Part shown: one piece after another, positions 1 to 64,000 of the stretch
Layout of the letters: every line of letters starts with the position of its first letter
How positions within the stretch are numbered: position 1 is the stretch's first letter
Source: an uncultured Gammaproteobacteria bacterium
GTDB taxonomy: Bacteria > Pseudomonadota > Gammaproteobacteria > JACCXJ01
Reading direction: 5' to 3'
NCBI GenBank assembly: GCA_963764725.1
Contig: CAVXTM010000011.1
Location: 96,001 to 160,000 of the forward strand
DNA length: 64,000 bases
The notes under the pieces: generated by a model
Seen by the model: the letters and a program-made list of their open reading frames with translations, nothing else
The model's database searches: none
What the model was told of the DNA's origin: nothing
Position numbers and translations under genes: made by a program

Positions 1-247
1 AGGAGGCCAAAACCAAGGCGGACCACGAGGCCCTGGCGGTCTACTATGATCGGGAAGCCAGGCACTGCGTGAAAAGGCCCAGTATTACCAGCGGATGGCC
101 GATCAAAGTAGGTATCGGGGTAGTGCTTACAGGATAGTTTACGCGCCCCGCTATGACGCCCTCGCGCAGAAGTATCAAGCAGCCGAGGAAGAGAACCTGA
201 AGCAAGCGAAACTGCACCGCGAACTTGCCTCAGAAGCAAGGCAATGA
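1..247 (+). CDS. 3' part of a small helical hypothetical protein (runs off the window; apparent frameshift near nt 60)
   Basis: Reads EAKTKADHEALAVYYDREA, then after a frame change QALREKAQYYQRMADQ...QKYQAAEEENLKQAKLHRELASEARQ*; not in the ORF track. Confidence 0.5.
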
Positions 248-406
248 GCAATTTGGATATACCTGGGCAACGATAAGATACACGATTGCCATACGCGATG
301 GTTGTAAGGGAGGCCGAGCTGCGGTATGTGGATCATCCAGGGAACCAGGTCAGCGTGAAAATGCGCAGGCGTATACGCTTTTTTAGAGTAGAGGCGAGAG
401 ATACCC

Positions 407-1298
407 ATGGGGCATAACTATGCTCACACCCCTGCCGGCAAGAATAAACGCCGGCTCACCATCGTCTTCGGGCTGACGACTCTGTACTTAGTTGTTGAGG
501 TTATCGGCGGACTGCTCACGGGCAGTCTCGCGCTCTTGGCCGACGCCGGGCACATGCTGACCGACGTGGGCGGCCTCGGGCTGGCCTTGCTCGCTATCCG
601 GTTCGCCGAGCGCCCGGCGACGCCCGAGCGCACCTACGGCTTTTACCGAGTCGAGATCCTCGCCTCGCTCGCGAATGCGGTCGTGCTGGTCGGCATCTCG
701 TTCTACATCCTCTACGAAGCTTACGAACGATTCCGCGACCCGCCGAAGGTCCAGAGCGGAACGATGTTGCTCGTCGCCTTCGTCGGTCTCATTGTAAATA
801 TTATCGGCATTTACCTCTTGCGCGCGGCATCGGAGGAGAGCCTGAACATGAAGGGAGCATACTTTGAAGTGCTCTCGGACATGCTCACCTCGATCGGCGT
901 CATCGTCGCCGGCGTCATCATGTGGACCACGGGCTGGTATTACGCCGACCCGCTGATCTCGGCCGGCATCGGCCTCTTTATCCTGCCGCGCACGTGGATG
1001 CTGCTGCGTGACGCGGTGGGTGTGCTGCTTGAAGGCACGCCATCCGATATCAACCTTGCGGCGTTGCGCGAGGCCATTAGCGGCATTGCTGGGGTCGCCA
1101 GTGTCCACGACTTGCACGTATGGTCTCTGACGTCCGGAGATAAATGCGATGAGCGCGCATGCGGTCCTTGCCGACGGGGCGTCCCACGATGAGGTGCTAG
1201 CCGCCGTGCGACAGCGCGTCACCACAGACTTTAAGATCGCGCACGCCACCCTGCAGGTTGAGAGGAAGGAGTGCGCCGCACACGAGGTCCATTTATGA
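407..1298 (+). CDS. czcD: CDF family Zn/Co/Cd efflux transporter (frameshift near 1139)
   Basis: SLALLADAGHMLTD, TYGFYRVEILASLAN and VHDLHVWSLTSG motifs; the C-terminus (INAMSAHAVL...IAHATLQVE...VHL*) continues in the next frame to TGA at 1296-1298. Confidence 0.9.
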
Positions 1299-1322
1299 AA
1301 CGCCCTGATAGATTAGGCACTG

Positions 1323-1985
1323 ATGAGTACCACGAGCACTGAATCCGCAATATCGATTCGCCGTGAGCACCTGCACCGACGTGGTGTCCGTCTCGAATGG
1401 TTCACCGTTTCGTGGAATGTGATTGAGGCGATCGTTGCCATCGGCGCCGGCCTCATTGCCGGCAGCACCGCATTAATCGCGTTTGGCGTTGACAGCTTGA
1501 TTGAGGTGATCTCCGCTGTCGTTCTGCTGTGGCGGTTGCTGCAGACAGGCCCGAATGCAACCATAGAGGAGCACGGCTACGCTGAGCGGCGTGCGCTCTA
1601 CCTTGTGTCGGCGACGTTCTTCCTGCTCGCTGTTTTTGTGACCTTTGAAAGTATCGGTGCACTGGTGACACGGGAAGCGCCGGATAGCTCAACAGTAGGA
1701 CTTGTACTCTCTGTTCTATCTCTCATCATTATGCCTGTGCTTGCTTATACCAAGCAGCAGACCGGCCGCGAGTTGGGCAGCAAGGCGTTGCAGGCCGATG
1801 CGGTCGAGACATGGGTGTGCTCTTACCTGTCCTTCACGCTGCTCGCCGGCGTGGGATTGAACTTCGCTTTCGGGTGGTGGTGGGCTGATGCGGTCGGCGC
1901 GCTCATGATGCTGCCCGTGATCCTCTGGCAAGGCTGGGAGACATTCGAGGAAGCGCGTGAAGCGGGCGAAGAGCCTGATGGCTAA
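1323..1985 (+). CDS. cation efflux (CDF-like) membrane transporter lacking the cytoplasmic C-terminal domain
   Basis: About 6 TM segments; WNVIEA...STALIAFGVDSLIE and SKALQADAVET motifs. Confidence 0.8.
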   Translation: MSTTSTESAISIRREHLHRRGVRLEWFTVSWNVIEAIVAIGAGLIAGSTALIAFGVDSLIEVISAVVLLWRLLQTGPNATIEEHGYAERRALYLVSATFFLLAVFVTFESIGALVTREAPDSSTVGLVLSVLSLIIMPVLAYTKQQTGRELGSKALQADAVETWVCSYLSFTLLAGVGLNFAFGWWWADAVGALMMLPVILWQGWETFEEAREAGEEPDG

Positions 1986-2186
1986 TCACAACGAACGCCG
2001 ATCCGCAGATGATCCTCAGCTTGGTTCTGCCGTCTCTGAGATGTTGGCCTGGAGCCGACGCCCCAACGTCGGCAACTAGCGAGACCGAACGTCGCGACGT
2101 GCACTTGTAACAACGTGGCTTGTTGGCGCGGCCGTCACCCTTGATGGCATGACGATTATCTTCTTCGCTCCGCGCAGCGCATGAGA

Positions 2187-2600
2187 CTACTCGCTCCGAT
2201 TTTCGAGCGATGCGATAAGCGGGCACCTGACCTGCCTCCGAGTCGCGCCACACCGCTTTACCAGCGATGCTAAAACGGTTTCGATCCGCAGTAGATCGGC
2301 GAGTTTGCCTCGCACATCCGCCAGCTTCTTTTCTCCTAGCTCCCTCGCCTCGTTACAGTGCGTGCCGTCATCGAGCAATAGCAAGCCCCCGATTTCATCC
2401 AGGCTGAAACCAAGCCGCTGCGCGGACTTCACGAACCGCACCCGTGCAACGTCCGGGACTCCGTACCGCCGAATGCTCCCGTAGGGCTTGTCAGGTTCCG
2501 ACAGCAGCCCCTTGCGCTGATAGAAGCGGATGGTCTCGACGTTGACCCCGGCCACCCTGGCGAAGGTACCTATGGTGAGGTTCTGAGAATTCTCTTTCAC
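2187..2600 (-). CDS. merR: Hg(II)-responsive transcriptional regulator MerR
   Basis: GTG start at 2600: [32 protein letters not shown]; three Hg-binding Cys (THC, RCG, RCPLI); divergent from merT. Confidence 0.95.
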
Positions 2601-2604
2601 GCCC

Positions 2605-2635
2605 TTGACTCCGTACCTGACTACGGGAGTAATTA
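2605..2635 (+). promoter_or_regulatory. mer operator/promoter (PmerT)
   Basis: TTGACT, 19-bp spacer containing the CCGTAC/TACGG dyad, then TAATTA; closely follows the Tn21/Tn501 merOP layout. Confidence 0.92.
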
Positions 2636-2664
2636 TATGCACTCTTCGTCTCGAAAGGAGGACC

Positions 2665-3015
2665 ATGGCTAAAGAGAACAACGGTGCCGGCGTGCTCGCC
2701 GCCGGCGGGATCGCGGCAATCCTGGCATCGGCTTGCTGCTTGGGTCCGCTCGTGCTGGTGTCGCTCGGTCTGAGCGGGGCCTGGCTCGGCAACCTGACGG
2801 CGCTGGAGCCCTTCCGCCCGGTTTTCATCGGCGCGGCGCTCATCGCCCTTTTTTTCGCCTACCGGCGCATCTTCAGACCGGCCGCCGAATGCAAGCCTGA
2901 TGAAGTCTGTGCGCGACCACAGACGAAGCGCGCCTATAAGGTCATGTTTGGGATCGTGGCCGCCCTGGTGGTGGTCGCGCTCGCCTTCCCCTACATCGCC
3001 CCACGGTTTTACTAA
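2665..3015 (+). CDS. merT: mercuric ion transporter MerT
   Basis: [22 protein letters not shown] and cytoplasmic Cys pair CKPDEVC; AGGAG RBS before ATG 2665. Confidence 0.95.
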
Positions 3016-3027
3016 GAGGAGATCCCG

Positions 3028-3312
3028 ATGAAAAAGCTGTTGACCGCCGCTGTAGTGTCCCTCCTGACCACATTCTGCACCTCTGCGTGGGCCGCGCCGA
3101 AGACCGTCACCCTGTCGGTTTCCGGCATGACCTGCGCGGCATGCCCCATTACCATCAAGAAGGCCCTGACCGAAGTCGATGGCGTCACCGAGGCGGAGGT
3201 GAGCTTCGACAAGAAGCAGGCCGTGGTGACCTTCGACGACGCCAAGACGGATGTGTCCATTCTCATCGAAGCCACCACGGACGCGGGGTACCCATCGCGG
3301 GTGGCTCAGTGA
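3028..3312 (+). CDS. merP: periplasmic Hg-binding protein MerP
   Basis: Signal peptide followed by HMA motif GMTCAACPIT, ending DAGYPS. Confidence 0.95.
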   Translation: MKKLLTAAVVSLLTTFCTSAWAAPKTVTLSVSGMTCAACPITIKKALTEVDGVTEAEVSFDKKQAVVTFDDAKTDVSILIEATTDAGYPSRVAQ

Positions 3313-3330
3313 GCATGCCTCCCGAGACTC

Positions 3331-5849
<2,519 letters not shown>

Positions 5850-5863
5850 AATAGGGGTCCGCT

Positions 5864-6040
5864 ATGGAAGACATTCTGAAGTTGATTGGGTTTGCGGCTG
5901 CATTCGGGTTGGTAGGGGTCGCGATGTGGCAGCTAACCTTCGCGTGGCGAGATCCGCGGGAGGAGACCGATGGCGAGAAGCGCCGACGAGAGAAGCGAGA
6001 AAAAAAAGAGGCGCCAAGCCCAAATAAGTCGAGGCGCTGA
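5864..6040 (+). CDS. 58-aa single-TM small protein with charged tail
   Basis: MEDILKLIGFAAAFGLVGVAMWQLTFAWRDPREETDGEKRRREKREKK...; starts 14 nt after the merA stop; below the ORF-track cutoff. Confidence 0.4.
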   Translation: MEDILKLIGFAAAFGLVGVAMWQLTFAWRDPREETDGEKRRREKREKKEAPSPNKSRR

Positions 6041-6064
6041 GCCGGCAGGGGGCGAAAAGGACCC

Positions 6065-6151
6065 CGGGCGGAACTCCTGCCCGCGGACAAGGTGGCGGCG
6101 ATCGAGTCGCTCCAGAAAGAGGGCCGAAAGGTTGCGACGGTCGGGGTAAAC
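6065..6151 (+). pseudogene. fragment of a P1B heavy-metal ATPase
   Basis: RAELLPADKVAAIESLQKEGRKVATVG matches the segment before the GDGINDAP hinge motif; rest of the gene is absent. Confidence 0.7.
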
Positions 6152-6370
6152 TCATCCATGTCGCCTACGGGGTATTGAAGTCCGGACAACCCTTCAACCC
6201 AGCGCTTCATGGATGTTGACATGGATAACAATATCTACATTTCTGGAGTCGGCAATTTCAGATATCTTCGGCTAGTATTTCGCCTGGGAGGTCCCCCGGC
6301 TATCCCCTCGTCTGGTCAGCAATGCATTATCCGAGGTCTTGCAAGATTGGTTCTATATCGAGCTCATATC

Positions 6371-6476
6371 GGACCGTCTGAGCACCGGCGCCACCCGGCG
6401 AAAAATTGCGCTCGACAAATCTTAGGCGGTGGTCTTGGTCCTCAATGAGGACACTGCTACAGCGTGTGCCGTAATT
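6371..6476 (+). repeat. 106-bp direct repeat, copy 1 (copy 2 at 13222-13327, inside the NRDE gene 3' end)
   Basis: Ungapped manual alignment gives 9 mismatches in 106 nt. Confidence 0.9.
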
Positions 6477-6694
6477 GGAGCCGCTGGAAGCAGTTGCACA
6501 GCACTGTGTATCTGATCGCTACCTTAGCCGCGCTGCATTTTCTGTGGCTGGTAAAGGCTGACATCCGCGAGCCCTTTATCTATGGGATCTTGCTAACCGC
6601 GTTGCTGGCGTTTAGGATCCCTCCGCACGGTCGCCGGGTGCCTGCCAAAGAGCGGTCGACCAGAGCTGAAGTAACACCGGCGAAGGTTCTCTAG
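6477..6694 (+). pseudogene. msrQ: 3' fragment of the MsrQ/YedZ haem membrane subunit
   Basis: RWKQLHSTVYLIATLAALHFLWLVKAD...PFIYGILLTALLAFR is the MsrQ C-terminus; begins directly after the repeat. Confidence 0.75.
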
Positions 6695-6706
6695 ACGAGC
6701 AGAACC

Positions 6707-7081
6707 ATGAAAACGCGTGCAATAGTTAGCAAGTTCGTGCTAATCGCCCTGATGATATCCTGGTCACCAGGCTTCGGCGGAGTCATGTATCAAGCCTGTG
6801 AGGCCGACTGCTGCGCATCTGCCGCCGACGATGCTGGATGCTCCAAGGCTGCCGGAGAGCTGTCAAGGGAGGCGAGCGCCAAATCGAAGACGAAAGATTG
6901 CAGCTGCAACGACAGCTGCGATGCCTTTTGCTCTGAGTGTTTGTATTTCCATGTTGGCGTAATCGAGGCCCCGAAACGGTTGACTTCGTCTGCATTGAGT
7001 TTCTCGGCCACCCGGCCTAATCAATCCCTGCGATACTACTTCTTCCGACACTTTCGTCCTCCTCGGATAAGCCCCACCTAG
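6707..7081 (+). CDS. exported Cys-rich small protein with C-terminal RPP motif (CutF/CruR/DUF2946-like leader)
   Basis: Signal peptide; CEADCC, CSCNDSCDAFCSEC; ends FRHFRPPRISPT; directly upstream of cusCBA. Confidence 0.6.
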   Translation: MKTRAIVSKFVLIALMISWSPGFGGVMYQACEADCCASAADDAGCSKAAGELSREASAKSKTKDCSCNDSCDAFCSECLYFHVGVIEAPKRLTSSALSFSATRPNQSLRYYFFRHFRPPRISPT

Positions 7082-7264
7082 ATCCGGTAGAGCGCGGTCG
7101 CATTGATCAATACACCGCGTCTTTGCGGCGATGAGCAAGACATCGCGTTGTCGCCCGGATCCAACTTAGACGAGCGCGACTGCAGTGGTTGCATTGCGCT
7201 AGGGAGATGATTCGGGGCAGGGATGCCCTTCCCTGATCGGTTAAGTTCTTCTTGGGAGGATCTA

Positions 7265-8554
7265 ATGTCGTACCATGACTGTTTTCGCTGCAGCCGCCCC
7301 ATCGTCTGCTCGATGATCTTGCTGATGTGCCCAGCAGCCCTGGGGCAAACTCAGGAGGTAACAAACGCGTCGCTATCCTTAGGCGAAGCCGAGCACTTGG
7401 CACTGGAACACGATCCGGTGACGAGACAGCGCGAAGCTCAGGCTCAAGCGTTTTCAGAGCGTGCGGTCGCCGACGGCCAACTGCCCGATCCACAGTTGAG
7501 CCTCGGGCTGGGTGATGTGCCTTCGAACTTTAAAGCCGACGAAGACCCCGACACCGAGTTCCAAGTGGGGCTGTCGCAAGCCTTTCCGCGCGGGCGGACG
7601 CTGCGCTACAAGAGCGAGCAGACGAACGCGATGGCGCAAGCCGAGAATGCGCGTGCCGAAGACCAGCGCCGCACGGTGCTGAAGGCGCTACGCGCGGCCT
7701 ATCTGGAGCTAAGCCACCAGACGCACGCGCTAGCAATTTTCGAGGAAAATAGAACGCTTTTCGCGCAACTGCAGGAGATCACGGAACGCCAGTACGCGGC
7801 CGGCCGCGACAACCAGCACGAGGTGCTGCGCGCGCAGCTTGAGTTTTCCCTCTTGGAAGAGCGGCTCGCCGAGGTCGCGGGCATGCGGGAGGCCGCGCGA
7901 GCAGAGCTCGCTAAGTGGATCACAACTCCCCAGGCGGAGCGCCCGCTGCCCGCCCAATACCCCGTGCTACCCGACGTTCCGGAGCCGGCGGCGCTCGTGG
8001 CCTCGCTGCGCTGCCATCCGCTCATGCAAGCCGAAAGCGCCATGGTGCAGGCGAGCATGAAGTCGCTCGCCATCGCCCGCGAGCAATACAAGCCCGGGTG
8101 GATGCTCAATCTCATGTTTGGACACCGCACCTCGGGGGGGTTTGAAGAGAATACCAGCGGGGAGCGTTTCGGCGCCATGGTCACGGTCGATCTGCCTTTG
8201 TTCCGGGAGAAGCGCCAGGACCGTACTCTCGCCTCGAGCGAGCGGGAACATGCGGCCGCTGAGTATTCGCGTGTCGATCGGCTACGCGATCTAACGCGCA
8301 TGGCGCAGGGCGAGTATGCCACCTGGAGGCAGCTCAGTAAGCGCCTCGACATCTATCGGGGCCATGCTGCAGTAGAAGCGGCCCAGAATGCCGAAGCGAC
8401 GTTCAACGCCTATCAGAACGGAGTCGCGGATTTCACCACGCTCTCGCGTGCCCGCATGATCGTGCTCGACACCCGGCTCGCACTGTTGCGGGTGCAATCC
8501 GAGCGGGCCAAGGCTCAAGCCAATCTGCTCTACCTTGCCGGAGACTGTCCGTGA
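7265..8554 (+). CDS. cusC: TolC-family outer membrane factor of a heavy-metal RND pump
   Basis: GQLPDPQL, SQAFPRG and VDLPLF motifs; stop overlaps the cusB start; exact start uncertain (7223-7314). Confidence 0.85.
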   Translation: MSYHDCFRCSRPIVCSMILLMCPAALGQTQEVTNASLSLGEAEHLALEHDPVTRQREAQAQAFSERAVADGQLPDPQLSLGLGDVPSNFKADEDPDTEFQVGLSQAFPRGRTLRYKSEQTNAMAQAENARAEDQRRTVLKALRAAYLELSHQTHALAIFEENRTLFAQLQEITERQYAAGRDNQHEVLRAQLEFSLLEERLAEVAGMREAARAELAKWITTPQAERPLPAQYPVLPDVPEPAALVASLRCHPLMQAESAMVQASMKSLAIAREQYKPGWMLNLMFGHRTSGGFEENTSGERFGAMVTVDLPLFREKRQDRTLASSEREHAAAEYSRVDRLRDLTRMAQGEYATWRQLSKRLDIYRGHAAVEAAQNAEATFNAYQNGVADFTTLSRARMIVLDTRLALLRVQSERAKAQANLLYLAGDCP

Positions 8555-9828
8555 GGATCGTGATAGCACTGTTGATTTTGATTCTGGGGATCGCCATTGG
8601 GCTCAAACTGCACCGCTGGGAGGAGGGGGGCAACAACCTCAGCAATCCAGGATCAGCCGGTCCAGCGGGTGCGAAGGCGGCAGGCGAACGCAAGATCCTG
8701 TATTGGTGGGATCCCATGATCCCGGATTTCCGGAGCGACAAGCCGGGCCTCTCTCCGATGAATATGGAGATGGTCCCAGTGTACGAGGATGAGGCGAGTG
8801 GTACGGGCGATCCGGGTATCACGATCGCCCCCGAGGTGGTCAATAACCTCGGAGTGCGCACGGCTCGAGTCGCGCGCGGGATGCTGGCGCGGCGCATCGA
8901 TACGGTCGGTTACCTCGACTACGACGAGAGCCGCCTCAATCATGTGCACGTGCGCGCCGAGGGCTGGATCCAGCGGCTTGTGGTCAAGGCCAAGGGCGAG
9001 CGGGTGGAGAAGGGACGGTTGTTGTTCGAGCTCTATTCCCCCACCCTGGTGAATGCCCAGGAGGAATATCTCCAGGCGCTCTCGATGGGAAACCAGCGGC
9101 TGATTCGCGCCTCTCGCCAGAAGCTCACGGCGCTTGGGATCTCCGAGAGCCAGGTCGCACGCCTCACGGAGAAGCGTCACGCCGATCAGGTCGTTCAGAT
9201 ATTCGCCCATCATGACCAAGGCGGTGTTGTCTCCGAGCTCATGGTGCGGGAGGGGATGTACCTCAAGCCCGACACCGAGATCATGACCTTAGTCGATCTC
9301 GGCACGGTATGGTTGCTCGCCGAGGTGTTTGAACGGCAAGCGAGCTGGGTTGAGCTCGGGCAAGCAGCCGAGGCGCGGGTCCCCTCTTTCCCGGGGCGCA
9401 CCTGGAAGGGAAAGGTGGATTATATCTATCCCGATTTGGACCCCATGACCCGTACCTTGCGGGTGCGGCTGCGCTTCGACAATCCAGAGGAGCTGTTGAA
9501 ACCGAAAATGTTCGCCCATGTGACGATCCTTGCCGAGCCGCGTCAGAATGTGTTGAGCATCCCGGCCGAGGCACTGATCCGGGATGGGGTTACGGAGCGC
9601 GTGGTGCTGGCACTGGGTCGAGGCCGATTTCAATCGCGGGAAGTGGTAGCGGGGATGGAGAGCGGTGAGCGCATCGAGGTCAAGAAGGGCTTGAGCGACG
9701 CGGATACCGTGGTGGTCTCGGCGCAGTTTCTGCTCGACTCCGAAGCGAGCCTCAAGGGCGCGTTCCGGCGCATGGAGCCACTCGCATCCAGAAGGCCGAA
9801 GGACGGGAATGGGGAGACTACGCCATGA
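8551..9828 (+). CDS. cusB: CusB-type periplasmic adaptor
   Basis: KILYWWDPM...PGLSPMNMEMVP Met-rich metal-binding domain, ELYSPTL and SAQFLLDSEA. Confidence 0.93.
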   Translation: MRIVIALLILILGIAIGLKLHRWEEGGNNLSNPGSAGPAGAKAAGERKILYWWDPMIPDFRSDKPGLSPMNMEMVPVYEDEASGTGDPGITIAPEVVNNLGVRTARVARGMLARRIDTVGYLDYDESRLNHVHVRAEGWIQRLVVKAKGERVEKGRLLFELYSPTLVNAQEEYLQALSMGNQRLIRASRQKLTALGISESQVARLTEKRHADQVVQIFAHHDQGGVVSELMVREGMYLKPDTEIMTLVDLGTVWLLAEVFERQASWVELGQAAEARVPSFPGRTWKGKVDYIYPDLDPMTRTLRVRLRFDNPEELLKPKMFAHVTILAEPRQNVLSIPAEALIRDGVTERVVLALGRGRFQSREVVAGMESGERIEVKKGLSDADTVVVSAQFLLDSEASLKGAFRRMEPLASRRPKDGNGETTP

Positions 9829-12800
9829 TCGCGCGCATCATCGCCTGGTCCATCCGCAGTCGCTTCCTGATCCTGCTGGCGGCGACGTTCCTCACCGCGG
9901 GTGGGATCTACGCAGTGAAAGAAACGCCGGTCGACGCCATCCCCGATCTCTCGGACGTGCAAGTAATCATCCGCACCGTCTATCCGGGGCAGGCGCCTCA
10001 GGTGGTGGAAGACCAGGTCACCTACCCCTTGACCACGGCCATGCTGGCGGTCCCCGGCGCGGTCACGGTACGGGGGTTCTCGAACTTTGGGGACTCCTAC
10101 GTGTACGTCCTCTTCGAGGACGGCACCGATCTCTACTGGGCCCGCTCGCGGGTGCTCGAATACTTGAGCCAGGTCGCCCCCAGGCTGCCACCAACCGCCC
10201 GCCCGGCCTTGGGACCCGATGCCACCGGGGTGGGATGGGTGTACAGCTATGCCTTAGTGGACCGCAGCGGACGCCACGATCTGGCGCAACTGCGCGCATT
10301 GCAGGACTGGTTTCTCAAATACGAGCTGCAAGCCGTGGCTGGCGTGGCCGAGGTCGCCACGGTCGGCGGCATGGTCAAGCAGTATCAGGTGGTGGTCGAT
10401 CCCGACAGGCTGCGCGCCTATGGGATCCCAATCGCCGAGCTCAAGCGCGCTATCCAGGCGGGCAATCAAGAGCAAAGCGGATCGGTGCTCGAGATGGGGG
10501 AGGCCGAGTTCGTGATCCGGGCGACCGGGTATATCAAGGGGATAGCAGAACTGAAGAGCATCCCGCTTGGGGTGAGCCCGCGCGGCACGCCGATCCTGCT
10601 CGAGGATGTGGCTGAGATCCGGATCGGGCCCGAACAGCGCCGCGGGATCGCGGAGCTCGACGGGGAAGGCGAGGTGGTGGGCGGCATCGTCGTCATGCGC
10701 TTCGGCGAGAACGCGCGCAAGACAATAGCGGCGGTAAAGGTGAAGCTCGAGGAGCTAAAGCCCGGGCTGCCTGCGGGGGTTGAGATCATCGAGACCTACG
10801 ATCGATCCGGCCTCATCGCGCGCGCGGTGCAAACGCTTTGGGATAAGCTCATCGAGGAATTCATCGTGGTGGCTTTGGTTTGCGCCGTATTCCTCTTTCA
10901 TCTGCGCTCGGCGTTGGTCGTCGTCGTCAGCCTGCCCTTGGGGATCCTCGCCGCCTTCATGGTGATGTACGCCCAGGGCATCAACGCCAACATCATGTCG
11001 CTCGGGGGCATCGCGATCGCCATCGGTGCCATGGTGGATGCTGCCATCGTGATGATAGAGAACGTCCACAAACATATGGAGCGGGCGGAAGTTACCCAAG
11101 AAAATCGCTGGCAGGTGATACTCGAGGCCAGCCGCGAGGTGGGGCCGCCGCTCTTCTTCTCACTCCTCATCATTACCTTGAGCTTCCTGCCGGTTTTTGC
11201 CCTGGAGGCGCAGGAAGGGCGACTCTTCAAGCCGCTGGCTTATACCAAGACCTACGCCATGGCGGCTTCGGCGGGGCTCGCCATCACCCTGGTACCCGTG
11301 TTGATGGGCCTATTCATCCGCGGCCGAATCCTTCCTGAGCACCGAAACCCCATCAACCGCTTGCTGATCGCCGCCTATCGGCCCTTTATCCGGGTTGCTC
11401 TGGCTTATCCCTGGACCTTGGTCGCATCGGCGATCGTGGTGACCTTGGCAGGACTTTGGCCAATCACCCAGCTCGGCACCGAGTTCATGCCGGATCTCGA
11501 TGAGGGGGATCTCATGTACATGCCGACCACCTTTCCGGCGCTCTCCGCCGGCAAGGCCCAAGAGATCTTGCAGCAGACCGACAAGCTGATCCGCACCGTA
11601 CCGGAGGTGGAGCATGTGTTCGGCAAGATCGGGCGCGCCGAGACCGCCACCGATCCGGCGCCCTTCAACATGGTGGAGACGGTGGTGAAGCTCAAACCCC
11701 CAGAGCAGTGGCGGGAGGGCATGACACCCGATGAGGTCAAAGCCGAGCTCAATCGCGCAGTACAACTGCCGGGGCTTGCCAACGTTTGGGTCATGCCCAT
11801 CAAGACCCGCATCGACATGCTGGCGACCGGCATCAAGACCCCGGTAGGCATCAAGATCGCCGGCCCCGATCTCCAGGTCATCGAGGACATCGGCCGGCAG
11901 GTCGAACAGGTGGTGAGGCAAGTGCCCGGGACGACCTCAGCCTATTCCGAGCGCGTCAAGGGCGGGCGTTACATCAAGTTGGATATCAATCGGCTGGAGG
12001 CCGCGCGCCTTGGGCTCAACATCGAGGATGTGCAGGAGGTCATCAGTACGGCGGTGGGCGGCATGAATGTCGCGCAGACGGTTGAGGGCCTCGAACGCTA
12101 CCCGATAAACCTGCGCTATCCTCGGGCGATCCGCGACTCAATGGAAAAACTGCGCCTGCTGCCGGTGGTGACTCCATCTGGAGCCCGCATTCCGCTCGGG
12201 AGCGTCGCCAAGATCAGCATCGAAGCCGGACCCGAAATGATCAAGAGCGAGAACGCGCGCCTGAACGGCTGGGTGTTCGTCGATACCCAGGGCCGAGACT
12301 TAGGCGGCTATGTCAAGGAAGCAAGAGGTCGGGTCGCGCAAGAGGTCAAACTCCCGCCCCGCTATTCCATCACCTGGTCCGGCCAATACGAATACCTCGA
12401 GCGAGCCGCGGAGCGCCTGCGCGTGGTCGTGCCCATGACACTCGTCATCATCGTGCTGCTTCTTTATCTCAACTTCCGCAACCTCACCGAGGTCGTCATC
12501 CTGATGGCCAGCTTACCGTTTGCGCTCATCGGCGGCATCTGGCTCTTGTATCTGTTGGATTACCATCTCTCGGTCGCGAGTGGGGTGGGATTCATTGCCC
12601 TGGCGGGGGTGGCGGCGGAGACCGCGGTGGTGATGCTGGTCTTCTTGGACCTGGCGTATGCGCGCCGTGAACAACAGGCGCTTGGGGAAGGGCGTAGCAT
12701 GACTCGACAGGATTTGATCGACGCCGTGGTCGAAGGTGCGCTCCTGAGGGTCCGTCCCAAGGTGATGACGGTTGCCGCCATCATCGGGGGATTGTTGCCG

Positions 12801-12998
12801 ATCATGCTCGGTGGTGGCACCGGGTCGGAGGTCATGCGTCGCATCGCCGCCCCCATGGTGGGCGGCATGGTGAGCGCCGCGGTGTTGACCCTAGTGGTGA
12901 TCCCGGCCGTTTTCCTGTTGTGGAAGCAGCACATCCTCCAGACCGCCAAGGTCGCAGGGGTAACCGCTGCCGTCGAGACGCAGGTTCCCGGCACGTAA
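9825..12998 (+). CDS. cusA: CusA/SilA heavy-metal RND permease
   Basis: DAIPDLSDVQVI, ALGPDATGVGW, MPIKTRIDMLATG and GTGSEVMRRIAAPM; 1057 aa. Confidence 0.97.
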   Translation: MIARIIAWSIRSRFLILLAATFLTAGGIYAVKETPVDAIPDLSDVQVIIRTVYPGQAPQVVEDQVTYPLTTAMLAVPGAVTVRGFSNFGDSYVYVLFEDGTDLYWARSRVLEYLSQVAPRLPPTARPALGPDATGVGWVYSYALVDRSGRHDLAQLRALQDWFLKYELQAVAGVAEVATVGGMVKQYQVVVDPDRLRAYGIPIAELKRAIQAGNQEQSGSVLEMGEAEFVIRATGYIKGIAELKSIPLGVSPRGTPILLEDVAEIRIGPEQRRGIAELDGEGEVVGGIVVMRFGENARKTIAAVKVKLEELKPGLPAGVEIIETYDRSGLIARAVQTLWDKLIEEFIVVALVCAVFLFHLRSALVVVVSLPLGILAAFMVMYAQGINANIMSLGGIAIAIGAMVDAAIVMIENVHKHMERAEVTQENRWQVILEASREVGPPLFFSLLIITLSFLPVFALEAQEGRLFKPLAYTKTYAMAASAGLAITLVPVLMGLFIRGRILPEHRNPINRLLIAAYRPFIRVALAYPWTLVASAIVVTLAGLWPITQLGTEFMPDLDEGDLMYMPTTFPALSAGKAQEILQQTDKLIRTVPEVEHVFGKIGRAETATDPAPFNMVETVVKLKPPEQWREGMTPDEVKAELNRAVQLPGLANVWVMPIKTRIDMLATGIKTPVGIKIAGPDLQVIEDIGRQVEQVVRQVPGTTSAYSERVKGGRYIKLDINRLEAARLGLNIEDVQEVISTAVGGMNVAQTVEGLERYPINLRYPRAIRDSMEKLRLLPVVTPSGARIPLGSVAKISIEAGPEMIKSENARLNGWVFVDTQGRDLGGYVKEARGRVAQEVKLPPRYSITWSGQYEYLERAAERLRVVVPMTLVIIVLLLYLNFRNLTEVVILMASLPFALIGGIWLLYLLDYHLSVASGVGFIALAGVAAETAVVMLVFLDLAYARREQQALGEGRSMTRQDLIDAVVEGALLRVRPKVMTVAAIIGGLLPIMLGGGTGSEVMRRIAAPMVGGMVSAAVLTLVVIPAVFLLWKQHILQTAKVAGVTAAVETQVPGT

Positions 12999-13046
12999 TC
13001 GCTAACCTCGGCCTCAGCAAGCATCGCGTTTATTATACGCATACCC

Positions 13047-13107
13047 GCCGCGGGTACGTTAGCGATGGGGTTTCCAAAGGGGAGAAGCGCAGCTCTCCCC
13101 TTTGGTC
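13047..13107 (+). repeat. structured dispersed repeat, copy 1 (inverted copy at 19181-19240)
   Basis: Core 43/46 identical to the reverse complement of copy 2; 12-bp stem CCAAAGGGGAGA/TCTCCCCTTTGG. Confidence 0.85.
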
Positions 13108-13137
13108 AAGGGCAGGGTTCATATCCCGCCCGCGAAG

Positions 13138-13186
13138 TATATTGATCACCGGCCAGACCTTGCGCGTGAACGGCGGGCTAGTTTGA
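13138..13186 (+). pseudogene. extreme 3' remnant of an SDR (FabG-like) oxidoreductase
   Basis: ITGQTLRVNGGLV* is the classical SDR C-terminal motif; no upstream coding part. Confidence 0.6.
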
Positions 13187-13973
13187 TAACGTGTCAGCAA
13201 CGCTGATATCGAACTCGAATTGGACCGTCTGGGCACCGGCGCCGCCCGGCGAATAATTCCGCTCGACAAATCTTACGCGGTGATCTTGGTCCTCAATGAG
13301 GACGCTACTACAGCGCGTGCCGTAATTCTCGCTGGCGATAAAAATCGACGCTAATACCCGCTCCCGCACCAGGCCGACTCCGGTATCCGGCAGGCAGTCA
13401 TCAGAGGGCCGGGTCCTATCGGCCAGCATTTCGAGGATCGCCTCGGGCTCGGCGGCGGGCATTCCGAGGATTTTCGCGAGAGCAGCCTTGGCATTATTTA
13501 CCTTCGGCCACGGGGTGTCTAAGCGATGATTGCTGAGCCCGTATAAGCCGGGCGCGAGAGTCACGATCTCCCCGGTGCGATTGTTGTAGTACGCGATTTC
13601 GTCGCGGTCGCCGGTCAGCAGGTTAAAGCCATTGTAGCGCGAACCCCACTGAGCCAACTCCGCGAGATAGGCGCGAGGCGGAAGGTCCCCGCGCAAGAAC
13701 TCGCTGACCAAGAGTCCCCTGAGACGGAGCGTCCTCCCGCGCGGGTTCCGGATCGCGTATGTTGCTTACGGCCGCGAACCGTCCCGCTCGGGTGATCCCG
13801 AACCAGGTGCCGCCCCCGACCAGATCCCGGCCGGCTAGAATCCATGGGGCGTCCTTCCAAAAGTGCGCGCGTTGACTGGGGCGGTCATAGAATTCATCGC
13901 GATTCGCGGCGATCACGATAGGATAACGGGCGTGTTGTCGGTAGGATAACAGGATGAGGCACATGGGACTCAC
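13178..13973 (-). CDS. NRDE (TANGO2) family protein, frameshift near 13720
   Basis: MCLI...AANRDEFYDRP...GGTW in one ORF; YNGFNLL...GLSNH.LDTPWPK...YGTRCSS in the next. Confidence 0.9.
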
Positions 13974-15052
13974 TTCGAATCGGGAGCATTCCCAGTACGC
14001 TTGCGGCCCTCGGCAGGCGTCTTCGCGGCGGGCCTGACGTCAATGCGGCCAATCCGCTGCGTGTTACTTAGCGCCAGCCACAAGGTGCCGTCTTTCCGGT
14101 CCGCCACCATATGTTGCACGATGGCGCCTTCGGTCGGGATCTCCAACGTAGCGCTGCGTTTGGTTTTGGGATCGAAGGCGACCATCCTGTTGGTATAGGA
14201 CTCGTTGTACCAGATCCGTCCATCCTGGCCGATGGCGATCGCGGTCGGACCGGCGTTGCGATTCACCGTGTCGTATTCCCTAAAGCGCTTGGCCTTCGGA
14301 TCATAACGGCCGAGCTTGGAGCGCGCCGGATCGGTGTACCAGATGTTTCCGGCAGCATCGATCGCGAGCTGCCGAGGGCGGGCGTCCTTATACGGCAATT
14401 CGATCTCGCGCAGGGTCGCCTCCTTGGAATCGATGCGGGCGAGCCTGTGCGTCCCAAACAGCGTGACCCAAATCCCGCCATCGGGCGCCGCAGCCAGGTC
14501 GTGCGGCCGCGCATTGGGAGTGGTCACCGGCAAAACGACGACCCCGCCCGTGTGCGGGTCCAGGTACCCGCAGGCGTTGGCGCGCTGGGCGGTAAACCAA
14601 ATCCTGTTTTTATGGATGAGGAGTGTGTCGGGATCCTTGGCCCCTGGCGGTAGGGGATATTCCATGATCTTCCCGCTCTCGATGTCCAAGACCCCGATTC
14701 TCCCGAGCTTTGTGGCCGTATACCATATGCGTCCGCGGCGCCCGATCGCGATCCCATGAGGCGCCGCACCGGGGCTCGGCATCTCAAAATCCTTGATCTG
14801 GCCGGTTTCCGGGTCGACGCGCCCGATACGGCTGTTCGCTTGGTCCACGTACCATGCCACGCCGAACCTATTCACGGCAACCGAGTAAGGCGTGGCTCCG
14901 GCACGCGGAATGACGTACTCGATGATTGGGCCGGAGGATTCAACCTCGCGGCGCCCGTGGGGCTCCGTGGCGGTACCGGCCCAAATCTGCGGGAAGCCAA
15001 CCGCAGCGATCAGGGCGGTGATCAGCAGAATTCTAGGGATAAGACTGTGCAT
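13970..15052 (-). CDS. exported virginiamycin B lyase (Vgb)-like beta-propeller protein
   Basis: Likely start MHSLIPRILLITALIAAVG (signal peptide); repeated PH/PY-x-IA...G-x-IW blades; GTGA overlap with NRDE. Confidence 0.8.
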   Translation of the reverse strand: MHSLIPRILLITALIAAVGFPQIWAGTATEPHGRREVESSGPIIEYVIPRAGATPYSVAVNRFGVAWYVDQANSRIGRVDPETGQIKDFEMPSPGAAPHGIAIGRRGRIWYTATKLGRIGVLDIESGKIMEYPLPPGAKDPDTLLIHKNRIWFTAQRANACGYLDPHTGGVVVLPVTTPNARPHDLAAAPDGGIWVTLFGTHRLARIDSKEATLREIELPYKDARPRQLAIDAAGNIWYTDPARSKLGRYDPKAKRFREYDTVNRNAGPTAIAIGQDGRIWYNESYTNRMVAFDPKTKRSATLEIPTEGAIVQHMVADRKDGTLWLALSNTQRIGRIDVRPAAKTPAEGRKRTGNAPDSK

Positions 15053-15254
15053 ACGACGGTCGGTTGCAGGGCCCGTTAAGCTTCCGCCGTCCATTGCGGG
15101 TGTAACGGGGTGCTGCGACGCATTGTAGCCGAAACCGTCGTCCACGCCCCGCTTCATGGGTATCATTGAGGCGTTAGTCAAAATATTTCGCCTAAATGCT
15201 AAAGCGCCCGCCGCAAGCGGCGGGGTAGTAGTGAATAACACCACGGGAGGACCT

Positions 15255-16130
15255 ATGACACAAGCACCCACGCGCCGGATCCGCGAGCTGCTCGCTAAAC
15301 CGGGGATCATCCGTTCGCTCGGAGCGCACGATGTGCTGACGGCCGTGCTCATCGAACAAGCGGGCTTCGAATCGGTTTTCATCGGCGGATTCGGGACCAG
15401 CGCCAGCCTTTATGGTCTGCCCGACCTTAATTTTCTGGGCATGAGCGAGATGGCGGACGCCGTACGGCGAATGGCCCAACGCGTAGCGATCCCCGTGATC
15501 GCCGATGGCGACACCGGGCATGGCGATCTGCATAATGTCATGCGCTGCATTAGCGAATTCGAAACCGCCGGTGCCGCGGGGATCATTCTGGAGGACCAGG
15601 TGTTTCCGAAACGCTGCGGTCATTTTGAAGGCAAGGAAGTGATCCCGGCGCAGGAGATGGTGCTCAAATTCAAGGCTGCCGTGCGTGCCCGCTACGATAC
15701 GGATTTTCTCTTCATCGCGCGCACCGACGCGCGCGAACCGAACGGTTTGGACGATGCGATCGATCGCATCAACCGCTACTGTGACGCGGGCGCGGATGTG
15801 GCCTTCATCGAAGCCCCACTGTCCCTCGCCGAGCTCGAAACTATCTGCCGCCGGGTCCCTTACCCCAAGTTTGTGAACATGCTCGCTTTCGGGAAGACCC
15901 CAATACTCGGCGTGCGCGATCTGGAGCAAATGGGGTTCAAGATCATGGTCGCGCCGATCGACTCGGTGTTACTCACCGCTAAGGCGATGCGGGAGATGGC
16001 GCAGGTCTTCGCCCGCGATGGACACACGCAGGCTCTCGCAGAAAGGATGGCCGAATTCGATGAGATCAAGAGTATCTTGGGCGTCCGCGAGTTTTTATCG
16101 CTGCGCGATGAATTATGCCGAGGCACTTAG
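15255..16130 (+). CDS. isocitrate lyase/PEP mutase superfamily enzyme
   Basis: GLPD, ADGDTGHG, LEDQVFPKRCGH and IARTD motifs; GGAGG RBS before ATG 15255. Confidence 0.88.
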   Translation: MTQAPTRRIRELLAKPGIIRSLGAHDVLTAVLIEQAGFESVFIGGFGTSASLYGLPDLNFLGMSEMADAVRRMAQRVAIPVIADGDTGHGDLHNVMRCISEFETAGAAGIILEDQVFPKRCGHFEGKEVIPAQEMVLKFKAAVRARYDTDFLFIARTDAREPNGLDDAIDRINRYCDAGADVAFIEAPLSLAELETICRRVPYPKFVNMLAFGKTPILGVRDLEQMGFKIMVAPIDSVLLTAKAMREMAQVFARDGHTQALAERMAEFDEIKSILGVREFLSLRDELCRGT

Positions 16131-16167
16131 CTGCGCCAAGATTCAACTCGTCGAAGCCGCCTATTGA

Positions 16168-16184
16168 TGCTCTATCGTGAGGCA
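16168..16184. promoter_or_regulatory. candidate NtrC-type enhancer site
   Basis: TGC-N11-GCA (TGCTCTATCGTGAGGCA) about 130 bp upstream of the sigma54 motif, with an AT-rich tract between. Confidence 0.4.
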
Positions 16185-16310
16185 TACGTCAATAGTCTTG
16201 GGCTATTATGGGGCTAACGATTTCACTTAACGAGCGAATACTTTTTTAGTAATCTTAGAAAACAATAATAACTGATGGAAAACACGACAGTTGTTGCTAC
16301 CATATCGTTA

Positions 16311-16325
16311 TGGCACACGCTGTGC
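16311..16325 (+). promoter_or_regulatory. sigma54 (-24/-12) promoter of torF-glnK-amtB
   Basis: TGGCACACGCTGTGC has GG-N10-GC spacing; upstream of nitrogen-uptake genes. Confidence 0.75.
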
Positions 16326-16363
16326 CATGGCCTTATCAAACAACTAAATTTTAGGGGGAGCAC

Positions 16364-17134
16364 ATGAAGCGAATTTTGATATTGATCGCGGCTCTGACCG
16401 GAAGCGCAGCAGCCTATGCGCAAGACGAATCGGGTGCAAAAGAATCGCCGGAGATTCCTCTTTCGCCGGCGAAAGAGGAATCTCCGCATGTGGCTGCCGG
16501 CAGCGTCGCATTACTGACCGACTATCTCTTCCGCGGTATTACACAGACCGGCAACCACCCCGCAATCCAGGGCAGCCTGGAGTATAATTACACGCCTTGG
16601 GGGATCTATCTTGGTGCGTGGGCGTCGAACGTCAATGACGCCGTTTCGGATGGGTCGATAGAGATCGATTGGTACGGTGGGTTTCGAGGTGAATTCTCGG
16701 ATACCGGTATCGGTTGGGACCTGGGAGCGATCTACTACCATTATCCGGGCGACGATTTGGAGCCGGAAAAGGACTATGTGGAGCCCAAGGTCGGTTTGAG
16801 CTACAAATTCGAGGACGTACCCTTGGAGCCCGCAACTGCCGCAACGGTTTATTATTCGCCCGACTTCTACGGAGAAACGGGGGATGCAGTGTACGTCGAC
16901 GGATCGCTCGGTTTGTCACTGCCTTACGGTCTTGGCCTTGGTTTTCATATAGGTTACCAAGATGTCGAAGACCTCGGCGACTATATCGACTGGAGAGTCG
17001 GTCTCTCGCGAGAGGTTCTTGGATTCGGTTTGGACGTGAGTTACTGGAATGCCGAGAACGAGTCCGCGTTTTGCGGGGTCGGCAACGGACTATGCGGGGG
17101 CACGGTGCTCGGTACGATTTCCAGGAAGTTCTAG
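16364..17134 (+). CDS. TorF-family putative porin
   Basis: Signal peptide; TDYLFRGITQT..PAIQG, GAWASNV, EIDWYGG; C-terminal Phe; usual position upstream of glnK-amtB. Confidence 0.88.
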   Translation: MKRILILIAALTGSAAAYAQDESGAKESPEIPLSPAKEESPHVAAGSVALLTDYLFRGITQTGNHPAIQGSLEYNYTPWGIYLGAWASNVNDAVSDGSIEIDWYGGFRGEFSDTGIGWDLGAIYYHYPGDDLEPEKDYVEPKVGLSYKFEDVPLEPATAATVYYSPDFYGETGDAVYVDGSLGLSLPYGLGLGFHIGYQDVEDLGDYIDWRVGLSREVLGFGLDVSYWNAENESAFCGVGNGLCGGTVLGTISRKF

Positions 17135-17164
17135 CCGATGTGGGAGCACCTTACAATCAGCTAA

Positions 17165-17533
<369 letters not shown>

Positions 17534-17570
17534 AAGCACTAGATCATTTTTGTTCCCGGAGGTATTTGCG

Positions 17571-19121
17571 ATGTCTATCGAGATAGGCGCCGAGGTGCGG
17601 CGCATGGGGATGGTGTTGGCGTTGGTCGGGACATTGGGCACCGGGCTGCCGGCGGCGGTGCAGGCTCAAGAGGATGCGGCGACGAGCACGCAGGCTGCGG
17701 AGACCGAGGCTGCGCCGGAGGCATCCGCGGCGCTCGAGGCGACCGCACCGCCCGCCGAAGCCTCCGAGGAAGCAAGTGCACCGGCTGAGACAGCCGCACC
17801 GGTTCCACCCACACCCCACAAGGGTGACACGGCCTGGATGATCGTCGCGACCGTGCTGGTCATCCTCATGACCATACCGGGGCTCGCGCTCTTCTACGGC
17901 GGCATGGTGCGGGCCAAGAACATGCTGTCGGTGCTGATGCAGGTGTTCGTTGCTTTCTGTCTCTTCTCGGTTTTATGGGCGATGTATGGCTATAGCATCG
18001 CGTTTACGGAGGGCAACGCCTTTTTTGGAGGCTTCGGCCGCTTGTTCTTGAAGGGCGTCACCGCGGACTCCAACGTCGCCACCTTCAGTAAAGGCGTGGT
18101 GATCCCCGAGTACATCTACATTGCCTTCCAGCTCACCTTCGCCGCGATCACCCCGGCGCTCATCATCGGCGCTTTCGCCGAGCGCATGAAGTTCTCGGCC
18201 GTGCTGTGGTTCCTGGTGTTGTGGTTTACCTTCGCCTATCTGCCCATCGCGCACATGGTCTGGTATTGGGCCGGTCCGGATGCCTATACCGATGCGGATG
18301 CGGCGGCGGCCGCTACGGCGACGGCCGGCTTCATTTTCCAGAAGGGCGCGCTCGACTTCGCGGGCGGGACGGTGGTGCATATCAACGCCGGGATCGCCGG
18401 GTTGGTCGGCGCCCTGATGGTCGGCAAGCGGATCGGTTACGGCAGGGAACAAATGGCGCCGCATAACGTCGGTCTCACGATGGTCGGTGCCTCCTTGCTC
18501 TGGGTCGGCTGGTTCGGCTTCAACGCAGGTTCCAACCTCGAGGCGACGGGCCTTGCTGCTCAGGTGTTTATCAATACCTTGGAGGCGACGGCGGCAGCGG
18601 CGCTTGCCTGGATGTTCGCGGAGTGGATCGGCAAGGGCACGCCCAGCATGCTCGGCGCCGCCTCGGGCGCGGTAGCGGGCCTGGTCGCGATAACACCCGC
18701 CTGCGGATGGGTGGGACCGATGGGGGCGATCGCCCTCGGCTTCCTTGCCGGTTTAATTTGCTATTGGGCGGTGACCGGGCTCAAGCATCTATTCGGCTAT
18801 GACGATTCGCTCGATGTGTTCGGCGTCCATTGCATCGGCGGGATCATCGGCGCGCTCGGCGTCGGCGTGTTCGCCTCGCCGGACCTCGGCGGCACCGGGG
18901 TGTGGGACTATGTCGCCAACGCGGTCGCGCCCGACTATTCGATCGCGACCCAAGTCACGAGTCAGGCCTGGGGCGTGGGGGTGACGCTTGTCTGGTCCGC
19001 GATCGTGGCCTTCATCTCCTACAAGTTGGTGGACTTGATCATCGGGCTGCGGGTCACGGAGGAAACCGAACGCGAAGGGCTGGATGTGAATCTCCACGGC
19101 GAGAAGGCGTACAATTTCTAG
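17571..19121 (+). CDS. amtB: ammonium transporter
   Basis: PGLALFYGG, LDFAGGTVVH, GWFGFNAGS and DDSLDVFGVH; GGAGG RBS; signal peptide plus Ala/Glu/Pro-rich linker. Confidence 0.97.
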   Translation: MSIEIGAEVRRMGMVLALVGTLGTGLPAAVQAQEDAATSTQAAETEAAPEASAALEATAPPAEASEEASAPAETAAPVPPTPHKGDTAWMIVATVLVILMTIPGLALFYGGMVRAKNMLSVLMQVFVAFCLFSVLWAMYGYSIAFTEGNAFFGGFGRLFLKGVTADSNVATFSKGVVIPEYIYIAFQLTFAAITPALIIGAFAERMKFSAVLWFLVLWFTFAYLPIAHMVWYWAGPDAYTDADAAAAATATAGFIFQKGALDFAGGTVVHINAGIAGLVGALMVGKRIGYGREQMAPHNVGLTMVGASLLWVGWFGFNAGSNLEATGLAAQVFINTLEATAAAALAWMFAEWIGKGTPSMLGAASGAVAGLVAITPACGWVGPMGAIALGFLAGLICYWAVTGLKHLFGYDDSLDVFGVHCIGGIIGALGVGVFASPDLGGTGVWDYVANAVAPDYSIATQVTSQAWGVGVTLVWSAIVAFISYKLVDLIIGLRVTEETEREGLDVNLHGEKAYNF

Positions 19122-19180
19122 ATCGTTGTGTCGAAGTCAATTTGGATTTTGCCAGCACGGGGTATGCGACCCCGTGGGGC

Positions 19181-19240
19181 GACCAAAGGGGAGAGTTGCG
19201 CCTCTCCCCTTCGGAAACCCCATCGCCAAGGACCCGCGGC
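19181..19240 (-). repeat. structured dispersed repeat, copy 2
   Basis: Reverse complement of 13047-13107; extra hairpins at 19156-19176 and 19233-19251. Confidence 0.85.
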
Positions 19241-19339
19241 AAGACCGCGGGGAATAAACCTAATAACCGGGAAATCTGCTTTCTTCCGCAAGGGGAGGGA
19301 ATGAAACGGTACAACCCCGGTGCGTGTACCCATCCGTAG

Positions 19340-19768
<429 letters not shown>

Positions 19769-19807
19769 CCTGCTGCCAGGGCCCCTTCAATACGCACGCG
19801 CTTGGCT

Positions 19808-20044
19808 TTAGAGGTTCTTGTGGGTACCGTTGCAGAAGGGCGGTGATCCGGTCTGCTTGCAGCCGCACAGCCAGACTTTCTGGCTCTCGCTCAGGGTAAA
19901 CTGACACGGCGAAAATTCGCTACCCTTATGTGAGCCGTCGCAAAAGGGTTGATTCTTGGATCGGCCACACGCGCACCACCAATAGGTCCCCGCATTGAGA
20001 TCGAGTGGGTAGGGGGCTTTCTGGGCACAGACAGGCGTTGTCAT
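19808..20044 (-). CDS. two-CDGSH iron-sulfur (MiNT-like) protein
   Basis: WCACGRSKNQPFCDGSH and LCGCKQTGSPPFCNGTH. Confidence 0.92.
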   Translation of the reverse strand: MTTPVCAQKAPYPLDLNAGTYWWCACGRSKNQPFCDGSHKGSEFSPCQFTLSESQKVWLCGCKQTGSPPFCNGTHKNL

Positions 20045-20193
20045 GCATGATCCTCGCGGGTGGTAATGTCTTGCGATACCGGCAGTTAGGCGATGGTGCA
20101 TGTTAATATCGAACCCCTGTGCTAATCAATCCATTGACCTACGCGGGTTGATCTCCATTCCGCGGAGCCTGCGTGGGCGTCTAAAACGCGTTT

Positions 20194-21039
20194 ATGCCCG
20201 GCCCCTTCCTTCCTGATCCCCGATGCGACCGCTATTGCGTGGTCGGTAACCCCATCGGGCATAGCCTCTCGCCACGGATTCACCAGGCGTTTGCGGAGCA
20301 AACAGGAGAACGGATCGACTACCGCGCGCTCCTTGCTCCGCTCGACCGGTTTCGCGAGACAGCGCTGGAATTCTTTAGCGCTGGCGGACGCGGTATGAAC
20401 GTCACGCTTCCCTTCAAGGAAGAGGCGTGGGCGTTTGCGTCCCTGCACTCCGCGTCGGCCGAAACGGCTGGCGCGGCGAATACGCTGTGGCGCGATGGCG
20501 AAGGCCGTTACCACGGAGATAACACGGACGGCATCGGGTTCCTGCGCGACTATCTTGGCAATCACGGGGGCAGTCTCCAGGGCCAACGAGTCTTAGTGTT
20601 GGGCGCAGGCGGAGCCGTGCGGGGTATGTTAGGACCCCTCATGGAGCAAAGACCCGCCCGTCTCGTGGTTGCCAATCGAACGCTATCCAAGGCCCGCGCC
20701 TTATACGAAAGGTTTAGCCCGCTGGGCGAGATTGCAATCTGCGAATACGGCGCCCTCGTCGGCCAGAAGTTCGATGCGGTAATCAACGGCACCGCGGCCA
20801 GCCTTGGCGCTGAATTGCCTCCCTTGCCCGCGGGGATCCTGGCCGCGGGCGCTTGGTGCTATGACCTGGTGTACGCGCCGGAGCCGACGCGCTTTATGCA
20901 CTGGGGCCTCGAATGCGGCGCGGCGCGGGCGCTGGATGGCCTAGGGATGCTCGTCGAGCAAGCCGCCGAGGCCTTTTCCATTTGGCGCCGGGTAAGACCC
21001 GCCACGGGACCGGTCATCGAGCTGTTACGGACCGAATGA
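20194..21039 (+). CDS. aroE: shikimate dehydrogenase
   Basis: GNPIGHSLSP, NVTLPFK, NTDGIG, GAGGA and GLGMLVEQA. Confidence 0.96.
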   Translation: MPGPFLPDPRCDRYCVVGNPIGHSLSPRIHQAFAEQTGERIDYRALLAPLDRFRETALEFFSAGGRGMNVTLPFKEEAWAFASLHSASAETAGAANTLWRDGEGRYHGDNTDGIGFLRDYLGNHGGSLQGQRVLVLGAGGAVRGMLGPLMEQRPARLVVANRTLSKARALYERFSPLGEIAICEYGALVGQKFDAVINGTAASLGAELPPLPAGILAAGAWCYDLVYAPEPTRFMHWGLECGAARALDGLGMLVEQAAEAFSIWRRVRPATGPVIELLRTE

Positions 21040-21262
21040 CATTGGTGGCGCACTGCACTCAGCATGGCCTCGGGTTTGCTCTATACGCACAGCCCCGCGC
21101 GAGCCTCCGCCTGTCGCTAGCGGGGCCCCAATCAGGTCGCGGCTCTTCGCGGCATGGGTACAATAACTATAAGATATATAAAGATATTTATTATTGATTA
21201 AATTCTCATCGATCTAGTGAAAAAGGCCGTCACATAAAGGGGGAAGGAGGCTTTATCGCAAA

Positions 21263-21297
21263 CAATCCACAAACTTATCCACAGATTCTGTGGGTAA
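21263..21297. promoter_or_regulatory. DnaA-box cluster
   Basis: TTATCCACA (21275-83, perfect), inverted TGTGGGTAA (21289-97, 1 mismatch), CAATCCACA (21263-71, 2 mismatches). Confidence 0.65.
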
Positions 21298-21357
21298 CCA
21301 AGCGGCTGCGGTTGGCGCCATATGATAAGGCGGCATTGGGGATCTCCGCGCCGTCCG

Positions 21358-22164
21358 TTATTCGCCGATGGCTACGCCGGACCGCGTTGCTGCCACGACG
21401 TTGCTTAGTCGCACATAGTCGCTGGGCGTTAAGGTTTCGGCTCGTGAGCCGGGGTCGATTCCGGCGCTACGCAGGATGCTTTCGCCGACCCAACCCTTGA
21501 GGGCGTTTCGTAGCGTCTTGCGGCGCAGGGAAAACGCCTTGCGTACTAAGTCGTCGAACAGGTTCCTATCGGCAACGGGGAGCGGTGCCCGCCTCGGTGC
21601 GAGCCGTAGTACCGAGGAATACACCTTGGGGAGCGGATCAAACGCGGCCGGTGGCACGTCAAACAGGATCTCGCTCTCACAGAGGTACTGCACCATTACA
21701 CTCAGCCGCCCGTACAGGCGCGTACCGGGAGAGGCCGTGATCCGCTCCGCGACCTCGCGCTGGAGCATGAACACCATGTCTTCGATGCATTGCGATTCGG
21801 ACAACAAGTGAAACAAGAGCGGCGTCGAGATGTTGTAGGGCAGGTTTCCCACGATGCGGAGCCGTCGGTCCTCCCCGGCGAGGGAAGAAAACGGAAACTT
21901 CAGCGCATCGATCGCGTGGACCGTGAGCCGGCCGCAAGCGGCAAGCTCCGCCCTCAGCGCTTCAGCGAGCTGCGCGTCGATCTCTACCACATGCAATTCA
22001 CCCAGGGCTAGCAGCAGCGGGCGCGTCAGGGCCCCGGTGCCAGGCCCGATCTCGACCACGCATTGTCCGGGATGCGGATGAATCACCCCGAGCAAGCGCG
22101 CCAGGACCTCGCGATTGCGCAAGAAATGCTGGCCGAAGCGCTTTTTTGCCCGAACAGCGTCCAC
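21358..22164 (-). CDS. rsmA: 16S rRNA m6,2A dimethyltransferase
   Basis: KKRFGQHFL, EIGPGTGALT, VGNLPYNIS and MLQREVA. Confidence 0.97.
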   Translation of the reverse strand: MDAVRAKKRFGQHFLRNREVLARLLGVIHPHPGQCVVEIGPGTGALTRPLLLALGELHVVEIDAQLAEALRAELAACGRLTVHAIDALKFPFSSLAGEDRRLRIVGNLPYNISTPLLFHLLSESQCIEDMVFMLQREVAERITASPGTRLYGRLSVMVQYLCESEILFDVPPAAFDPLPKVYSSVLRLAPRRAPLPVADRNLFDDLVRKAFSLRRKTLRNALKGWVGESILRSAGIDPGSRAETLTPSDYVRLSNVVAATRSGVAIGE

Positions 22165-22186
22165 GGCCTATGTGTGCTGCCGCTCG

Positions 22187-24019
22187 CTAGGGGACGTGTG
22201 CGGACGCCTGGGGATCGCCGATGGGGGCTGCGAGACCATCAGCGACGATTTCTCTGACGTTGTCTCCCGTGAGGCTTTCCAAAAACACCACCACATCGTT
22301 CTGTTCCATCGTTGAAAGCCCGAGGGGCTCGATCTCCCGATCCGGTGCGACATATCCGCCACCGTTGTAATAGGCGACCACATCGGCGAGTGTGGCGAAG
22401 GATCCGTCGTGCATGTAGGGCGCGGTGAGCGCAACGTTGCGCAGGCTGGGCGTCTTGTACCGCCAGCGGTCGGCGGGGTCTTGCGTTACCTCATAGCGGC
22501 CGAGATCGTTGGCGCGCGGCTCGCTCACTGCTTCTAAGAGATGCTTAGCCACATTGACGCCGGGTGCAATCGCGACCGCCGCCTCCACGGCGCGCGTGTG
22601 CATCGAGCGTTGCCAGCCAATGCCGGTATTGTGCAGTTCCTGATCGCTGAATAGTGCGTGATCACGTCCGAGCGCGTGGCAGGCACCACAGCGCGCTTTA
22701 CCGGTAAAGAGCTTGAAGCCGCGTTGGGCCTCGCGGCCGAGCGCCGTGTTGTCCCGTCCGTAGTACCAGCGGTCGAAGGGCGTGTTGCCGGAAATCAGCG
22801 TGCGCTCGTAGCTTGCGATCGCCTGCCCGATCGTTGCCATTCCCGCGGAGCGGCCAAAGGCGCGCTCGAAAAGACCTTGATAGTCCGGCAATCGACGCAC
22901 TTTATCGAGCACCCATCCCACCGACGGCGCTCCCATCTCGTTCCGCGCCAAGAGCGGTGACCAGACTTGGGTTTCCAAGGAACTCTCGCGCCCGTCATGG
23001 AAAAGATGTTCCTGATAAGCCACGTTGTACAGGCTCGGGGCATTGCGGCGTACCGAGCGGCCCTCGATACCTGCCGGCGCCGCGAGCGCGTTGTTCGTGA
23101 AACCCTGATCCGGAATGTGACACATGGCGCACGACATCGTGTTGTTCAACGACAGGCGGCGGTCGTAGAAGAGCATGCGGCCGAGCGCCACCTTTGCTTC
23201 GGTCAGCGGGTTGTCCGCGGGCACGGGCACTTGCGGGAGGCCGAGCGGCGGATCAAGCACCCGGCGCGTTAAATCGGCGCGGTGCTTCTTGGGTTTGTCC
23301 GCTTTGCCTGAACGCGGCCGCGCGAAGCGTAGGCCCTGCTCCAGCACCAGGGTCTTGAGATCGTTGACGAGGAGAGCGGGATCGAGCATCGAAGCGCCGT
23401 AAACATTTCGGATCATTCGATTTTCATCGATTAAAAACACCCGCAACAGGTGGGCGAGACCCCCGCCTGCTGCCCGCGAGGGTTCCGGTTGCAAATCTTG
23501 GCCGTACGCCCGCGAGATCGGCGCGAGCGCTGAGGGCGTACGGGTCGTCGCGAAGACCCAGTCGCTGTCCTGCGCAAAAGGCGCGCCGTAGCGCCGCATA
23601 ACTTCCGGGGAATCGTGCCCGGGGTCGAAGCTCAGGGTGATGAAACGCGCCCGAGAGGAGATCTCGGGCCCGTCGCGGTCGAGCCGCTTTCTAGCTATGC
23701 TCATCAGCGCCGTCGCCCACGGGCAGCCTTGAGCGTCCGCACAGCGGGTATAGACGAGGCTCAGAACGACAAGCTTGCCCTTATAGAGCTCGTGTAAGGT
23801 CGTGACCGCGCCCCCGCTGGTCACAACGGCGCCGTCTCTCGCCCGTTTCAGAGGCGGCAGTTCATAGCTGCCCGGTTCAGGGTAGCTCAGGGCCTGCGCC
23901 CGGGCGTCGAACCCCGCCACAAGCCATCCGATGAGAATCGTTACGACGAGGTTAGCGCGCAGATCGCTGCCAATCGTACGCCGCGACGCGCATGCTTTCG
24001 CTACCCGGTCTCTGCACAT
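22187..24019 (-). CDS. SCO1/SenC copper chaperone fused to a MauG-type di-haem cytochrome c peroxidase
   Basis: SCO part: YTRCADAQGCP...HLLRVFLID; peroxidase part: LGRMLFYDRRLS, CAMCH, CGACH, TPSLRNVALTAPYMHDG; start uncertain. Confidence 0.85.
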   Translation of the reverse strand: MCRDRVAKACASRRTIGSDLRANLVVTILIGWLVAGFDARAQALSYPEPGSYELPPLKRARDGAVVTSGGAVTTLHELYKGKLVVLSLVYTRCADAQGCPWATALMSIARKRLDRDGPEISSRARFITLSFDPGHDSPEVMRRYGAPFAQDSDWVFATTRTPSALAPISRAYGQDLQPEPSRAAGGGLAHLLRVFLIDENRMIRNVYGASMLDPALLVNDLKTLVLEQGLRFARPRSGKADKPKKHRADLTRRVLDPPLGLPQVPVPADNPLTEAKVALGRMLFYDRRLSLNNTMSCAMCHIPDQGFTNNALAAPAGIEGRSVRRNAPSLYNVAYQEHLFHDGRESSLETQVWSPLLARNEMGAPSVGWVLDKVRRLPDYQGLFERAFGRSAGMATIGQAIASYERTLISGNTPFDRWYYGRDNTALGREAQRGFKLFTGKARCGACHALGRDHALFSDQELHNTGIGWQRSMHTRAVEAAVAIAPGVNVAKHLLEAVSEPRANDLGRYEVTQDPADRWRYKTPSLRNVALTAPYMHDGSFATLADVVAYYNGGGYVAPDREIEPLGLSTMEQNDVVVFLESLTGDNVREIVADGLAAPIGDPQASAHVP

Positions 24020-25328
24020 ACAAGGCATAAGCGCCGAAGCGCATGATGTGCGGACGTCCCAATTTTTCTTTGGAAAAGTCGATTGCAAACCGTTCGTTGA
24101 GCTGCTTCCCGTCCCATTGGAAGGCCTTGAAAAACTGCTCGTTGTCCGCGCCTTTCTTGTCCCAGTTGGCCAACAAGGAGCTGGTGAAATAAAGCCGTTT
24201 TCCATCCCAGCTCTGCGACACCATGTTGAGTTGCGCCCCGATCTTCTTCTCGTAGAGTTGTTTCGGATGGAAGGGATCGCGCACATCGTAAAGCCGCACC
24301 ATGCCGTCCGAGAAACTATCGGCCCACAGAAGATCGTCTTCGGAACTGAGCGAAATATCCACCGGCAACGGAGTCTTGCTCGGGTCTCCGATGTCGCTTA
24401 CCGCCTGAGCATGCCACTCGCCTTGGACGTCTTCGTGGATCAACCAGATCTTCGAGGTCAAGGCGGTGGAGGTAAAACAATAATTATGGTTCGGCTGCCA
24501 GGCACAACGGATCTCGAGCGGCGCCCCCGGGACATCGAGGATTTTTCTCGGCTTGCGGGCGTGCAGATTCCAGATCACGACCGTATTTCCGAAGCGCTTC
24601 ATCGCCTCTTTATCCTGCAGCAGCTTGCCGAAATCCATCATCTAATTGGACCAGCCAGTGAACGAGGAGGTCACCAACACATTGCGTCTCGGGAGCGCGC
24701 GCACGTCGTACCCATAGCCATCGGCGTAGGTCCCCGCCTTCCTTGCGCCCTGGAGGTTGTCGTCGGTCGGCATCCAATAAGTCGCCAGGTAATTGCCCTC
24801 ATTGGTGTATTCGACGAGCGCCGTGCGGCCCCCGTGGTCGCGATGGTTCGACAGCGCCGTGATCAGCATCCGGCCCGGCATGGCATAAAAGGTGTGCGGC
24901 CCGACGGCGCCCCCGCTCTTGGCCACGAAGTCCTCGATAGTTTTGACCAGCCGCGGTTTCGAGGGATCGGTACGCACGTCGAAGATGAAGATCCGGCTGG
25001 TGTCGAGACCTCCCGCCCAGAAGTGAGCACGGTCATCGGTGAATCCCCCGTGGTGGGCTTCGTTGCGTCCGCCGACCGATACAGTATGAACCACCGAACC
25101 GTGCTTGGCCGATTTGGGGTTCACGTCGATGGTTACGAGCTTGTCCTGCTCGTCTCCCACACCTTCTTGTCCCAAGGTCCAGACGTAGGCGAAATCCTCC
25201 TGGCCCACGATCTTGGCCATGTAAGGCGACATGCAGGTCTCATCCGCCCGTGCCACGCCGTGCCCGAAGGAGCCCAGCACCATGACCGATACCGCAAGCA
25301 TGAAATTAATCAGGGTAAGCCTTTTCAT
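23952..25328 (-). CDS. mtoX: methanethiol oxidase (SBP56 family) with an in-frame TAG at 24642-24644
   Basis: Signal peptide then ADETCMSPYM, GRNEAHH, GPHT, SSFTGWSN[TAG]MMDFG, NMVSQSWDGKRLYFTSSLLANWD; the two ORFs are contiguous in one frame; adjacent to SCO/MauG as in described mto clusters. Confidence 0.9.
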
Positions 25329-25412
25329 TTTAGTTTCCTTCTCTACGACGGTTTCCCCGGTGCAGTCCTGCCGATAAAAACGGCGTTGGGACCACCCCTC
25401 GCTCCCGCGGAA

Positions 25413-25994
25413 CTACGCCGCTTGGCCGATGGCCATCGCTTCCTTGACTTCATTGAGCCCGCCGGTCTTGACGTCATAAATGAAGCCATAGATCGGTATG
25501 TCCCGAGGTACCAGGGGATGGTTTCGGATGCGCCGCACATCCTCCGCGACACTTTGCTCCTGATTCTTGATGGTCAACCAGTCGATGTAGTCGCCTTCCG
25601 AAGCACCCGGTCCCGGGCCAACATCGCGAAAACCGCCGGCATCGAGCGCGGCGGTCTTCAGACTGCTTTTCAGCAGACCGCGCATCACCTCGTCGGTGAA
25701 AAATTCCATCCCGCAATTGGTATGATGGATAACGAACCATTCCCGCGTGCCTAAGAGTTTGTAGGAAATGACCAGGGAACGGATCGCGTCATCGCTTGCC
25801 CGTCCGCCGGCATTGCGAATGACGTGCGCGTCGCCTTCGGTGAGCCCGGCATATTTCGAGGGCTGCAGGCGGGCGTCCATGCAGGTCAAGATTGCAAAAT
25901 GCCGCGCCGGCGGCATCGCTAATTTGCCCTTGTCTCCAAAGCTCGCCGCATAGCGGGCATTCGCGGCCAGCACTTCTTGTAAGATCTGACTCAT
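25413..25994 (-). CDS. clade D beta-carbonic anhydrase (COS hydrolase-like)
   Basis: [28 protein letters not shown] and GFIYDVKTG. Confidence 0.88.
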
Positions 25995-26039
25995 AGCTCA
26001 CTGCCTCCAATCGTCGTGGCGCTGCCATGAACGGTGAGC

Positions 26040-26084
26040 GCCGGTTGTTATTGTGATGCCGGTTGTTATGTTGCGGCGGTTGAT
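26040..26084. repeat. short direct repeats GCCGGTTGTTAT x2 plus a degenerate third copy
   Basis: Copies at 26040, 26058 and 26075, in the region between the divergent CA and GT4 genes. Confidence 0.6.
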
Positions 26085-26290
26085 CCTGCCACTCAGCTAT
26101 TATAGCCGGTGTTCAGTGCACGTTGCGCGCTTCGCTATTCCCGGCGCTTGGCTCAATTAACGCGTATCATTAGAATCACAACTAGAAAAAACGCTCTCCT
26201 AGAGCCTATGCTTCGATCTGGACGGCTCGCGCCACGGCGCACGCCGCGATAAGAAAATGTGCGGACTAGAAGAACAACAAGGAATCAACG

Positions 26291-28396
26291 ATGAATATCC
26301 TGATGATGACCAATACCTATGCACCGCATGTGGGGGGCGTTGCGCGCAGCGTGGAAAGCTTTGCCGGCGCGTTCCGGGCCAACGGCCACCAAGTGCTCGT
26401 GGCGGCGCCGCTCTTCAAGGGCACCCCCGAGAACGAACGCGGCGTGGTCCGTTTTCCGGCCGTCAAGGACTTCAATGGCAGCGCCTTCTCGGTACCGATG
26501 CCGGCGCCCTTGCGGCTTGTCGCGGCGTTAAAGCAATTTCGTCCCGAGATCATCCACTCCCATCATCCGTTCCTGTTGGGAGGAACGGCCCTGCGCGTCG
26601 CCGCGGCGCGCCGTCTGCCGGTGGTATTCACCTACCATACGATGTACGAGAAATATACCCACTACGCGCCGGGGGATTCGCAAACGATGAGACATTTCGT
26701 CGTGGACCTCGTCAGCGGTTATTGCAACCTGTGCGATGCGGTCATCGCGCCGAGCCAAACGGTGGCCGAGCTGCTGCGCGAGCGCGGCGTCGAAACCCCG
26801 ATTCGGGTGATCCCGACAGGCATCAACCTGGCGCTCTTCGCGGGTGGCGATGGGCAGGCGTTTCGCAAAAAATATGGGATCCCGGCGCGGGCGTTCCTGC
26901 TCGGGCACGCCGGGCGCTTGGCCGCGGAAAAGAACCTGGGTTTTCTGACAGAGGCCGGCATTCGATTCCTAGAGGGAAACCCGAACGCTTACTGTCTCAT
27001 CGTCGGTAGCGGACCGGCGAGCGACGACTTGCAAGCCCGCTTCAACGGCGCCGGGTTCGCGGACCGGCTGATTCTCACGGGGGCGCTTGATCAGCGAGAT
27101 CTCAGCGACGCTTACCAGGCGATGGATGTCTTCGCCTTCGCGTCCCACACGGAAACGCAAGGGATGGTGCTGGCTGAGGCCATGTGCGCCGGTGTGCCTG
27201 TCGTGGCTCTCGACGCATCGGGCGTGCGCGAGATGCTTCGCGATGAAGACAACGGACGGCTGTTAAAACGGGAAGACCCCGAGTGCTTCGTGGCCGCCCT
27301 CGCGTGGGTCGCCGCCCTAGGCGCCGAGGCGCGCCAACGGTTGCGGGAAGGCGCACAACGGACGGCCTCCGCCTTCGATATGAGCGGAACCGCGGCGCGG
27401 GCGCTTGATCTCTACGCCTCGTTGCGCGCCGCCGCGCCCACGCAAAGAATGCGCGATCATACCCTTTGGGACATCGCGTTTCGCCGCCTACGAGGTGAAT
27501 GGCGGATTCTGCGCAACGTGGTTCAAGCCGCGGGCGACTCGCTGCGGCCGAGCGTCGTTTGGGAAGTGGGGCCGAGAGGCACCGAAGACCCGCGCGCCTG
27601 GCCTAGCCAGAACGCGCTCGCCGGGCTGGAAAATCATCCCGACACGGGCGCCGAGCCGTCGGCGACAGGGGCGGATTTCAAGACGCGGTTGCTGGGATGG
27701 CTGTGGGCGTGGCTACTGCGTCTACAATCCGTAACTTGGAGGAAACGCTATGACGGCCTCGATCGCCTCGACGAGATCTTGGATCAGCATCAGCGGGTTT
27801 TGTTTTGCTTCTGGCACGGCAAATACCTCCCTCTTTTCGCACTCTTGCGCGGACGCCCGGCCTGTGTGTTCACAAGCAAATCCGACCGGGGAGCCATCAT
27901 CGCCGAGATCTGCCACCACTTCGGTTACGAGTGCGTACAGGTCCCGATCCGCGGGCGCAGCCATGCGTTCGAGATCATGCGCCGCGCCTTGGAGCGGCGC
28001 CCGAACGGCGGCATCGCCGTCGATGGCCCTCTCGGTCCCTATCACAAGGTCAAACGTGGCGCCGTCAAGCTGGCCGGCGAGCTCGGTTACGTGGTGGTCC
28101 CCGCGTCCGCGACGGCGCGCCGCAAACGCATCATCAAGCATCGTTGGGACCGCATGGAGATCCCTGCGCTCTTCACGCGCATCGGGCTCGCGATCGGCGA
28201 ACCGAAGAAAATACCGTGCAACACGTCTCCCGAGCAAAGCCAGGCATGGGTGGCCTGGTTGCGGGAGGAGTTGGAGACGCTGGATCGCCGTGCCGAGGAG
28301 CTGGCCGGAGTCCCGAGGCAAAAAACCCCGCATGCACGCAGAGCACGGATCGAAGCTTCTCCCGGAGCAGGAAGGCTAACTGATAAAGGCGCGTAA
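26291..28396 (+). CDS. GT4 glycosyltransferase fused to a DUF374 (LpxJ-like) acyltransferase
   Basis: N-terminal PHVGGVARS...GRLAAEKN...SHTETQGMVLAEAM; C-terminal FWHG...SKSDRGAII...AVDGPLGP...WDRMEIP. Confidence 0.85.
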   Translation: MNILMMTNTYAPHVGGVARSVESFAGAFRANGHQVLVAAPLFKGTPENERGVVRFPAVKDFNGSAFSVPMPAPLRLVAALKQFRPEIIHSHHPFLLGGTALRVAAARRLPVVFTYHTMYEKYTHYAPGDSQTMRHFVVDLVSGYCNLCDAVIAPSQTVAELLRERGVETPIRVIPTGINLALFAGGDGQAFRKKYGIPARAFLLGHAGRLAAEKNLGFLTEAGIRFLEGNPNAYCLIVGSGPASDDLQARFNGAGFADRLILTGALDQRDLSDAYQAMDVFAFASHTETQGMVLAEAMCAGVPVVALDASGVREMLRDEDNGRLLKREDPECFVAALAWVAALGAEARQRLREGAQRTASAFDMSGTAARALDLYASLRAAAPTQRMRDHTLWDIAFRRLRGEWRILRNVVQAAGDSLRPSVVWEVGPRGTEDPRAWPSQNALAGLENHPDTGAEPSATGADFKTRLLGWLWAWLLRLQSVTWRKRYDGLDRLDEILDQHQRVLFCFWHGKYLPLFALLRGRPACVFTSKSDRGAIIAEICHHFGYECVQVPIRGRSHAFEIMRRALERRPNGGIAVDGPLGPYHKVKRGAVKLAGELGYVVVPASATARRKRIIKHRWDRMEIPALFTRIGLAIGEPKKIPCNTSPEQSQAWVAWLREELETLDRRAEELAGVPRQKTPHARRARIEASPGAGRLTDKGA

Positions 28397-28453
28397 CCGG
28401 AGTCCCTCGGCAGCGGCCTATGTACCCATTCACCCTAGCTCCCGCGGGTTAGT

Positions 28454-29815
28454 TTGCAACCTCACGCTCCAGGCCTGAGCGCGCCAAAGATCGCCACCGG
28501 GATGATGGTGATTTACGGCCTGCCTTACATGGCCTACGCGATCGCGGCCCTGCCGCTGGCGCTGTTTATACCTTCGTATTACGCCGATGACCTAGCGCTA
28601 CCGTTCGCGGCGGTGGGGATCGCGATTGCCGCCTCGCGCATCCTCGATGTCATCATCGATCCCTTCATAGGCATAGTGAGCGATAGCTGGAACACGCGCT
28701 GGGGACGGCGAAAACCCTGGATCGCCGCCGGCGCGCCCCTGTTCATCCTTTCGCTCTGGATGATCTTCACGCCGGCGCCGGGCGTGACCTTTGAATACCT
28801 TTTTGGGTGGACGTGCTTGTTCTTTATCTCGTTCACGCTCGTGGATCTTCCTTACAAAGCGTGGGGGGCGGAGCTGTCCACGGACTACTCGGAACGCTCG
28901 CGCGTGACTGCCTGGCGGGAATCCTTCGGGTTCGCCGGCCAATTGGTGTTCGTCTTGATGTTCATGCTCCTGGAATCTCTCGGCCAGCGTGAACCGGCGA
29001 CGCAGTTGACGGCCATTGCCCTGACCGTGATCCTGACGCTGCCGCCGCTACTCATCGTTGCGTTCAAGACGGTCCCCGAGCGTCCCCCGGATACGCTCGC
29101 CGGCGAGTGGCCGCGGGGTTCCGCGGGTTTCATGCTCGTAGCGCGAAATCCCGCATTCGTGCGCATGGTGATCTCCGTTGTTCTGTTCGTCTCCGGGCTC
29201 ATCATTCAAGCGACACTGCATAAGATCGTCCTGGTCCACGTCACCGAAACCCCAGATCTCTTCGCTACCATGCTGCTGCTCGAAAACATCGCCACCATCG
29301 CGCTGGTGCCTCTTTGGATCCGGATCTCCGATCGCATCGGCAAACACCGCGCCTTGTGTCTGGCGGCGCTTTGGGTCGGAATATGGAGCCTGCTCCTGCC
29401 TCTCCACGGGCAGGGCGAAGGCTGGCCGCTCATCGTGGTGCTCGCGATCCGCGGCAGCAGCTTCGCGTCCATCCTGTTCCTCGCGAACTCCATCGCCGCC
29501 GATGTCGTCGATCATGACACCGTGACCTCGGGCCGGCAGCGTACCGGCCTCTACTTCGCCATCTGGGCGATGACCTATAAGTTCGCCATCGCCCTCGGGG
29601 TTCTATTCGCGACTGTGCTCCCGGCATACTTCGGTTTCGAGCCCGCCGATGTGAGCACGCACACCCCCGGCTCCGAATTCGCGCTCATGGCGGTCTACGG
29701 CTGGTTGCCGGGCGTGCTGATGGCGCTCGGGGCACTATTTCTTTGGAATTTTCCGATCGATGAAACGCGGCAACGAGAGCTACGCGCTCTCATCACGCAA
29801 CGCGCGCTCGACTAA
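28454..29815 (+). CDS. MFS transporter, GPH/MelB (MFS_2) family
   Basis: About 12 TM; RILDVIIDPFIG.VSD, WGRRKPW, GAELSTDYSERS and ADVVD. Confidence 0.88.
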   Translation: MQPHAPGLSAPKIATGMMVIYGLPYMAYAIAALPLALFIPSYYADDLALPFAAVGIAIAASRILDVIIDPFIGIVSDSWNTRWGRRKPWIAAGAPLFILSLWMIFTPAPGVTFEYLFGWTCLFFISFTLVDLPYKAWGAELSTDYSERSRVTAWRESFGFAGQLVFVLMFMLLESLGQREPATQLTAIALTVILTLPPLLIVAFKTVPERPPDTLAGEWPRGSAGFMLVARNPAFVRMVISVVLFVSGLIIQATLHKIVLVHVTETPDLFATMLLLENIATIALVPLWIRISDRIGKHRALCLAALWVGIWSLLLPLHGQGEGWPLIVVLAIRGSSFASILFLANSIAADVVDHDTVTSGRQRTGLYFAIWAMTYKFAIALGVLFATVLPAYFGFEPADVSTHTPGSEFALMAVYGWLPGVLMALGALFLWNFPIDETRQRELRALITQRALD

Positions 29816-29956
29816 GGAAGCTCAGTGTCGCGAGCAAGCCCAGATGCGCGAAGCCGCGGAGCGAGTCGCGAGACATATCAGGTAGATAGGCGAGCGGCGA
29901 GCGAGCACGCGCCAAAGCAGATGGGCTGCGCAGTAACTTTTGCAGAGCTTCCCTAA
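29813..29956. mobile_element. MITE-like non-coding element with terminal inverted repeats
   Basis: TAAGGAAGCTC ... GAGCTTCCCTAA flank a ~120-nt self-complementary interior; the left end includes the MFS stop codon. Confidence 0.55.
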
Positions 29957-29965
29957 GACCTTTGG

Positions 29966-29994
29966 TTGACCGGTGCAAGACCCGTCAGTACCAT
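29966..29994 (+). promoter_or_regulatory. sigma70 promoter of tRNA-Asn
   Basis: TTGACC-17 bp-TACCAT followed by a GC-rich discriminator. Confidence 0.65.
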
Positions 29995-30003
29995 AGCGCC
30001 GAT

Positions 30004-30079
30004 TCCCCGGTAGCTCAGTCGGTAGAGCGGGTGACTGTTAATCACTAGGTCGGCGGTTCGAGCCCGTCCCGGGGAGCCA
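30004..30079 (+). tRNA. tRNA-Asn(GTT)
   Basis: 76 nt; acceptor stem TCCCCGG/CCGGGGA, D-arm TAGCTCAGTCGGTAGAGC, anticodon GTT at 30037-39, GTTCGAG T-loop, encoded CCA. Confidence 0.98.
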
Positions 30080-30254
30080 CGAAAACCCCGCATTAAATCC
30101 CCGCTGTAGCGCTCCATCCTTTGTGACTTTTTTCACTGATTTATGCCTAGGATTCGGTATACTAGCCCAGCGCTGCCATTCGTCATGTCTCGTCAGTGCA
30201 GTTTGCAGCCCCTCGAAACGCTTCCGTACAAGTTCGATTTTATCTTGAACCCTC

Positions 30255-30409
30255 CTATCCTGCATCTTCGATGCGGATGGGATGTCGCGTTCGGACCGTA
30301 CGGAAAGCAACCTGCAGTTCGTCGATCTGTTCGACCGACAAACGGCTCCCTTTGCGGCGGCGAGATTCGCGGTTGCACCGGGGATATAAGCACGACGGTA
30401 TTCGGTCAC
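30255..30409 (-). pseudogene. 5' remnant of a REP-associated tyrosine transposase (RAYT)
   Basis: MTEYRRAYIPGAT, then in another frame RRKGSRLSVEQIDELQVAFRTVRTRHPIRIE; truncated before the HUH motif; degenerate REP (ATAGGATGCGGTGGACCGAAGGGAACC) upstream at about 30444-30475. Confidence 0.75.
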
Positions 30410-30738
30410 TGCGACACGTTAAACGAAGTTCCATTCCATGGCCGAGGTGGTTCCCTTCGGTCCACCGCATCCTATGCGGACTGACGATGCACACAGGAAC
30501 GCTAAGCCGATCCAAATTTTAGTTCGCGACCTCATTAAATCCTCCTTACCCGCTACCCAGACATCCGTATCCTCGTCCTCTCAACCTCGTCATCATAACC
30601 ACAGTTGAAATAATATTTTTTGCGACTTTTTCACGAGAAAATTGTGATTTTGTCGATTGTCGTTCCTGCAAAATCGTACATACTGAATTTGATTAGCGTG
30701 GCATTCGCGTTGTGGAAACGTAACGGAGGAACGGGCTT

Positions 30739-31365
30739 ATGAAACGCTTGATTACGGTTGTACTGGTCACCTTTCTGGCCGCGGGTTGCGCCACCCAGAG
30801 TCAACAGGCGCGTACTGAGGGCACTGCCGCGGGAGCGGGCATTGGCGCGCTCATCGGCGCGGGTCTCGGCGCCGCGTTTGACGGCGCGCGGGGCGCGGCA
30901 ATAGGAGCGGGGGTCGGGGCCCTCCTCGGCAGCATTGCCGGCTATTCGTATGCCGATAACATTGCTAAACGCCGATCCGACCTCGCGGGAAAAGAAAACG
31001 ATCTCGACGCGCGCGTCGCCTTTGCCCATGGTGTCAATGGGGACACTCAAAAATTCAATGAGCAGCTCGCGAGCGAAATCAACGACTCGGCAGCCAAGGT
31101 CAATACGTTGGCGGCTCAATACAAGAACCAAGAGGTTACGCAACAGCAACTGGTAGCGGAGCGCCAGAATATGAGCAACAAAGTCCAAAATGCTGAAAAC
31201 CAGTTTAACCTCGCCAAGGAACAGCTAGACGATCTCAAGGGGTTTCGCTCGAAGCAGACAGGTCCCTCGGATGCCTTGGATATCGAAATCACGCAGCTGG
31301 AAGGCCAACTGGCCCAGTTGAAGACGAATACCTCGACGCTAGCGTCCTTGAGCCAGCGCATATAG
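30739..31365 (+). CDS. glycine-zipper lipoprotein with long C-terminal coiled coil
   Basis: Lipobox LAAGC; GAGIGALIGAGLG...GAAIGAGVGALLG; heptad-rich tail. Confidence 0.8.
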   Translation: MKRLITVVLVTFLAAGCATQSQQARTEGTAAGAGIGALIGAGLGAAFDGARGAAIGAGVGALLGSIAGYSYADNIAKRRSDLAGKENDLDARVAFAHGVNGDTQKFNEQLASEINDSAAKVNTLAAQYKNQEVTQQQLVAERQNMSNKVQNAENQFNLAKEQLDDLKGFRSKQTGPSDALDIEITQLEGQLAQLKTNTSTLASLSQRI

Positions 31366-31397
31366 ATAGCCACTAGCCGCAGTCACAGTCTGGAGGA

Positions 31398-31853
31398 ATG
31401 TATAGTATGTGGGCGCGATTATGCTTATCTGTCGTCGTTCTCGGGTCGATGGGCGGGTGTGAACAAAGCGCCCTAGTGCAACTTAGCCGCGAGACGGAGG
31501 AGGCGGAGCAGCGCGTCCTGGTTAAACAGCAGCATCTCTCGGGCTTGGAAGAGCAGAACCGGGCGCTTGTGGAGGAGAAAAATCGGCTGTTGCGGGAGCT
31601 TGAAACTCAGCAGGTGAGCTTACGCGACCTCGGCTCCCGCCTCGCGGCTTTGCGGAAGGAAAATGCCGGTATGGCTGCTCACACCGAGCGGGAGCGTCAG
31701 AACCGGGCCCATACGGACGCGGCGCTACGAAAATATCAACAACAAGTGAGCACGCTGACCACCCACGATCAGTTATCCCCTGACGCTAAACGCAAAAGCA
31801 TCGACGCGTTGAAGAACGAAATTAAGACTTATTTAGAACTGGGCCTGCGTTAA
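31398..31853 (+). CDS. coiled-coil lipoprotein
   Basis: GGAGG RBS; signal ending MGGC; E/Q/R/L-rich heptads. Confidence 0.7.
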   Translation: MYSMWARLCLSVVVLGSMGGCEQSALVQLSRETEEAEQRVLVKQQHLSGLEEQNRALVEEKNRLLRELETQQVSLRDLGSRLAALRKENAGMAAHTERERQNRAHTDAALRKYQQQVSTLTTHDQLSPDAKRKSIDALKNEIKTYLELGLR

Positions 31854-31957
31854 TGCGATGTGCCAGTGCGCTTCAGAAGGCGCCTCTCTTTGCTGGGCAG
31901 GCGCTTCTTGGACGAGGTAGCAGCGCCGCGTCTTTCTCTGTATCTGGGAGGTATGTC

Positions 31958-33142
31958 ATGAGAGATTCCGATTCCCGCAAACACCGTGGCATTGTGCTTA
32001 CTTGTTTTTCTGCTTTAGCATTCTCGTTCTCCGCTATCAGTGGGTGCAGGTCTCACGATACTACACAGAGAGCCAGTCACGGTTTCCGCCTCACCGACAA
32101 GGAATTGCTAGTTTACATCGAGGCCGTGACAAGAATTCGGGAGACAGCCGCGCTCCTACCTCCTAGAGGAACCACAGCCCAGATCGTCGGGGATACACTG
32201 AACGCGTATCTGGCGCAAAAAGACGCGTCTTCCGGCTATCTCACCCGTGAGGAGTACCGTGACTTTCAGCGTCTGCAGGATGACAGGTACGTCGGCATCG
32301 GTATGGATATCGAGAAGGATGCCGAAGGCAACGTTCTTTGCCTTCCCGTCATGGAGAGTGTCGCGGCAAAGGCCGGTATCCACGCGCGTGATCGCCTCAA
32401 GAGCATCGAGGGTGTCCCGGTTGCGGGAAAATCGCTACTCGCGCTCGGCTCCCTCGCTAGGGGTGCGCCGGGAGCCCGGTTAGCGTTAGTCATTGTCACT
32501 CCCGCCGGAATCGAAAAGCAGGTGATCCTGACGCGGGCGATGACGAGCGTCGAGACGGTATCCCAACGCAACTTCGGTTCGATCCCGGTAATTCGGATCC
32601 ACACTTTTACCCGCGGGACGAAGGGCAAGCTCGCGGCGCTTGTCACAGACTGGGCAACAGATCGGCCCGCTGTCCTCGATCTGCGCGGTAATCGGGGTGG
32701 TGATCTCCATGCCGCTATTGACTCCGCGCAGCTCTTCTTGCCCGCGGGGACGCGCATTGTTTCCGTAACGGGCCGTGGCACGAAACACTATCAAAGTGAC
32801 AACGCTCCGCTGAATATGGAAACTCCCATCTATCTTTGGCAGGATGAGGCCACGGCCAGCGCGGCAGAGGTCTTCATTGCAGCGCTAACGCAGAATCGCC
32901 GGGCCGTATCGATCGGAAAACAAACATTCGGCAAAGGAACCAAGCAAGACATCCTCGAGTTGAGCGATGGATCGGCGCTGGTCTTGACCACGGGGCACCT
33001 GGCGACCCCCGATGGCACCCGCTACGATGGACAGGGGATCTCCCCGACGCATGCTCTGCTCGAGGAGGTTTCCGACACCGGGCACTATCTCGAACGCGTA
33101 GGATCATTGATGTACTCGGAGCGCTACCCCGCTACAAGATGA
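31958..33142 (+). CDS. S41 family C-terminal processing peptidase (PDZ plus Ser/Lys dyad), probable lipoprotein
   Basis: YVGIG PDZ loop, LDLRGNRGG, TASAAE and GKQTFGKG; GGAGG RBS; ISGC lipobox. Confidence 0.88.
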   Translation: MRDSDSRKHRGIVLTCFSALAFSFSAISGCRSHDTTQRASHGFRLTDKELLVYIEAVTRIRETAALLPPRGTTAQIVGDTLNAYLAQKDASSGYLTREEYRDFQRLQDDRYVGIGMDIEKDAEGNVLCLPVMESVAAKAGIHARDRLKSIEGVPVAGKSLLALGSLARGAPGARLALVIVTPAGIEKQVILTRAMTSVETVSQRNFGSIPVIRIHTFTRGTKGKLAALVTDWATDRPAVLDLRGNRGGDLHAAIDSAQLFLPAGTRIVSVTGRGTKHYQSDNAPLNMETPIYLWQDEATASAAEVFIAALTQNRRAVSIGKQTFGKGTKQDILELSDGSALVLTTGHLATPDGTRYDGQGISPTHALLEEVSDTGHYLERVGSLMYSERYPATR

Positions 33143-33209
33143 AACCCCGCAACGACAATGCCGGTTTGTGGCACAGCGGATTTTATCCCCATGGCCACGG
33201 GGGTGAGCT

Positions 33210-34364
33210 ATGAGAAAGATTTTTGTCAACTATCGCAGAGAACCCGATCAGTATGTGGCGGGAAATCTAAGCCGCGAGCTGCGCCGCTACTTCGGCGACT
33301 CGCAAGTATTCCGCGACAAGGAAAGCATCGAGGGAGGTGTGTCGTGGAAGCAGCACGTGCTGGACGAGATCGACTGCGATTCGGTGCTGCTGGTGCTGAT
33401 TGGACAAAAGTGGGGCGATGTGCGCGACGCGGGCGGAAACCGGCGACTCGACAAGCCGGACGATCCAGTACGCCTTGAGATCGCCCATGCGATGCGCAAC
33501 GGTGCAGCGATCATTCCGCTGCTGCTGGAAAACGCGCAGATGCCGCCCGCTTCCAAGCTCCCGCAAGAGTTGATCCAGCTCGCCGAACTCAACGCGCTCA
33601 AGCTACGCGACGGCGATTGGGAAGCCGATGGCGCAAAAATCGTGCAGCGGCTGGAAAAACTCGGAGCAAAGCGAGTCGCCGGCGCAGATTCTCAGCCGGG
33701 GAACGTGGACGGTAAAACTAAGGAGCCGGACAAACGTTATCAGAGTTGCGCTGAGTTCTTAGCCGACCTTGATGCGTCTCAGGCGGAAGTCTCCGGCGCT
33801 CAGAGCATCCGCCCGCGATACGTGATTGCAGCAGCTGTGGCGGGCCTCATGATAGCCGTCGGGGCTGAGATTTATTTCAGCAAGGCCGTTCGCTTCGTTG
33901 TGGACGAGGAGGCAATGCTACAGAAGGAGCATGAGACCGGTTTCATTCTGATCCAGGGTGCGGCGGAAAAAGCATCTCTTGCTTGCCGAGGGCTCCGGGA
34001 AATCGATATCAAGCGACAGAATCTCGAAATTGCCAAGGGACTCGGCGATACAGGACTCGTGGATGCATATACCACCCAAATCGAGGAGATCGCCCAAAAC
34101 ATCCGCGACCACGCTTCAGAATATAAGGATCTGATCGGTAGAATCGTCGGCATTAAAAAGGCGGTCGCAGAGGCCGAATTTGAGCATTATGCGAATGAAC
34201 TACTGAGCAAAAAGTCATTCAATCAAGTCCACGTGAGCCGGTTGGTACAGCGTCATTATCAGGACCATCTCGACGGCGCTAGCGCGGAGCACGTAGGGCT
34301 AACCCGCCAAACCTGTATGGGGGATATGAAGGAATACGCATTTAAACCTTCGCTTGGGCGGTGA
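33210..34364 (+). CDS. TIR-domain protein with a single TM helix and helical C-terminal domain
   Basis: KIFVNYRRE...VFRD..SIEGG..W...VLIGQKW...DPVRLEI...IIPLL (TIR_2, catalytic-position Glu present); TM YVIAAAVAGLMIAVGAEIYF. Confidence 0.85.
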   Translation: MRKIFVNYRREPDQYVAGNLSRELRRYFGDSQVFRDKESIEGGVSWKQHVLDEIDCDSVLLVLIGQKWGDVRDAGGNRRLDKPDDPVRLEIAHAMRNGAAIIPLLLENAQMPPASKLPQELIQLAELNALKLRDGDWEADGAKIVQRLEKLGAKRVAGADSQPGNVDGKTKEPDKRYQSCAEFLADLDASQAEVSGAQSIRPRYVIAAAVAGLMIAVGAEIYFSKAVRFVVDEEAMLQKEHETGFILIQGAAEKASLACRGLREIDIKRQNLEIAKGLGDTGLVDAYTTQIEEIAQNIRDHASEYKDLIGRIVGIKKAVAEAEFEHYANELLSKKSFNQVHVSRLVQRHYQDHLDGASAEHVGLTRQTCMGDMKEYAFKPSLGR

Positions 34365-36927
34365 GACTCGCGATGTCCCGCAAAATACGCGGTGTTTTGG
34401 GTCCGCCGGGGAAAGCCAGGTATTTGGGACGCCACACGGGCCCGAGTTGTTCCGCGAAACGCCGGTAGCTTTCATGGTCACGAAAGTGCTCGCTTTGACG
34501 ATAAATCATGTTCCCGATCCGCTGCCAAAGCGGAGCGAGCGCATGGCGTTGCAATCCCGCGACCGGCACCATCCCGAGATTGAACCAGCGATAGGCTCGT
34601 GTTTGGCCGCCCAGCATGAGCTCCGTCACCATGAATTCCATGATGCCCGCGGTGGCATCGGGCCGGTAGCGCGCTAGATCCAGGGCTAGTTCTTCCTTGC
34701 GGGCACTCACCCACAAAATCGCAAACGCTACGATACGCTTATCCTTGCGCACCACGGCGCAGGGGAAGTTGGCAACGTAAGTAGGATCGAAATAGCCCCT
34801 GGAAAAGCTCTTCTCCGAGGTCTTCGTGTGCGCCAGCCATTCCTCGGAGACGCGCTGCATGTCCGGGATCAACGCGGGCACCTTGGCCGAACTGACTATC
34901 TCGAAGCTGACGCCCTCTGCAAGCACGTGGTCGTAAGCTTTGCGGAGCGCCGCTCTTTCGGCTCCCTGGAGCGAAAAGCGCTCTAACGGGATGCGGGCGT
35001 CATCGCCCAATTTGAGCACCGATAGGCCGAGATCGATATAGCGCGACAAGCCTTCGGCATCGATGAGATAAAAAACCGGCCATCCACCATAGCGATCGCA
35101 GAGATCCCGAAACGTCCAGAGCAGGCTCTCGTGCTCAGCCGGCGGACCGACGGGATCACCGAGCGCGACCCAGCTTTTATGCATCACCCGGTACATGATG
35201 AAGGCATGACCAGAATGGCTGAACAGAAAGCGCTTGTCGCCGAGCAAGGCGAGGCTCGCCCGCGCATTCGGGTCCTGCTTGACGATGCGGCGGATCTGCT
35301 GGAGGCTCGCCGTATGCGGCAGGTCGGGGACTGGATCGGCCCGCAGTAGATACGCCAACGCTATCGCGCCGGCAAGGACAACCGCCACCGCTAGGGTGCG
35401 GAGACATCTGGAAAGCTCGCCGTCATATTGGAACTGCCACCAGAGCTCGTGGGAATAGGCGAATTGCTTATACGAAAAGATGCCGAGCCAGATGGTCACG
35501 GCGAGGATCGCCATCACGGTGGAGACCCACTCCGCCGGAAAACCCTGATCGAGTGCCGAGCCTCCGCGTTGGAACTCTCGATGCGTCGCCAATAGCACCA
35601 GGAGCGTGAGGGCGAGAACGAACGCGCCTTCATAGATCAAGCCTTTGATCAGAAAGGCTACGATCCCCAGCGCGAGCAGAGCGGCGATCAAACGATAGGC
35701 CGTGCTGAGACGGAGCGACAAGCCGCGCGCAAGGATTACGAGCCCCATCCCGGCAGCGCCCGCGAGCGCGTGGAAAACCTCCACCAGCGGTAGCGGCGCC
35801 GCCTCCCTTAGCAAGCCGAGGCGTCCCGCCGGCGCCGGAACGGCGCTCGAGAAAAGCAGCATCATCCCGGCGAAGATGATGACTACGGCCATGATTTGCG
35901 GTCCGAGCACTTCAAGCCAATCCGTCGCAGACTCCCGCGCCCGCACCCACTGGGCGCGTTGCGCGACCGCTTCATGAGCGGCGAGCACGATGGCGGCGAC
36001 GCCGAGGGGCGCCAGATAATAGACGCAACGGAACAACAAGATCGCGCCGAGCAGCGCCGCGGGAGGGATCTCCGGTAGACCGACCAGCATCACCGACTCG
36101 AAGACACCGATGCCCCCCGGCACGTGACTCACACCCCCTGCCAGCAAGGCCAGTGCGAATACGCCCAAAAAACCGAAGAAGTCCGTTCCTGGGTATACCG
36201 GCAGCAGCACGTAGACTACGGCGCCGATCAGCATAAGATCCAAAGCGCCGAGGGCGATTTGCGCCGAGGCCGTTTTGGCCGACGGCAGCCGTAGCGACCA
36301 GTTCCGCGTCCGGATCGTCATCGGCCGTACGGCGGAAACGATGAGATACACCACCATCAGGCCCAGCATCACCGCGCCTAAGGTGTGCTTCACTTCGGGA
36401 GGCAGGGAAAATGCCGTGGCTTCTGCGCTCCCAAACAGCAGTGAGAGCGTTAGGATAAAACCGATCCCCAAGCTTACGGTCAGCGCGCACATGGTCGTGA
36501 TCCCGGCGATCTCGACCGCGGTTAAACCGCCTCGAGAATAGAGGCGGTAGCGGATGGCGCCGCCGGTGACCATCGCGAAACCGAGATTGCTGCCGAAAGC
36601 AGAAGCGAGGAAGCCCGCAAGCGCGGCGCGCGAATAGGACAAGGGACGGTTGATGTGCTTTAGGGCAACTACATCATAGCCCGTCACCACCACATAACTG
36701 GCGGCCGTAATTCCGAGCGCCAGTAATACTGATGTCCAGGGTAGCGCATGAACGTTTTCCAGGACCTCGGCCAGCTCGATCTTTTTTAGCGTGCGGTAAA
36801 CGACCCAGAGCGCGACACACACGATAGCGAGACTGATAAGAGTACCGGCTTGCACCAACAGTTTTTTGGCGAACGGCCCGGCCCGGCTGGGGCTTTTACG
36901 CTTTGCTGCGTTGCTCGCAATCGCCAT
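34342..36927 (-). CDS. mprF: bifunctional aminoacyl-phosphatidylglycerol flippase/synthase
   Basis: N-terminal multi-TM with GGAIRYRLY and HVPGGIGVFE; C-terminal GDK...ALGDPVG...EKSFSRG...FNLGM. Confidence 0.92.
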   Translation of the reverse strand: MAIASNAAKRKSPSRAGPFAKKLLVQAGTLISLAIVCVALWVVYRTLKKIELAEVLENVHALPWTSVLLALGITAASYVVVTGYDVVALKHINRPLSYSRAALAGFLASAFGSNLGFAMVTGGAIRYRLYSRGGLTAVEIAGITTMCALTVSLGIGFILTLSLLFGSAEATAFSLPPEVKHTLGAVMLGLMVVYLIVSAVRPMTIRTRNWSLRLPSAKTASAQIALGALDLMLIGAVVYVLLPVYPGTDFFGFLGVFALALLAGGVSHVPGGIGVFESVMLVGLPEIPPAALLGAILLFRCVYYLAPLGVAAIVLAAHEAVAQRAQWVRARESATDWLEVLGPQIMAVVIIFAGMMLLFSSAVPAPAGRLGLLREAAPLPLVEVFHALAGAAGMGLVILARGLSLRLSTAYRLIAALLALGIVAFLIKGLIYEGAFVLALTLLVLLATHREFQRGGSALDQGFPAEWVSTVMAILAVTIWLGIFSYKQFAYSHELWWQFQYDGELSRCLRTLAVAVVLAGAIALAYLLRADPVPDLPHTASLQQIRRIVKQDPNARASLALLGDKRFLFSHSGHAFIMYRVMHKSWVALGDPVGPPAEHESLLWTFRDLCDRYGGWPVFYLIDAEGLSRYIDLGLSVLKLGDDARIPLERFSLQGAERAALRKAYDHVLAEGVSFEIVSSAKVPALIPDMQRVSEEWLAHTKTSEKSFSRGYFDPTYVANFPCAVVRKDKRIVAFAILWVSARKEELALDLARYRPDATAGIMEFMVTELMLGGQTRAYRWFNLGMVPVAGLQRHALAPLWQRIGNMIYRQSEHFRDHESYRRFAEQLGPVWRPKYLAFPGGPKTPRILRDIASLTAQAKV

Positions 36928-37094
36928 CGCCGTATGCTCGATCGAGTGGTGGTGTGGTGCGGATAAAGGCGAAGCACCAAGTCTAGTGTACTGCTAGTTA
37001 AGGCCCTGACATAGGTGCGACGCTTTGTTGGCCTTCCGGGGCTTTCCTAGGATGCTTGCAGTCGGTTCAAGGGCGATGCTAGAGTTTTCAGGAT

Positions 37095-37478
37095 ATGGGC
37101 CTGGGCCTGCCCGCCGCCCTCGGCTGGTTCTTTCTTGGGGCGTGGTTCATGGCGCTGCAATACACCGATTACCCCATGGCTAACCACGGAATCGACTTCC
37201 CCGCACAGCGGCGGCTTCTAGGACACCGGCGGTGGCTTGCCCTGGGCTTTGGCACCGTCGTCATGGTCTTGACCCTCATCCCAGTGGTCAATTTCCTGGC
37301 AATGCCCATTGCCGTCGCGGGCGCCACAGCGATGTGGGTCGGGGCGATCATTGTCAGGCCGCGAGGAAGCGCTTCCGCGCTGCCAGGAGGCGACAATCCT
37401 TTAACCGGGGCATTATGGATCGAGCGCTCTTCGAAGCGCAGTAGCGACACATTGATAAGCGCCGACTGCAGGTGCTAG
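37095..37478 (+). pseudogene. cysZ: 3' fragment of sulfate transporter CysZ (EI24 domain)
   Basis: GAWFMALQYTDYPMANH...LGFG...LIPVVNFLAMPIAVAGAT; N-terminal ~160 aa missing. Confidence 0.7.
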
Positions 37479-37613
37479 CATTGACGAGCACCGGGGAGGG
37501 AACTTTAGGCGAGGAGGCCAGACTCAAATATGGTGGGAATGCCTTTCTTTGAAAGCGTGCTATGCCCATAGTGGATAGCACGACCTATTAACAAAGCTGC
37601 TCGGAGGTGAACC

Positions 37614-38273
37614 ATGCCACTACGCATAGGCGACGAAGCCCCAGATTTTACGGCGGAGACAACGGAAGGAGCGATCCACTTCCACGAATGGATCGGGAAC
37701 GGTTGGGCTATTCTGTTCTCGCATCCGAAAGATTTTACCCCGGTCTGCACGACCGAGCTTGGTTATATGGCAGGTCTTAAGCCAGAGTTCGACAAGCGCA
37801 ACTGCAAGGTCATCGGTTTGAGCGTCGATTCGGTCGGCGACCACACCGCGTGGTCCAAAGATATTGCAGAGACCCAAGGCCATGCCGTGAACTATCCGTT
37901 GATCGGTGATACCGATCTAAAGGTGGCGAAGCTCTATGAAATGATTCACCCCAATGCCAGCGGCGGCGCACAGGGACGAACGGCGGCCGATAATGCCACG
38001 GTGCGCTCCGTGTTTGTCATCGGTCCGGACAAGAAGATCAAGTTGATGATCACCTATCCCATGAGCACGGGTCGCAACTTCGATGAGGTGCTGCGGGTAA
38101 TTGACTCGATGCAGCTAACAGCAAAGCACAAAGTTGCAACGCCGGTGAATTGGAAGCAGGGCGAGGACGTCATCATCATCCCGGCAGTTTCCGATGCAGA
38201 AGCTAAGGAGAAATTTCCGGGTGGCTGGAAATCGCCGCGGCCTTATCTAAGGATCGTGCCACAACCGAAGTAG
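37614..38273 (+). CDS. 1-Cys peroxiredoxin (Prx6)
   Basis: FSHPKDFTPVCTTE, YPMSTGRNFDE and ATPVNW. Confidence 0.95.
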   Translation: MPLRIGDEAPDFTAETTEGAIHFHEWIGNGWAILFSHPKDFTPVCTTELGYMAGLKPEFDKRNCKVIGLSVDSVGDHTAWSKDIAETQGHAVNYPLIGDTDLKVAKLYEMIHPNASGGAQGRTAADNATVRSVFVIGPDKKIKLMITYPMSTGRNFDEVLRVIDSMQLTAKHKVATPVNWKQGEDVIIIPAVSDAEAKEKFPGGWKSPRPYLRIVPQPK

Positions 38274-38365
38274 AGTGGTGGGTAGCGGGGAGGTCCTGAC
38301 GGCGCTGCGTTCACCGAGAAATCAGCCGTCGACCTCTGAGGATGCGTGATCGTTAAATCAATCAG

Positions 38366-40150
38366 TTATCGATTCTTTTTTTTACGTTTTTTACGTCGAG
38401 TTACGGAAGCCGGGATAGGCTGCTCAGTCGCTTGGGTTCTCTCAGCTCCAGGCCGGATTCGCTCGAGCACATAGCGTGTCATGCCAAGTGCGAGTTCGTG
38501 CTCGCCCATAAACACCTTCCCGGCATTCTCAGTTTGGAGGAGCCCTGCCTCTTCTTCGGTATGAGTACGCACGACCGTCTCGACCCGCGGGTTGAGTGTG
38601 CGCGCGATTTCGATCATTTTCCGGGCATGAAACGTATCCGGGGTGGCGATTACCAACATACGCGCCCGCACGATATGCGCCTGAATGAGCACCGCCGGAT
38701 CGGAGGCATCCCCGGAGACAGCCGGTACACCGCGTTCGCGTAGCTGCTCGACAAGCTCACGATTCTGCTCGGCTACGACGAATGGCACGCCGCGCTCGGT
38801 TAGCGCTTCACCGATCCGCCGTCCCACGCGGCCATAGCCCACCAGTACGATATGCCCGGTAAGGCGATTCTGGTCGACAGTCATCGGAAGCTCTGCGAGC
38901 GGGTCGTCGGACCGCTCCAGGGCGCGGGCAAGGTTCGAGCGGGATCGAATCCGGGTTTGCGCAGGCTCAAACACCCGGAACACCAGAGGATTGAGCGCGA
39001 TCGAGATCAGCGCTCCTGCCAGAATGAGGCTCTGACCTTCCGCCGGCAGGAGCCCTAGGGAAACGCCCAGACCTGCTAGGATAAACGAGAACTCGCCGAT
39101 CTGCGCTAAGCTCGCCGAGACCGTGAGGGCCGTGTTGAGCGGGTAGCGAAAGGCGAGGACGAGAAGAAAAGCGGCCAATGACTTGCCGAAGACGATGATC
39201 GCAACGACTACGAACACCTGTAGCGGCTGGCGGATCAGGACCTGCGGATCGAACAGCATTCCAACCGATACGAAGAACAGAACCGAAAAAGCATCCCTGA
39301 GCGGCAAGGACTCTTCAGCCGCCCGATAGCTCAGGTCCGATTCTCTCAGCACCATTCCGGCGAAAAAGGCCCCTAGTGCGAAGGAAACGCCAAAAAGTTC
39401 GGCGGAGCCGTAGGCAATGCCGACGGCGGCCGCAACGACGCACAACGTAAAGAGCTCCCGCGACCCCGTGCGCGCGACCTGCCAGAGAAACCACGGGAAG
39501 AGGCGGCGACCGACAACGAGCATGAGTACGACAAACACCGCGACTTGACCGAGCGTAAGCCCAAGCGTTTTCAGCAACTCCCGATCTGGGGTGCCTTCGG
39601 TAAGACCGCTCGCATGGTGGCCGCCGAGCCACGCCGAGAGCGGTGGCAGCAACACCAGGACCAGAACCATGACGAGGTCTTCGACCACCAGCCACCCGAC
39701 CGCGATGCGGCCGTTGACGGACTCTAACACGCCGCGATTCTCCAGCGCTCTGAGGAGTACGACCGTGCTCGCCACCGAGAGCGCAAGACCGAACACGATG
39801 CCGGCGCCCAGGCCCCAATCCCAATGGACGGCAACAGCGGTACCGAGCGCGGTCGCAACGGCAATTTGGACGATTGCTCCGGGCAAGGCGATCCGGCGAA
39901 CAGCCAATAAGTCATCGAAGGAAAAGTGCAAGCCGACGCCGAACATCAGCAGCATCACCCCGATTTCGGCGAGTTGACGCGAGAGCTCAACGTCGGCGAC
40001 GAAGCCCGGCGTCGCTGGGCCTAGCAATATGCCGGCGATCAGGTAACCGACCAGCACCGGCACTTTCAGGCGCGCGGCGATAAAGCCCATAATCAGGGCA
40101 AGGCCCAAGCCGGCGGCAATCGTGGTGATCAGGTTGACGCTATGAGGCAC
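38366..40150 (-). CDS. ybaL: CPA2 cation:proton antiporter with TrkA-N domain
   Basis: LAEIGVMLLMFGVGLHFS, ALSVASTVV, LAQIGEFSFIL and VGYGRVG. Confidence 0.9.
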   Translation of the reverse strand: MPHSVNLITTIAAGLGLALIMGFIAARLKVPVLVGYLIAGILLGPATPGFVADVELSRQLAEIGVMLLMFGVGLHFSFDDLLAVRRIALPGAIVQIAVATALGTAVAVHWDWGLGAGIVFGLALSVASTVVLLRALENRGVLESVNGRIAVGWLVVEDLVMVLVLVLLPPLSAWLGGHHASGLTEGTPDRELLKTLGLTLGQVAVFVVLMLVVGRRLFPWFLWQVARTGSRELFTLCVVAAAVGIAYGSAELFGVSFALGAFFAGMVLRESDLSYRAAEESLPLRDAFSVLFFVSVGMLFDPQVLIRQPLQVFVVVAIIVFGKSLAAFLLVLAFRYPLNTALTVSASLAQIGEFSFILAGLGVSLGLLPAEGQSLILAGALISIALNPLVFRVFEPAQTRIRSRSNLARALERSDDPLAELPMTVDQNRLTGHIVLVGYGRVGRRIGEALTERGVPFVVAEQNRELVEQLRERGVPAVSGDASDPAVLIQAHIVRARMLVIATPDTFHARKMIEIARTLNPRVETVVRTHTEEEAGLLQTENAGKVFMGEHELALGMTRYVLERIRPGAERTQATEQPIPASVTRRKKRKKKNR

Positions 40151-40544
40151 CTGTTTCTTCTCCCGATATTAGGGGATCTTTAGCACTATGCTTCAGCCAA
40201 TCTCACTGATGCCTCAGCGCACGGGACGATGTAGACTGCGGCGCGGCGGTTGAAGCGGTATTACATTTCGGAGGGATAATGATGAGCATAATTGTGAGAG
40301 GCGCTATGAAGGCGGCGGCCGGCCAGCTACCGCCCAACGACCACCACAATCAGCCCGGCTAGGCGCGGGGTTCTATTTTTTCTGAACAGGAATAAAAACC
40401 CTTATACATCCTAACCAAATACACACATTGACACAAGAAAACAACGATACGTGATGCCAAGCAAATGCTTTCATGCGCTTATGGCAAGACCTTGGTCTAT
40501 GATGGGACTGGTGCAATCCAACTAACCCGGCTACCGAGGAACCC

Positions 40545-40721
40545 ATGAAAAATGTCGAGATGCATGTCGAGGGGAATATTCTGACTATCCAGATCGATCT
40601 CTCCAAAGAATACGGTCCCTCTTCCTCAGGCAAGACCATCATCATTGCGTCTACGGAGGGCAACGTGCCTGTCCCTGAACGCGAGGAGAAAATTGGGTTA
40701 AACGTTTACCGTAAAAAGTAA
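40545..40721 (+). CDS. 58-aa conserved-looking small beta protein
   Basis: GAGGA RBS; MKNVEMHVEGNILTIQIDLSKEYGPSSSGKTIIIASTEGNVPVPEREEKIGLNVYRKK*; missed by the ORF track. Confidence 0.75.
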   Translation: MKNVEMHVEGNILTIQIDLSKEYGPSSSGKTIIIASTEGNVPVPEREEKIGLNVYRKK

Positions 40722-40810
40722 GTGTCGGTCTACGGTCGGGGCGGGCGAGCCGAACGCTTCAAGGCCATAGCCTGGCCAAGAGGGGACCGATCAAAATGCC
40801 GGGTTTTTGC

Positions 40811-42139
40811 TTACACAGGCGTGCAATAGCACCCCTGCTGCTTCGCATCGTGCGAGCGGCCGAGCCAATAGCCGACTGCGGCCCAGAGCGCTGCCAGGGC
40901 CGCGCCGACGAGCGCGGCCAGCCAGGCGCCGAAGCCTAGTGCGTCAATTCCGGCTTTGAGCCAGCCGCTGACGGCGTCGCCGCCGCGATAGACCGCCGTG
41001 TCGATGACGTTCTTTGCCTTGTATTTGGTTTCCGCATCGACGACGGTGAACAGAATTTCCCGGCCTGGCCTGACAAGCGCGTACTCTCCGACCCGGCGCA
41101 GCACCATCACCGCCGCGAGCACGCCGAACACCGGCATGAAGGCGAGGAACAGCAGCCCGCCGGTGATCACGATGGGCACCGCCGTTAACAGCACCGTGAC
41201 GCCACGACGCGCGGCCAGACGGCCAGTGAGGAAAATCTGCGTGAAAATGGTGAGTGCTTGGACCACCGCGTCCAGTGCGCTGAACACCTGTGTCTGGTGC
41301 ACGCGATCCGGAAAGGTCTCCGCGACCAGACGCGCCTGTTCGAAATAGAGGAAGGTGCTGGCGGTCGCGAGCAGAACGACGAAGGCGCTGATGCCCAACA
41401 GGTACGGTGAACGCGCGATGCGCGACAGGCCGGCGAAGATACGCCCGCCAATGGGCCGCTGCGGGTCCTCGGTGCCCGATTCCATGCCGGCGCCGGCGCG
41501 TGCACGCCAGCGCAGCAGAACGCCGACACCGAGCAAGCTCAGTCCCAGAAGTCCGGCGGCGAGGAGGCTCAGCCCCGTGTGCCCGATGGTCTCGACAAGC
41601 AGGCCCGCGAGCGTCGGGCCGAGGAGCCCGCCGGCACTAGCGCCGGCCGCGATCAAGGCGAACAGGCGCCGAGCCTGCGCCGGCCGGAATACATCCGCCA
41701 TCAGGCTCCAAGCGACCGAGATGACGAACAGGTTGAACACCGACAACCAGACGTAGAACACGCGCGCCAGCCAGACGCTTTCAGGATCGGCGCGGAAACC
41801 GGCGGTGAATGCCAGCAGATTGGCGATGAAGAAGCCGTAGACCCAGGGAATGAGCCGCGCGCGCGGCACGGCCGCGCTGAGCGCGCCGTAGGCCGGCACC
41901 GCCAGCAGCATCGTCAGAAAGGTCGCGGTGAACAGCCATTGCAGGTTCTGCACGCCGCCGGTGATGCCCATGGTTTCGCGCAGGGGCCGCAGCATGGAGT
42001 ATCCGGTGAACAGGCAGAAGAACATGCCGAAGCCAGCAACGACGACCGAAAGCTCGCCAGGATCGGCTTTGAGCAGGCGATGCAGAAATCCCGTTGGCGG
42101 CGAATACCGGTGGCTCGGATCATCCGCATCCTGAGCCAT
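40811..42139 (-). CDS. MFS transporter of the ATP/ADP translocase (NTT/AAA)-like family
   Basis: YSMLRPLRE, FYVWLSVFNLF, RPGREILFT and KYKAKNVIDT.VYRGGD. Confidence 0.85.
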   Translation of the reverse strand: MAQDADDPSHRYSPPTGFLHRLLKADPGELSVVVAGFGMFFCLFTGYSMLRPLRETMGITGGVQNLQWLFTATFLTMLLAVPAYGALSAAVPRARLIPWVYGFFIANLLAFTAGFRADPESVWLARVFYVWLSVFNLFVISVAWSLMADVFRPAQARRLFALIAAGASAGGLLGPTLAGLLVETIGHTGLSLLAAGLLGLSLLGVGVLLRWRARAGAGMESGTEDPQRPIGGRIFAGLSRIARSPYLLGISAFVVLLATASTFLYFEQARLVAETFPDRVHQTQVFSALDAVVQALTIFTQIFLTGRLAARRGVTVLLTAVPIVITGGLLFLAFMPVFGVLAAVMVLRRVGEYALVRPGREILFTVVDAETKYKAKNVIDTAVYRGGDAVSGWLKAGIDALGFGAWLAALVGAALAALWAAVGYWLGRSHDAKQQGCYCTPV

Positions 42140-42141
42140 CC

Positions 42142-43074
42142 TCAGGACACCAGCGCCGCGATCCGATCCTGATACTTGGCATCGGCGACCGCGCCCACGC
42201 CCGCGCCGAGGTTGTCGAGCATGTGCCGGGCCTTGGAAGTCGCCGGGATGACCGCGGTCACCGCGGGATTCGCCAGCACGAACTTGAGGAACAGTTGGGC
42301 CCAGGATCGGCAATCGATCTCAGCGGCCCAGGTGGGTACTTCCCGCCCACGCACCGTATCGAACAGCCGGCCGTCGAGGAAGGCACGATTGACCAGCACG
42401 GCGACGCCGCGCTCCTTGCACAGCGGCAGCAGCCGCTTTTCGGCGGAGCGCGTTGCGGCGGAGTAATTCACCTGGACGAAATCGATGCGCTCGGCCTGGA
42501 CGATCCGGGCGAGCTCGTCGTGGGCGTGATCCAGATAATGCGTGACGCCGACGTAGCGTATCTGCCCGGCCTGCTTCAGCTCGCGGAGGAACGCCAGGTT
42601 ATCGCGCCAGTCGACCAGGTTATGCACCTGCAGGAGATCGACCTTGTCGCTGCGCAGGTCTGCCAGCGAACCGTTCCACTGTGTGTGTGCGCGCGCGCCC
42701 GCCTTCGCGGAAATCTTGGTGGCGAGGAAGGCGCGTTGGCGCCAATCGCCCTGCTGCAGCAGATCGCCGGTCACGGTCTCCGCGCGGCCGTAGCTGGGCG
42801 CGGTATCGATGAGGCTGCCGCCGCCGTCGAAGAGCACGCGCAGCACCTCAACCAGCGGCGCGCGCTCGGCCCGAGTGGCGCCGACGTCGAAGGTGCCCGA
42901 CGTGCCCATGCCGATCACCGGCAGCTGTTCGCCGTTACTAGGGATCGGGCGCTTCTGCATCCCGGTCGCGGCCACCGACAGGCTCTCTACCGCCCGAGTG
43001 TTCGCACCCGCCGCGAACGCGGCCGCGCCGATCGCAGTGATGAATTGACGTCGGTTCATCCGCAAGCTGCTCAT
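42142..43074 (-). CDS. aldo/keto reductase with Tat-like signal
   Basis: MNRRQFI; IGMGT, IDTAPSYG.AE, LATK, DLLQVHN and IPATS. Confidence 0.9.
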   Translation of the reverse strand: MSSLRMNRRQFITAIGAAAFAAGANTRAVESLSVAATGMQKRPIPSNGEQLPVIGMGTSGTFDVGATRAERAPLVEVLRVLFDGGGSLIDTAPSYGRAETVTGDLLQQGDWRQRAFLATKISAKAGARAHTQWNGSLADLRSDKVDLLQVHNLVDWRDNLAFLRELKQAGQIRYVGVTHYLDHAHDELARIVQAERIDFVQVNYSAATRSAEKRLLPLCKERGVAVLVNRAFLDGRLFDTVRGREVPTWAAEIDCRSWAQLFLKFVLANPAVTAVIPATSKARHMLDNLGAGVGAVADAKYQDRIAALVS

Positions 43075-43329
43075 AGGTCCTCCTTCGCCGGTCCAGGCGT
43101 TGCCTACTTCGATGCTGCTCGGCCCCAGCGGTTCCGCCGGCTATAGATCGTGTCTGCTCAGTTCCTTGTGCATTCACAAAGATCTACTATCCTTAATGCC
43201 ATGCAACTGTCACACACTTCATATACTGTGTGCCTGTGGCTTGCGGTTCAGTTTAGTGCTGGGTGATGACCAACTAAGCGTATGAAATAGGAGTACCCAT
43301 TAATCCAAGCAGAATGAGGGGAGGTACGC

Positions 43330-45837
43330 ATGAAACGCTTAACTCACTCCCAAAGCGTTAGATTAGACGTTCCGTTCTTTGCTACGCTGGTTTGGTTTAC
43401 CACCTTGGGGTTGGCCGTTATTCCGGCGTCGGTATCCGCCGATTCCAACGATTCTAGCCGTTCGACCAATATCGCTCTCAGCGGTAATCTGCTCTTCAAT
43501 GTCAACGTCGAGGCCAATTCGGTCACGGTCTTCAGCGTCAGGAGCGGCGGTCTCAAGAAGCTCAATGAAGTCCCGGTCGGCCGGGAACCCTTCTGCGTTG
43601 CTGTCGAGGGCGACCGTGCCTTCGTCACCAACGCCGCAAGTGGCACCGTGTCGGTCATCGCTAAGGCCGGAGGGAATTTCAAGGTCATCAAGGAGATCGT
43701 GGTTGGCACCGAGCCGCGCGGCTGTGCGCTGGCACCGAATGGAAGGCTGTATGTAGCGAACCATACCGAGGGGACGGTGTCGGTGATTAACACCTCATCG
43801 GGGCAGGAGATCAAACCCCGCATTGAGATAGGCGGCAATCCTTTTGCCATCGCCGTCCACAAGAATCGGGTGTTTGTAACAGATTTCTTTGCCCGGCTCA
43901 TCCCCGACCCCGACGGGCCTGGCGGCCCCCTGCAAGGGGGACAAGAGGGGTTCGACGATGGGAAACAAGGGATCGTCTTTTCCTTCCCAGTGGACGATCC
44001 GCACAACGTCACCCCGATCTTCCTCTCGCCGCTCGCAGATTCGGGTTTCAAGGCCGATCGCAAGAACTTCTGCAACAACACGCGAGTTGTTGCTGGTGTT
44101 CCTGTTCCGCCGGCCAACCAGACCTTCTGCCCGGATACCACGGTCACCGACCCGACTGACCCGAAGATCGCTCAGGATCCACAGGCGGTCCATCCCAATC
44201 AACTGAATGCCGCCTTGATCTGCGGTGACAAGCTTTACCTCCCGAACATCGGGGCCCAGCCTGAGCCGCCGGTCTTCTTCAATGTGAACGTCCAGGCCTT
44301 GGTGCATGTGGTCAACACGACAGCACTCAGCGAGCTGACGGGTAGCACGGTCAATCTGAACGCGCAGATCGCGACCGAGCCGGAACCGGCGGATCGGTTC
44401 GCGGCCAGCCTGCAGAGGCTCTTTGGCAACGACATCGTGGCTATCGATGCCGATAAGAAGTGCGAGAACTTCGTCATCGTCAGCCGCGGTGGCAACTATG
44501 TGATCAAGGCACGGCTGGTGGGCGGGAAGCTCGATATCGGCGCGCCCGATAATGTCGTGCGCATCCAGACCGGCAACATCCCGAGCGGCATCGTCGTGCG
44601 TGGCAAGACGGCTTTTGTCAACAACGAAGTCGACATGTCGGTCTCCGTCCTCGACCTCGACGCCGGCCTGGCGGTTGGCGATCCAGTGGCTTCCAGCACC
44701 CCGCCCGAGCCCGGCAGCTTCGACCATTCGAGGCTTGTCGGAAAGCTGGTGTTCTTTACCGCCCTGGGCGTGCCCGATAATAACGAGAACGAGCCTGCCG
44801 ACGGGAGACCTCTGAAAGGGATACCGATCCGCGAGATCATCCCCTTGCAGTTCCGCGGCAAGCAGTCGAGCGACGCCTGGAGCACCTGTGCGTCGTGCCA
44901 TCCTGCCGGTCTTGCCGACGGGGTCACCTGGATCTTCGGTGATGGACCGCGGCAGGCGATCCCACTCGATGCCCTCTACTCCAAGGTGAACGGCGCGCAC
45001 GACACCCGCATCAACAACTGGAGCGCGGCGCGCGACAGCATCACCGACTTCAACAACAATTCCCGCAACGTCCAGTGCGGCAAAGGCTTTGCGGGTGGCG
45101 ATCCGACCGCGGAACGCCGCCGGGAACGGCGCCTGTCCGAGTGCTGGTGCGGCCCCACCTAACCCGGCGATCTACGACCACGGGATTTCGCAAGGGGCGA
45201 GCCAGGCCTTGGATGTGGAGACCACCTGGGGTCAGACCGTGCGACCCTTCAACATGCCGCAGGGAGACCCTGCGGTAGTTGGCGCCGGTGCGGACGTGTT
45301 TGAAGGCAACTGTGCTTCTTGCCATGGGGGCGCAAAGTGGACCAAGAGCCAGGTCTTCTACCTTAACAATCCGGCACTGACGGCGAATGTTGCCGCCGGA
45401 GGTTTAAAGCGTGATCCGTTCTTGACGAACACGGGGAACGAGTTCGTCGAATATGCCGGTGGCGGTGCCCAGCCTGCTGGGGTCGATACCGGCACGCTAA
45501 AGTTCCTGGAAAGTATTGGCACCTTTAACTCCTCCAATCCTATCGAGATCCGGGGGCAAGGTAATCCCGGTGGGCCCCCGTTCGGAGTCCTTTTGGTTTC
45601 AACGTGCCGTCCTTGCTCAGTGTGAATTACCACGCGCCGTATTTCCACAACGGGCAAGCCACCACGCTGGAGGATGTCTTCGATCAACATCTCCTGAATG
45701 GAAGCACCATCGCGGATACGTTGGGCGATATGGACGAGGCTAACTTGTTGGCCTTCCTAAGGTCCATCGACGGCCGCACGGCAACCGTCGAGTCCGACGG
45801 CGATATCTTCAAGGACCCAACCAAAAATCTGCCGTAA
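43330..45837 (+). CDS. exported YVTN/YncE beta-propeller fused to a di-haem cytochrome c (bCcP/MauG-like) domain; frameshifts near 45112 and 45592
   Basis: Signal peptide; VGREP/VGTEP..LYVAN..TVSVI blades; CASCH at 44887 and 45311; FNVPSLL...APYFHNG..TLEDV; three ORFs join into about 835 aa. Confidence 0.8.
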
Positions 45838-45863
45838 GCTAGTAACTCGCTTAAACGAGCTTC

Positions 45864-45896
45864 GAAAGGGCCGGCCCGTAACGGGCCGGCCCTTTC
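45864..45896 (+). terminator. intrinsic terminator
   Basis: GAAAGGGCCGGCCCG-TAA-CGGGCCGGCCCTTTC perfect stem 26 nt after the stop. Confidence 0.85.
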
Positions 45897-45951
45897 TCTC
45901 GCTTGCTACCTCTACCTCCACCTTCCGTCCGCGAGGAAATACGAAATACGG

Positions 45952-45995
45952 GGTCAAATCTCCGATCTTGCACGTTATGCATGAGAGACTTGACC
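45952..45995. repeat. REP-like imperfect palindrome
   Basis: GGTCAAATCTC...GAGACTTGACC; intergenic between convergent genes. Confidence 0.4.
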
Positions 45996-46170
45996 GTTCG
46001 CGGTAACAGCAGAGTGTCTGGCAGGTTGAAGTCCCGTTCAAGGCGTTGTCCGTACGCCTTGGTGGCGTGAGGAAGCGCCGTTGGAGTAATTCAGGGTCGT
46101 GAGTTTTCGAAGAGATCCTCGCAAGCCCCACACACTCCCGGGCGCACACCCGCCAATTCTACGGACAAGT

Positions 46171-47922
46171 CTATTTTTCAAGCAAATAATCCTCGATCAC
46201 CAAGGTATCCATTCCCGTGGTAAAAAAAACCGCCAATGCGTCTTCAACGGTGTGGACCATCGGCTTACCCATGATATTAAATGACGTATTGAGCAGGAGC
46301 GGTATTTTCGTCAAACGGTGGAAAGCCTCAATGAGCGCGTGAAAACGGGCATTCCATTCCCGTTTCACGGTCTGCAAGCGCCCGGTGCCATCCACGTGAA
46401 CCACCGCGGGCACCTTAGCACGGACTTCTTGCTTGAAGCGCAGCGTTCGCTCCATGTACGGGGACTCCTGATAGTTCTCGAAATACTCCTCGCCGTACTC
46501 GTGCAAGATGGCCGGTGCGAAGGGTCGAAACTCCTCGCGGAATTTTACCTCCCGGTTTAATCGATCTTTCATCTCGCCCGAGCGCGGATCGGCCAAGATT
46601 GAACGGTTACCGAGCGCGCGAGGACCGAACTCCGCACGGTCCTGGATCCAGCCGACAATTTTTCCTTCGGCAAGCCGCTTGGCCGCCTCCAAATGCACCG
46701 TTTCGGGAAGATGGCGCAATGTCCGTAGACCGCTCCACCTTGCGACGTTCGTTAGGGTCTCGGCCGACACCCGCGATCCGAGATAGGGCGAGAACAATTG
46801 CTGCCGAGCCTTGCGCGCCCCCCGTGTCCTCTCGTAGGCGAGTAGAGCCGCGCCTACGGCGTTGCCGTCGTCGGCGGGTGCGCTAGGGATATGCAAACGC
46901 TTAAACGGTGTGCTTTCAAAAACCCGGCCCGCATATGATGAGTTCAGCGCACAGCCGCCGCTAAGAACGAGGTTGTTGACGCGGGTTTCTGCGTAGAGAT
47001 TGTGCAACAACTCATCCATGATCTCGGAAAAGACCCGCTGCCAGGTATGCGCGAGATCGGCAACCGCCAAAGCCGATGCGTCCGTTGTCCGCCGGTATCC
47101 CCAAAGGTAGGTAAGCGCTGCGCGAAGCTGACGCATCGGTGGGTATCTCAAGCCGCATCCCGCGACCTTGATCATCGGCCTAAGCAAGCGATAGATCTCT
47201 TCGTCGCTGCGGCCATATGGCGCGAGGCCCATCACCTTCCATTCCTCCCCGCCGAAGCTGGAGAAACCGCATAATTCCGTGATGAGCATATAAAGCCCGC
47301 CCAAGCTTTCCGGGCCCTGGTGACGGGACAAGCGATGCAGACGCCCGTTTCTATAGGCGTAACAGCTTATCGAGCCGTGCTCTCCGGTGCCATCGACGAT
47401 CATGCACACGGCCTCCGAAAACGGGCTGCCGTAACAGGCATAGGCCGCGTGCGTGAGGTGATGATCGAAATTCAAGAAGCGAAGCTTGCGATTTCCAAAG
47501 CGATGGCGCATGACGAGCGCAAGGTTAGCCCCGGCTTTGAGATGCGCGCTCCGCTCGCACAGCATGAGATGATGAAGCTGATAGCGCCGCATCAGCAGCG
47601 TGCGCGACCAGCCGTCGAGCGGGGCGCGCGGGAGCCAGTCTGGACTCAGCAGGCCGAGCCGGCTTGCCGCGCCGGCCAGAAATGGGAGGCGACTGGAGCG
47701 TGCGCTCCACGAGCAGGCGATCGCAAACTCGGCGTCTTGCTCGCAATACTCCTTGACTAGATGGGCGATCCTAAATAAATGGTCAGGCTCCGCATTGATC
47801 GCGCGTTTGCTCTGAAGAAAACGCTCGGCCGCCTCGGCGAATACGATCTCGCCCTCCGCATCCACGATGGCCAGGGCCGGATCGTGGAAAGTGGTCGCTA
47901 ATCCGATGTAATACCGCTTCAT
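46171..47922 (-). CDS. NodU/CmcH family O-carbamoyltransferase
   Basis: FHDPALA, AERF, HHLTHA, VDGTGE, EWKVMGLAPYG, GGCALN, EFGPRALGNRSIL, VHVDGTGRLQ and LLNTSFN. Confidence 0.95.
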   Translation of the reverse strand: MKRYYIGLATTFHDPALAIVDAEGEIVFAEAAERFLQSKRAINAEPDHLFRIAHLVKEYCEQDAEFAIACSWSARSSRLPFLAGAASRLGLLSPDWLPRAPLDGWSRTLLMRRYQLHHLMLCERSAHLKAGANLALVMRHRFGNRKLRFLNFDHHLTHAAYACYGSPFSEAVCMIVDGTGEHGSISCYAYRNGRLHRLSRHQGPESLGGLYMLITELCGFSSFGGEEWKVMGLAPYGRSDEEIYRLLRPMIKVAGCGLRYPPMRQLRAALTYLWGYRRTTDASALAVADLAHTWQRVFSEIMDELLHNLYAETRVNNLVLSGGCALNSSYAGRVFESTPFKRLHIPSAPADDGNAVGAALLAYERTRGARKARQQLFSPYLGSRVSAETLTNVARWSGLRTLRHLPETVHLEAAKRLAEGKIVGWIQDRAEFGPRALGNRSILADPRSGEMKDRLNREVKFREEFRPFAPAILHEYGEEYFENYQESPYMERTLRFKQEVRAKVPAVVHVDGTGRLQTVKREWNARFHALIEAFHRLTKIPLLLNTSFNIMGKPMVHTVEDALAVFFTTGMDTLVIEDYLLEK

Positions 47923-47942
47923 CTACGACGCGATGCGGCTCC

Positions 47943-49319
47943 CTAAGCGACCCACCACCGTTGTACACGCTTGAGCCCGAACCGCGAGACAAAGCGGATC
48001 AAGAGGTCGAACCACGTTTTCGCGGCCACGACCCGCAGGGATACATAACCGCGCCATACCCGCTGCCAGTGCCGCTGCACTTCTCGCTCTCCATAAGCCG
48101 CGCCCAGCTCCTCGAGATAGGCGACGATCGCCGCCTTGGCCAGTGCCGCATGACCACTCGCGAGGTTGTCGCTCGCGATATGGACACTGATGATGCGCGC
48201 ATCGATTCGCCAATAGCTCAGCTCATCGACGAGCTTCATGTAAAACGCGCCGAGGCCGCTCAGCTCGATGGCTAGATTGAGGCCGAGCAGCTCCGGCAGG
48301 AACGTCCGAGGATATTGGGAGATGGACAGCAAATACAGCGGGAGCTCGAATACTGCCGAAGTAAATTTACCATAGCGAATGAACTCATCTGATGAGACTT
48401 CCGGAAGATCGATGCCTTCCGATCGCAACATCTCGCGAAAAATAGCGGCGTGACTCGCGTCGGGGTCCCCGCCACCCACCTCATCGGAGTAGATCTTAAG
48501 CAAATCCGCCGCGATCCCTGGGTGGCGTGCGTACAGGCAGCCGACGTTGCGCAGCCAGCACCCATCGACGAGGATCAAAGGCGCCAGTTGCACGAATAGC
48601 CACAGATACTCCTCTCTGGACAGTCGTGGCGGAGGGATAAAGGGCCGATAAGCATCCACTGCCTCGCGATAGCTCACTTCGATCCTATGCTCGAACGCAG
48701 CGCGGCTGTACTCGAAAGAACGTAATTCCGGATAAAGCCGAGACAGCCACATGGCTCGTCGTGCGCGGGCGAGACAACGCTCGACGTAGTGCTTCGCCGG
48801 GCGCGAAGACTCGGGATAGCGTTCCGCGTTGACCAGTTGATAATAAAGCAGCCGTTTGTCCAGGCGCGGCGATCCCGCGTCTTGGGCCGGGCTCGCCGAT
48901 GCGCTCGCAGGCTCGCCCACGCCCATCCCTAGCCACGGGCCGGTCTCGTCCCCTCGGCCCTCTGGCGCCTGCGGTTCTACGTTGCCTCGGGGGACCGGAT
49001 CGCCTGTCGATCTCAATGTGCGGATCCATTCGAACACAATTCCGATCTCTTCCTCGGTAAATACCCGAAACATCGGGCCACGTGTCGAGACCAGATCTGA
49101 AATCAATCGGCTGCGCTCGGGCGCTGCGGTATCCACATAGGGTGATTCCGCGAGGGCGTTCAGTAATCCCTCGATATCAGGATATGCACCGCTAAACCAC
49201 TCTTCGATCCGCTGCCCCCCGAGCAGTTTATCGCGGTGATGCCCGCGCGCGTAGGGCAGTTTGCGTGCTATGATTTCAGCCGTACGCTGACGCGGACTCG
49301 ATCGCAAGTCTTCTCCCAT
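47943..49319 (-). CDS. haem-oxygenase-like diiron oxidase (HDO, iron-containing redox enzyme family)
   Basis: LVDGCWL, YSDEVGGG....SH, ELLGLNLAIE and VHIASDNLASGH ligand motifs. Confidence 0.82.
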   Translation of the reverse strand: MGEDLRSSPRQRTAEIIARKLPYARGHHRDKLLGGQRIEEWFSGAYPDIEGLLNALAESPYVDTAAPERSRLISDLVSTRGPMFRVFTEEEIGIVFEWIRTLRSTGDPVPRGNVEPQAPEGRGDETGPWLGMGVGEPASASASPAQDAGSPRLDKRLLYYQLVNAERYPESSRPAKHYVERCLARARRAMWLSRLYPELRSFEYSRAAFEHRIEVSYREAVDAYRPFIPPPRLSREEYLWLFVQLAPLILVDGCWLRNVGCLYARHPGIAADLLKIYSDEVGGGDPDASHAAIFREMLRSEGIDLPEVSSDEFIRYGKFTSAVFELPLYLLSISQYPRTFLPELLGLNLAIELSGLGAFYMKLVDELSYWRIDARIISVHIASDNLASGHAALAKAAIVAYLEELGAAYGEREVQRHWQRVWRGYVSLRVVAAKTWFDLLIRFVSRFGLKRVQRWWVA

Positions 49320-49528
49320 AGTTATCCTTCCTACATTGCCATGCGCGACCGTCTACCCCGGGGACGACGGATCTGCCCCTAAAAGTGGCGCGTGTTATAC
49401 TAATCTAAGCATATAAAGCTCAGCCTGGCATCGTTGCCACGCACCAGAATGCAGCTTGGTAGAAAAAGTTACCCGCGGCGCCGCAAGAGCCATTCTCGAG
49501 CGCTGCGCGTGTAGGGCAGGAACACCCC

Positions 49529-51193
49529 ATGGCCGGCAATGTCCATTTAAACCTAGCACCACGTCTGCAGCGCTTAGAAACCCATTTAGCTCAAGAGAAC
49601 CCGGTCCTGCTCAATGTGGTCAAGAGCTTCCGAGCGTTGGATGGCGTCGCCTACCGCACGGGTATTCTCGATGTTGGGGACTCCTACGCCACCCGCGTTC
49701 CTTGGTGGCCCCTGATTTCGGTACTAGGAACGTTTTCCTCGGGCAAGTCTACGTTTATCAACGATTATCTACGCTACAAGCTGCAACTCACCGGTAATCA
49801 GGCGGTAGACGACAAGTTTACCGTGATCTGTTTCAGCACCGACGCTACGCCCCGGATCTTACCGGGCCTCGCGCTCGACGCCGATCCACGCTTTCCGTTT
49901 TACAACATCAGCCGCGAAATCGACGCGGTGGCCCAAGGCGAAGGCCGGCGTGTGGATGCCTATCTGCAGCTTAAAACCTGTCCGAGCGAAGCCCTGCGAG
50001 GCAAGATATTAATCGATTCTCCGGGATTCGACGCAGATCTGCAACGGACTTCGACCTTGCGGATCACAAACCATATCATCGACCTCTCTGATCTGGTGCT
50101 GGTGTTTTTCGATGCCCGGCATCCGGAGCCGGGAGCAATGAAAGATACCCTCCAGCATCTGGTCGCCGAGACCATTAGCAGACCCGACTCCAACAAGTTT
50201 CTGTTTGTGCTCAATCAAATCGATGCGACCGCCCGCGAAGACAATCCGGAAGAAGTCTTCGCGGCTTGGCAACGCGCCTTGGCGAGCGCGGGATTGACGG
50301 CCGGCCGTTTTTACCGCATTTACAACCTGGAGGCGGCCAACCCGATCGACGACGATAACCTGCGGCATCGATTCGAGCAAAAAAGGGTCGTCGATATGGC
50401 GGAACTCTTGGACCGGATACAACAGGTCGAGGTGGAGCGCTGCTACCGCATTATCGGTGTTCTGGAGCATACGGCTAAGGCCATCCAAGAGGATTTCGTG
50501 CCGCGGATTAGCGCGACCAAACGAAAATGGAAACTGCGCGTTTTGCTGTTGGACGCGCTCGTCTACGGATTTGTATTCAGCGTACTCCTGGTGTCGGGTA
50601 TTTCCGCCGGGTGGTGGGCCGATGGGTCGTTTTCTCCTGCGTGGCTGCATAACCTCCCCGATCCCGTCCAACTCGTCGGCGCCGCGGTGGTGATCGCGCT
50701 TCTAATTTACCCTCATTTTGCGGTGCGCCAACTCGCCGCCAAGACCGTCATCAAAGGACTGCAACGAGAGGTCTTATCCCAAGAAATCAAAGACTCCTTG
50801 ATACGCGCGTTCAAGCAAAACACGCGCTTTACGCGCTCGATTTTTCGTAGGACACCCGTGGGATGGGGGCGGCGGGCTCAGCGCGTCGTTATCCGCGTGC
50901 TCAGCGACGCCAACCGCTGTGTCGAGAGCCTCAACGACCGCTTTGCCGATCCTTCCGGTCACGAGCCCGCCGGCTCGGCCTCGCGCGCATCGCGTCCCGC
51001 GGACGATCGAACTCAGCGAGGCAACGGTATCCCCGGCTTACTGGAAATCCCGAAAGTCTCGCGGGTGGCGGACACCACGCGCTTCGAACACGGCGCGAGG
51101 ACAACACCCGCGGACGATAGCGATCCTCAGCGCCGAAGAGCGCGCCGCATCATTCACTTTGAGGAACCTCCACCGGTTCGCAGCCGAGAATAG
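49529..51193 (+). CDS. dynamin-family (EHD-like) GTPase with two TM segments
   Basis: G1 GTFSSGKSTFIN, G2 TG..AVDDKFT, G3 IDSPG, G4-like NQID; two hydrophobic helices and a disordered tail. Confidence 0.85.
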   Translation: MAGNVHLNLAPRLQRLETHLAQENPVLLNVVKSFRALDGVAYRTGILDVGDSYATRVPWWPLISVLGTFSSGKSTFINDYLRYKLQLTGNQAVDDKFTVICFSTDATPRILPGLALDADPRFPFYNISREIDAVAQGEGRRVDAYLQLKTCPSEALRGKILIDSPGFDADLQRTSTLRITNHIIDLSDLVLVFFDARHPEPGAMKDTLQHLVAETISRPDSNKFLFVLNQIDATAREDNPEEVFAAWQRALASAGLTAGRFYRIYNLEAANPIDDDNLRHRFEQKRVVDMAELLDRIQQVEVERCYRIIGVLEHTAKAIQEDFVPRISATKRKWKLRVLLLDALVYGFVFSVLLVSGISAGWWADGSFSPAWLHNLPDPVQLVGAAVVIALLIYPHFAVRQLAAKTVIKGLQREVLSQEIKDSLIRAFKQNTRFTRSIFRRTPVGWGRRAQRVVIRVLSDANRCVESLNDRFADPSGHEPAGSASRASRPADDRTQRGNGIPGLLEIPKVSRVADTTRFEHGARTTPADDSDPQRRRARRIIHFEEPPPVRSRE

Positions 51194-51205
51194 GACGAGC
51201 TGCCA

Positions 51206-51436
51206 CTACTGTTGTTCGGCCTGCACTTCGGCGAGCCTTCGTTCAAGCTCGGCCTTCATTTGTTCCATGCCTTCCGTCGCGGGATCGTCCGGTCCCTTCC
51301 GGTTCGCCAGCATACGGTCAACCGCCTCTAGTGAGTTCCTGACCTTCTGCTCTTCTGAGAGATCCGACGAATCGCCGCAGGCGGCGAGCGCTACCCCTAG
51401 GCATCCAAAAGCTATAATTCTAGCCGTTCCTCGCAT
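51206..51436 (-). CDS. small helical lipoprotein
   Basis: GGAG RBS; MRGTARIIAFGCLGVALAAC lipobox; downstream of xoxF. Confidence 0.7.
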   Translation of the reverse strand: MRGTARIIAFGCLGVALAACGDSSDLSEEQKVRNSLEAVDRMLANRKGPDDPATEGMEQMKAELERRLAEVQAEQQ

Positions 51437-51452
51437 AATCTCCACCCTCAGA

Positions 51453-51482
51453 AAACCCCGGCAACATCCGTTGCCGGGGTTT
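51453..51482 (-). terminator. intrinsic terminator after xoxF
   Basis: AAACCCCGGCAAC-ATCC-GTTGCCGGGGTTT stem-loop. Confidence 0.8.
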
Positions 51483-51508
51483 AATAACAACGTATTTTAC
51501 GGTGTATC

Positions 51509-53341
51509 TCAGGGCAAGCTGAAGACACTCAACACGCCACCGAGACGCGTATAGCTATTCAATCCCTTATACGCACCTACCGCGCCTAAACCCTCGGTAT
51601 CCTCGATGAGACCGGCGGCCATACCGATACCCGCCCAACCGCCAACGCCGGAGAGCACGCCTATATACTGCTTATCCTTGTGCGTCCAGGTGTTTAGATT
51701 ACCGATGATGCCGGAGGGGGTCTTGAACTTCCAAAGCTCCTTACCGCTCTTGGCATCGATGCACTTGATGTAACCGTCTAGGGTTCCGTAGAAAACCACG
51801 TCACCGGCCGTGGCCAGGGCGCCGCTCCACACCGAGAAGCGCTCCGGAATCGACCATTTGATCTTACCGGTGCCGGCGTCCCAGGCGATGAAATTACCCA
51901 GGTTGTTGGTCCCATCACCCGTGACCTTGCCCCCCGGGAACATATTGAGCACCGCGTTGACATAAGGCTGACCCGCGGTGTACTCGCCGCCGCTCACCGG
52001 CTCGTAGTCCATGCACACATGGTTCGTGGGCACATAGAAGAGCCCCGTGCGCGGCGAGAAGGCAGCCGGCTGCTGGTCCTTGGTTCCGAGCGCGGCCGGA
52101 CAGATGTTGGTGGTGTTCACGTCTTCGCCGTTCTTGTCAGTGCTGTAGCGCGCCACCCCCTGCGGTCGGCCGGTCTTCATATCGACGTGGGTTGCCCAGT
52201 TGACGCTGGGATCGAATTTTTCAGCCACGAGCAGTTCGCCGGTGATCCGATCCAGCGTATAACCGAACCCGTTGCGGTCGAAATGCACGAGGGCTTTGCG
52301 ATCTTCGCCCTTTACCTTGATATCGGCGAGAATCATTTCGTTGACGCCGTCGTAGTCCCATTCATCGTGGGGCGTCATCTGGTAGACCCACTTGGCCACA
52401 CCGGTATCGACATCGCGCGCCCAAACGGTCATCGACCACTTGTTGTCACCGGGGCGGACGGTTGGGTTCCAAGTGCCCGGGTTACCGGAACCGTAATAGA
52501 CCAGGTTCAGCTCTTTGTCGTAGGCATACCAACCCCAGGTCGTGCCACCGCCGATCTTCCATTGATCGCCTTTCCATGTGTTGAGGCTCGAATCCTTGCC
52601 GACGGGTTTGCCCAATTCGGTGGTTTTTTCGGGATCAATGAGGATCTGGTCATCGGGACCTACGCTGTACGCCTTCCATGCCAACTTACCGTCTTTGATG
52701 TTGTAGGCCGCGAGAAAGCCTTGCACCCCGAACTCCCCGCCGCTGATCCCAGTGAAGACCTTGTCCTTAATGACATGGGGAGCATTGGTGTTGGTCGATC
52801 CTCTCTTGGGATCACCGTTCTTGACCGACCATACTTTCTTACCTGTCTTGGCGTCTATGGCCACCAACTCGGTATTCGCCTGTTGCAGAAAGATCTTTCC
52901 GTCAGCATAGGCCAAACCGCGATTAACCGTATCGCAGCACATGACCGGGACGGTCTCATCGTAGTTTTGCACCGGGATGTATTCCCACACAACCTCCAGG
53001 TTATCCAGATTGATTGCGAAAACGTTGTTGGGGAAAGGCGCGTGGACATACAGCGTATCGTGATCGAGGCCGGTCGCACTGCCCGGGAGCACCAGCGGTC
53101 CGCCCTCGTGCCCACGCAGCACACCGGTCGAAAACGTCCAAGCCGCCTGCAGCTTCGAGGCGTTCGCGGCGTTGATTTGGTCTAACTTCGAATACCGCTG
53201 AGCCCAAAAATCGCCATTCTGCATCACCCAATAATTCGGGCTGTCTTGCAGCTTGAGCAGCTCGTCATTGGCGAGCGCCATAGCCGGTGCGGCCGTGGCG
53301 ATTGCGGCTAAGAGCATGCTCTGAAAACGCGTTTTTCTCAT
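51509..53341 (-). CDS. xoxF: lanthanide-dependent PQQ methanol dehydrogenase
   Basis: [18 protein letters not shown] and [10 protein letters not shown] (the extra Asp of D-x-D is the lanthanide ligand; MxaF has Ala there). Confidence 0.96.
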
Positions 53342-53496
53342 GACCTCCTCCTTCCAAATGTTATGTCGATCTCTAATTCTTATTCTCCGAGCGCCTCAGA
53401 GATCGCAAAGGCGTAAGGAGTGAATGCAATAATCCGCTGCCACGCTCGGATAGTGTACACTCGGTTAAATTATACGCAGTCGCAGCCGTTCGGAAA

Positions 53497-53524
53497 ATTA
53501 TAACGAATCGAGTCGATTCATCAA
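53497..53524 (-). promoter_or_regulatory. candidate xoxF sigma70 promoter with palindromic operator in the spacer
   Basis: Minus strand TTGATG-16 bp-TATAAT; spacer holds GAATCG-AGT-CGATTC (53505-53519). Confidence 0.5.
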
Positions 53525-53579
53525 CAAGTTAAGCGGGGAAGTGGCTGCACGGTTCCAATCGATCCGCGCCCATCGGGAA

Positions 53580-53960
53580 TTACCGCCTCCCTGCGGTCTT
53601 GCCGGATTCGCGCGCACGCCGGAAGAAACAGGTACGAGCGGCGGCCCGCTCCGCTTCCTCTAACCGCGCCACGAGCGCCTCGCCTCTTTTTGAATCCCGA
53701 AACAGGCCTCCGCGCTCCCCCGGCATCGCGCGAAAGCCGCGAAAAGTGCTCGCCTCCACGTAATCATCGAAGCCAATAGCCGCGGCGATCGCATCGATTT
53801 CGCACGCACACGCATAGAGATTATCGATAGTCTGCCCTCCCTGCTCGGCCATGCAGGCAAGTACCCGATCGACCCGATCAAGCGTTGGATAGTCATTGGC
53901 CTGCGAGGCGGCCGACAAAGTCACACCGAAGATCAGGGCTAGGGTCAGATTTAAGGGCAC
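53580..53960 (-). CDS. exported four-Cys hypothetical protein of the type seen near PQQ-dehydrogenase genes
   Basis: Signal peptide then NDYPT..RV..V..CM...GG....LY.C.C.ID...GERGGLFRD...CF. Confidence 0.7.
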   Translation of the reverse strand: MPLNLTLALIFGVTLSAASQANDYPTLDRVDRVLACMAEQGGQTIDNLYACACEIDAIAAAIGFDDYVEASTFRGFRAMPGERGGLFRDSKRGEALVARLEEAERAAARTCFFRRARESGKTAGRR

Positions 53961-53968
53961 GTGTGATT

Positions 53969-54598
53969 CTAGGCTGGCGCGACGCCTTGCGCCACGAGAT
54001 AATCGATAATCCGTTGAACGCAACGCTCGACCGGTTCCGCCCCCGAGTTGATGTGTAGTTCCGGATTTTCAGGTTCCTCATAAGGCGCTGATATTCCGGT
54101 AAACTCTTTGATCTCCCCGGCCCGCGCGCGGCGATACAAGCCCTTGACGTCGCGCTGCTCGCAAACGTCGATCGCGCACTCGCAGTACACTTCGATAAAG
54201 TCCCCCGGCGCTACCAGCTTGCGCGCCCGATCCCGATCGGCGCGATACGGCGAGATGAAGGCCGTCATCGCAATTACCCCGGCATCCATGAAGAGCTTGA
54301 CCACCTCCCCGATGCGGCGGATGTTTTCGACCCGATCCTGCGGTGAAAAGCCTAAATCGCCGCACAATCCGTGGCGAATATTGTCCCCGTCACACACGTA
54401 GGTATTGCATCCCATCGCGAACAGGCGGTCCTCCAAGGCATGGGCAAGCGTCGATTTGCCGGACCCTGATAACCCAGTCAGCCAAATGATCGCGCCTTTA
54501 TGCCCATTGCGCTGCTCTCGCCGCAGCCGGCTAATGGTTGCCTCATGCCATACGGTATTGCTGCTTTTGCCGGCGATTACATCGGATGTGTCGTTCAT
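53969..54598 (-). CDS. cysC: adenylyl-sulfate kinase
   Basis: WLTGLSGSGKST, DGDNIRHGL, ENIRR, FISPY and FTGISAPYE. Confidence 0.96.
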   Translation of the reverse strand: MNDTSDVIAGKSSNTVWHEATISRLRREQRNGHKGAIIWLTGLSGSGKSTLAHALEDRLFAMGCNTYVCDGDNIRHGLCGDLGFSPQDRVENIRRIGEVVKLFMDAGVIAMTAFISPYRADRDRARKLVAPGDFIEVYCECAIDVCEQRDVKGLYRRARAGEIKEFTGISAPYEEPENPELHINSGAEPVERCVQRIIDYLVAQGVAPA

Positions 54599-54609
54599 GT
54601 GTCTTAATC

Positions 54610-54999
54610 CTAGTCGTATTTGATGTACTTGAAGCGCGGATCCTCCGGCGTTCCCTCAAGCGCACTACCTTCCTCCTTGCCGGGCTGCCACATCACCACT
54701 TGTTCGATTTTTCTAGCGAGATCAAAATCTTTATTGGTGATGCCCTTGGCCGCGTGGTTCATGAGCTTTACGATAACGAAGGCGTAGGACACGGTGAGAT
54801 CGGGGTGATGAAAAGCCGCTTCCGCCAGGTGCCCCACGGTGTTGACCACCATCAGTGTGCCTTTCCAGCCGGACGTCTTATATTTGCGCCTGATCCAACC
54901 CTCTTCCAGATACCAATGCGGGAGCTCCTCCTTGAGCCTCGCTTCGACTTCCTCATCCGTATAAGTTTCTTCGTGTTGCCTAATTCGCCAGCCCATCAT
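54610..54999 (-). CDS. pterin-4a-carbinolamine dehydratase family protein (H4MPT-cluster type)
   Basis: LAEAAFHHPDL, H.AKGIT.KDF.LA and LEGTP.DPRF. Confidence 0.88.
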   Translation of the reverse strand: MMGWRIRQHEETYTDEEVEARLKEELPHWYLEEGWIRRKYKTSGWKGTLMVVNTVGHLAEAAFHHPDLTVSYAFVIVKLMNHAAKGITNKDFDLARKIEQVVMWQPGKEEGSALEGTPEDPRFKYIKYD

Positions 55000-55723
55000 A
55001 GGCCTCCTCGCGTCTAAAAATAGGTTTCGGTATCTTAACCCTATAAGCGGAGATGCGCATGCGAATATGTTTCACACTCTGCGGATCGAGCGCGCCGGTG
55101 CGCCGGTGCTGGCCGCACAACACTCCCCGGAATCCGAGATAATCCGGGCCGAGAGCCATCAGCGGCTCAATATCGTAAGTTTGCAGCGATCCCGCGAGTC
55201 CCGCAAACAGCCCGAGCCGCCGGCACTCTTGAACGAAGGCCGCAAGCTCAGCTTCGTCAAGGTAGGCGCGCAGACCCCGGCCGCGCTTCTCGGCCGTATC
55301 GACCATAGCGCCCACTAGCCCGTGATCGGCAAAGGCACGCAGGGCCGCAACCGGACTGCTTTCACGGTCGGCGAACAGCACCCCAACCACTCGCGCCCCC
55401 TGCTTTACTTCCTTTTCAATAGCAGCGAGCACGGCGGCCCGGCGATCGCACTCAAAAAACCCGACCTTGACGAAAGCGACGCCGGTGGCAGCAGTTTCCA
55501 CCACGGCGCGACGCACCCGCTTGGGAATCGCCGGAAGATCGCCTGTTGCGGCGCTCACCGGCCGTCGCGCCTGGACCCACGCGACGACCTCACGCATGGT
55601 CGCAAACGACACGGCGCCAAGGGCGCCTCGCGCAGGCGCCTTGAGATCGATGATATCCGCGCCTTCCTGAAACGCGGTCCTGGCCTCGGCGATCGATTGG
55701 ACGCTTGCCAGAAACCCGGTCAT
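54980..55723 (-). CDS. mfnB: 4-HFC-P synthase (DUF556, Orf22), methanofuran biosynthesis
   Basis: FLASV, ADIIDLK.P..GALGA, VSAA.GD, M.DTA.K, GLAGSL and DYLGFRG. Confidence 0.88.
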   Translation of the reverse strand: MTGFLASVQSIAEARTAFQEGADIIDLKAPARGALGAVSFATMREVVAWVQARRPVSAATGDLPAIPKRVRRAVVETAATGVAFVKVGFFECDRRAAVLAAIEKEVKQGARVVGVLFADRESSPVAALRAFADHGLVGAMVDTAEKRGRGLRAYLDEAELAAFVQECRRLGLFAGLAGSLQTYDIEPLMALGPDYLGFRGVLCGQHRRTGALDPQSVKHIRMRISAYRVKIPKPIFRREEAYDGLAN

Positions 55724-56292
55724 GCGACATCGCCTAAGCGGTCGCGACGAAAGGCCTGCACGCGCTCCATCAACCATGCCCAGGCCTCGCGCTCGCGCTC
55801 CCCCGCGGTTTTGTCAATCGCGGTGCGCAGGTAATCAATGTCGGCATCGACCTTGGCCACGGGCAGGCGGGATAAACGGCTGACCAGGATCGCCGCTTCG
55901 ATCACGGCTCCCTGAGCGCGATTGAAGCCTTGGAAAGCCCGATGCGCCTGTTCGTGCACGACCTCGCAGACAAACCTTGGCCGCAGCTCATCCGGCTCCA
56001 CTCGTAGTGCTCGGACCTCGATATGCGCCAGGGTATCCGTCAACCGGCATCCCTGAATCGAAGCGACCGGCGCCGTCGGCCACGAGCGCCGGCCGGTTAA
56101 ACACCCGGCGATGATGGCGACATTGTCAGTCAGATTGAGCACCGCCTCGCCGCGACGCTCCAGATTGGACAACGTCCGGCATGGGCGGAACGGCGCGATG
56201 ATGACTCGCGGCCCCTCATAGTGAAATCCCATCGGCGCGATATGCGGGCTCGCGTCTTCGTTCAAGGTCGTGATCACAGCTTCAAAAATCAT
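55720..56292 (-). CDS. DUF447 family protein (Orf19 of the H4MPT cluster)
   Basis: IFEAVITT...HIAPMG...PF.P..TL.N...FNRAQ.AV.E.AIL.SRL...KTAG. Confidence 0.85.
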   Translation of the reverse strand: MIFEAVITTLNEDASPHIAPMGFHYEGPRVIIAPFRPCRTLSNLERRGEAVLNLTDNVAIIAGCLTGRRSWPTAPVASIQGCRLTDTLAHIEVRALRVEPDELRPRFVCEVVHEQAHRAFQGFNRAQGAVIEAAILVSRLSRLPVAKVDADIDYLRTAIDKTAGEREREAWAWLMERVQAFRRDRLGDVA

Positions 56293-56301
56293 CCTATGTG
56301 C

Positions 56302-57738
56302 CTACTTTTTGGCTTTCGCCCGCGTGCTTCCGGACGGTTTGTAGGCGTGCAGTGCGTTGGGATCGCGCTGCACTTGGTCCCGCGCCGCGCATCCCCACTG
56401 GAGCGGTTCGTCCTGCATGTAACGTTTTCCCAGTTGCCAAGCCAGTTGTGCGCGCGCCAGCTCGATCCCCATGTAAAAAGCATGCGGCGCATCGCTCGCC
56501 AATTCTTTCAGATGCGGAAATAGATCAAAAGGGTCGCGCGCCGTGACCATCCCGTCACGATTGTACACATGAATGCCCACTTCCGAGACCTGGACGCGAT
56601 AACTGGGATCGCGGATCTCCTTCGCAGTCTCGGCGATCTCGCTCTCGGTATACGGAAACGGCTTGCGATCGTGGATGGTGAGCAGCGAGCCGTTATAACC
56701 TCTAGGTAGGCTTGCGTCCTCGCGGGCGGCAAACATGATCCGGCGCCCGACGTCGAGTTCCCGGACCACCGATCGCGCGTGCGCGCTGACCTGGGTCGTC
56801 AATAGGTTATCGATCCGCAATTCGGACAGGATCCCCAGCATGAAGGCATTAAGGCCGGTGGTATCGGCGTCGGTAAGCTCGGAGAGATTACCGGTCCCCA
56901 TCATGATCTCGATGCCGGGATAGCGTTGTCTTAATTGGCTATAGCGTACCACGGATTCCGTCAAGCCGAAGTGTACGGGATCGAGAACACTGTCGGCGAG
57001 AAACGGTTGGCCGCGTGCGAGCATGACATCGATGGCCCGGAAGAGTGAATCCAGATCTCCCGCGCGTTCCGGAATCAACACCGGCACGGCGTCAACATCA
57101 CCGGCAAGATCGACGGTGCTTTCCTTTAGGCTCAGTAGATAGTGGGCGCCTGATCTCGCTCCACGCAGAAGATCATCGGTCTCCAGGGAATCGACACTGA
57201 TTTGATAACCGCGCTCGCGCAGCGCCGCGATCGACGCTTCGAGATGCGGGAAAGGCACCGCCGGCAAACAACCGAGATCGATGACATCGGCGCCATCTCT
57301 CACGTAGGCATCGGCTTGTTTGATGATCGCCTCGATCTCCATGCGGGGCGCCTCGACGATTTCCGCGAATATCCGGATCGTGTAGCGATCGAGCGGCCGG
57401 GCCTTGGCGCCTTGACCGAAAAAGGCAGGCAGGTCTTTCATCTCGTCGGGTCCCCGCAGTATCGGGATCCCGAAGCGGCGCGAGCATTGATCGAGATCCC
57501 CCGCACACAAGCCGGGCACGATGATGCGGTCGATTCCATCCACGTCCTGTAAGCGGCGATTGATCATCTCGGCGCTCATCAAGGCTGCCACGTTCACCCC
57601 GATGTTTAACACCCGGTAGGTAAAATCCACCGGTTGCATTGCCTGCAGGATACGTTCGAGACCCCGTTCGGCTAGTTTCCCCGTCAAGAATAGGATCTGC
57701 TCCACGCCGTTCCAATCGCATTTGGATTTCAGTCCCAC
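56302..57738 (-). CDS. dihydropteroate synthase-like protein (Orf20), H4MPT biosynthesis
   Basis: ILFLTGKLAE, IFAEIV, GADVIDLG, GNLSELTDAD and HAFYMG.ELARA; alternative GTG start at 57705. Confidence 0.88.
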   Translation of the reverse strand: MGLKSKCDWNGVEQILFLTGKLAERGLERILQAMQPVDFTYRVLNIGVNVAALMSAEMINRRLQDVDGIDRIIVPGLCAGDLDQCSRRFGIPILRGPDEMKDLPAFFGQGAKARPLDRYTIRIFAEIVEAPRMEIEAIIKQADAYVRDGADVIDLGCLPAVPFPHLEASIAALRERGYQISVDSLETDDLLRGARSGAHYLLSLKESTVDLAGDVDAVPVLIPERAGDLDSLFRAIDVMLARGQPFLADSVLDPVHFGLTESVVRYSQLRQRYPGIEIMMGTGNLSELTDADTTGLNAFMLGILSELRIDNLLTTQVSAHARSVVRELDVGRRIMFAAREDASLPRGYNGSLLTIHDRKPFPYTESEIAETAKEIRDPSYRVQVSEVGIHVYNRDGMVTARDPFDLFPHLKELASDAPHAFYMGIELARAQLAWQLGKRYMQDEPLQWGCAARDQVQRDPNALHAYKPSGSTRAKAKK

Positions 57739-58008
57739 ATCATACGCGCTCTATGGGGCGTGGGGAGAAAAGCCTGATCGCCGCGAGGTCCTTCGCTTGC
57801 GACCGTCGGGCGTGCCTCGCTTGGTGCGTACAGCGATTCGACGCCCCACCTATGTGCGCGTCCGCCGTTCGTGGTCGCTGTGAAACGACCTTTCGTTCAG
57901 TGAGTTACCGCTGCACCGCGGGTTGGTATGGCGTTTGTGATGGTCCTACGATCTTCCAAGGTTCGGAAGCGGCGGGTGGGTCGCTTCTGGGCACGGTCGC
58001 GGAGGTAG

Positions 58009-61000
58009 ATGCAGGCCACCGATTACCCGCGTACCCGCCCCGATCTACCGGACCATGAGCCGCGCGGTTGCCAGCGCGGTGCCAGCTATTCCTGGTATTT
58101 ATACAGCCCGCACCGGGTCAAGCACCCACTCATCCGGAGCCGCCTCCTCGACCTCTATCGCGCCGAACGCGGACGGGGTCTGGACCCCGTCGAAGCCTGG
58201 ACGGCGATCCAGGAGGACTCCGAGAAACGCCGCCGGTACACCGCGGTGCGGGGCCTGGGAGGTTTCGTGCGCAGCGACTGGCAGGAGGTGACCGAGATTA
58301 TCGCCGCGGCCAATGTCTACACCATACAAAAATATGGGCCGGACCGGGTGATCGGCTTCTCGCCGATCCCGGCCATGTCCATGATCAGCTACGCAGCCGG
58401 GACCCGCTACCTCGGCCTTATCGGCGGGGTACCGCTGTCCTTCTATGACTGGTACGCCGATCTACCGCCCTCCTCGCCTCAGACCTGGGGCGAGCAGACC
58501 GACGTCCCCGAGTCCGCGGACTGGTACAACGCGGGCTATATCATCGTGTGCGGGGCCAACCTCCCGATGACGCGCACCCCCGACGCTCATTTCTACGCCG
58601 AGGTGCGCTACAAGGGCACCAAGGTGGTGGCGGTCGCGCCCGACTACGCCGAATACGTCAAGTTCGCCGATCTCTGGATGCCGGTGAAACAAGGCACAGA
58701 TGCAGCCCTGTTCCTGGCCATGGGCCATGTCGTGCTCAAGGAATTCTTCTTGGAGCGTAAGGAAAGCTATTTCCTCGAGTACGCCCGCGCCTACACCGAT
58801 CTCCCCATGCTGGTGCGTCTGCGGCCCCACGGCGAGGGTTACACCTTTGATCGGCTGCTGCGCGCCTCGGACTTCGACGACAGTCTCGGCGAGGTCAACA
58901 ACGCCGAGTGGAAGTGTGTGGTCTGCGATGAGGAGAGCGGCAACTACACCGTGCCGAACGGCTCCATCGGATTCCGCTGGGGCGAGGAAGGACGCTGGAA
59001 CCTCAAGCTCAAGAACGGTGACACCGGCCCGGGCACTCGCCCGCGTTTGAGTTTCGTGGATGGCGCCGACGAGACGGTATCCGTAGCCTTTCCGCGTTTC
59101 GAGCAATCGTCGAATCCCCTCCTTTATCGGCGCGTGCCGGTCCGCAGGCTCCAGCTCAGCGGTGAAGAGGTGCTCGTCGCCACGGTCTTCGATCTCCAGC
59201 TTGCCCAGTACGGCGTGGATCAGGGCCTCGGCGGCGCGCACGTGGCTGCGAGCTACGGCGACGCCCAAATACCGTACACGCCCGCCTGGGCCGAAGGGAT
59301 CACCGGCGTCAAGCGCGCCGATATCATCCGCACCGCGCGCGAGTTCGCCGACAACGCCGCCAAGACACTCGGCAAGTCTATGGTGATCCTCGGGGCCGGG
59401 ATCAACCACTGGTACCACGCCGACATGACCTATCGCTCCATCATGAACCTGTTGCACCTCTGCGGCTGCGTGGGGCAAAGCGGCGGGGGCTGGTCCCATT
59501 ACGTGGGCCAGGAGAAGCTGCGCCCACAGGCCGGCTGGGCACCCATTGCCTTCGCGCTCGACTGGCACCGGCCGGCGCGGCAGATGAACGGCACTAGCTT
59601 CTGGTACTTCCACACCGATCAATGGCGCTACGAGCGGCTCGCGGCCGACGGTCTGCTAGCGGGGACGGCCAAGGGCAAGTACCGCGGCCACACGCTCGCC
59701 GATTACAACGTGGTCTCCCAGCGGCTCGGCTGGCTGCCCTCCGCGCCCCATTTCAATCGCAATCCGCTCGATATTTGTACAGAGGCGTTATCCGGCGGGC
59801 GCGCAGAACGAGCAGGAGATCGTCGATCATCTCGTTGGCCGGCTCAAGAGCGGCGAGATCCACTTCGCCGCCGAGGACATCGATGCCTCGGAGAATTTTC
59901 CCCGCAACCTTTTCGTCTGGCGCGCCAATCTCCTCGGCACCAGCGCCAAGGGTCACGAGTATTTCCTGAAACATCTCCTCGGAGCCCAGAACGGGGTCAT
60001 GCAGTCTGTGACCGACGAGGCCAAAGGTAGGGAAATCAAGTGGCGCTGCGAGGCGCCCGTCGGCAAGCTGGATCTCCTGGTCGATATCAACTTCCGGCTC
60101 AACTCCACCGGGGCCTACTCCGACATCGTGCTCCCGACCGCTACCTGGTACGAGAAGAACGACCTCAACACCACCGACATGCACCCCTTTATCCACCCTC
60201 TGACGGAGGCGGTGAATCCGGGTTGGGAGTCGCGCTCCGACTGGCAGATCTTCCGGGGCATTGCCAAGGCATTTGCCGAACTCGCCGGAAATCATCTAGG
60301 CACACGCAAGGACCTCGTCTCCATCCCGCTCATGCACGACTCTGCCCGCAGAGCTCGGGCAGCCGCTCGGGGTGCGCGACTGGAAGCGGGGCGAGTGCGA
60401 GCCCGTGCCCGGCAAGACCTTGCCGATCTTCAAGGTCGTCGAGCGCGACTTCGGGGCGACCTACAAGAAGTTCTGCGCCCTCGGCCCGCTCATGGTCACC
60501 CAGGGGAACGCCGTGAAGGGGCTCGCCTGGAACACCGAGGAGGAATACGAGCGCCTCAAGATCCAAAACGGCATCATCACCGAGCCGGGGATCAGCGAGG
60601 GCATGCCATCCCTTGCGGCCGACATACATGTCTGCGACGCGATCCTGATGCTCGCGCCCGAGACCAACGGCGAAGTGGCGCACAAGGGCTGGGAGGCCCT
60701 GAGCAAGAAGACCGGTACGGACCATACGCATCTCTCGAACGCGCGCCGCGAGGATAAAATGAGCTTCAAGGATCTGGTGGTGCAGCCGCGCAAGATCATC
60801 ACCGCGCCCACCTGGAGCGGGGTCGAATCGGAAAAGGTCAGCTACAACGCGGGCTACACCAACATCCACGAACGCATCCCCTTCCGCACCCTGACCGGCC
60901 GGGCACACTTCTACCAGGACCACGAGTGGATGCTGGATTTCGGCGAGGGCTTTTGCACCTTCCGCGCGCCGGCGGATTTGCGGGCGACCGATGGCGTTGC

Positions 61001-61646
61001 CGAGCGGATCGACGGCAAACCCCACCTGGCGCTCAACTGGATCACGCCCCACAGCAAGTGGGGGATCCACTCGACCTTCAACGACAACCTGCGCATGCTG
61101 ACCTTGTTCCGGGGCGGCCCGGTGGTGTGGGTCTCGGAGACGGACGCGAAATCCATCGGACTTAAGGACAACGACTGGGTCGAGGCCTTGAACGTCAACG
61201 GCGCCACGGTGGCGCGCGTGGTGCTGAGCCAGCGGATCCCGCAAGGCATGGCCATGATGTATCACGCCCAGGAGAAGATCGTGAACGTGCCAGGCTCGAA
61301 TACCACCGGCAAGCGCGGCGGCATACTGAACAGCGTCACGCGCGTCGTCGTCAAACCCACCCACATGATCGGCGGCTACGCGCAGTTGAGCTACGGCTTT
61401 AACTATTATGGCACCGTCGGCACCCAGCGGGATGAATACGTGGTGCTGCACAAGATCGAGGACGGCGCGATCGACTGGCTGGAGCGCCCGCTTACCCCGG
61501 CGCGCGAGGCACAGTTGAACCCGCCGGGGATTGGCGAGATAGACCTGCCCCAACCCTTGCCCCTCGCGGCACGCGAACGCGGCGAGGTGAGCAAAACCAT
61601 GACTGGGGTTATGGCTTCCGGAACTATAGCAGAAGAGATCGCTTAA
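58009..61646 (+). pseudogene. narG: respiratory nitrate reductase alpha subunit, 5'-truncated, with frameshifts near 59791 and 60346
   Basis: TDYPRTRPDLP.HEPRGC, SFYDWYADLP, HYVGQEKLRP, LTGRAHFYQDH and TPHSKWGIHS across three frames; N-terminal HGVNCTGSC segment not found. Confidence 0.88.
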
Positions 61647-61647
61647 A

Positions 61648-63210
61648 ATGAAAGTCCGCGCCAATTTCGCCATGGTTATGAATCTGGACAAGTGCATCGG
61701 CTGCCACACCTGTTCGGTGACCTGCAAGAACGTCTGGACCAACCGCAAGGGCATGGAGTACGTTTGGTTCAACAACGTCGAATCCAAACCCGGTATCGGT
61801 TACCCGAAGAACTGGGAGGACCAGGCCAAATGGAACGGCGGCTGGGTGGTGAAGGACGGCCAGCTCGAGCTCAAGTCGGGCGGCCGCGCCAGGCGGCTCA
61901 TGAATTTGTTCATGAATCCCGATCTGCCGGAGATCGACGACTACTACGAGCCCTTCACCTACGACTACGCCCATCTGCAGACGAGCCCGCTCGCCGAGGC
62001 CGCGCCCACCGCCCGGCCGCGCTCGCAGATCGACGGCCGCCCGATGGCGAAAATCGAGGGGGGGCCGAACTGGGAGGATGATCTGGCGGGCGCGTTCGAG
62101 AATCGGGCCCGGGACCGAAACTTCGAGGGCATCGAGAAGGAGATCTACGCCGAGTTCGAGCAGTCCTTCCTGATGTATTTGCCGCGGATCTGCAATCATT
62201 GCTTGAACCCTTCCTGCGTCGCAGCCTGCCCCTCGGGCTCTATGTACAAGCGAGAGGAAGACGGCATCGTGCTGGTCGATCAGAACAAGTGCCGAAGCTG
62301 GCGCATGTGCGTCTCGAGTTGTCCCTACAAGAAGGTGTTCTACAACTGGGAGTCCGGCAAGGCCGAGAAGTGCACCGCCTGTTACCCGCGCTGGGAGTCG
62401 GGGTTGCCGACCGTGTGCTCCGAGTCCTGTGTGGGACGCATCCGCTTCAACGGCATCATCCTCTACGACGCCGATCGCATCAGTGAGACGGCCGCGGTCG
62501 AGAACGAGCAAGACCTGTACGAGGCGCAGATGTCCATCTTTCTCGATCCCAATGATCCGGCGGTGGTTGTGCAGGCTAGCCTGGACGGGATCCCGGATTC
62601 CTGGATCGAGGCGGCGCAGAAATCACCCATCTACAAGCTCGTCATCGAATGGCAGGTCGCCTTCCCGATCCATCCCGAGTTCCGCACCCTGCCGATGGTC
62701 TGGTACGTCCCGCCGCTCTCCCCGGTGCAGGCGAGTATTGATCAGGGCGCGATCCCGACCGATCCGGAGCATGTGATCCCCAACGTCGAGATGCTGCGGA
62801 TGCCGATCAAGTACCTCGCGAACCTGCTCACCGCCGGGGATGAAGCCCCGATCGTGCGCGGATTGAAGCGCATGATCGCCATGCGCCAGTACTATCGATC
62901 GGTAGAGGTAGAAGGCAAACCGGACCTCAGAGTCCTCGAAGAAGTGGGTTTAACCGAGGTGCAGGTGAAGGAGATGTACCGCTACATGGCGCTCTCGAAG
63001 TACGAAGACCGTTACGTCATCCCGACCAGCCACGAGGAGCTGCGCCACGAGGACTCCCATGCCTTCCAGGGGCAAATGGGCTACACCTTCGGCAATGACA
63101 GTTGCTCGGTGGCGGGCAGACGAGTCGAGGTCAAGGTCATGCAATTCATTCCCAGGCCCAGGCCGGCGGCGCTGCGGAGAGGCTTGACCGAAAAGACCGG
63201 AAGCGAGTGA
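61648..63210 (+). CDS. narH: respiratory nitrate reductase beta subunit
   Basis: NLDKCIGCHTCSVTCKNVW, ICNHCLNPSCV, CRSWRMCVSSCPY and CSESCVGRIR. Confidence 0.96.
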   Translation: MKVRANFAMVMNLDKCIGCHTCSVTCKNVWTNRKGMEYVWFNNVESKPGIGYPKNWEDQAKWNGGWVVKDGQLELKSGGRARRLMNLFMNPDLPEIDDYYEPFTYDYAHLQTSPLAEAAPTARPRSQIDGRPMAKIEGGPNWEDDLAGAFENRARDRNFEGIEKEIYAEFEQSFLMYLPRICNHCLNPSCVAACPSGSMYKREEDGIVLVDQNKCRSWRMCVSSCPYKKVFYNWESGKAEKCTACYPRWESGLPTVCSESCVGRIRFNGIILYDADRISETAAVENEQDLYEAQMSIFLDPNDPAVVVQASLDGIPDSWIEAAQKSPIYKLVIEWQVAFPIHPEFRTLPMVWYVPPLSPVQASIDQGAIPTDPEHVIPNVEMLRMPIKYLANLLTAGDEAPIVRGLKRMIAMRQYYRSVEVEGKPDLRVLEEVGLTEVQVKEMYRYMALSKYEDRYVIPTSHEELRHEDSHAFQGQMGYTFGNDSCSVAGRRVEVKVMQFIPRPRPAALRRGLTEKTGSE

Positions 63211-63785
63211 TGTGGATCTACAAGCTACTCTCCGTGCTTTTGGAGTATCCGAGCGCCGAGCTTCGGCAACACCTGGCGGAAATCGAGCAGATGATCGGCG
63301 GCTTGGAAGCCGCCACGCCCGAGGACCAGCAGGCATTGTTGGATTTTATCGTCTGGGCGCAGGCTCTGCCTTTCACTGAGCTTCAGGAGCACTACGTCAA
63401 GACCTTTGATCTCACGCCCGACAACGCGCTGTATTTGACCCATCATCTCTTCGAGGAGCAAGACCGGGCGCGCGGCCCGGCGCTCGTCAAACTCAGCGAA
63501 TACTTCCAGGCTCAGGGTTACGCCATCGAGCACGGCGAGCTCCCTGATTATCTGCCGCTCCTGCTCGAATACGTCTCGACCTTGCCGGATGAACAAAACG
63601 CACGAAAGTTCTTGCACCAAGCCGTCGAGGTTGCGGCCTTACTCGCGCGGAATCTGGAGAACATGGAAAGTCCTTACGCGCTGTTGCTACGCATCGTCGA
63701 GCGGCAGGGCCAACTCGCGGAAGCGGTGGCCCATGAAGCGCCTCGCGGAGATCGAGATCAAGCGCAGGCGGCGGTGAATCAATAG
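63210..63785 (+). CDS. narJ: nitrate reductase assembly chaperone
   Basis: LLEYP, YVKTFD, RARGPAL, ELPDYLPL.LEY and SPY. Confidence 0.92.
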   Translation: MWIYKLLSVLLEYPSAELRQHLAEIEQMIGGLEAATPEDQQALLDFIVWAQALPFTELQEHYVKTFDLTPDNALYLTHHLFEEQDRARGPALVKLSEYFQAQGYAIEHGELPDYLPLLLEYVSTLPDEQNARKFLHQAVEVAALLARNLENMESPYALLLRIVERQGQLAEAVAHEAPRGDRDQAQAAVNQ

Positions 63786-63806
63786 CTATTGCGGTATTTT
63801 CGGCTC

Positions 63807-64000
63807 ATGTATCTGCACCAATTCTTCTACGGAGTTTACCCCTACATCGCGTTGAGCGTCTTTTTCCTGGGCAGCCTCATCCGCTTCGACCGCGAGCAAT
63901 ACACGTGGAAGGCCGATTCCAGCCAGTTGCTGGCGCGTGAGGAGTTACGCTTGGGCAGTAACCTCTTCCACATCGGCATCCTGGCCCTCTTAGCCGGCCA
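63807..64000 (+). CDS. narI: respiratory nitrate reductase gamma subunit (partial, runs off the window)
   Basis: MYLHQFFYGVYPYIAL...RFDREQYTWKADSSQLL...GSNLFHIGIL. Confidence 0.93.
   Translation, partial: MYLHQFFYGVYPYIALSVFFLGSLIRFDREQYTWKADSSQLLAREELRLGSNLFHIGILALLAG

Follow-up and report, generated by a model that had tools for sequence, protein, structure and literature searches.

Replacement of a receptor kinase by a SARM1-like TIR domain in a candidate envelope-sensing module of a soil gammaproteobacterium

The window analysed here, a 64,000-nucleotide stretch of DNA from an uncultured gammaproteobacterium (genome G000), holds four genes, g1 to g4, between a tRNA-Asn gene and mprF (Table 1); the host is a soil bacterium. 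All four ORFs are intact on the plus strand where the first-pass annotation had placed them, and its description of co-oriented, closely spaced genes downstream of tRNA-Asn agrees with the ORF coordinates and with ARAGORN: g1 and g2 are separated by 32 nt, g2 and g3 overlap by 1 nt, and 67 nt lie between g3 and g4. The 23-bp overlap with convergent mprF is also borne out, 23 nt being common to the 3′ ends of the two genes. The mprF gene is outside the module and forms its conserved right-hand border, and the locus starting at tRNA-Asn differs between genomes of the genus. What could not be confirmed is the RAYT remnant proposed for a minus-strand ORF (30038-30409): at E ≤ 0.01 Pfam yielded nothing for this ORF, and a short N-terminal motif is the sole hint of such an origin.

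Table 1. Features of the g1-g4 locus, in window coordinates
Feature	Position	Strand	Basis or remark
tRNA-Asn (GTT)	30004..30079	+	ARAGORN; upstream edge of locus
g1, lipoprotein, 208 aa	30739..31365	+	Pfam Gly-zipper_YMGG (PF13441)
g2, small coiled-coil lipoprotein, 151 aa	31398..31853	+	Coiled coil
g3, S41 C-terminal processing protease with PDZ, 429 aa	31853..33142	+	Pfam, PDB alignment
g4, membrane TIR protein, 384 aa	33210..34364	+	Pfam TIR_2
Acquired cassette with SARM1-like TIR (g4 aa 1-165), its start codon (33210) and the ribosome-binding region	33188..33713	+	End of kinase-locus homology
Kinase C-lobe tail remnant, KTKEPDKRYQSCAEFLADLDASQAE	33714..33790	+	Alignment with kinase loci
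Single transmembrane helix, g4 aa 205-223	33822..33878	+	Hydropathy scan; helix in AF2 model
Predicted periplasmic helical domain, g4 aa ~232-370	33903..34319	+	Common to sister-genome kinases
Allele-specific 14-aa C-terminal extension and stop	34320..34364	+	Overlaps mprF 3′ end
mprF, lysyl-phosphatidylglycerol synthase	34342..36927	-	Pfam, synteny; convergent with g4

The three lipobox-type signals reported earlier can all be read in the translations: LAAGC in g1 (Cys17, canonical), SMGGC in g2 (Cys21, with a Met at -3 that is atypical yet kept in 3 orthologues) and AISGC in g3 (Cys65). The last makes sense only with an internal start, so the true start of g3 is probably Met36 (31958); each of the 5 copies read retains AISGC. 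In g1, a glycine zipper (aa 28-69; Gly-zipper_YMGG, E 1e-7, over the Pfam cut-off) is followed by a coiled coil of ~130 aa, and the NCBIfam model YiaD_Gzip matches the N-terminal part only. By hhalign, the g1 family aligns with TagQ over 128 columns (97.3% probability, E 2.7e-11), a match that rests partly on the Gly-rich zipper, and the TagQ model NF041250 gave no match to g1 at E ≤ 1; g1 appears to be a remote relative of TagQ, the T6SS-associated outer-membrane lipoprotein. For g2, no Pfam family scored over its cut-off and only the coiled coil was found, with orthologues confined to G001, G005 and G008 among 41 relatives searched; its place in the gene order matches that of the "DPxxGGFFGG + coiled coil" lipoprotein encoded next after g1 relatives in other genomes. 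The g3 product matches Peptidase_S41 (E 1e-33) and, at 25.5 bits against a 27-bit cut-off, falls slightly below threshold for PDZ_6. Its closest solved structures are those of CtpA (PDB 7rpq/8sxe, E 4.7e-32), and its TASAAE and FGKG align with the same motifs in Pseudomonas aeruginosa CtpA.

For g4, the first-pass annotation had described a TIR_2 domain with the Glu of VRLEI at the catalytic position, one transmembrane helix and a C-terminal helical domain, and each of these points stands. The TIR_2 match covers residues 4-140 (E 3.4e-8), the best PDB sequence match of the domain is the SARM1 TIR, and E90 (encoded at 33477-33479) lies opposite the SARM1 catalytic Glu and is conserved without exception in the 41 TIR heads aligned; the other 11 invariant columns of that alignment are also intact in g4. 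The AF2 model of the TIR (pLDDT 88) finds SARM1 as its top Foldseek match (E 2e-8; TM 0.80-0.86 on the target), with SPARTA and Cat1 next. The hydropathy scan marks a single helix, and the C-terminal domain, which carries a conserved Cys pair (C259, 33984-33986; C369, 34314-34316), is modelled with confidence (pLDDT 87) as a bundle of helices. Hydropathy and model together show g4 as a single-pass inner-membrane receptor, whose predicted topology puts the N-terminal domain in the cytoplasm and the helical domain with its Cys pair in the periplasm. None of the solved folds compared with this periplasmic domain is similar to it, and it appears to be a family of its own.

The TIR had been taken for an original part of the module; sister alleles and remnants within g4 show instead a recent replacement of a Hanks kinase on the same receptor. 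The syntenic gene in sister genomes encodes a Hanks kinase of 451-454 aa with the same transmembrane helix and Cys-pair domain, at 74-85% identity (454 aa in G001 and G005; the G003 copy is cut by a contig end). Against g4 residues 171-370 the syntenic kinases are 80-83% identical, and the protein database adds four more kinase alleles (P0002, P0004, P0005 and P0006). At the DNA level, the match to the kinase loci breaks off at 33163-33187, 21-45 nt past the g3 stop, and restarts at 33720, the 5′ part of the kinase having given way to ~530 nt with a ribosome-binding site and the TIR head. The VDG codons that close the cassette (33705-33713) are already kinase sequence, and intact kinases read KEPDKRFQNCGEFLASID where g4 has the remnant KTKEPDKRYQSCAEFLADLDASQAE. 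By these alignments g4 is shown to be a chimera, a SARM1-like TIR head on a receptor whose ancestral cytoplasmic part was the Hanks Ser/Thr kinase that sister genomes retain intact. The reverse direction, kinase alleles arising from TIR alleles, is very unlikely because the kinase remnants lie inside TIR alleles.

The g4 head is 92% identical to that of P0008, from a TIR-DUF4190 family with variable tails; in a comparison of 12 members of this family, every one of the 66 pairs has heads of 62-93% identity, and the tails belong to 6 unrelated types. The source is thereby shown to be a membrane TIR family with constant head and variable tails, from which a ~530-nt fragment recombined into the gene, with its left end ~20 nt ahead of the start codon and its right end at kinase codon 93. 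Intermediate forms exist, P0080 having the order TIR C-half, NVDGQALD, remaining kinase, and a metagenomic contig (run X1) continuing from the TIR part 238 nt into kinase sequence. The remnants differ between alleles, with 62 nt of the kinase middle retained in G008 and the kinase tail instead in G000, a difference that shows the dead kinase remainder as lost by two different in-frame deletions, one in G000 (~160 kinase codons) and another in G008/L022. The receptor-part tree is compatible with more than one number of TIR acquisitions.

Such a history could have left a non-functional by-product, a TIR chimera produced by illegitimate recombination in an unstable locus and en route to loss, with g1-g3 or nothing at work. 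The native stop is gone in 2 of the 3 full TIR alleles, adding 14 aa in G000, where sister kinases stop 1-2 residues past the second Cys, and about 117 aa in L022; P0080 and L026 are frameshifted; in L023/L024 the locus is degraded, with the kinase truncated and g1-g3 gone; 4 of 9 genomes of the genus yielded no module; and the G000-type allele is a cluster of 1 in a 5.8-billion-protein collection. We nevertheless hold this explanation to be improbable. Three diverged TIR alleles have uninterrupted reading frames of 368-488 codons, both independent deletions kept the frame, the dN/dS of the TIR part (0.19-0.34) is not above that of g1-g3 (0.21-0.36), and E90 and the other invariant columns are in place; the frameshifts, moreover, come from metagenome contigs of low coverage, where errors of sequencing or assembly may account for them.

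Across the 41 relatives, g1, g2, g3 and the g4 C-terminal domain have an identical presence pattern, in G000, G001, G005 and G008 only. Gene order common to close orthologues is weak evidence alone, because orthologues are kin. Full-length g1 relatives are found in 11 other gammaproteobacterial genomes, and there a g2-like lipoprotein follows at 10 of 10 assessable loci and a periplasmic protease at 5 of 10 (4 S41, 1 TPR-trypsin). Directly upstream lies a kinase gene in 4 of 11 and a gene for an FGE-sulfatase protein in another 4, three of the latter with FtsX and ABC; CHAT/caspase proteins also adjoin some g1 relatives, and kinase, g1, g2 and S41 occur together in 2 of 11. The relatives in G035, G088 and G228 directly adjoin FGE-sulfatase (TagR-like), FtsX (TagS-like) and ABC (TagT-like) genes. 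Kinases beside remote g1 relatives have a C-terminal domain that is different or without detectable kinship (hhalign probability 12.9%). The co-occurrence of the four families that the first-pass annotation proposed thus survives in part: g1, g2 and protease recur with a signalling protein, but the fourth family is elsewhere a kinase, FGE-sulfatase or CHAT protein and not a TIR. By presence pattern and gene neighbourhood, g1-g3 are shown to travel with the receptor as one module.

The receptor domain itself reaches further, with 49 clusters at E ≤ 1e-3 among 1.8 billion representatives. Scanning 29 of them gave 16 with Pkinase, 3 with TIR_2 (one of which also has a kinase and one EAD9), 1 with nSTAND1, 1 with caspase and 9 with nothing, and a transmembrane helix stands between the N-terminal domain and the receptor domain in 23 of 25. 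The g4 periplasmic domain therefore looks like a general input module, and the TIR fusions P0094, P0101 and P0105 appear to be independent of that in g4.

The reading we favour, and think reasonably probable, makes the module a TagQ/TagR/PpkA-type sensor of envelope perturbation whose output was switched from phosphorylation to NAD+ cleavage. Outer-membrane damage or stress would alter the state of the lipoproteins, which would then contact the receptor at its periplasmic domain and draw individual receptors together. In the sister genomes such clustering would lead to kinase autophosphorylation; in G000 it would bring TIR domains together and turn on NAD+ cleavage, and NAD+ depletion or a TIR-made nucleotide signal would then arrest or kill the damaged cell. 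The S41 protease would probably set or reset the signal through cleavage of a lipoprotein or of the receptor's exposed C-terminal tail. The clustering step itself may, as the first-pass annotation suggested, involve periplasmic proteolysis or coiled-coil scaffolding. The first steps have a model in PMC13713981, where a TagQ/TagR complex arises upon membrane damage and is proposed to dimerise PpkA via its periplasmic domain.

A dedicated anti-phage abortive infection system, in which lipoproteins and protease sense phage adsorption or genome injection and the TIR kills by NAD+ depletion, would depart from this only in trigger and defence role. The nearest folds to the TIR head are the NADase TIRs of SARM1, SPARTA and Cat1, the region, beside a tRNA gene, is variable and in G006 has toxin-antitoxin genes at this site, and the further fusions of the receptor domain (nSTAND1, EAD9-TIR, caspase) make up a kind of domain set reported from conflict systems by Kaur et al. 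(PMC7159879 and PMC8195603). We regard it as unlikely, in that no PADLOC model did better than E 0.001 and ThsB-type models were far under their cut-offs, the commonest and ancestral output is a kinase and not a killing domain, and the locus is flanked by housekeeping genes (MFS transporter, mprF, peroxiredoxin) and not by a defence island. Alternatively, the clustered TIR might act by non-enzymatic assembly, recruiting another TIR protein of G000 or some other partner, much as animal TLRs bring in their adaptors. TIR-TIR assembly is the classic, long-known function of these domains, and G000 encodes four further TIR-X proteins with TIRs 36-41% identical to that of g4 (one TIR-TM-ectodomain, one TIR-polytopic, one TIR-FGE-sulfatase, one other); but with a catalytic-position Glu that is invariant in the family and nearest folds that all cleave NAD+, we give this very little credence.

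As to known systems, the first-pass annotation was right that none is matched by name, PADLOC giving no matching system, and it overlooked the TagQ/TagR/PpkA membrane-damage sensor as a relative (g1 against TagQ, 97% by hhalign). In the H1-T6SS threonine-phosphorylation pathway of P. aeruginosa (TagQ/TagR/TagS/TagT-PpkA), as described in PMC13713981, an outer-membrane glycine-zipper lipoprotein with a helical part corresponds to g1, and PpkA, a single-pass Hanks kinase activated via its periplasmic domain, to the ancestral form of g4; the Tag-like neighbours of some g1 relatives fit the same comparison. However, g1 fails the TagQ model, the module has an additional coiled-coil lipoprotein and S41 protease, the g4 periplasmic domain is of a different family and its output is a TIR and not a kinase. 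No TagR, TagS or TagT lies at the G000 locus and the G000 genome showed no T6SS sheath gene; the parallel is therefore architectural and does not make the module a member of that pathway. With S/T kinase, TIR, EAD9-TIR, nSTAND1 and caspase as its partners, the receptor domain also recalls conflict systems with interchangeable effectors (Kaur, Burroughs, Iyer and Aravind; PMC7159879, PMC8195603); the passages searched there contain no mention of the receptor domain or of the g1-g2-protease cassette, and "S41" appears in them only within DOIs.

With SARM1-type TIRs, SPARTA TIR-APAZ and Cat1, g4 shares the TIR fold and the catalytic-position Glu. Such NAD+-cleaving TIRs are as a rule activated by induced proximity; unlike g4, whose TIR is membrane-tethered under a predicted periplasmic sensor, they are soluble and respond to cytoplasmic triggers such as nucleic acid, nucleotides or NMN. 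The Thoeris models ThsB and ThcB4 match g4 far below their cut-offs, and TIR-STING, which we take to belong with the bacterial TIR effectors comparable to g4, gave no fold-search match. For the protease, the obvious comparison is with LbcA-CtpA of P. aeruginosa and NlpI-Prc of E. coli, g3 being closest to CtpA among solved structures and encoded with lipoproteins; CTPs in general have single-pass membrane regulators among their periplasmic substrates. CTPs have been linked to signal transduction, and Prc and CtpA also act in cell-surface signalling (bioRxiv 10.1101/2023.03.13.532344). In contrast to those pairs, g3 is itself apparently a lipoprotein, and its candidate partners g1 and g2 are coiled coils, not TPR proteins. 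Finally, animal Toll-like and IL-1 receptors combine an extracytoplasmic sensor, one transmembrane helix and a cytoplasmic TIR. The architecture of g4 is the same, with one ectodomain serving its kinase and TIR versions, but the TIR is N-terminal, in reversed orientation, and of the enzymatic SARM1 type, and the ectodomain is unrelated; the likeness is best seen as an architectural analogy, with no common descent implied. In a module that normally ends in a membrane receptor kinase, the swap yields a bacterial protein of Toll-like receptor build.

The four co-oriented genes between tRNA-Asn and mprF (here g1 to g4) encode a membrane receptor and three predicted periplasmic partners, and the bioinformatic evidence is strong that the receptor, g4, acquired its TIR head in exchange for a Ser/Thr kinase. 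The first-pass annotation of this locus is confirmed except for one remark: the open reading frames, including the overlap with mprF, the lipobox-type signals on three of the genes and the domain families of g4, with the TIR_2 glutamate in VRLEI, were all found as described, but the supposed RAYT remnant beside the tRNA gene has no Pfam match. The ORF in question (30038-30409, minus strand) shares part of its length with the tRNA-Asn gene, and its resemblance to a Y1 transposase is confined to roughly the first dozen residues. On the far side of the locus, the match of a 127-aa ORF (37095-37478, plus strand) to the CysZ/EI24 profile is limited to the final third (positions 138-199 of 199), and it is either a truncated gene or one with a mis-called start. 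Scans for promoters and terminators gave no more than chance level.

Features of the four-gene locus and its immediate borders (positions in the window)
Feature	Position	Strand	Characteristics
tRNA-Asn	30004-30079		upstream edge of the four-gene locus
g1	30739-31365	+	canonical lipobox LAAGC; glycine zipper PF13441 (E 1e-7); coiled coil
g2	31398-31853	+	small coiled-coil protein; lipobox SMGGC, atypical yet conserved
g3	31853-33142	+	S41 protease PF03572 (E 1e-33); PDZ; lipobox AISGC, Cys65
g4	33210-34364	+	TIR_2, residues 4-140; hydrophobic helix, 205-223; C-terminal helical domain
mprF	34342-36927	convergent	23-nt overlap with g4

The protease gene g3 deserves separate mention. Its PDZ_6 match, at 25.5 bits, is slightly below the 27-bit Pfam cut-off, and its nearest solved structure is CtpA of Pseudomonas aeruginosa (7rpq; E 4.7e-32, aligned over residues 84-399). 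In that alignment TASAAE of g3 stands opposite SASAAE of CtpA, and FGKG opposite FGKG; we take these two motifs to be the sites of the catalytic Ser and Lys. The position of the lipobox implies that translation probably starts at Met36. The AISGC motif is kept in 5 of 5 copies read, with the frame upstream of it differing at a T-run in two relatives, G001 and G005, where the start at Met36 and the signal-peptide n-region are out of frame with the lipobox and mature protein (L012 5480-5800 and L013 4140-4460, corresponding to 31853-32050 of the window); either the assembly is wrong there or these copies start elsewhere.

When g4 was searched in 41 related genomes, G008 gave a full-length syntenic match at 82% identity, and in G001, G005 and G003 only residues 169-374 were matched (78-82%), as part of open frames some 455 codons long. 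These frames are intact Hanks Ser/Thr kinases of 454 amino acids, with a Gly-rich loop, HRDVKPSN and DFG, and after the kinase they run into the same transmembrane helix and C-terminal domain as g4. Their surroundings are shared: g1, g2 and g3 lie upstream at 86-92% identity in G001, G005 and G008, and mprF lies downstream in G001, G003 and G008, the G003 contig ending inside the kinase. The protein database holds four further kinase alleles (P0002, P0004, P0005 and P0006; 74-85% identity) and a second TIR allele, P0003, whose DNA (locus L022) again has g1-g3 upstream. The locus offers a natural before-and-after pair, with the same receptor, the same three partner genes and the same chromosomal site, and a kinase in some strains where others have a TIR.

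The junctions can be read at nucleotide level. Homology between the window and the kinase loci ends 21-45 nt past the g3 stop and restarts at 33720; the 5′ swap junction falls about 20 nt upstream of the g4 start codon, and the 3′ junction falls at the codons for VDG, which are kinase codons 91-93. In the G008/L022 type, 62 nt of the middle of the kinase are kept after VDG (QALDTMISTRGSLPENE), followed by an in-frame jump to the juxtamembrane YQ.QA. In G000, the genome of the window, the in-frame jump leads from VDG to the kinase tail (KTKEPDKRYQSCAEFLADL), and g4 keeps only about 25 kinase residues. Neither deletion form can have arisen from the other, and both go back to a fusion of the TIR with everything in the kinase from codon 91 on. 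Such an intermediate does occur: database protein P0080, encoded by an ORF on a 61.9-kb ENA contig, has the C-terminal half of the TIR, then NVDGQALD and then the remaining kinase domain, with NFG replacing DFG; the first 47 residues of this protein are TIR sequence in a shifted frame. A 628-nt contig from sequencing run X1 likewise spans the TIR part to 33713 and continues with 238 nt of kinase sequence. Because kinase fragments persist inside the TIR alleles, the kinase came first, and because the same junction recurs in several independent assemblies, it is no assembly artefact. The G000-type junction was bridged by none of the sequencing-run contigs shown; no RNA run was among those listed, and run shares were all at or below 0.18. 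The DNA-level junction analysis and the synteny rest on the unpublished genomes G001 (L012), G005 (L013) and G008 (L011), and the central claims are also supported by data not flagged as unpublished (G003, P0002-P0007, P0080 and L022-L029).

A 10-row tree of the receptor part, which has no supported branch and unites the TIR alleles in 7% of bootstrap trees, is compatible with one TIR acquisition or with several. We dropped the idea that the TIR cassette is younger than its surroundings, as a dS lower than that of the receptor part might suggest, since the dS of the TIR part (0.07-0.15) is not distinguishable from that of g1-g3 (Fisher p 0.08-0.48). It is the receptor part (33720-34319) that stands out: between TIR alleles its dS is 0.32-0.39, roughly double the 0.07-0.27 seen for g1-g3 and the TIR part when the same pairs are compared. 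In G000 the juxtamembrane stretch is also closer to kinase allele P0006 than to the other TIR alleles, and the two observations together may reflect allelic recombination.

As to the origin of the head, residues 1-165 of g4 (33210-33704) share 92% identity with database protein P0008 and 62-92% with dozens of proteins 211-672 amino acids long, which, just past '...GADSQPG', have a DUF4190-type membrane segment and then unrelated C-terminal regions. Among 12 members of this TIR-DUF4190 family the heads are 62-93% identical in 66 of 66 pairs, and the tails form six groups that cannot be aligned with one another. Constant heads with variable tails therefore identify the donor as a family of membrane TIR proteins, of which g4 is one more graft. 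Proteins P0008-P0074 combine the near-constant head and the DUF4190 membrane segment with at least six unrelated types of C-terminal ectodomain, which looks like a diversifying receptor repertoire. This family is absent from G000, whose four other TIR proteins, just 36-41% identical in the TIR, are encoded outside the window at C11:384845-385912, C18:74985-76013, C9:39260-40813 and C15:359636-361087 and represent four types: TIR-TM-ectodomain, TIR with a low-complexity tail, TIR with a polytopic membrane domain, and TIR-FGE-sulfatase. Hanks kinases (over 10) and FGE-sulfatase proteins (5) are encoded in the same genome as well.

Is the grafted head an enzyme? The TIR_2 match scores 34.4 bits against a Pfam cut-off of 28. 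The best PDB sequence match is the TIR of SARM1, which is weak (E 0.07) but aligned end to end, and it places E90 of g4, in VRLEI, opposite the Glu of the SARM1 'HKE', which is E642 counting from G601 and the residue mutated in 7cm7. E90 is invariant in all 41 aligned TIR heads. An AF2 model of the head (pLDDT 88) again retrieved the SARM1 TIR as the best Foldseek match (E 2e-8, TM 0.80-0.86 on the target), followed by SPARTA and Cat1; the TIRs of SARM1, SPARTA and Cat1 all cleave NAD+. By alignment and model, the g4 TIR is of the catalytic, SARM1-like type, and it would cleave NAD+ on self-association. The alternative that the TIR is purely a scaffold seems to us very improbable next to an invariant E90.

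A second alternative is that the TIR alleles are decaying, nonfunctional chimeras. Several features do speak against a working protein: two of three TIR alleles have lost the receptor gene's native stop, P0080 and locus L026 carry frameshifts, and the locus is degraded in L023/L024. On the other side, comparison of the three full TIR alleles gives the TIR part a dN/dS of 0.19-0.34, in the same range as g1-g3 (0.21-0.36), and overall we consider decay improbable. Past the lost stop the frame continues, in antisense, over the 3′ end of mprF, adding 14 amino acids in G000 (34320-34364) and about 117 in L022/P0003 (L022:4033-4393). Locus L024 (1-2370) has a truncated kinase beside ORFs that by eye are putatively Uma2-like and WYL-like.

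The C-terminal receptor domain, which the kinase and TIR alleles share, appears to be a periplasmic input domain not previously defined, and one that has been coupled in the course of evolution to outputs of the kinase, TIR, STAND and caspase kinds. HMMER, run in full against 1.8 billion representatives, yielded 49 clusters matching it at E ≤ 1e-3. Pfam assignments for the 29 longer clusters were 16 protein kinase, 3 TIR_2, 1 nSTAND1, 1 caspase and 9 nothing. A transmembrane helix is predicted between the N-terminal domain and the receptor domain in 23 of 25, the other two having only an N-terminal hydrophobic segment. At sequence level, the receptor architecture of g4 is established. The three TIR_2 proteins (P0105, TIR alone; P0094, with EAD9; P0101, with a full kinase) arose independently, since their TIRs belong to different subfamilies (24-35% identity). 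C259 and C369 of g4 are conserved in the receptor-domain alignments (C70 invariant and C180 nearly invariant in alignment A5; C70 nearly invariant and C180 present in most rows in A6), a pair that fits a periplasmic disulfide. The AF2 model (pLDDT 87 overall, 96-98 in the core) is a long helical hairpin with two shorter helices. The domain has no Pfam family, a PDB profile search gave no match under E 0.001, a Protein Atlas search gave no usable match, and the best Foldseek E was 0.17, with no solved structure alike beyond generic hairpins. Fold matches from VIA-align (Z ≤ 8.4; ESCRT-III, seryl-tRNA synthetase arms) were rejected as such hairpins, at scores below what is meaningful for helical models. 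Among 400 genomes of the class the domain was found in one, G000 itself, and in contig collections it was found at 2 loci in genome contigs and 8 in metagenome contigs (same-genus records), 3 of the latter being remote and on contigs of about 1-1.3 kb. At distant loci (34-42% identity), the next gene after the kinase-receptor gene is a small paralogue consisting solely of the TM helix and receptor domain (L027 3-932, L028 3-1031) or a Zn-ribbon/FHA gene (L029 8-1046).

Whether g1-g3 belong with the receptor is a question of co-occurrence. Orthologues of g1-g3 (86-92%) and the receptor gene occur together in G000, G001, G005 and G008 (G003 is cut by its contig end), and all other S41 matches in the 41 relatives are at most 36% identical. 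Since close kin are not independent, a wider survey was made with a g1 profile in 400 genomes of the class. It matched in 144, mostly over the glycine zipper only; we kept the 11 genomes besides G000 with a match spanning at least some 160 of the model's 212 positions and read about 7 kb on each side. Directly after the g1 relative comes a g2-like lipoprotein (Cys, DPxxGGFFGG, coiled coil) in all 10 assessable loci, the eleventh contig ending there, and the next gene is a periplasmic protease in half of these (S41 in G035, G228, G207 and G327; TPR plus TPR-trypsin in G015). The position immediately upstream of the g1 relative is taken by a membrane kinase in 4 of 11 (G112, G207, G327 and G287, where the kinase carries a fused FGE-sulfatase domain), by an FGE-sulfatase protein in another 4 (G035, G088, G228 and G191), by a TPR-CHAT protein in G250 and by a TerD protein in G015, which also has a caspase-FGE-sulfatase gene two genes away. 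Kinase, g1, g2 and S41 protease are found together in G207 and G327. These neighborhoods establish that g1-, g2- and protease-type genes recur with predicted membrane signaling proteins. The expectation that all four families co-occur elsewhere therefore holds for g1, g2 and the protease beside a signaling protein, but not for the TIR, whose place as fourth partner is taken by a kinase or another signaling protein. All these neighborhoods (G015, G035, G088, G112, G191, G207, G228, G250, G287 and G327) come from genomes not flagged as unpublished; unpublished genomes contributed one further neighborhood (G308, L041) and mprF flanks (G002, G007 and G009).

Some details of these loci bear recording. 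The g2-like genes (L036-L046) share an N-terminal motif, Cys-x(2-5)-DPxxGG(F/L)(F/L)GG-x-G-x(3)-G-x-Y, ahead of the coiled coil; the g2-like lipoprotein matches no Pfam or NCBIfam family, and g2 of G000 lacks the motif. In G287 (L046 1618-12385) the g1- and g2-like genes sit in a Ser/Thr cluster with two PP2C genes, trypsin-FHA, VWA-FHA, an FHA protein, kinase-TM-FGE-sulfatase and kinase-polytopic-FHA, followed by an ISL3 transposase. The kinases beside g1 relatives have C-termini with no detectable relationship to the g4 receptor domain (hmmsearch E 0.087 at Z = 1000; hhalign 12.9%). Within the genus, the module site and the site between module and mprF are variable: an insertion in G008 contains a duplicated 23-codon mprF tail together with a HigA-like HTH gene (L011 4496-5943), G006 has an AbrB-type/toxin pair with about 85 nt of the g4 3′ end retained (L031 3174-4634), and G007 has an unrelated membrane protein (L032 2499-2996).

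We infer that the module is a TagQ/PpkA-type envelope sensor whose kinase output has been exchanged for a TIR. Envelope perturbation would change the lipoproteins, which would then gather receptor molecules through the periplasmic domain, and the clustered TIR heads would cleave NAD+; the S41 protease may set or reset the system by cutting a lipoprotein or the exposed receptor C-terminus. That C-terminus differs between TIR and kinase alleles. The trans-envelope sensor/effector system first suggested for the locus is partly supported and considerably sharpened, by the recurrence of g1, g2 and protease with membrane signaling proteins, but has to accommodate a TIR that is a replacement for a kinase. 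A complex prediction for mature g1, g2 and g3 with the g4 periplasmic domain scored 0.00, was run without controls and has no bearing either way. The same machine with a phage as its trigger would be a dedicated anti-phage system, a reading that we judge unlikely. The module matches no named defense system, as had been surmised: in PADLOC 2.0 none of g1-g4 had a match below E 0.001, the best being LmuB (coiled-coil) at E 0.0012, and g3 had no match at all. As for Thoeris, g4 reached only E 0.0037 and 14.4 bits against PADLOC ThsB1, and 22 bits against NCBIfam ThcB4, whose cut-off is 220.

A plausible though doubtful generalization is that bacteria have proteins of the Toll-like-receptor type, in which a single membrane helix joins a periplasmic sensor to a catalytic TIR in the cytoplasm, that would report envelope danger as NAD+ cleavage; that the TIR head is a mobile cassette graftable onto a receptor-kinase chassis; and that the TIR-DUF4190 family is a diversifying surface-receptor repertoire with one head and at least six unrelated ectodomains. 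If the head can be so grafted, one sensing apparatus of TagQ-like lipoproteins and protease could therefore be rewired from reversible phosphorylation to a suicide or alarm signal. The kinase/TIR pair makes two questions testable: what periplasmic TagQ-type lipoprotein sensors detect, and whether induced proximity at the membrane suffices to fire a bacterial TIR NADase. A literature search, outside subscription journals and supplements, returned no description of such membrane-anchored bacterial TIR receptors or of a TagQ-like/S41 cassette.

The known system closest in design is the TagR/TagS/TagT/TagQ/PpkA pathway of P. aeruginosa, in which an FGE-sulfatase, FtsX and ABC components stand beside an outer-membrane lipoprotein and a Hanks kinase. 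According to a 2026 paper, membrane damage induces a 2:2 TagQ/TagR complex, which is proposed to bind the periplasmic domains of two PpkA molecules and so bring about autophosphorylation (PMC13713981). g1 and TagQ have in common a lipobox, a Gly zipper and a helical region, and hhalign of the g1 family (A8) with true TagQs (A10) gave 97.3% probability (E 2.7e-11, 128 columns), a score to which the Gly-rich zipper contributes and which it may inflate. In G000 the TagQ model NF041250 (cut-off 300 bits) did not match g1 at E ≤ 1; the relative of g1 in G228 matched it weakly (E 3.4e-6, 26.6 bits), whereas true TagQs score 334-508 bits and those used for the profile (from G390 and G386) 290-508 bits. 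The PpkA-type output is a membrane Hanks kinase, which is intact in G001, G005, P0002, P0004, P0005 and P0006 but not in g4 of G000. Neither TagR (FGE domain) nor a TagS/TagT ABC pair lies between tRNA-Asn and mprF in G000, unlike in G035, G088 and G228, where TagR/S/T-type genes adjoin the g1 relatives, the FtsX and ABC genes preceding the FGE-sulfatase gene; and no T6SS sheath gene (VipB/TssC) was found in G000, which is 97% complete. With neither sheath gene nor TagR/S/T at the locus, the G000 module is therefore a relative in design and not a member of the pathway. As such it would extend the TagQ/PpkA idea of sensing membrane damage beyond T6SS control, to genomes without a T6SS, and add to this type of circuit an S41 protease and a second lipoprotein.
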